A stretch of DNA of 64,000 nucleotides from Octopus sinensis. Lineage: Eukaryota. Numbering within the stretch: the first letter of the stretch is position 1; each line of letters opens with the position of its first letter. This document shows positions 1-64,000 of this stretch, in pieces. Made by a program: the position numbers and the translations under genes. The stretch lies in NCBI RefSeq assembly GCF_006345805.1, contig NC_042998.1:40300001-40364000 (forward strand), read 5' to 3'. The notes under the pieces were generated by a model. It ran no database searches. It was not told the origin of the DNA and saw nothing but the letters and a program-made list of their open reading frames with translations.

Positions 1-136
1 ATCAGATTTCTTGATGAAAAAAGAAAATTACTTTTGAAATTAAGACAAATATTCTTTTATTTACTCATAATTTCTTTACTACAGAACTTTTAGAATAAAT
101 GCTTTTATAAATATAATTATTTTTTCCTTATTTCAG

Positions 137-307
137 GTTCTTGGTTCACGAGGTGATATGGAACAAAGTATTCAAGATAGCACTCAACGGAAAATAGTAG
201 ATCTTAACAACATGGTGAAGAAGAATAGAGAATATGCTTTGAAGAAACTTCTAGATATGGTGTATGATATTAAACCAGAGTTACATGAAAATTTTAAATC
301 CTTGTAA
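137..307 (+). CDS. ATP6V1G: V-type proton ATPase subunit G, terminal coding exon (upstream exons outside window)
   Basis: Polypyrimidine tract + TTTCAG acceptor at 131-136, then 56 codons VLGSRGDMEQSIQDSTQRKIVDLNNMVKKNREYALKKLLDMVYDIKPELHENFKSL* (TAA 305-307). Recognisably similar to the ATP6V1G C-terminal exon (LGSRG...V.DI.PE.HEN). Absent from the ORF track. Confidence 0.93.
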   Translation, partial: VLGSRGDMEQSIQDSTQRKIVDLNNMVKKNREYALKKLLDMVYDIKPELHENFKSL

Positions 308-1700
308 AATTTGGTCTATTGTCATGCGATTTATTATATAAATTATACTGGATATTATCTTAGTTACCATATATGTTATAAAATTGGTGATAGGCTGAAA
401 TCAAAAGCCCAGACACTTAAATTGGCTAGGGCACAGAAGAATCATCATGAACATTTTCAACATTTCCATATGCTACCCATTCTTGCAAAAGATGAAGTAT
501 GCACAGTTCAATTAACCAGCAAAGTTGCATCTGTTAGAATTTGTCTGACGCAGACTGCTCTGCCAGAAATAAAGGAAAGAATGTTCTTTTTTTTTTTCCA
601 GTTCTTGACCATTATTTGTTTTTCATACTTCATTCATTTCTGGTAGTTTTAAGTCTTCACTAAAAGTGATTCTGAATGCTGTAATTTTTGTTATCCCATC
701 AGTTTGATAGGAGTGTAAATTTTCAGTTATATCAGCTATATGGGCAATTTAGAAAAAGTAAGACATTATTGGACTTACATTTGACTTGTTTCAAGAAAAT
801 TAAAAGAAAAATGAAATATATTTCACAATTTTTGTTTTTAATTCATTTTGTCTATTGTTAACTGTAATATATAATGAATCTAAACTTAACTTTCAGCTCC
901 TGCTTTAATGTGATTCTTCTGCAATAGTAGTTAGTGATTAGATCTAAATGGGCAGTTTTATGAAAATCTGTTTATCTATAAGTTTACAAACCCAGGTTTG
1001 GTTCACAAAAAGTTATGCTCTCAGCCTGTTTGTATTAGTAAACTGATTGTGAGTCTATGTTGTTTTATGGTTCTGATTGACATCTCAACAAAGTCAATTT
1101 AACCTTTCACTCATCAGCCAATAGTCTCAGTCAAGTAAACCTATAAACATATTACAGCTATGACCATTCCATCTGTTTTTGTATATCTAAGATGCTTCAT
1201 TGACCAATTTGCTCTTCTTTCTTGAGATGATACAGTGATGAATTTAGCTGCTTGCTCAAGCAGTTGCATAGAGTATTGTCTCTGGTTCAAATAGCACCAG
1301 TAATTTTAAGGAGTCATCTACTTCAGTCTTTTAGTAGTAGTTTCTGAAATAGATACCTTTTGAGTTACCACTATATTTTATGCAAAATGAGTTTGTAGCA
1401 CTTTGTTAAATTTACAAGTGTCTTTGGGTCGGTACATCACATTTGTGAAAATAATGTTTTGCTATTGAATATGGCTGGGTGGGATAATAGTTTTTTTTTT
1501 TTTTTATTATCTGTTTACTTGGATTGCATTTCATGATGGGGCACTACTTTGAAGGGGTTTAATCAAACAAATCAACCCCAGTTCTTATTTTTTTAGTCTG
1601 ATACTTATTCTGTTGGTTTCTTTTGCTGAACCATTAAGTTATGGCAACATATACAATTCAACGCCAGATGTCAAGTGGTTGGAGGACAGACACAAGTATA

Positions 1701-2950
1701 TCAGGTCATCCCATAAGTTCTGTCCAAATTTTGAATAAAGAAAACAAGTGATCAAATGTTATATTTAATTGGAATTTAATCATCAATGTACTTTCCCTGA
1801 TTATCTATGACTTCCTTCCATCTATTTACAAGCTTTTTAATCCCATCAATGTAAAACTCTTTTGGTTTCAAAACGAAGAACTCTGAAATGTCAGTTTCGA
1901 CCTCCTCCTGGCTTGCAAAAGTTATGTCCCCCAAATGATTCTGTAAACTACAAAACAAATAGTAGTCTGAAGGAGCAAGGTCAGGAGAATAAGGTGGATG
2001 AGGAATTTTTTCCCAACCAAGCTCTTTGATCTTCTGTGATGTGATCTTTGCAGTGTGGGGTCATGCATTGTCCTGATGTAAGACTCCTTCATGATTCACT
2101 AAAGCGGGTCTTTTTTTTCTTCAAAGCTTGGTTCAAACATTAATTGCTGACAGTAGACTTGAGCATTGATTGTTGCATTAGGTGGTAACAATTCAAAGTG
2201 AATTTCTCCTTTGCAATCCCACCAAGAACCTTTTTCCCCCATGAAGTTCTCTTCTCAGTTGTAGTTGAGCTTTTTCTCTTTTACCAAGCTACTGTTTACG
2301 ACGTTTACCATTTCGATAGAAGATTCATTTTTTCATCACCAGTCATAAATCTATCCAAAAAGGGTGAAATGAGTTTGTGAGAATGGAGAGAACAGCAGAT
2401 GTCAACTCGGGATTTACGATTGCTTTTGGAAAATTCATGAGGCACCCATTTTTCAAGTTTAGGAACCTTTCCAGGTTGTTGAGATGATGACGAACAATTG
2501 TATGATTTGAACCAAGCTTTATTGCCAATTCTTCAACTGGTGATGCAGGTTTTTCTTCCAAACTCAACTGGATGTCCTGTTCGATCTTCATCTTCAAGGC
2601 TGAAATCTCCACTTCTGAATTTTGCAAACTATCTTCTACAAATTCTTTCATTCAAGCATTCTTTCCCATAAACTGAGTGTATGTTTTGAGTTGCTTCAGC
2701 TGCTGAGTTTCCTTTTTTGTACTCATAAAGCATTATGTGCCTCAAATGCTCTTTGGATACTTCCATGCTACAAAGGATTTAAATCAAAGAAATTTTAATT
2801 CTATTATTCTGTAAAATAACATTTAATTAGTTTAAATGTACACAAATGCATAAAAATATTTTTTAATTCCATTAGACATTCTAAAATACTATTAAATTTC
2901 ATTCAATTTTTAAAAAGGTAAAATTGGACAGAACTTATGGAATAACCTGA
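1701..2950 (-). mobile_element. Full-length mariner (DD34D) DNA transposon with inactivated transposase
   Basis: TIRs TCAGGTCATCCCATAAGTTCTGTCCAA and rc TCAGGTTATTCCATAAGTTCTGTCCAA, flanked by TA (1699-1700, 2951-2952). Motifs WVPHEF, TGDEK, HQDNA*PH, YSPDLAPSD; 34 residues between the 2nd and 3rd Asp. In-frame TGA at 2061-2063 and a frameshift after TGDEK. Confidence 0.93.
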
Positions 2951-3059
2951 TAAAAACTAATGTATGTATGTATATATATATATACATGTTACTGTTTTAC
3001 AATATGCAGATGACATTAAACTGTAGAATAATGGATACTATATGCTGTAGATCTTTCAT

Positions 3060-3430
3060 GCAATGGATTGCTGACTGTGGACAAGTGCAACATTTTACAT
3101 TTTGGGAGGAAAGAACCTGGATGGAATTTACTGTTCCTTCCACAACACCAACTTTAAGAAGTCTACTGCTGAATGTGACCTAGGTATTGCTGTTAACAAA
3201 GATCTGTGTTGGATGAACCACATTTCTAAAATTGTCAAGAGTTGAAGGTGTCTTAACACCACTCAGTAAAACATTTTGTTTGTTGCTTACCAGCTACTAC
3301 TTAAAGTTATATATAGCTATGGTATGTCCACAGTTTGCATCTTTCTAAACATGTGTCTTGTACAGAATATCAAAGCTGTTCAGGAATGTGCAACCAGATG
3401 AATATCCTTCACCAGTCATCATATTTTAAA
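3060..3430 (+). mobile_element. Degraded CR1-like LINE reverse transcriptase fragment
   Basis: Broken frames read KCNILHFGRK...STAECDLGIAVNKDLCWMNHISKIVK...KAVQECATR, typical of CR1-clade late RT. Confidence 0.6.
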
Positions 3431-3864
3431 TGTCTTGCTGCTCTAGACATTAACACACTAAAGCTGTGGTTCTTAACCACTTTTTGGTAGTGCTCCCTTT
3501 TAAGTAGTTGTTATACCTAGCACTCACTTAAGGGATGAGTGAGCTATCACGACTAAACTAACTTAACATGGGTGATAAAAAAATTAAGAAAGACAAAAGT
3601 TGTAAATTTACTTTATACATTGCAAATTAATGACTTTCTTGTTTTATTTTAATAACCATTACTAATTTTGAGATATTTTAAATCCAGATACTCCAAATAT
3701 GTAGAGCAGTAAAGGTTGGGAAAAAAGGTGATTCATTTTATAATTTTTGTCCATTTCTCTTTTATAATAACCTGCTTGAAATAAAAGCAAGCTAAATTTG
3801 AAAAAAGTCTCTTGCATCTAGAAGCCTGATGTTTTCAGTGTAAAATAATTCTAATGCAAGCATA

Positions 3865-3988
3865 GGCCGCACGAGACATAGCTCATCATCAGGTGAGCTG
3901 CACGAGATATAGCTCATCATCATTTGGATCACACGACGCATGGTTCATCATCAGGTGGGCCGCATGATACATGACTCATCATCAGGTG
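3865..3988. repeat. 31-bp minisatellite, 4 copies
   Basis: Units start at 3865, 3896, 3927, 3958; consensus GGCCGCACGAGACATAGCTCATCATCAGGTG. Confidence 0.85.
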
Positions 3989-4299
3989 GTCTACACTACT
4001 AAAAAGTTTCCACGTAATTTTTTGTTAGATATGCCAGTCAGCAAGTCCAATAACTATTGTAAGAGTAATGTCCCTTTACTCGTAATTGATAAACAAAATC
4101 AAACTAGGTCATCCTGATTCAATGAGAAAGAGCCTTGACATGGTCATGACCTACTAAACATAGCATCCAAACTATCCTCATCAGGAGTTACGCAACAACA
4201 GCCTATTCTGGAGTATTCAGAATTAGTATTAATCCAGATGGTTTTAAGTTACCGCTATGTTCTCTTCTCAACCTGGATGTAAGACTTATGGTCTATAAG

Positions 4300-4774
4300 T
4301 AGGGGTCACCAAACTACAGCCTGTGAGATCAGTTCATCCGGCCCGCCGCCACACTGTATTTTTTGTGTAAGTACCTGCAAACGAGAGTTCATTTGCCTCT
4401 GATATGGCATCGGTGTTTGGAACAACTGTGTGTGTGTGTAAACATCAGAGTGGGTAAAAATACACCTACACGATCTAAAGTCTAAACCTGTGCCTTGTTT
4501 GCTGTGAATGCGTGAGCAAAATCTTTAGGGTTGCAAAAAATGTGACTAAGACTTACCTCTCACTGTTCTATGCGAATAATGTCTGGATGTTATGGTACCA
4601 TGGGTTATTTTGATTGACAAAATTAAGATGTAAACAACAGCCGCTTCGATTAGCCATTTCGAAACCTGCTAGAGACTGACACACGTCAATAACCACTAAA
4701 TAATCACACGTACTATGTACTGACACACACGTTTTCCATTTTATTTTTGCTGTTAACTGTTCTCACGACCCCTG
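4300..4774. mobile_element. Possible non-autonomous hAT (Charlie/Buster-like) element
   Basis: Left end TAGGGGTCACCAAACTACAGCC...CCGGCCCG and right end rc CAGGGGTCGTGAGAAC resemble hAT TIRs; no matching 8-bp TSD found. Confidence 0.4.
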
Positions 4775-5369
4775 AATATCTATGATGGGCCCCACAAACT
4801 GTTCGATGAAAATCCAGAGTTACTCGTGGTCGGGGAATTTTGAATAAAAATGCAAAGGTATATCCACTAAATAATTATACTTTCTGATTTTTTAATGCCA
4901 AAAATCTTCCTGACGACTGTCTTTGTAATCCTAACCCATTATCGTAAGAAGATATACCAACTAAGTGTATTAATCTACTCCTACTTTGAGTTACCTCCCT
5001 TGTAAACAAACCCACTTGAGTCTTGTTTATTTCATTATTATTTCATCTTTAAGATCTTGTTTTTCATGTGGATAGAGTCTTTCGATCATATTTTCTTAAT
5101 AAGTAGTTATTTTTCTATACCGACCAATTTACAATCTGGAATATCTAATTAATGCTTTTTTCCTCATTGTATAATTATTCCTAATTAGCTTTTCATTTTT
5201 ATTGTGTCTGGGGAGAATCATTTTCTTTTTGTGCCTTATAATTTAACACATTCACTGGTAACATTTCCCCTTATTCCTTATTTTTATTTTCCTAAAATTT
5301 TCGTCGCGTCTTGCAACCTTTTCAATAGTCTTGACTGTCCATTATTTACACTGCGTTCCTTTTTGTTTG

Positions 5370-5850
5370 TTTATGCGCATGTGTGTTGGTCAGTGTGTGT
5401 GTGTGTCTATGCATGCATGCATGTATATATGTATGTATATGTATGCATATGTATATATGTGTGTGCATCTGTATGTATGTATTCATGTGCTTGCATGTCC
5501 GTGTTTGGGTATTTTTTATGTATGTGTGTGTGTGAGCGTGTTTGTATATATATGCACCTCTGTCTCCTTGTGTGTGCACGTCTGTGTATTTTGCAACTAT
5601 GTACCATGTTTGTATGTGCATCTATATGTGTGGACACGTGTTTCCATATATGTCCTTGTGTGAAGTAAAGTGAGTGTGTATATATGGTCATGTGTTTCAG
5701 TCTCCATTTGCGTATGTGTGCTTGTCTGTTCATATAACCTATCCGTCTGTATGTTGATCTGTTTATTTTCATACCCATATGCTTACATACATGTGCATAT
5801 ACACATATATACCCACACACACATACATACATCTATCTACATAACAGCCC
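5370..5850. repeat. Degenerate (TG/TA/CA) compound microsatellite
   Basis: Alternating purine-pyrimidine low complexity; source of the spurious V/C/Y/M/H-rich ORFs. Confidence 0.85.
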
Positions 5851-6125
5851 ACTAACTATTTCTACTCTACCTGTGGGTATGGAGGTATGAAATCTACTAT
5901 GTATATTTCCTATTTAGTATTGGGAAAGTTTCATTTATAAGGACGTACTCCCATATTTTTCTGAGTGTTGAGTCTTCTGCATTTAATATATGAACACTTA
6001 TTTACATTGGTTTCATATGGATGGCATCTGAATTATTCTATTTCAGCAGTTTTGCAGCTTATTTGAACCACTTGCAAAACTTTGCTTCAAAGAGCCAACC
6101 TCTATGCAATCACTAAACCTGCCAG

Positions 6126-6704
6126 TAATAGCATTTAAACTGGCTGTATGCAACCCAAAATATTCTATTTGTTTTATGGTCAAACTGGCTATATTTGGCA
6201 TTATACATCCTACAATGTCATTCAAAAAATGTACAACCATAGCAGAGAAATCTTAATGTTACAAAAGAATGCCTGAGTAATTCAAAATAATATGAATAAA
6301 TAAGCATTATATTTTACTAGCAGTATCACCCGGCATTGGAATTTTTGAAAAGTAAAAATTTTGCATTATGTAGCTTGTTATTTTCTTTAAGTGAACATTT
6401 TTCTGGTTGAAATACACTGAAAAATGGCGACACAGCTGTCAAAACATCGTAAAAAATAGGGATTTTCATAGAAAAAAAAGCACCTTTTTGATGTAAATAA
6501 GTTTTGGTGTTAACAAGGTCCAATTTGAATTTTTTCTTCTATGGAAGGAAGAGCAAGCCTTCTTCTATCATACTCTCAATTTTGGTCAACTTGTGCCACA
6601 GGGTCTCGGAGGAGATAGTGTTAGTTGAAGGCTACCAAACCTGCCATACACAGACAACTTCAGCTTTATATATAGAGAGATAAAGTAATCTGAATGCTAA
6701 AGGG
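6126..6704. mobile_element. TTAA-type (piggyBac-like) MITE interrupted by a Helentron/HINE-like insertion at ~6316-6681
   Basis: MITE body up to 6315 resumes at ~6682 (GTAATCTGAATGCTAAAGGG|TTAA). The insert begins ACTAGCAGTATCACCCGGC and ends CTTCAGCTTTATATATAGAGAGAT, ends typical of DINE/Lep1-like rolling-circle elements. Confidence 0.5.
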
Positions 6705-9146
6705 TTAACTGTAAATTAAAAAATATATATGTAAAGATATACAGTTAACAATTTCATAAAGTTCTAATTTTCTTCTAATCAATGAAGAGAAAGAAATGAA
6801 AAACATTTAAACACAGTTTAATTTTTCAAATTTAATTTATAAGAAAGAAAATACAGCCAATGTTAGTGTTCAGATATGTAAATATTTCCAGAATAAATTA
6901 TTTTCTGGAAGTTTTGGTTCAAAACAAACCATTGTCAACATGATTTTAGTCTTTAGAAAGAATATCAACTTGAAATGTTCAGTGAACAGTGCAGGTAGGA
7001 ATGGGAAAGTGAGACTTGTGTAATCACAGTTAGATTCTCCCCAAAATGGAAGAACAGAATAGGGAGGCAGGAAATGTAGGGAGTGGAAAGTGAGGGATGT
7101 TGCTGCATGGTTACAACTGCTGCAGCTTGCATCTTTGCCACTGCTCTTAGACATAGCAGTCAATAGGCAACTGGATATAGAAGTTCAAGTTTCAAGGACA
7201 TCCATTTTGAGACTGAAATGTTACCTTGAACTGAGATCATTTTTCAAGTCCATTATAATTAATAGTCATATTTCTGAAAAAAAAAAAAAAAACATATATA
7301 TAAGAAACAAGAGGTCTGTGTATAGTGTGTGTGTGTGTGTGAGACAGTAAGAGAGAGAGGAAGAGAAACATAATTTCTTTTATTTTATTACTTTACATTC
7401 AAAGTAAACATAGGTTTTGTAATTTTATATATTTGCAAAATACTGAGCAATTATTTTTTGCACTAAAGAGCATATTAATTAATTTTTTTATTGAGAATAC
7501 ATTTCAAGCCTTACTCTAAAGCAATTTTAAGTGCCTAAAAAAATGTGCAGGTCTGATAAGTGAATGGTCAGAAACACATGTTATCACTGGTTGACTGACT
7601 GTTTGTATCATAAATTTTGAGTGGTATTGATTTGGCTGTTAGTGTTTGTTTAACTCTTTCAATACCAACCCAACTGAGACTGACCTGGGACTCATTTCAT
7701 CAAGCTGCATGTACCAAGGTATATCTCAGATAGAGTCATGGTCTAAATTCTATTATCCATATGAAGAATAACAAGATTTCTATAGCTAAAAGATGCATTA
7801 TAGTCTCCTGTATGAACCATTTTTGTTTAGTAGTCTTTAAAAGACACAGTAAGAAAAAAAAAAAAAGAAAAAACTTAAAAGACCCCAAATTTGCTATTAT
7901 ACCAAAAATTAATAAAAGTAGTGTATTCTTGTTAGAAATATTATAATGAAAAGGTTAATGTGAATTTAACGTAATACAGAACTTTTTAGAGTAATATTTG
8001 AAATGATAAAATTCCTATAATTATTTTATAAGTTTAATTATAAAGTCAACTTGTATACATAAAAAAATTTAATCAATAATATGTAGAACTATATCAAATC
8101 CACTGGTAATTTGCTTCTATTTTAAAAGTTTCAATAATCACCTCATCTCTAAACCATAGAAGTAAACAAAAAAGCAAATAGCTAACTATGTAGATGGCTT
8201 CTTGAATTATTTTCTAAATAATTCTATTTTGCTATGCCAATAAATGTACAACCTTGAACATTTATCTGAACATTCATTCATTACTGCTTGAGCAATCAAA
8301 ATCTACACTTTGTTGAGGTCAGAATAAGACCAAAATGTTTTCAGCTGTCTCCTATAATAAGTAGAACTTGAAAAAAGAAAAAAAATATATTAGCCATAGA
8401 CTAATATTTTGGTTTTTCTCATTGTATATTTATTTCTAACATTAAATACATGATGCATTAAAAGTTTACTTACTGAAAATGACAGATCTAAACTGTAGCT
8501 AGAGCAATGTCCCAGCCACAAGCTGGTAGAAAAGCTCTGTACCCTTCAAATATCTACTGACTAACTATAGTAATCCATCCAACCCATGTTAGCTGTTAAG
8601 TATATGAAAATGATGGTAATGATTAAATGATAACACTAATTTACCTATTGTTTTTTTTTTTGATACAGATGGTATCCCAGAATTATTTTCTAAAAAGCAA
8701 ATAGTCTAGGGGAAACTATTCAGAACATGACTAAGAAACAAAGATTTAACAATGAAGATAAATTTATTTAAGATTGGTTTTTAAAACCAATAACATCAGA
8801 CTAAAGAAGCAACATGATATCCTCTGAGCCAAATTATCTTTTTCATTGAGGTGAACCGTGCCAAATAGAGTAATCATGATAAAAGAATATTGATATCAAT
8901 GATGATGTTAGGAATGTTTTCATTGTTGAATAGCTATACTCATCCTGACCTGAGCATATCCATGATATGAATATAGATTAATGATAAGTTAGGTGGAACT
9001 CATATCAAGTTATAGTTTTTGTCTGGGATTCTATACACTGTCATAGTGTTTGTATGCATGCTGTTATACACTGTTATAAAGTAAAGTGCAGTATAATAAT
9101 TTTGGCTAGATGGTAAGTACAATTTCCCAGTAGCTGTACTTGCTGT

Positions 9147-9512
9147 ACATTCGAGCTTTGGTGTTGGAGAAGACTTTTACGGATTCCATGGACAGTGAGG
9201 CTCACCAATGGAGAAGTTCTTAAGCAGATCAGGCCGAAAATGTCGCTAGAAGCTAGGATCACCAAGCATAGATTGGCATATTTTGGTCATATTATGCGGA
9301 GAAAATCCCTGGAGAAGGACATCATGCTCGGAATGGTCAGTGGCAAGAGAGGAAGAGGCCGACCAAGAACCCACTGGCTTGACACCATCAAGAGTGATAC
9401 CGGAATGGACATAGCCAATCTGAAAGAAGTGGCCCAGGATAGAACTGACTGGAGGACACTGATCCATCGAGTAACCGAGAGTCGACTTCGACTGAGCGGA
9501 TAGATAGATAGT
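9147..9512 (+). mobile_element. 5'-truncated RTE (BovB-like) LINE, ORF2 C-terminus
   Basis: FELWCWRRLLRIPWTVRLTNGEVL...YFGHIMRRKSLEKDIMLGMVSGKRGRGRPRTHWLD...AQDRTDWRTLIHRVTESRLRLSG*, then a (GATA)n tail. Confidence 0.9.
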
Positions 9513-9879
9513 ACTTGCTGTCTAACCAAACCTAAAGAATTGAAAGTAATCATTGCAATAGAAGTAGGCTAGGTAGACTTAGTTAATGATTATTTCATTA
9601 CCTTGGCATTTATGATAATGGACTGGCAATCAAACCATAGCTTTTATGCTTTGAGGTGATGTCAGTAATGACGTGGCGTGTTTTGTACTTATATATCTAT
9701 CTAAATGCTTTAAGAGAGAGTAAATGTGGAAGTGTTGACATAATTTTCTGGAGTGTTGTATTTTTTGTCTGTGCATGTGGTTGCCAAGAATTACACTTCT
9801 CATACACAGTAAGAGTGGAAATAGTTTTCAATGAAGAAGACTAAAGCCAAACAGAAACATGTGATTTGAATATAAAGTT

Positions 9880-10104
9880 TACTCCTCTAGCACTTAAACT
9901 GGTCATGTCAAGGCCCAAATATTCTACTACTTTTATATCAAAACTGACAAGATCCAACCTTTCACACCTACCTTAAAATGTTATTATAAAAATAAATAAT
10001 CACATTTTAAAAATCTTGAAGTTATGAGATAATGCATGATTAAGTCAAAACAATGTGAACAAATAAGCATTACATTTGACAGAGTAATCTGAATGCTAAA
10101 GATG
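9880..10104. mobile_element. TTAA-type MITE copy (orientation A)
   Basis: Same ~220-bp body as 14792-14982 and 27052-27266; ends GTAATCTGAATGCTAAAG. Confidence 0.7.
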
Positions 10105-10149
10105 TAAAGTTATGATCCTTAATCTTTACAGTTGTCCTGCATATAAACT

Positions 10150-10563
10150 ATATTGGTTTAAAATTTTGGCATAAGGCCACCAATTTCAGGGGAACGGGTA
10201 AATTGATTACATTGACACTTGTTTCATCAACCCTGAATGGGATGAAAGGTAAAGTCAAGCTTGACAAAATTTGAACTCAAAATGTAAAGATGGATAAAAT
10301 GCTGCTAAGTATTTTGCCCAGCATGCTAATGATTCTTATTTCTTTATTGCCCACAAGGGGCTAAACATAAAGGGGACAAGAACAGACAAAGGGATTAAGT
10401 CGATTACATCGACCCCAGTGCGTAACTGGTACTTGATTTATCAACCCCGAAAGGATGAAAGGTAAAGTCGGCCTCAGTGGAATTTGAACTCAGAACGTAA
10501 CGGCAGATGAAACATAGCTAAGCGTTTCACCCGGTGTGCTAACGATTCTGCCAGCTCGTTACC
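10150..10563 (-). mobile_element. Two tandem tRNA-derived Nin/Deu-domain SINE copies just downstream of the AGPAT stop
   Basis: The 10334-10563 copy reads CGAGCTGGCAGAATCGTTAGC...GAGTTCAAATTCC (A/B boxes)...CCTTTCATCCTTTCGGGGTTGATAAATCAAGTACCAG...CTGGGGTCGATGTAATCG, with an A-rich tail; a more degraded copy occupies 10150-10333. Confidence 0.75.
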
Positions 10564-10664
10564 ACTGCATACAAACTACCTTGTTAGTTATTCTAATTTT
10601 GTTCTGTATGTGATGAAAAGAGTGTTATGTGTGTTCTAACCTGTAAAGTAACAATAATACCTAC

Positions 10665-11149
10665 TCATTTTTCTGCTTCTTTGAAAGAATTTGCTTTTAC
10701 AAGTTCCTGTGCTTCTTTAACTGTCTTTGCCACAATTTTCTGAGCTAATTCTTCTGTATTTTCAGTTTGTTTACTTTTATTTATTTTCCCCATGGTAACA
10801 TGTGCATCAGCAACTGTTGCTTCTCTAATTCTGTCAGCATGTAGTTTCTGTTCTTCCTTTGTGCTAACATCTGGACTGATTGTTTCTACATTAGTCTCAG
10901 CAGACTCTTCTTCAATCCTTTCTAAGACTCCTAATCCTCCAGAATCAGTCAGTGAACTTGGTGACACTGATAAGGGTCGTTTCTCCTTTGAAGTATTTGA
11001 ACTGCCGAAAACAATAGGTGAAACTTCATGGGAAGTTTTGTAATAGACATTCTCCATCTGAATTTGGATTTTTTCACATAAATCATTGACATCTGTTGAT
11101 TTCAGACCAGTTGTTGGGGTCGGAGGTAGGATAGTAATGATAAATTTAC
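10665..11149 (-). CDS. AGPAT1/2: AGPAT1/2-like, terminal coding exon with long C-terminal extension
   Basis: Acceptor AG at 11151-11150; phase 1 matches exon 5. Encodes (G)KFIITILPPTPTTGLKSTDVNDLCEKIQIQMENVYYKTS (typical AGPAT C-terminal region), then ~100 extra residues to TGA at 10667-10665. Confidence 0.9.
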
Positions 11150-12285
11150 CTATAGTTAACAAAAGGAAGAAAATAAAAAGAGAAGAATGAAAATAACACA
11201 TTGAATTTGCCCATATATTTTCAAAATGAAGGGAATATTTAAAACAGTGTGTTTCAAAAGCATGAAATATTTCAAACTATATTAGACAACCAGTATTCTC
11301 TGCCATGTTACTAGATTAAAGCTAGAGAGAGAGGGATAATAAGAAACACAAGTACAAATAAAAGAAAAAGTAGAATAGATCCCACATTAACTAAAATATT
11401 TATGTTGTCAAAGGTTAGAGTGCATCTAATTTTCTTTTATGAAGAAAGCAAAAGCTAGAATATATTCTGATTATAAAAAAAAAAAAAAAAGAAAAAAACC
11501 CCATTCCAGTTAAACTTCAAACATCTATTGAAGCTTTTTATTTTCTCTCATATTACAATGCAACAAAACTCACTAATTAAGAAATTAATACAAATATTCT
11601 TCAAAACCTCCATGCTTCCTAAAATCCGCCTACAGTACACTTGATGCCCCTTACTCCATTTTTTTTAAAAGACTTATTTACTGTTCACTTCCTGTGTATA
11701 TTCTAAGTACTGTTCATGCAGGTTTGGTCATTTTTTTTTTGATGAGTTGTAGTTCATTGTATACAAAAAGTCCATTATATAATATATATAAACTATTGCA
11801 TCAGCTATTTGTTATCATAGTTGAAGTAAACTCTAATACTTGATAGTATATTTTATTACTTTCTTATCATTGTCTTTCGGGAGAAGATTAAGTTCCATTG
11901 TAGCCAGATTTGACATGACATCAGTTATATAACCATACTAGAAGATTTTCTTGCTGCTTTCTCCAAATGAGCTGAAAGCCTATAGTTTGTATGAAAATGT
12001 CAGACATTTTCAAGAGCATAAATGAGATAAGTGAAGTGAAATGGCTAAATCTGACAATACAAACTAAATTTCAAATTCATGCCTACTTATGACATTTATT
12101 TGTATTACTACTAGCAGCAAATCTTTGTTAACCAGTAAAATGCTGAGCAAATATAAAATTTAAGTAGTTTACACAAATGAAACAAGGATTTTTTATGACA
12201 AGCCTATGAAAGAATGCTCAATAATTATGAAGCAACTCTAAGCTAAAAATCATTTCAATTTTGAAAAAACTCAAAGTATAATTAC

Positions 12286-12358
12286 CAGGCTCCAATTTTT
12301 TTTCGCTTTTGCTATAAAATGGTTGAAATGACGAAAAGATAACTGGTACGATTGGAAC
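12286..12358 (-). CDS. AGPAT1/2: AGPAT1/2-like, exon 5 equivalent
   Basis: ttttattttcAG acceptor, GTAATT donor, 73 nt (same as human AGPAT2 exon 5). VPIVPVIFSSFQPFYSKSEKKLEP(G), with motif IV (IVPV). Absent from the ORF track. Confidence 0.94.
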
Positions 12359-12708
12359 CTGAAAATAAAAGTCATCCATAAGTTAACTCCTTCAACTTTT
12401 TAACAATTAATTATGGAACAAAAGGATCTGTCTTTAAAAACTAAATTCTTTCTTGGATCATTTAAATCTTGTTACCATATGCTGCAAAACCCAATAAGTA
12501 CAGCAACAGGTACCAATACCTTGTGTCAGCTTTGGTATGGTTTCTGCAGCTGGAACCCTTCCTGATGCCAACCACTTTACAGTGTGTATTAGATACTTTT
12601 CATTTTATTCTTTTATTTATTTCTATCATTTGACTGTGGCCATGCTGGAGCACTACCTTGAAGGATTTTAGTCAAACAAATCAACCCCAGGACTTATACA
12701 GCTATGGT

Positions 12709-13257
12709 AAGACCTCACCTGGAATTTGCATCACCAGTCTGGAACCCCTATCTTGCCCAGGATATCAATCGTCTGGAAGCTGTTCAGCGACCGTGCAACC
12801 AAAAGAATACCCTCCATCAGGCATTTGCCATATTCTGAATGCCTTACTTCCCTGGGCATGGACACATTGAAACTCCGACTTCTGGCAGCTGATTTGGCAG
12901 ACACCCATAAAATTATCAACCATCTTACAAACAATAACTCTGAGCACCTTTTCAAACTCCACCCGTCTAACACCCGTGGACATATTTACAAAGTCAGAAA
13001 ACAGCACAGTTCCCATGACTTTAGGAAACATTTTTTCACGCTGAGAGTTGCTGAAGCATGGAACAAACTGCCGGCATCAGTTGTTAGTTGTCGGAGCACT
13101 GCATCCTTCAAAACTTCCATGCTTTCTGAGATTCGCCAGACTCATACATTGTTTGCTTTCCAGACACTTGTACATTACTGCATGTACTTTATACGCACTT
13201 TCTGACAAGTTGTGGTGCACCTGAGCACTGTATACAATAATTTCATTATTATTATTT
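12709..13257 (+). mobile_element. 5'-truncated CR1/L2-like LINE 3' end
   Basis: PHLEFASPVWNPYLAQDINRLEAVQ / RATKRIPSIRHLPYSECLTSLGMDTLKLRLLAADL...TRGHIYKV...FFTLRVAEAWNKLP, ending in an (ATT)n tail. Confidence 0.85.
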
Positions 13258-13384
13258 TTTTTATTTTTAAAGCTTAATACTTATTCTATTGGTCTTTTTG
13301 CCAAACTGCTAAGTTATAGAGACATAAACACACCAACACCAGTTGTCAAGCAGTGATGGGAGTACAAATAGAGACACACACATA

Positions 13385-13563
13385 GGTAGCACCCACTACA
13401 TTCACGGAGTGGTTGGCGTTAGGAAGAGCATCCAGCCGTAGAAACACTGCCAGATCTGACTGGGCCTGACGAAGCCTTCCAGCTTCACAGACCCCAGTTG
13501 AACTGTCCAACCCATGCTAGCATGGAAAGCGGACGCTAAATGATGATGATGATGATGATGATA
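13385..13563 (+). mobile_element. RTE LINE 3' tail fragment
   Basis: GGAGTGGTTGGCGTTAGGAAG...CCAACCCATGCTAGCATGGAAAGCGGACGCTAAAT(GAT)n, matching the 3' end of the LINE at 43661-46620. Confidence 0.85.
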
Positions 13564-14791
13564 TATATATATGACAGGCTTCTTTCAGTTTCCATTTACC
13601 AAATCCATTCACAAGGCTTTGGTCAGCCCAAGACTATAGTAGAAGACCAAGGTTCCACGCAGTGGGACTGTATCTAGAATCATGTGCTAAAGTATGATAG
13701 AAGGAAAGCATAGGTGTCTTACTACAGAGGGGATACATGACTACCACACATTATATAAGGGAAAGTGGAAGTAGTTAGGAAGGATATAAAGACAGTAGCG
13801 ATGGGCGATGGAGTGACTAAATGAGGTTGAAGTAGGATTTGTTCTTCCTAGTAAAACCTGCACCAGCAATGACTACCTAAACACAGCCATGGGCTGCAGG
13901 TTTCATCAGCCAAGGTGTCATCAGCCAAGAGTAGTAGGGAGTTGCCAACACATGGTGGAAATGGTGTAGCACTGTTACAACTCATTCCCCCATATTACTA
14001 CTACTACTACTACTACTGGGACAATTCTGCATAATGATGAAGCCTTAAAAGTCAGCATTGTCCACCAGTATCTCAACTGTCCAGATTAATAACCTCTACA
14101 TTTTAATTAATTAATGTTTCAAATCTTCCTTGGTTTACTCCCCCCCACCTCTGCCTCTCTTTGCTAATCACTCTCATTACTATTATCCACCAGCACTTTT
14201 CCACTCAGTATCAAATTAACCATACATTTTGGATTAAAAGATTTTGTTTTTAAATAGATTTGAATAATTCTATGAGGAAAAACAATGAAGCTTTGTTCAT
14301 CATCATCATTTAGCATCCGCTTTCCATGCTAGCATGGTTTGTTAATATATAAAAATCACACAATGAATATTAGCTACAATGGATTATACATTAATTTTTA
14401 ATTGAAATATTATCAGTAGCTCAATTTATTAATGGAGAAATTTGTATTTCAGGCATAAAAGCTAATGAATTTATTAAGAATCAGTTCCGTGCTCATGTGG
14501 TATTCCAATGTAACAGATTTTTAAAAAATGACAATTTGAGTAAAATTGTGTGTGTGAGTGAGTGAGTGTAAAGAATAAAACTCTTAATAAAATGGATACA
14601 TTTACAGTGAACTAATTCATTAATGCTACTTAATTTATCTAAAGCTTTTAAAGAGAGATAATTAAAAATGTTTTTAAGTGATAAAAATTTTTTTAAATAT
14701 TAACAAAAATAAAGACTCATCAAATAGATTTTTTTTTTACACTTTACAGTATGCATTAGTTCATGACTCTAAATATCAGTATATAGTTTAA

Positions 14792-14982
14792 CCATTTAAC
14801 ATTTAAACTGGCCATATCCGGCACAAATACTCTATCAGTTTTATGTTTAAGCCAAGTCAGATCTAACCTCTTGCATCTATCTTATAATGGCCTTCTAAAA
14901 AAAAAAACAAAAAAACACACATCATTGAAATATATACTCATATCATTGAAATACATTTAATAGCAATCTGAATACCAAAGGG
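14792..14982. mobile_element. TTAA-flanked MITE (orientation A)
   Basis: TTAA|CCATTTAACATTTAAA ... CTGAATACCAAAGGG|TTAA. Confidence 0.7.
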
Positions 14983-15371
14983 TTAAAATTCACTGGTGAA
15001 AACCGCTAAGCTAATGTAGCTCAACTAAATAACATTATTACAGTTTACTTTCTATTTCAGTAAAAACTACATTATCATTCAAGTTCAATATACTCAGTGT
15101 GCAATTTTCTCATCATACGATTCTGATTGGAATTTAAACTTGTTACCAAGAAGTCAATTTTAACTCCATTCTAAAAATCCAATGAGGCTTCATACTATTT
15201 TTATTTTCCATGTCTTTTCATAATTTTAATATACAAAACACTTTAAAATTCTGTTTTTTTTTCTCGATTATGGTGGACCAATGTTTTTACAATAGCAATT
15301 GTGCATCAGTAATACATTCATCAAATTCATGATAGCATATAATAAATGGAAGGAAAAGCAATTGATATATA

Positions 15372-16797
15372 TATGTGCCGGTGGCACATGAACATCGAAC
15401 CAAATATCAATGGAAACAGTAGTTGTGATACCTGTGCAGGTGACACATAAAAAGCACCATCCGAACAGCCGTTGCCAGTGCAACCTCCGCTGGCTTCTGT
15501 GCCGGTGGCACATAAAAAGCACCATCCGAGCGTGGCCGACGCCAGCACCGCCTCGACTGGCTTCTGGGCCGGTGGCACATAAAAAGCACCAACCGATCGT
15601 GGGATCCCGGAACATCTCGCTGTGCTTGAGGAGACCTGTTGAGTCAAGTGCATGTACATTGAACTTCGAACCAAATATCAATGGAAACAGTAGTTGTGAT
15701 ACCTGTGCCGGTGACACATAAAAAGCACCATCCGAACGTGGCCATTGCCAGTGCAGCCTCCACTGGCTTCTGTACCGGTGGCAATAAAAAGCACCATCCG
15801 AACAGCTTCTGTGCCGGTGGCACATAAAAAACACCATCCGAACGTGGCCGATGCCAGCACCCCCCCGACTGGCTTCTGTGCCGGTGACACATAAAAAGCA
15901 CCATCCGAACATGGCCGACGCCAGCACCGCCTTGACTGGCTTCTGTGCTGGTGGCACATAAAAAGCACCAACCAATCGTGGGATCCCGGAACATCTCGCT
16001 GTGCTTGAGGAGACCTGTTGAGTCAAGTGCATGTACATGTTGAACATCGAACCAAATATCAATGGAAACAGTAGCTGTGATACCTGTGCCGGTGACACAT
16101 AAAAAGCACCATCCGAACGTGACCGTTGCCAGTGCAGCCTCCACTGGCTTCTGTGCCGGTGGCACATAAAAAGCACCATCTGAACGTGACCGATGCCAAC
16201 CCTGCCTCGAATGGCTTCTGTGCCGGTGGCACATGAACATCGAACCAAATATCAATGGAAACAGTAGCTGTGATACCTGTGCCGGTGACACATAAAAAGC
16301 ACCATCCCAATGTGACCGTTGCCAGTGCAGCCTCCACTGGCTTCTGTGCCGGTGGCACATAAAAAGCACCATCCGAACGTGACCGATGCCAACCCCGCCT
16401 CGAATGGCTTCTGTGCCGGTGGCACATAAAAAGCACCATCCGAACGTGACCGATGCCAACCCCGCTTCGAATGGCTTCTGTGCTGGTGGCACATATAAAG
16501 CACCATCCGAATGTGGCCGATGCCAGCACCGCCCCGACTGGCTTCTGTGCCGGTGGCACATAAAAAGCACCATCCGAACGTGGCCGATGCCAGACCCCTC
16601 TGGCACCTGTGCAGGTGGCACGTAAAAAGCACCCACTACACTCGCGGAGTGGTTGGCGTTAGGAAGGGCATCCAGCTGTAGAAACACTGCCAGATCAGAC
16701 TGGAGCCTGGGGCAGCCCCTGGCTCCCCAGACCCCGGTCGAACCGTCCAACCCGTGCTAGCGCGGAAAACGGACGTTAAACGATGATGATGATGATG
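15372..16797 (+). repeat. Higher-order minisatellite built from RTE 3'-UTR modules, ending in an intact RTE tail (16625-16797)
   Basis: Roughly 20 copies of TGTGCCGGTG(G/A)CACATAAAAAGCACCATCCGAACGTG..GCCAG..CTGGC, interspersed with recurring blocks (AACATCGAACCAAATATCAATGGAAACAGTAG; CTGTGCTTGAGGAGACCTGTTGAGTCAAGTG), followed by the (GAT)n tail. Confidence 0.88.
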
Positions 16798-17028
16798 ATA
16801 TAAATTAATATAAACAGCTAGGTGCAATGTAATACTATAAAGGAAAAATTTAATTGTCACTAAGTGTGACTAAGGGTGCTGAAGCACCAACTTTGCTAGA
16901 AATAAGAGTTAAAATACTCCTAATGTAAGAAGTGTGCAATATATAGACATATACTGACAGGGGAGGTAACTGCCCAATGACTGTCGTTAGGATCACCAGA
17001 CCAGGCTTAGTTTTGCTTTACATATCTC

Positions 17029-17200
17029 ATCATCATCGTCGTTTAACATCTGCTTTCCATGCTAGCATGGGTTGGACGATTTGACTGAGGACTGGCAAAC
17101 CAGATGGCTGCACCATGCTCCAATCTGATCTATTTCTACAGCTGGATGCCCTTCCTAATGCCAACCAATGTACAAATTGTACTGGGTGCTTTTTCCTGTC
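17029..17200 (-). mobile_element. RTE LINE 3' tail fragment
   Basis: (CAT)n-CGTTTAACATCTGCTTTCCATGCTAGCATGGGTTGGAC...CTGGATGCCCTTCCTAATGCCAACC. Confidence 0.85.
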
Positions 17201-17575
17201 ACTGGCACAAGTGAGGTCATGAAGCAGCTCACAAGACAAGACCCCATGATTGAGAGGAAGTCGTATTAAGGGAAGTGTCTTATGCCAGGTGTTGAGAGGC
17301 AAGTGTATGATAGAGGATAGGAACAGGTGTCTTGCTGTAGAGGAGAGACATGACTATCCCAGATGGAAAATGAGAGAAGATGGTGGTTATACACACATAT
17401 ACAACTACAGGAAAAGAGAAAACTTGGAGAAAAAAATTAACTACTGAGGTATTGATGCATGTGTGAGAGTGAGTTCTAATTTATGCAGATTGTATTCATT
17501 TTAGTTATCATAGTTTACATGTTTAATTATAAAGCTGATTCAATCACTACTAGATAAAGGAAGATGAGACATTCA

Positions 17576-17779
17576 CCCTTTAGCATTTAGATTACTCTGT
17601 CAAATTTAATAGTTATTAATTCACATAGTTTTGAATTAATCATATTGTAGCTCTGAGATTTCAATGACGTGATTGTATATTTTTAGAGTGATATTGTAAG
17701 AGGCCAGAGTGAGACAGTTTGAACATAAAACAGGTAGAATATCTGGGCCAGATATGGCCAGTTTAAATTATCAAAAGGG
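17576..17779. mobile_element. TTAA-type MITE (orientation B) ending about 18 nt from the AGPAT exon-4 donor
   Basis: Starts CCCTTTAGCATTTAGATTACTCTG; family body through GGCCAGTTTAAA. Confidence 0.7.
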
Positions 17780-17797
17780 CAAATTACATCAGCATAC

Positions 17798-17893
17798 CTG
17801 GGACTGAACTGCCAAATGGAAAACACCCTTTTTGAATGGTAACATGCGTCCATCACGATTTCGAGTACCCTCTGGGAATGTGAATAAGCGAAT
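17798..17893 (-). CDS. AGPAT1/2: AGPAT1/2-like, exon 4 equivalent
   Basis: ttctcAG acceptor, GTATGC donor, 96 nt, after a 113-nt intron. [32 protein letters not shown], with motif III (FPEGTR). Absent from the ORF track. Confidence 0.95.
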
Positions 17894-18006
17894 CTGAGAA
17901 AAAAAGATGAACAAATATAAAAGTCAAATATAAAATTCAACAATACCAAAATTGACAGCAAATAGAAAAAAAAAAAAAAAAAAGTCTTAGAAATAAAATA
18001 ATGTAC

Positions 18007-18182
18007 CTGTTTTTTTGTAATAATTTCTGCTGTATCCACCAGCGTTTTAAGTGCTTTTTCATGATTTAATCGATCAATAAAGATTGTGCCACAAAGCCAG
18101 GCAGCTACACCAAATACACCAGTATACAAGAGTTCTTTTTTGGCTAAACTAGTGCAGTAATCTGGCCATATTTCCATCATAC
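18007..18182 (-). CDS. AGPAT1/2: AGPAT1/2-like, exon 3 equivalent
   Basis: AG/GT bounded, 176 nt (same length as human AGPAT2 exon 3). (G)MMEIWPDYCTSLAKKELLYTGVFGVAAWLCGTIFIDRLNHEKALKTLVDTAEIITKKQ, with motif II (FIDR). Confidence 0.95.
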
Positions 18183-18328
18183 CTAGAATAAAATAAAATA
18201 AATAATTAAAATCTGACAGAGTTATTGCTATTTAAACTATAATTTGATAGATGAAAACGTGACAATCATTGTGTAACTTTTGTAAAATAGGTAAATTCAT
18301 TGTAGCCTTTATTGAAATATGTGGTTTC

Positions 18329-18660
18329 ATCATCATCATCGTTTAACGTCCGTTTTCCATGCTAGCATGGGTTGGACGGTTTGACCGGGGTCTGGGAAGC
18401 CAGGAGGCTGCACCAGGCTCCAGTCTGATCTGGCAGTGTTTCTACAGCTGGATGCCCTTCCTAATGCCAACCACTCCGTGAGTATAGTGGGTGCTTTTTA
18501 CGTGTCACCAGTACAGGGGCCACAGGAGGCTGGCTAACGGCCATGATCGGTTGGTGCCTTTACGTGTCACTGACATGGATGCCAGTCAGGCAGCACTGGC
18601 ATCTGCCACATTCAGACAGTGCTTTTAACGTGTCACCGGCATGGGTATCTTAACTACAAT
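18329..18660 (-). mobile_element. RTE LINE 3' tail with about 3 UTR modules
   Basis: (CAT)n tail plus GGTGCTTTTTACGTGTCACC modules. Confidence 0.85.
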
Positions 18661-18733
18661 TTCCATTTGACTTTCCTTTTGATGTTGGTGTTAACGTACT
18701 TGGAAATCTTAAAAAAGAAAACAATTAAAATAA

Positions 18734-18990
18734 TAAAAATAAATGCACCCTTTTAAAGCCTAGCCAGGCTCATAGACCCGATTTCCCGGTTTCAATGGTG
18801 TATGTGTTCCCCAGCTGGATGGGACGCCAGTCCATTGCAGCGTTACTCATTTTTGCCAGCTGAATGGACTGAAGCAACGTGAAATGAAGCGTTTTGCTCA
18901 AGAACACAACATGTTGCCCAGTCCAGGAATCGAAACCACAATCTTACAATCATGATGCTGACACCCTAACCACTAAGCCATGCGCCTCCA
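18734..18990 (-). mobile_element. tRNA-derived SINE with CORE-like body
   Basis: rc: TGGAGGCGCATGGCTTAGTGGTTAGGG (A box)...GGTTTCGATTCCTGG (B box)...GTTGTGTTCTTGAGCAAAAC, A/T-rich tail. Confidence 0.8.
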
Positions 18991-19202
18991 CAGCATTCAG
19001 ATTACCCTTTCAAATGTATTGCTTATTTATACACATTCTTTTGAATTAATCATGCACTACCTTGAAACTTGGAGATTTTGACGAGGTAACTATTTATTTT
19101 TAGGATATATTTGGTTTGGTGTGAGATGCCATACCTGGCTGGTTTGAACCTAAAACAGGTAGAATATTTTGGCCGGATATGGCCTGTTTAAATGCTAAAG
19201 GG
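18991..19202. mobile_element. TTAA-type MITE (orientation B)
   Basis: GCATTCAGATTAC...GGCCTGTTTAAATGCTAAAGGG. Confidence 0.7.
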
Positions 19203-20420
19203 TTATGCTTTATAAGAGTATTTTGTTGACAAGAACGTTTTTCAAACAGTAATTTTCCATTTATTTAATCCAAAAATCTCAAGTTTCAAAATGTTATCCC
19301 TCATATCCAGCCTCTGTTTTGAAGTTATGTATGAACATTAATAGATGTTGATAATACTAATCTAAATTGAAATAAGTAGAACAAGCTAGAAGAGATATGC
19401 AGATATATGTAATCAAATCACTTAAATCTATTACTTGTTTCTGTTCTAGTAACCTAATTGAAGTGATAAAATCTTGAAAGAATGAAGATAACGATAAATG
19501 ATGAACTGAAGGACTTTGCTGATTTTATCATCACCATGTCCCTAACACACTTTAATATCGATTTATTTTCGAATCAAAAGGTAAAATAAAAAAAATCAAT
19601 ATAAAAATTAAAATAAATAAAATATTCATTTCCACATAACACTTCCTTATTTGCTTCAACAAAGTAAAAAAAAAAATCAATAATTTGGTACCTTCAAATT
19701 CAATTTGTGCAAATCAAAGACATTTCACATCAAACCTAACAGCAGTATATATGCAAAAAGTAAGGTATATTTATGTTAGAAAGCAAGCATTTATAATTTT
19801 ATGTCAGAAAGCAAGCATTTATAAACCAATTACAATTCCACAGGGTATTTCTATTTTCATCTATTCTACATGTTAGTGTTATGAAGAATAACAATATTTA
19901 TATAATTCATTTTTGTATCTGGTTTGCAAGATTCTTTATGTGAATTCATGTGTTGAAACAAATTTTGTTGTGTCTGGGGAGTCATACTGCCTTAATAGTC
20001 AATGTCCATTGACAAGGTGGCAAAAAACAATGAAAATTTTGGAAAGGAAAAAATAATAAATAATGAGTGGAAATTGAACTGGTAAGTGTGTTAGATATTA
20101 AGGCAGTATGACTCTCCCCAGACACAACAAAATATTTATATAATAATACAAAGCATATCAATAATGATTTCTAACATTGGCACACAATCAGAAATTTTGA
20201 GGCAGGTTACAGTCAATTAACTCAATCCCCAATATATATTTGTGCATCAACATTGGGGAGATGAAACGTAAAGCCAAGCACTGAAGAATTTGAATTTGGA
20301 ACAAAAGGATGTAACTAAATATCATGAGGTATTTTACACTTTCATTTCATGTAGCCAACCATGTTAAAAAAAAAGCTACACGTCAATTTTCTCTTTTGAA
20401 CTTTCAGTTTTAGCTAATAT

Positions 20421-20812
20421 TCTTTTATTCCTTTACTTGTTTCAGTCACTTTTTGACTGTGGCCATGCTGGCGCATCACCTTAAAGGGTTTTTTAGTCGA
20501 ACAAATTGAACCCCTAGAACTTTATCCTTTGTAAGCTTAGTACTTTATTGGTCTCTTAAGCTGAACCGCTAAGTGACAGGGACGTAAGCACACCAACATC
20601 AGTTGTAAAGCAATGGTTGGGAGACAAACACAGACACAAAGACACACACACACAATGGGCTTCTTTCAGTTTCTGTTTACCAAATCCACTCACAAGGCTT
20701 TAGTCAACCTGAGGCTATAGAAGAAAACACTTGCCCAAGGTGCCACACAATGGGACTGAACCAGGAACCATGTAGTTTGGAGGCAAACTTCTTACCACAC
20801 AGCCACTCTTGC
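20421..20812 (-). mobile_element. Near-complete CORE-type tRNA SINE (head, (TG)n linker, tail)
   Basis: rc head AGTGGCTGTGTGGTAAG...GGTTCAGTCCC...GGCACCTTGGGCAAGTGT; tail ...GCCAGCATGGCCACAGTCAAAA...AAACAAGTAAAG. Confidence 0.8.
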
Positions 20813-21374
20813 ACCTATATATACTTTTTTTTAAACTCTTTCCAAGTGCTTTCATTTTCCATTACTTCTCTCACTCCTTACAAAAATTTCAAAAGTTTGT
20901 AGGGTTTCAGATTTGGTAATTTCAGATAAATGATTATCAAGTGCATTACTTAAACTAAAAGAAACACAACATTCTAGAAGAAATTATTTGTAATATGATA
21001 AGGTGACACAAAGGTAACAATGCCTTTGTTCAATATAAATGTAAAAAAGTGGGCGTACTGAAAAAACAAAATTGTATTTGATCAACATTCCAATAAGTTG
21101 AGTTTGGCTTTGAGAACACAAAATATCTGATTAGCTTTTTGACCTACTTTTGTTAAAAAAAAATATATGCAGTTCTATTTTCAATGCCTATTTGAAGAAT
21201 TTACTAATCAATTACTATTAAAGTACAAAATAATGGTGTCAGACATTTATTCAACACTTACTCTAGCCTACTTAATTTCTATTGATTTACAATTACAAGG
21301 AAAATATTTGTAACATTTGGTTTATTTTTCTTTGATATATTATCAATAAAGATGTATCAAGTTAACTTTTCAAC

Positions 21375-21408
<34 letters not shown>

Positions 21409-24400
21409 TATATATTACATTATTGTTTTATCATCCAGTTTTTCCATACTTGCACAGATCAGACAGGACTTGTTGAGACAGATTTTCTAGAGCTGGACAG
21501 CTTTTTTGTCATCAGCTCTCACCTATTTCCAAGTAAGGTGATATTTCTCCATGGCCAGACATGTTTTTCACAGAAGACTGGAAACAAATAACATCACTTG
21601 TTTACAAGTATCACATGATGTCAACTCAAGGACACACACACACATGTTCAGTTTTCGTCTATTAAATTCAGTCACAAACCTTTAGCTGGCCCCTGGGGCT
21701 ACAGTAAAAGGCACTTGCTAAAGTTGCAGTGGGACACACAAATATATATATATATCCAAAAATTGAAGCATCGTTGATCTTTGTCCTCCAATGAACTCTC
21801 CCTATCACTATTTGTATAGCCTAAAATAATACAGCACACATACCCTTTTGTATTTTTCTTTTATTACATCCAATTTTCAAACTTCATAGTGACATTTATT
21901 GAAAAAGAACTATTTGAAATCATTATTACTATTATTATTGTTCTTGTGACTATTGTGATATGTGACATTAAAGTCTTGATAAACTTGTCATACAGCTTTC
22001 AATTTTTTGTGACTGAATCATGAATTTCATTTATGTGACAGAAAATGATATCTATTTTTATCATCTTTTATCCTTTTTACAAATAAATACTATTCACACA
22101 TATGAAAAATATCTTTATTGTGCTAATGGTTTTATAACCAACAAGCTGTGTGCATGCATCATGCACACATAAGGTTCTAAGCAAAATGTAATTCACAATT
22201 CTTATTCTTAATTGTGACCAGTCACTAACTACCTTTTGGGAAGGTAAGAACAACTATCTTCACTATAAATATTCTTCCTACTTTCTACTATAGGTACAAG
22301 ACCTGAAATTTTGGATGAGGCATCTAGTTGACAACATCAACCCCAGTGCTCAACTGGTACTTATTTTATCAATCCTGAAAAGATGAAAACGATCTTAATA
22401 GATATATAAACCATACTCTTTCTGCATTTACTAACAAGCATTACAAACCTGTTATTGATGATGACCTGACCTAATATCACCACCATGTACAGCAGAGACA
22501 CATGTTAAGTATTGAAACAGGTTTCATTGAATATTATAAAAGAAATTTGAAATTTATTTCCTGAGAATAAATCCCATTGACATTAAGTTGTCTTTCATTC
22601 TAATAAGGTCAATAAAATCAACCCAGTATATATAACTTCATACTAATTTAATAATTCATTAAATATTACAGACTTTACTGACTATCTATTGCAGTAAATT
22701 TGTTCTAAATGAAAATGAGCATGGTTGATAAATATTTTGATCTTTTGAGACCAGTTCATAGCAGTATTCAATTTTAATTTTCATTTCTTTGGGGTTTGTA
22801 AATCAATAGGTTTACAAGTTTTTAGTACATCTTATATAATTTCCCCCTGTCTTCTGCTTAGATGTAAGAAAGCCTTAAGGCTGATGAAAAATTTGGAGCA
22901 GAGAAGATTAACCATTTTGCAAACATATTATAAAACGTTTGTATATTCTGTATATTTTTGGTTCTGAAACACTCACAATAGATGGCAGATGACTATTTCC
23001 AACACTACTGGCAATGCCTGCCAACTGCTAAAAGGAGACCAAATAAAATCTTGAACGTTTTTTTTTTTTGGGGAATTAACCTTAACAAAATCTTAAGATG
23101 GTTCCAGTACAAGAAGTATATGTAGCAGATAAAAAAAAAATGTTATGGTATGGTGCACCATAGTAAACACAAGAACAATAACAACATGAATAGTTAAAGA
23201 GCTTATACTTCAGCCAGACAGTAAGAAGTATATCAAGTGGTAGAAACTCAGCTAAGTGGAATGGAGATCACACCTATATGAAGAATAGAACAGGTAAGGT
23301 AATATAAAAAAAAAACAATGAAATGAAAAAAGAGAGTAAACAACTTTCAAAAATAAATAATTAGTGACTGTAAAAGTTCTCATCTACGGTTCATACATGA
23401 AACAGAGACTAAGATTAATGGATATTATATGTTGGATATATAAAAAGATTTGGTGCATTAGTTGACTGTATTAGATAGAGAACTGGCACATAAATGAAAT
23501 TATACATTTCTGCAGGTTTTGGGAAATTCTCAGACATCATAAAATACAGACCACAGGAAAAGGATATCTATTCTTTTTACATGAAAAAAAAAAAAAAAGG
23601 AATATGTGAATCTGATAATGAAGTAGAGGAGAGTACAAGGATCAGTAATGTTTACTAAGAAATTCAGTCCTTTCCTTTGTTAATAACTAAATATTAGACT
23701 TATCCCTTTGCCAAGCCCAACACATTTTCAACACATACAAGACAACAGAAAGAAAGCTACCAATAGATTCCAGCCGAGCATACATTTTTTTTCCTCTTCA
23801 CACATTTGATTTATTTATTGACAAAAACAGATTCTGATAAGACTTGTCAAAAGAATCTATTCAAATTTTTCAATTACATAAGACAAAATGAAAACCAAAT
23901 GAGCTTGTGTGAAATATAGTACCAACGAATCAATGTTTGTTCAGGTTACATAATTCACATTAAATAAAAGACGATATCGTTTCTGGCATTAAATGACTTG
24001 TCCAATTACCTATAGTTTATTAGAAAAAGAATAGAAGAATAAACATCCTGATACACAAGTTAAATGAATGTCTTACGAGTGTAAGTAGAGAAATGATTAG
24101 TGATAAGATGAAGTCGACTTGTTTAAACAAAAAAAAAAAAAGAAGCCTAATGTACTCTTAGTTAAAAAACAGACGTCTATTCTAGAATGGTTAAATATTA
24201 TTATAGCTAAAAAAACATATCTTAAAGTGCAAGTCTAAACTAAGAGGAAAGATCTAACATTTAACAAATATCTCTTTAATCTCACTTACATCTTCACAAA
24301 AAACATTTCAACTTGACAACCTTTATTTATTGATAGCTTTTATCATTTCAGTTAGAAAAGGCCTATTGCTCATAATAACTAGAAGCCCTTTCACATTAGT

Positions 24401-24719
24401 GTGGTAAACACAATTGATATTTTACTTGAATGTATGTGTAACAAAGTTGTTGTTTGGCACCAAATCAGTCCTGATTGATCAAAACACTCTAGCTGTGACC
24501 ATCCAGTCTTTTACCCAGGCATGTTATACAAGGACTTCATTATACAAAGTGTTCTTTTGTAGATTGGAAGGATGTAATATGAATGAGAGTGAACTGAGTA
24601 ATAACACACAGAAGCTCCACAGCTTGTAATTCAAAATATCTCATTGGATGAAGGTAGAAAGGATGTTCAGAAAATTGTAGTTCTAAGGAGAAAGAATCGA
24701 TTAAGCTGTTTAGTATGGA

Positions 24720-25250
24720 GTCTTAGTAAGGCACAATAGGATTAACAAGAGAAAGAGGTGCAATGTGTGATTTTGTGAGGGGGTAATATGAAATTAGCAA
24801 GCTCAGATGAGCAGCAATAGAAGTGACAGAGACGACACACCATGTAGTAGGCAAGCAGTTGAATATACTGGAGTGTAAAGTCTTCTCTATAAGGCAAATG
24901 ACATCATTTTGGATGCATGCCAGCTTTTATGCATGGCTGCACTGTTCCAAATAAGTAAGCAGTGACTGTTCAGTGCTGAAAGTATGATGTAGCCCAGAAG
25001 AGGAAACCAAATTTTTGAGGTGTAGTCTAAGTTAGGTTATAAAAGAGAGATTGATATGAAAGGTCATTGAATAATTGATTATCAGTCAGAGAACTGTATG
25101 AACAGTTTTATTTCCAAATCTGTATCAATGAAACAAAGTAGTGACTTTCAGTTCTGTACTTCGTAGATCTTATCACATTTTGGCAGAGTATATAATCAGA
25201 AGGCAGTGATCATATGTTTTATGCACAATAGAATTTACAACTTGTAGATT
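24720..25250 (-). mobile_element. Highly degraded CR1/Jockey-like LINE ORF2 3' fragment
   Basis: Broken frames give ...CRLCHFYCCSSELANFILPL, resembling the LFYRY..G.CS.ELA motif; many stops. Confidence 0.45.
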
Positions 25251-51730: not shown

Positions 51731-53869
51731 CACACATATATATATATATTACACACTTTATTTAAAAGCAGCAGAAATATAACAACAGCTTTTGTTATAT
51801 TTCTGCTGCTTTTAAATAAAGAATATTACTCTACCTCTGGTATTTGAGTACTCTTTTTTCCACCTTGTTTTACATTTATGTGCTTACTCTGGTATATATA
51901 TATGCACAAGCCAAAGTGGGAACCTCTAAGCAGTTGCAGAGCCTACAAAACAGTCTCAATTTTTTCACCACAAATAACTTTAAAATCTACCTCAAATCAC
52001 ATGCTAAAAGGATTTAATGGATATTATCGTTCTAGATACATTACATCAGGAACATCACACCGAAACAGTTTTTATCATAGATCTGTTGGATCAGGACTAA
52101 CCCAGATTAAACAACATATAAATGTGGGAGGAAAGTTAAGCTCCGAGTAATAAACAAATTCATAGATACACAGTGTCATCATGAAAATAATATTTATTTT
52201 GGTAAAATTGCTACACAATATTTCTATTTGGTCTTTTCACATGCATATTATTAACTGCAAAAGATACTGTTATTAAATTGTGTAGGTGTGCGTGACATTA
52301 GCACAGCTGTTGTGCGTGATTATGTATGCTGATACAAGAGCATGCCTACAGATTACTGCTTATGTGCATACATATAAAAAATATCTGTACACAGAAAAAA
52401 AAAAACTAAATGTGCATTAGCCCGGAAAAGAAAATATGTACATGTCTTAGAGAACAGTTGTTCATGGGTGAATAGAGGTGTATGCATAAAACAGTGTGTT
52501 CATGCATATGCATAGGAGTATGTAACTAGTCATATGCAGGCTAGGGTATCTTTGTATGTATGTGCAAAGAAATATGAATATATGTGCGTGTTTGCGTCTC
52601 AGAAGCTGTCATATGAATTTGTGCATTTTATTGTGTCCAGGCATGCGCGCACACATATGAGTGTGTGTGTGTGTGCGCGTGTGTGTGAGAGCATATGCAT
52701 TTGTATATGTTTGCATCAGTGTTCTAATTATGCTTTTATGTAATACTGAAGAAACTAATACCAATCAGTTTATGATTGAATACACTATCTAAAACTGGCC
52801 ACTCTAAGACTGAAAGGAGGTTTGGTTTGTTTCCAGTATGAAATTATCTTGACAGATGCCATCCAACAGAGATTCAGTGCATCAGATTTCATTTCTGATG
52901 CGGTTTAATTTTAGTTAGAAGAGGCTAAACCCCACCCATTTGTTTATCTGTATTTATGGTCATTAGAAACTTGAGAATAGCTATTGATTTTCATTTGCTT
53001 GAAAACTTACATTTACAGAAGAGAATTAGTTTTCATGCGAATACTGCAAGTAAAACTGCATGGAAACACAAATAAATAAAAACTGTAACCAATGATTCAA
53101 AGATAAACAAACAAAGCTGTTCGTGTCTCCCACACTTTCTCTCTTATCCCATCACAAATAAAAAAAAAAGCTTCTTTTGTGTCTAGAAAAAAAAAAGATA
53201 ACAATAATTCAGATATTAGAATGGCAAAAAAAAAAATAGAGATAAAACTCAAAATTACTATTTATTTCTCTTGTGTATGAATATTGTTAATATATTAAAA
53301 ACTGCCGATATTCCTACCCAATACACTCTGTAGACTAAACTTTTGAAACAGCAGCATCCAGAATAATGAAAACTCAAGCTAATGGTACTTTTAAAAATTG
53401 TTATAGTAAAAGAAAACTGTCAGGCACCTGCTGCTGTCATTTATAAAATGAATACCAGGCAGATAACAAGTGAAGCCTGTAGTACTGTATTTTAAACAAT
53501 TTATTCTTTGTTATACATACCATTGCAGTGGTTAAAGTTATTGAGAACAAGAAACAAAGGTGAACAACATTAAAATTTAGTGACAAACTAAATATTAAGA
53601 AAATGAAATGAAGCTTAACAAAAGTGTGCTGTTAATAATTTAACATTGGATTGCTAACTATACAACATTAAGAACACAAACTTTAAGATTTGACAGCATG
53701 TTCTTAAACAGCAAATTGGAAAAGTCTGCATACGAAAATTTAGATAAAATATTGCACATAGGATTTTTTAATTGAAATTTTCAGATACTGGGGCCTATGA
53801 TTTTAGGAAAGCAAAATATTTTTACAGAAAAAAAAAACAAGATTTGGGGATCATAAAAATGTCAAAGAA

Positions 53870-54650
53870 TAAGAAAAATTTGTCAAAAAATAATCAGCAT
53901 ACTTTGAAGCAGCTTATGTATATAGTGAGGCTTTTGACGAACTTGTCAAAGAACATAATTTTACAACTTATTGATTATATAATGCTAATAGAACTAGTAG
54001 TTGCTATAAATATTTACCAATGAAAACATTGGCAAGTTCTCATCAAGAAATGAGTCTTTAGTTTCAGATTATGAAAGTATTTTTTAATGTCCATCACCCA
54101 ATGTTACCTTCTATACACTCAATAGACTAAAGAATCAACAATGAAGTTTCTATGCTTAAATTTCAATGCTAATTTACAATTAAGATTACATTATTTTCAC
54201 TTGCTGTGGCTTGGATTTCTACTGAGCCTCTCTTTTCAGAGCATAGTGATAGTTTGTCCTGTTTTCATATTTAAGTGTCCGATGCAGATGAAGACGATTT
54301 TGGTGGTTTTAATGTTTAACTGAACACAAAAGAAATAATGCAGAGAGTTCAGACATCAATAGAAAATCCATTACATAATCTCAAAGATATTGATTGGAAT
54401 GCGGTTGATAATGATATTAAATCAAACTTGTATGAACTGGAAGATTATTGACCGTATGGTTAATCCTCAAAATCAAGATGTAGCAATTTTTCCCAGTGAA
54501 GTTAATGCTCAATTGCACATGGATACAATTCTTTCCTATTCTGAAGAGAATCAGTTTTTTTGTGCCAGAGTTTCTTGAATTTTTTATACTTATGAAACTC
54601 CTTAGACCGGGATAATTTTCAGAACACCAAATTTATTTGAAAGGAGGAGG
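53870..54650 (+). pseudogene. Possible fossil pogo/Tigger-like transposase C-terminal region
   Basis: Broken frames: LQLIDY..., LAVAWIS..., SDADEDDFGGF, DWNAVDND, IIDRMVN, DTILSYSEENQF, reminiscent of Tigger/TIGD acidic tails. Heavily decayed. Confidence 0.4.
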
Positions 54651-54699
54651 AGGTTAAAAAGCAGAGTCATGCTGCAAAGGAGCATTAAAATAACATTGT

Positions 54700-56560
54700 G
54701 TTAGTAAAACTTAGTTACTTTTCTCACTTTAGTGGTTTGAAAAATTCAACTTCAATAATTAAAACATTAATGGTTAGTTACTTGGATGAATCTACTTCTG
54801 GTCATAGAAATACTTGTAAATATGGATGTTATTTCTAGTGGTGAGTTAGCTTCTATACTCAACCTTTGTTGTTTCCTTTGTTACTGAATAAAGTGTAAAA
54901 GTTCTTTCACATAAATACGTAGTTAGAAATCACATTAACACCTTTAGTTTTAGGATTCATAGCAGGCTGATAATGCAATCTCAAATTTTATCAGTTTCTT
55001 TTGGCATTTTGATTTTAAAATAAAATCTGTTGCAATGTCTATTTGCTGTTCCTTTTCTTCCAATGAAATATTGCTCGAGTTTAATGAGTCTACACATGGG
55101 TTTTCAGTTTCAACAAGAATTTACTGTCATTAATTTACACATCTCAGACAAATGTTGCAAAATTAAGATTTTGGATCTTGACTTAATTTTACTATCAAAA
55201 TTTCTCTAAGGATTTCAAAATACTCAACATCATTCTTACGTATAGAGACAACCTTGAATTTTAGGTAACACTTAAATACATTCAGTTGAAGCAAGTTATT
55301 CTGAATCCCTGCATTGGTTAACTAAGTGAATATATTAGAAAGACGTACGGCTTTTCCCCTATTTAAACCCGATCCTTTAATTTGGTTAAAAATTCAAAAG
55401 AATATTCAGAGAGAAATAATCCAAGTTCTTCATGCAATTCAAAAAGTCATGCCATTTGAATATACAGCACTCTCATATTGAAGATTTATAGCATCTAATA
55501 GTCTTGATTTAATAAAATTAATGAGTTAGTTTTGCAGTATTATTTACTACTAATTTCAGATCTTGTGGCTTAAATTTCTTTGCTAGTGTTTGATAATGAA
55601 GGCAATAGTGAATGCTTTTAACTTTCTGATTTATATATTTTTTCATTTTTTGCCATATTTCCCCAACCAAAGCTGTAGTTTCGCCAGGCAAAATACTTGA
55701 ATAAAGTTTCCATGAAATGTCATTTTTTTTTTTTTTCATTATTAGATTAAATATTGCTTCTTCTGTAACTTGACTTTCCAAAGGTTTGCAGGTAAACCCT
55801 TTTTTCTTTTACCATATTTCTGGAGAAATGCATTGCTTATGTTTCAATTAATTTTGAAAATATAGAAGAATTTTGTAAAATAACTCATTATTAATTTGGT
55901 ATTTGGAACATAAATTAACATGAAATTCTGAAGGAAAATCTTAATTTAGATCACTTTAAAACAAGAAAATTTTATCATGAAACCAGTAGCAGTGTCAAGC
56001 AGGTGGGTATCAAAAGGGTTAGTAAGTCTTTTTAAATACTACCTTTATAAACATAGCATGCAAACACACAGCCAGCAATGTCTGTTTACTCATCCATTTA
56101 AGAAGACAATGTTGAACTCATTTTAATCTTATTAGCTTTGTTTCATATTTCATGAATATGCCTTGAAACTGGGTCATTAGAAAGTGATATATTATAAAAA
56201 CCTTTACGCATGCAATCCACCAAATCTTTTGTATGGAAAACCAAGTTTTCTGTAAGTGTATGTACTTCATCAGTTTTTACCAGCTGATAACCAATGCAAT
56301 ATAAAGCAAGTAAGACATTTTCTATGTTTTTGATTTGTCAAAAATGTAGCTTTCTTAGATTCAATTCCAAACACTTTCTCTTAAAATATCCTTCACTTGA
56401 ATTTTAAAAATTGGAAGTAAACCTCATTAGATTGAATGTTTAGTTGAATTTGGGCTGCTATTATTTAAGACCTGTCCACACACAATACAGTCCAGTTTTA
56501 TCACATTTTCTTTTCACATTTTTATTTTGTTCATCTTATTCTGATGTTGCTTTTTGTAGA
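54700..56560 (-). pseudogene. Fossil hAT transposase (Buster/ZBED5/Charlie-like)
   Basis: Interrupted frames: HTLTENLVF, SLSNDPVSRHI, MDE*TDI, HYCLHYQTLAKK..PQDLKLVVN, GLNRGKAV, YLCERTF, collinear with Buster-type transposases. Confidence 0.75.
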
Positions 56561-57553
56561 TAAACTTTTAACAGGCTCAAACTGAATAAACATTTATTCA
56601 CATTGTTAGAATTTCTGATTATTAGCATTATAAAAATACAATATGATAAATCATCTTTAATCATTTATCCATTAAAGACATAGAATGTAATTTTTTTCAT
56701 TGAAGAAAATATTTTTATTTTCATTATGCATGCATTAGAAAAGTCACTAAACTATTTCATACCAACAATGTGCACTATTTTTAGCAACCAGTTCATATAT
56801 ATTGTAGCCTAAATTGAAAGCGATTGGAAATTATCGGGTAATATTAGATGAGTTGCCAAATTTCACTAGTTCAGTAGACTATATCCATAATTAACATTTT
56901 TATACGAAAACCACTTATTATTCAAGCAGGAGTTACACTGAAAATTCTGCATCAATTTGCATTAAGTCTTTGCTCTGCCCTCGGAAGTCTATACCAATGA
57001 CTGCATTGCTTTCCTCCACCTGCATATGTGATCATGTATATGTGTGTGGTAACTCACTAATTGCAGGATGAGTGTAAAACATTGGATATGGTGGATGTGG
57101 GAAAGAGAGAGAGAGAGAGGTGAGAGTTGCTGGATGAAAAAACACATGTCCTTTGCTTGCATATATTGTATTTGTGTATGTATTGTTTTAAAAGCAGTAT
57201 TTATATATCTTTATGTATATAACATTGTTACAGCATTACCCTGATTTTAAATATCTACTTTTCTGTGTTGGCATGAGTTGGATGGTTCCTCATGGTCCAA
57301 ATCAGTTCCTGTTGAGAATGACTGCATTCCTTGAGGAAACAGAGACTACATCTTATTTATGCATTTCATTTTTAGCCTAACCGCTTTACAGAATGTATTG
57401 AGTGTATGTTACAATTGCACCAGTACTAAAAAGGACTTATTCACATTAAGACTGAAGATTACTTTCTACATTATCACTGTCTGCCTATTCTGTAACCAGA
57501 AGTTTAGTCATAGACTTAACCCTACTGGTCAGGAACTAAGCAATACCATTTTA

Positions 57554-57586
<33 letters not shown>

Positions 57587-57873
57587 GTTCAGTTCCATTA
57601 TGGTAAGATCAACAAAAAAAGGTGCTCCATTCAGTGAGAGATAAATATCATTTTATGAAAGTGATCAGAGCCTGAAGATTGCTTGGAGACACAAGGTATG
57701 TCATATAAACCTGCCTAGTGGCATTATGCCTGCCTGTATGTTCTCAGTTTAAATGTCGCTGAGGTCAACTTTATCTTTCATCCTTTTGAGGTCAATGAAA
57801 TAAGTACCAGTTGAATACTAGGGTCAATGTAATCAACTTACCCCTATGCCAAATTGCTAGCCTTATTATTATT

Positions 57874-58098
57874 GGCAAGCTGGCAGAATCATTACTGTGC
57901 CCGAAAAAAATGCTTAGCAGCATTTCTATTGACTCTTAACATCTTGAGTTCAAATTCTACCAGAGTTGACTTTGCTTTTCATCCTTTTGGAGTCAATAAA
58001 TTAAATACCAGTTGAGTACTGGGGTTGATGTAATCAACTATCCCCCTCCCCCAAATTTGTGCCTACAGTAGAAAGGATTATTATTATTATTATTATTA
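57874..58098 (+). mobile_element. Nin/Deu-domain SINE
   Basis: GGCAAGCTGGCAGAATCATT...GAGTTCAAATTC...TTTTCATCCTTTTGGAGTCAATAAATTAAATACCAG...(TTA)n; a partial copy lies at ~57740-57850. Confidence 0.7.
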
Positions 58099-59129
58099 TA
58101 CAACTGGTTAGGGTATACTATATATGCACAAATGGAATCTATACTATTACTCAAAACATTTTAGGGATGCTTTGGTACAAGCAAAGACATTTCAAATGCA
58201 GATCACTATAATGTTAGACATTTTTGGTCAAGAATGTATTATTCGGTCAAGAATTGTATTATTTTAAAAATGAAAGAGAAAAAGAAGAAAAAGCATAGTT
58301 TAATTATATATTATGGAAAAAAAAAATAACAAAAATACATCAGATACTTTTGCATATGCATAAATAAACTCTTGGCCTTCGACCAAGTCTCGTGCTTTTG
58401 AGCTTTGATTAATTAGGAAAACACATGATCATGTCTCCTTATATTGTTTACTGTAGTTCTGCGTTCATTTTAATGGAAACCAGTAGGGCAACATACTATA
58501 CATCTAAAACATATTCTGAATAGTAAAATGAGCCGATCATACCTTGCAATATAAATTATCACAATACAAATTTAATAAAATTCATTTGTTGCCTAGGGAA
58601 ACGTACGTGTCTTTTTCACATTTGTATTATTGAAGCTGACTGGAATGTTCTTATAAAGCGTGACCTGAGAGTTCTGCATAGCATATGTTCAGCAACTCTG
58701 GCATGACATTTATTGTATTTGACAACTCTGGTATTGTTGTATTTATAAGCTACCAAATCAAACCAAACTGCAGAGGAAATTATTTCCAAAGATAATTCAA
58801 CCATTTAAAAAGAAAAAAGAAAAACCTATTTTGCATTAATATATACAAAATTTTAGGTATGAAATCTATGGAAAATTTTAAATATATTAAATGCAAAGCA
58901 GTGTCATTTTTATATTTTCATAATTTATTTTAATATCAGTTTGTTGTTGTTGGTCCTTGTAATAAATTGTCTTTGTGCCCAGAATTGTTGACTCTTAGCA
59001 ACATAGTAAGAAATTGCAATAGTAATGGAATTTTATATTTTTATCAATCTCAAATCTTGTCATTCATAACTCCATGGTAAACCTTGTTTTTATTGCTTAT
59101 TCTGATTAAATTATTGATTACAATGTTTT

Positions 59130-59490
59130 ATCTCTTTAACTTGTTTTAGTCATTGAACTGTAGCCATGCTGGAGCACCACCTTGAAGGGTTTTAGTCAAA
59201 TAGATTGATCCCAATACTTACTCTATTGGTTTCCTTTGCTGAACTGCTAAGATACAGGGATGTGAACAAACCATTACCAGTTGCCAAGCAATGGGATAGG
59301 GAAAATAAAAACAAAGAGACACACACAAACATAAATGTACATTCATGATGGGCCTCCACATTGGTTCTGTCTAGTAAGTGACTCACAAGGCATTGGTCAA
59401 CCAAGGGCTATAGTAGAAGACACTAGGTGAAGGTACAGTGCACTGAGACTGAATTCAAAAGCTTGTGGTTGCAAAGTGATTCATGTCTGT
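59130..59490 (-). mobile_element. CORE-type tRNA SINE
   Basis: Same head and tail as 30317-30708, more diverged. Confidence 0.7.
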
Positions 59491-61809
59491 GCCTATACAA
59501 CCATTTTTTAATAAACAATGTTTTATTACAATTATCTGTGTCGATCTTTCAAAACAATCGTTTATTTCCCTAAAAGTCAGAGAACTAGTAATAGCTGATG
59601 CAGAACTCAGCATGAGAAACCCTGTTCTATGCAAGAACTAATACAGGAGTATTTACTAAGAACTCAATGATCTTATCAAAACAGAAGTCAACAAAGCAAA
59701 ACAACAATAAGAAATTTTTAAAGAAATTCATTGATGAAAAGTTAGCCATAGATAAAACACTGGAGAATTTGAAATAATTTTATATATATTTTTTAATGTT
59801 AAAATGTTTTTCTTCTAATTAAAAATGTTCATTTATCTTTCAAATTCTTATTTTCTGACAACAGTTGCCTTATAAATAAACATGATGTAAGATCTAATTT
59901 ATTTTTTGTCATATTTTGACAATATATCTCTATACAGACATTTCATACCTACAATGCAGTGGGGCTGGCATGGGACCACCAGTGATGGAGAGCACTGGTG
60001 GACCTGGTTGATTTTATGCATGACAATGTCTCTGGGACCACTAACTTGGGATGACCCTGGCCTCATCAAGCAAGAGCATGAGGCAAGAAGCATTCTACAT
60101 CCAAAAGTACTTTATTTTCCGGCAAATGGGTCAAATTTTTCATACCAAAATTTACACCCGAAAAATAAGTTAACATATATACCAAGACAACTTCTGAGGA
60201 CCAAAAGTTCCAAGTAAAATGCAGCAGGATTTGGAAAGATAGTGGTGATGTTTGAATATCCATACCACATTGACTTGTATGATGAAAAATGCAGTATTTT
60301 TGTTTTTGTTTTTCCATGTTTTGAAAATGCATCTTTAATCCTTTTCATTCCAAACTGTCCAAGGCAACCACTGGTTCTATGATACAAACTTGCTTTTTTT
60401 TTTAAAGTGATCTAAAAACCTTCCAAACTTTCCACGTTTGTTTAGGTTCCAAACATCAGCTTAACAATGACAAAATTATTTTCCTAACAGGCAGTGAGTT
60501 TCAATAGAAATATGGTAACAAGAGGATTAATTTTAAAATGCCCCACTTCCAATTATTTCACACTTAAAATTTGTATTCATTAGACTATATTTCTATTTCT
60601 TATTTACTGTTAAAAAAACCCAAAAAACTCAGATAGCAGAAAATTCTTAAGTGTCCCAAATCTCCAGGGATTTTGTTATTTGAGTATTTTACTGCACCAA
60701 ATCAGAAGAAAACAACACACACATTCCTTAAGGTGGAGGAATGGTTTTCTTTCTCTAGTACATGGAAAATGAAAATAAAATACACATCTACTACCTTTTT
60801 TTGCCTTTCCTCTATTAAATCAATTGGAACTAAGAATATTTCTATCCTTAGAAGAATTATTTGAATTTAGTTTCCAAACCTTCTAAATTGAATTGAAATC
60901 TTTTGAAAAGTGCCAATTACAACATAATGAACGAAATAAATGTAATCAAATAACAAAAAGAAAATGTTAAAAATAGCAATTTTGGCACTTTCTTTTCAAA
61001 TGAGAAGTTAAACGAATCTTAGCCTAATAGGTTTGTGGAGAAAATCCAAATTTTACAATCAGTAATTCTACATTCTCCACCCACTGTACACACACACACT
61101 CACACACAGACATGTATATATATAGACATACACACACATATAGATATATAGACACACACATATATAGAGAGACACACACACATGAATATATAGACACAAA
61201 CACGTGTGTGTATGTTCTTAAAGATTAATGTTTTTAAATGCATAAAAACAACGAATAAACACATATAAAGTTTAAAATTTATAAATTTTCATGATTGAAG
61301 ATTCACTGGTAGTGGACACGCATGAATGCATGCGTGTGTGTCTGTGTGCCATTCATTTGTACACCAGTTTTTCCACACTAGATGAATATATTATTGAGCA
61401 TTGTTTTACAGCTGGACGCCCTTCCAGATGCTAACACTCACTTGTTTTTCAAATAAAGGATGTCTTTTTCCATACATTTTCAAAAGTACAAAGCTAGTAG
61501 ATGGTGGGGAAATGATAACAATGTCACTGCTTGCAATTTTCAGAGAAATGCAAGCATAAACAAACACACACATGTATATATACTCACACACACACACACA
61601 CACACACATGCATAATGGGCTTATTTCACTTTCTGCCCACTGAAACCATATGCAAAGCCTTGTTTCATCTGGAGCTACAGTAGAAGACACTTGCCCAAGG
61701 TGGAATACAATAGGATTGAACCTAAAGCCATATGATTGGGAAATGAAATTTTTAACCGCATCACCATGCCAATGTGTGTATGTGTGTATAGATATTATAT
61801 ATATATAAA

Positions 61810-62050
61810 TCATCATCATCATCCTGTAATGTCTCTTTTCCATGCTGGCATGGGTTGGACAGCGATCAGAGCTAGCAACCTGGGAAGCTGCACCAGGTTC
61901 CAGTCTGATTTGCCTTGGTTGCTATGGCTGGATGTCCTTCCTAGCACCAACCACTTTAGAGTGGGTGCTGGGTGTGTCTATCAATCCACTGACATGTGTG
62001 CCTCTATGAGTGGCACCAGCATGAGTGCTTTTTATGTGGCACTGCGCAAG
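61810..62050 (-). mobile_element. RTE LINE 3' tail fragment
   Basis: (CAT)n...CCATGCTGGCATGGGTTGGAC...GGCTGGATGTCCTTCC. Confidence 0.75.
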
Positions 62051-62145
62051 CATACTCATACATGTATATGTACACACACATGTATACACATAATACACAC
62101 ACACACAGTGTGTGTGTGTATATATCATTGCTATTGTGTTAAACT

Positions 62146-62352
62146 GTCGTAAGTCCAAATTTTGCCGAATGTGTTTTTTCCAGTATCTATTTTTACTTGC
62201 AATAGCCGGTTCTTTTGGTCAAACTATTGTATCTCCAGCTGCTTCAGAAGCCAAAATATCAAAAATTGTCAAAATGTAGTACAATGGTTTTGTTATGGAA
62301 TGGTGAAACTACTTTTTTGTTTTCAGAAAAAGCAACGTTTTGGACTTACAAC
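62146..62352. mobile_element. Possible small MITE
   Basis: Terminal inverted repeats GTCGTAAGTCCAAA / rc GTTGTAAGTCCAAA; TSD unclear. Confidence 0.4.
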
Positions 62353-62498
62353 ACTTTTGTATAATTGCAATGATATATATAATTTGAACATCCACTTTTT
62401 CATGCTTGGTAATATTTTTATCTAGTCCTTCAAGCGCAAACAGCATAACAGAGACCTGATTTTATGGAAGATGGTAACGAATCAAACTACTTGTTACA

Positions 62499-62536
<38 letters not shown>

Positions 62537-64000
62537 GCAAATAAGAAAATGGAGGAGAACAATAGGTGGTTCATCAACTTTTGGACATTAAAATGTTAAC
62601 TTTTTAATTTATTAAACTGATAATTATAATAACATACATACATATAGCATATTATTCTTTACATATAAGATATAAGATATAAAATATAGTAATATATAAG
62701 GATACCAGTAATTATTATAAAAAACATGAATATAAATTGGTAAAATAACTTACAGTTGTTTCAGCCAATAGATAAAAATACCTCATTCTACCTATATTAC
62801 TCAAGTGGATATGTGCATGCATGTACACACACACACACGTGTATACAAACATACAAGATCAAGACAAAAAGACACGGATACATACAGATGTACCTTTATA
62901 CATACACAAGAGGCATAATTTAATATCCTATTAGTTTTACTTACAAGTCTTTGTTCAACCTTAGACTATAATAGAAGATACTCGCAAAAGTGGCAGCACT
63001 GTAGGAATGAAACTTAAACCACATGGTAGAGAAGTGAACTTAACTATACAGCCATACCTAAACACAAACATACACACATGTATGTGAACTTATGTGTATA
63101 AGCATATGTATGTACGTGTATGTATATGTGTGTATATAAAAATGTGTACGTGAATGTATAGATGTATGGGTGTGTATCTATAGATGTGCGCATTTATATA
63201 TATATTTGGATGGAATATACACACATACAGACACAAAAGAGTTAGACTCAAGCACTAGATGAAAGTATTTAAATGGAAACCAAAGAAAGATTTTCATTAA
63301 ATATCCAAATGAGAGGAAATGCCAAGTATAATTTCAAAAGTTCAGATTTGACAACCACAGTTACCAATCAAAATTTTTTAATTTCATTAAAATACATAAA
63401 AAAAAAAATTTTTAAAAAGCGTATGATTTCCAACAGTCAAATGTTTATCTACATAGATAAAAGTTTTGAGTTCAAACATCATTAGTGGTGTCATTCACTT
63501 TATGCAAGTTTGTTTCTTAGAAAAGGATGGGATTTGAAGGAGACTTGGTTAGTATTACTAGCAGAACGATGTATAGGCAAGGTGCCTAGAAAAGCATATT
63601 AAAGTAGAAAAGAGAAGATAACAAATGTGGCATCATTTATTTGATGCAAGTTTCATCATCATTATTACTTTTAATGTCCACTTTTCCATGTTTGCAGGGA
63701 TTGGATGGAATTTGTTGAAGTAGATTTTCTAAGGCTGGATGTCCTTCCTGTCACCAATTCTCACTTGTTTTCAAGTATGGTAATATTTTCATATGTGTTT
63801 ACCAGATGTGTTTTCATAGAAAATTGTAAATGAAAGATACTGATTGCATGATGGTGGCACTTGTTTTACAACTATCACATGAAATCAAGGCAAATAGATA
63901 ATAACACACACACACGTACAAATATACATATGGCAGGTATATTTCAGTTTCCCCCTGGTTGGCCTGGGGCTATAGCAGAAAAAATTTGCCCAAAGTGCCA

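What the first reader, a model, noticed from the sequence alone, without database searches (positions are those of the whole stretch)
10668..11020. AGPAT C-terminal extension with an AKAP-like helix and a PP2A-B56-type docking motif
Seen: the last exon stays open for ~100 codons beyond where vertebrate AGPAT1/2 end, giving an acidic, Ser-rich tail. It contains LERIEE (10908-10925) and TEELAQKIVAKTVKEAQELV (about 10698-10757). Established: LxxIxE is the PP2A-B56 docking consensus, and PKA-RII anchoring helices follow the pattern of AKAP-IS (LAKQIVDNAIQQA), which aligns residue for residue with LAQKIVAKTVKEA. A basic KRPLS and SP sites sit just upstream. Inference: this enzyme may double as a membrane kinase/phosphatase scaffold coupling phosphatidic-acid synthesis to cAMP signalling, which I do not know to be described for AGPAT1/2.
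Basis: partly seen in the sequence, partly recalled or inferred. Interest (0 to 1): 0.75.

Follow-up and report, generated by a model that had tools for sequence, protein, structure and literature searches.

The report
Cephalopod-only docking tail on AGPAT
The octopus enzyme that makes phosphatidic acid carries a 118-residue tail found only in cephalopods. Its two best-conserved patches look like docking sites for the phosphatase PP2A-B56 and, less convincingly, for protein kinase A, but no binding has been tested.

Summary
Window 10668-11021 (minus strand) encodes the last 118 residues of Octopus sinensis AGPAT-alpha. Five GT-AG exons in the window splice to a product identical to residues 63-384 of XP_029658374.1.

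The tail is already annotated, and cuttlefish-type orthologues carry it in intronless transcript contigs. It is absent from every non-cephalopod mollusc orthologue retrieved (271-288 aa) and from 1.84 billion representative proteins.

Across eight cephalopod tails:
- LERIEEES is the longest invariant block. Argonauta changes only the free x position.
- It lies in predicted disorder and meets the published determinants of a strong B56 LxxIxE motif.
- The distal helix keeps an invariant A..IV..TV..A ridge, and all its substitutions fall at x positions of the consensus.

Weaknesses of the kinase-anchor reading:
- The helix matches the published RII-anchoring consensus at only 4 of 7 positions, and AKAP-IS at 5 of 13.
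- It has an invariant Thr where AKAPs have Ala.
- It is one of two duplicated helices, and the other decays in octopods.
- KRPLS is not conserved as a PKA site.

Verdict: a real, selected, cephalopod-restricted regulatory tail. B56 docking is plausible (about 0.5), PKA anchoring speculative (about 0.25). No binding was tested.

The parts
10668..11149 (-). Last coding exon of AGPAT-alpha (residues G224-K384). It encodes the end of the acyltransferase domain and the whole tail in one exon. The stop codon TGA is at 10665-10667.
   Evidence: AG acceptor, and the spliced product is identical to P0177. The cuttlefish-type genomic ORFs P0046 and P0175 show the same exon architecture.
10668..11021 (-). 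The cephalopod-specific C-terminal tail, residues S267-K384 (118 aa).
   Evidence: Absent from non-cephalopod orthologues. A tail profile finds only cephalopod proteins among 1.84e9 representatives. dN/dS is 0.31 against another octopod.
10872..11021 (-). Ser-rich and acidic linker predicted to be disordered (tail residues 1-50), containing the elements below.
   Evidence: AF2 pLDDT is below 50-55 both in the full-length model and in the tail-only model.
10977..10988 (-). Basic cluster KEKR (residues 278-281; ERR in the cuttlefish-type sequences), 18-21 residues upstream of the LxxIxE motif. It is a possible B56 'basic patch'. The overlapping KRPLS is not conserved as a PKA-type site.
   Evidence: E13 and R15 are invariant. 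Basic-patch rule: PMC10970375. Alignment.
10902..10925 (-). LERIEEES (residues 299-306), a candidate PP2A-B56 LxxIxE docking motif with acidic P2 and P7 and Ser at P8.
   Evidence: Coordinates. Only fully invariant 8-mer of the tail. Argonauta has LESIEEES, changed only at the free P3 position. Motif rules.
10863..10886 (-). Conserved ET(I/L)SP(D/A/E)(V/I)(S/G) block (residues 312-319) with an invariant Ser-Pro just downstream of the docking motif. It is a candidate phospho-site.
   Evidence: Alignments.
10770..10868 (-). Predicted helix A (tail residues 52-84), a paralogous copy of helix B. It is intact in cuttlefish-type species (LADKIVEQTVADAQETI), degenerate in Octopus (V to R, hydrophobic moment 0.12) and largely lost in Argonauta.
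   Evidence: AF2. Internal-repeat test: 0 of 5000 shuffles reach the observed score in P0002 and P0049. Argonauta sequence.
10671..10757 (-). Predicted helix B (tail residues 89-117). Its core LAQKIVAKTVKEAQELV lies at 10698-10748 (residues 358-374). It is an AKAP-like amphipathic docking helix.
   Evidence: AF2 pLDDT is about 90-94. Hydrophobic moment is 0.54, against 0.44 for AKAP-IS. Invariant positions 1, 2, 5, 6, 9, 10, 12, 13 and 14 lie on the hydrophobic face.
12286..12358 (-). Penultimate coding exon (VPIVPVIFSSFQPFYSKSEKKLEP-).
17798..17893 (-). Exon carrying acyltransferase motif III, FPEGTR.
18007..18182 (-). Exon encoding MMEIWPD...ITKKQ.
32674..32810 (-). Exon carrying acyltransferase motif I, NHQSSLD. 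Exon 1 (the transmembrane helices) lies outside the window.

Best explanation
The region encodes a C-terminal regulatory tail on the ER lysophosphatidic-acid acyltransferase AGPAT-alpha of Octopus sinensis. The tail is restricted to cephalopods (found in octopods and cuttlefish-type species) and probably faces the cytosol.

Shown:
- The tail is an in-exon 3' extension of the ancestral last exon.
- It consists of a disordered Ser/acid-rich linker of about 50 residues followed by two helices that arose by internal duplication.
- It is under purifying selection.

Inferred, in decreasing confidence:
1. The tail is a protein-docking module.
2. The invariant LERIEEES in the linker is an LxxIxE short linear motif. 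It recruits PP2A-B56 to the enzyme, where the phosphatase would act on nearby phospho-sites (the Ser-rich linker, the invariant SP site) or on neighbouring lipid-synthesis proteins.
3. The distal helix B presents an invariant small-aliphatic ridge (A359, I362, V363, T366, V367, A370) to a partner with a helical groove. The docking/dimerisation domain of a PKA regulatory subunit is the leading candidate but is not demonstrated.

If both dockings are real, the tail would work like mAKAP, which holds PKA and PP2A-B56delta together so that PKA activates the phosphatase locally.
For: Gene model and identity:
- The spliced exons equal XP_029658374.1 residues 63-384. Pfam Acyltransferase scores E = 1.9e-33.

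Expression:
- Ten intronless transcript contigs were read (L001-L010; the index lists the P0002 sequence in 93 blocks; L001 translated). Further transcript-derived ORFs P0168, P0169, P0170 and P0049 also join the catalytic domain to the full tail.

Lineage restriction:
- More than 20 gastropod, bivalve, brachiopod and nemertean orthologues are 271-288 aa with no tail.
- An exhaustive HMMER profile search finds only cephalopod tails.

Selection:
- Tail dN/dS is 0.31, against 0.09 for the adjacent core.
- Identity between Octopus and cuttlefish-type tails is about 50%.

B56 motif:
- It is the only invariant 8-mer. The Argonauta substitution hits only P3.
- It fulfils P1 = L, P4 = I, P6 = E, acidic P2 and P7, and Ser at P8 (PMC10970375).
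- It lies in predicted disorder.
- The strong form occurs in 0.2% of shuffles.

Helix B:
- pLDDT is about 90 and the hydrophobic moment is comparable to AKAP-IS and Ht31.
- The invariant positions largely coincide with the published contact positions 2, 5, 6, 9, 10, 13, 14 (PMC12083921) and cluster on the hydrophobic face (868 of 20000 permutations).
- All substitutions fall at x positions of LxxxAxxIVxxAIxxA (PMC3682517).

Topology and precedent:
- The AGPAT2 C-terminus is cytosolic (PMC12749901).
- mAKAP binds both PKA and PP2A-B56delta (PMC10988123).
- AKAP1-PKA regulates GPAT1, the preceding enzyme of the pathway (PMC12062205).
Against: - No binding data of any kind exist. Short-motif matches have high false-positive rates, and plain L..I.E appears in 5% of shuffled tails.
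- Helix B matches the RII consensus at only 4 of 7 positions identically and AKAP-IS at 5 of 13.
- It lacks the leading Leu, and it has an invariant Thr where AKAPs have a small aliphatic residue and an invariant Gln at contact position 14.
- A commonly used 12-residue AKAP search pattern (from my own knowledge) fails at that Thr.
- No AKAP-related Pfam family is hit at E <= 10, and there is no sequence or fold match in the PDB.
- The two long helices could pack on each other or self-associate, which would bury the ridge.
- Helix A, which has the same ridge, has decayed in octopods, so tandem anchoring is not maintained.
- The basic cluster lies 18-21 residues upstream of the motif, not within the 15 or so described.
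- KRPLS is not conserved as a basophilic kinase site.
- Cytosolic orientation is inferred from a mammalian paralogue only.
Confidence: 0.4

Rival explanations
1. The two helices form a self-association or intramolecular module, such as a helical hairpin or coiled coil. This module would oligomerise the acyltransferase or fold back on it. LERIEEES would be conserved as an acidic, phospho-regulated element unrelated to B56. Under this reading the resemblance to AKAP and B56 motifs is coincidental.
For: - AF2 predicts two long adjacent helices of 29-33 residues with high pLDDT.
- They are duplicates sharing LA..IV..TV..AQE.I.
- The invariant Thr, Glu and Gln (T366, E369, Q371) suggest a specific interface different from the all-aliphatic AKAP ridge.
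- There is a weak sub-threshold hit to the L7/L12 dimerisation helix, E = 0.013.
Against: - Helix A loses its amphipathicity in Octopus (hydrophobic moment 0.12) and is largely lost in Argonauta, while helix B stays intact. That is hard to reconcile with an obligatory A-B hairpin.
- The tail-only model has pTM 0.27 and no fold match.
- This reading does not explain why the single change in LERIEEES falls on the one position that is free in the B56 motif.
Confidence: 0.25
2. Helix B docks a different partner. This could be a non-PKA member of the RIIa/DPY-30 docking-domain superfamily or an unrelated helix-binding protein. B56 recruitment could still hold.
For: - The docking/dimerisation fold is ancient and is used by proteins other than PKA (PMC8339350, abstract).
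- The helix deviates from the vertebrate RII consensus at conserved positions.
- According to PMC12083921, most AKAP families expanded in vertebrates.
Against: No candidate partner could be examined here. The ridge spacing is still the classical AKAP spacing.
Confidence: 0.17
3. Helix B is a membrane-binding or lipid-droplet-binding amphipathic helix that positions the enzyme on particular membranes.
For: It is amphipathic (hydrophobic moment 0.5-0.66) and belongs to a membrane-bound lipid enzyme.
Against: - The hydrophobic face is narrow and made of Ala, Val, Ile and Thr. The 13-residue core has no aromatic residue and Leu only at its first position.
- Mean hydrophobicity is about 0, and net charge varies from +2 to -2 between species.
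- Conservation extends to the polar residues E369 and Q371.
- These features are typical of protein-protein helices, not lipid-binding helices (last point from my own knowledge).
Confidence: 0.07
4. The tail is a functionless read-through extension and the motif matches are chance.
For: - The tail is lineage-specific.
- It has low complexity in part.
- It evolves faster than the core (dN/dS 0.31 against 0.09).
Against: - The tail is retained with about 50% identity, including invariant blocks, between octopods and cuttlefish-type cephalopods. That split is of the order of 250-300 million years (own knowledge).
- dN/dS is clearly below 1.
- The frame is open in all eight species.
Confidence: 0.04

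Closest known systems
AGPAT1/AGPAT2 (LPAAT alpha/beta), PlsC-type 1-acyl-sn-glycerol-3-phosphate acyltransferases, Pfam PF01553
   Same: - The catalytic domain is the same, with NHQSSLD and FPEGTR motifs and an N-terminal membrane anchor.
- It is 40-56% identical to other animal orthologues, which sources name 'AGPAT alpha'.
- A confident PlsC-like core is predicted.
   Different: It has 118 residues after the catalytic domain, against about 10-25 in other molluscs and in vertebrates. The extension has no detectable homologue outside cephalopods.
PP2A-B56 LxxIxE short linear motifs (for example the BubR1 KARD motif LSPIIEDS, RacGAP1, KIF4A)
   Same: - The core is L-x-x-I-x-E with acidic P2 and P7 and a phosphorylatable Ser at P8.
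- It is located in a disordered segment with a basic cluster upstream and an SP site downstream.
   Different: - Binding is untested.
- The basic cluster is 18-21 residues upstream rather than within about 15.
- The host is an ER lipid enzyme. The literature searches found no AGPAT reported with such a motif.
A-kinase anchoring helices (AKAP-IS, Ht31/AKAP-Lbc, AKAP18, D-AKAP2); consensus LxxxAxxIVxxAIxxA
   Same: - It is an 18-residue amphipathic helix with aliphatic pairs every four residues.
- A, I, V and A are identical to the consensus, and acidic residues flank it.
- Its hydrophobic moment and mean hydrophobicity resemble those of AKAP-IS and Ht31.
   Different: - Thr replaces the consensus Ala, Val replaces Ile, and there is no leading Leu.
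- Gln occupies position 14.
- Identity to AKAP-IS is only 5 of 13.
- There is no family-model hit.
- RII binding is untested.
mAKAP (AKAP6) signalosome, which holds both PKA and PP2A-B56delta
   Same: It shares the proposed logic: one polypeptide brings PKA and a B56-type PP2A together at an internal membrane (PMC10988123).
   Different: - There is no sequence relationship.
- mAKAP is a large dedicated scaffold, whereas here the putative sites sit on a metabolic enzyme.
- The octopus case is entirely inferential.
AKAP1-PKA control of GPAT1 in mammalian liver
   Same: Anchored PKA acts on the glycerol-3-phosphate pathway that makes LPA and PA (PMC12062205).
   Different: Anchoring there is in trans, by a separate mitochondrial AKAP acting on the preceding enzyme. 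It is not an anchoring helix built into the acyltransferase.

Membership tests
AGPAT/LPLAT acyltransferases (PF01553) | Motif I, NHxxxxD | tested here: met
   NHQSSLD at 32681-32701, minus strand.
AGPAT/LPLAT acyltransferases (PF01553) | Motif III, (F)PEGTR | tested here: met
   FPEGTR at 17861-17878.
AGPAT/LPLAT acyltransferases (PF01553) | Family profile match above the curated cut-off | tested here: met
   PF01553 scores 115.5 bits against a cut-off of 23, E = 1.9e-33, on P0048. Orthologues are named AGPAT alpha.
AGPAT/LPLAT acyltransferases (PF01553) | LPA acyltransferase activity | not testable with these tools
   Needs an enzyme assay.
PP2A-B56 LxxIxE docking motif | [LMFI]xx[ILV]xE, with L preferred at P1, I preferred at P4 and E obligatory at P6 | tested here: met
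   L299, I302 and E304 are invariant in eight cephalopod sequences. Rule taken from PMC10970375.
PP2A-B56 LxxIxE docking motif | Acidic or phosphorylatable residues at P2, P7, P8 and P9 | tested here: met
   E at P2, E at P7 and S at P8 are invariant. P9 varies.
PP2A-B56 LxxIxE docking motif | Located in an intrinsically disordered, accessible region | tested here: met
   AF2 pLDDT is 34-55 over residues 271-320 in two independent runs. This is a prediction only.
PP2A-B56 LxxIxE docking motif | Basic patch within about 15 residues N-terminal to the motif | tested here: inconclusive
   A conserved KR/RR pair lies 18-21 residues upstream.
PP2A-B56 LxxIxE docking motif | Same compartment as B56 (cytosol or nucleus) | not tested
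   Inferred from the cytosolic C-terminus of mouse AGPAT2 (PMC12749901). Not examined for the octopus protein.
PP2A-B56 LxxIxE docking motif | Direct binding to the B56 pocket that is lost on mutating P1, P4 or P6 | not testable with these tools
   Needs a pull-down, ITC or a complex model. B56 could not be submitted to the structure tool.
A-kinase anchoring proteins (RII-binding helix) | Amphipathic alpha-helix of 14-18 residues | tested here: met
   The AF2 helix spans residues 355-383 with pLDDT up to 94. Hydrophobic moment is 0.54.
A-kinase anchoring proteins (RII-binding helix) | Aliphatic ridge matching LxxxAxxIVxxAIxxA, with hydrophobic residues at positions 2, 5, 6, 9, 10, 13, 14 and 17 | tested here: inconclusive
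   - 4 of 7 consensus residues are identical, 2 are conservative (T for A, V for I) and 1 is mismatched.
- Position 14 is Gln.
- Identity to AKAP-IS is 5 of 13.
A-kinase anchoring proteins (RII-binding helix) | Match to a curated AKAP or RII-binding family model | tested here: not met
   No AKAP-related Pfam family is reported at E <= 10. Such very short models are easily missed by HMMER filters, so this counts for little.
A-kinase anchoring proteins (RII-binding helix) | Binding to the R-subunit docking/dimerisation domain, competed by Ht31 or AKAP-IS and abolished by helix-breaking prolines | not testable with these tools
   This is the defining biochemical criterion and no computation available here addresses it.

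The most novel reading that the evidence does not exclude
In cephalopods that carry this tail, the housekeeping ER enzyme AGPAT-alpha has itself become an A-kinase anchoring protein. It would co-anchor PKA through helix B and PP2A-B56 through LERIEEES, giving phosphatidic-acid synthesis a built-in cAMP-controlled kinase/phosphatase switch. This arrangement is not described for any AGPAT, and it arose by extension of the last exon followed by internal duplication of the anchoring helix.
Probability: 0.13. Interest if true: 0.7.

Novelty: new variant of a known kind. Interest (0 to 1): 0.45.

Why it matters
AGPAT1/2-type enzymes are usually treated as constitutive, and little is known about how signalling controls them after translation. 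This case is a lineage-specific tail under selection whose best-conserved elements read as phosphatase and possibly kinase docking sites. It would be a clean natural example of a metabolic enzyme acquiring signalling inputs through new short linear motifs. It would also point to local phospho-control of phosphatidic-acid synthesis in cephalopods, animals with very large, lipid-rich nervous systems. The hypothesis is cheap to test, because B56 and the PKA docking domain are highly conserved and peptides suffice. If the tests are negative, the tail is still a conserved cephalopod novelty whose partner is unknown.

Tried and rejected
- **Exon 1:** tblastn with the O. bimaculoides N-terminus finds nothing in the window. 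The gene spans 72.5 kb in the assembly, so exon 1 lies beyond position 64000.
- **Homologues of the tail outside cephalopods:** a word-indexed search with a tail alignment and an exhaustive HMMER profile search of 1.84e9 representatives returned only cephalopod proteins.
- **Pfam scan of the tail:** only sub-threshold hits appeared (Hydantoinase_A, L7/L12 dimerisation helix, several DUFs). I rejected these as chance.
- **PDB by sequence with helix B and by fold with the tail model:** no matches.
- **Tails of other long AGPAT-alpha proteins (rotifers, mosquitoes, midges):** they are unrelated in sequence and carry neither motif, so this is not a widespread convergent feature in that sample.
- **The 12-residue AKAP search pattern I know from the literature:** I could not find it in the paper library, so it is used only as own knowledge. 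The helix fails it at one position.
- **A tail-less isoform:** the Acanthosepion pharaonis annotated model P0167 ends in another frame and skips the tail. All transcript-derived ORFs of the same cluster, including ones with pharaonis-type residues, keep the tail. I therefore treat it as an annotation artefact, though a minor splice form is not excluded.
- **Rfam and tRNA scans around the exon:** nothing relevant.

Full report
**What is at the coordinates**

The finding lies on the minus strand. The open frame runs from an AG acceptor (first exon base 11149) to TGA at 10665-10667. A pattern scan places LERIEE at 10908-10925, LAQKIVAK at 10725-10748 and KRPLS at 10968-10982. It also finds the acyltransferase motifs NHQSSLD (32681-32701) and FPEGTR (17861-17878) further upstream on the same strand.

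Five exons, all with GT-AG introns, lie at 32674-32810, 18007-18182, 17798-17893, 12286-12358 and 10668-11149. They splice to a product identical to residues 63-384 of P0177, which is XP_029658374.1, '1-acyl-sn-glycerol-3-phosphate acyltransferase alpha' of Octopus sinensis/O. vulgaris, 384 aa. The window is 100% identical over 54.8 kb to O. sinensis chromosome record CM016860.1. There the gene spans 72.5 kb, so exon 1 (the transmembrane helices) lies outside the window. The gene model, tail included, is already in RefSeq.

**Is the tail real and expressed?**

The tail (S267-K384, window 10668-11021) is encoded in the same exon as the last strand and helix of the catalytic domain, so it cannot be dropped by exon skipping.

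Ten contigs of about 2 kb from cuttlefish-type Logan assemblies were read, and the index lists the same protein in 93 blocks. They carry an intronless 393-codon ORF in which the catalytic domain runs straight into the tail (L001-L010). Further transcript-derived ORFs show the same arrangement: P0168 (45 contigs), P0169 (13), P0170 (8) and P0049 (29).

One annotated model from Acanthosepion pharaonis (P0167) skips the tail through a splice inside the exon. Transcripts with pharaonis-type residues keep the tail, so I regard that model as an artefact or at most a minor isoform.

**How widespread is it?**

Using the catalytic domain as query, the nearest non-cephalopod orthologues are all 271-288 aa. 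They include Gigantopelta, Haliotis, Patella, Lottia, Pomacea, Mercenaria, Mactra, Dreissena, Solemya, Mytilus, Lingula and Tubulanus. They stop 10-15 residues after the conserved ...QTSLE segment.

A profile of the tail searched exhaustively against 1.84 billion representative proteins returns only cephalopod sequences. The word-indexed search gives the same result. Longer AGPAT-alpha proteins from rotifers and dipterans have unrelated tails without either motif.

The tail is therefore a cephalopod novelty, seen here in octopods and cuttlefish-type species, and not a mollusc feature. Nautilus could not be examined.

**Conservation**

Eight tails are available:
- O. sinensis/vulgaris
- O. bimaculoides
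- an unnamed octopod
- Argonauta hians
- four cuttlefish-type sequences, one of whose clusters contains the A. pharaonis protein

Against another octopod, tail dN/dS is 0.31, compared with 0.09 for the adjacent catalytic part. Octopus and cuttlefish-type tails are about 50% identical.

Within the tail, LERIEEES is the only fully invariant 8-mer among the first seven sequences. Argonauta has LESIEEES, changing only the third position.

The second island is E(E/Q)LA(Q/H)xIVxxTVxEAQ. Counting L358 as position 1, positions 1, 2, 5, 6, 9, 10, 12, 13 and 14 are invariant in all eight. They cluster on the face of the hydrophobic moment: direction 95 degrees against 108 degrees, with 868 of 20000 permutations reaching the observed clustering.

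A third island, ADxIxxxTVxxA, is a paralogue of the second. In cuttlefish-type sequences the two helices share LA..IV..TV..AQE.I (0 of 5000 shuffles reach the observed score). In Octopus a ridge Val has become Arg (hydrophobic moment 0.12), and in Argonauta the segment is largely lost. Selection has thus kept LERIEEES and helix B while letting helix A go in octopods.

**Structure prediction**

AF2 on the full-length O. bimaculoides protein gives a confident PlsC-like core. Residues 271-320 come out disordered (pLDDT below 50), followed by helices 321-349 and 355-383 with pLDDT up to 94. The tail alone gives the same picture: residues 1-50 disordered, helices 52-84 and 89-117, pTM 0.27. It has no fold match in the PDB. 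LERIEEES therefore sits in predicted disorder, as a short linear motif should, and the AKAP-like segment is a confidently predicted helix.

**Comparison with the B56 motif**

The published rules (PMC10970375) are as follows:
- The core is [LMFI]xx[ILV]xE, with Leu preferred at P1, Ile preferred at P4 and Glu obligatory at P6.
- Binding is enhanced by acidic or phosphorylated residues at P2, P7, P8 and P9.
- Binding is also enhanced by a basic patch within about 15 residues upstream.

The octopus sequence has L1, E2, I4, E6, E7 and S8, all invariant. A conserved KR/RR pair lies 18-21 residues upstream and an invariant Ser-Pro lies downstream. Plain L..I.E arises in 5% of shuffled tails, but the acid-flanked form arises in only 0.2%. 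Together with disorder, invariance and the P3-only substitution, this makes a good candidate. I put B56 binding at about 0.5.

**Comparison with AKAP helices**

The published consensus for the aliphatic face is LxxxAxxIVxxAIxxA (PMC3682517), with contacts at positions 2, 5, 6, 9, 10, 13, 14 and 17 (PMC12083921).

Helix B gives A, I, V and A identical, T for A and V for I, and no leading Leu. Position 14 is an invariant Gln. Identity to AKAP-IS is 5 of 13, not 'residue for residue'. Hydrophobic moment and mean hydrophobicity resemble AKAP-IS and Ht31. No AKAP-related Pfam model is hit.

The invariant Thr, Glu and Gln suggest a specific interface. That could be a cephalopod R subunit, another docking-domain protein, or the sister helix. 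I put PKA anchoring at about 0.25. KRPLS is not conserved as an R-x-x-S site.

**Plausibility of the compartment and the logic**

The C-terminus of mouse AGPAT2 faces the cytosol (PMC12749901), so the tail should be accessible to cytosolic enzymes. This is an inference by homology. Co-anchoring of PKA and PP2A-B56delta on one scaffold is established for mAKAP (PMC10988123). Anchored PKA regulates GPAT1, the preceding enzyme of the pathway, through AKAP1 (PMC12062205). The searches found no paper that links an AGPAT to PKA anchoring or to an LxxIxE motif.

**Verdict**

The best-supported account is a cephalopod-specific, selected, probably cytosolic regulatory tail. Its disordered part carries a strong candidate PP2A-B56 docking motif. 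Its distal helix is a protein-docking helix with PKA RII as leading but unproven partner.

The rivals are self-association of the duplicated helices, a non-PKA partner, and membrane binding. None can be excluded without experiments. The feature is a new variant of a known enzyme and is of moderate interest until binding is shown.

Noticed in passing
window 9165-64000: The window is 100% identical to Octopus sinensis assembly GCA_006345805.1, record CM016860.1. The AGPAT-alpha gene spans 72.5 kb there, so its first coding exon lies beyond the window's right end.
   Followed up: yes
P0167 (CAE1277787.1, Acanthosepion pharaonis) versus L001: The deposited cuttlefish gene model ends ...DLCNK|KAHMQNVFQEKMTVVDKSAA. 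It splices inside the last exon into another frame and removes the whole tail. Transcript contigs of the same cluster do not support this.
   Followed up: partly
P0179 (Argonauta hians), tail region: Argonauta has lost most of helix A (the protein is 14 residues shorter overall, 370 against 384) and has LESIEEES instead of LERIEEES, while helix B is nearly unchanged. This works as a natural deletion experiment within octopods.
   Followed up: partly
P0178 (O. vulgaris CAI9718558.1): This is a second annotated isoform with a different, non-hydrophobic N-terminus replacing the first membrane helices. It could be an alternative first exon or an annotation artefact.
   Followed up: no
window about 10400-10600 (minus strand), immediately 3' of the stop codon: A tRNA-like, SINE-type repeat (ggtaacgagctggcagaatcgttagcac...gttcaaattccactgaggccgac) lies in the 3' UTR region. 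ARAGORN calls no tRNA. Its start is also present in the other octopod's contig L011.
   Followed up: partly
window 15432-16633 and 43650-44460: Intronic satellite-like arrays have a 67-bp unit (193-bp higher-order unit), about 12 copies. The two arrays are 79-89% similar to each other. They create long spurious ORFs.
   Followed up: partly
window 44577-46639 (minus), 12726-13205 (plus), 9195-9503 (plus): ORF fragments resembling the reverse transcriptase and C-terminal parts of LINE retrotransposons lie inside the introns and downstream of the gene.
   Followed up: no
window 34383-38860 and 46948-47361: There are several kilobases of TA/CA-rich microsatellite and low-complexity sequence in the large intron. 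These give long 'YIYIYI' pseudo-ORFs on both strands.
   Followed up: no
window 10221-10248 (minus): A sub-threshold Rfam hit to CRISPR-DR15 (24.6 bits against a gathering score of 36, E = 0.024). This is almost certainly chance in an animal genome.
   Followed up: no
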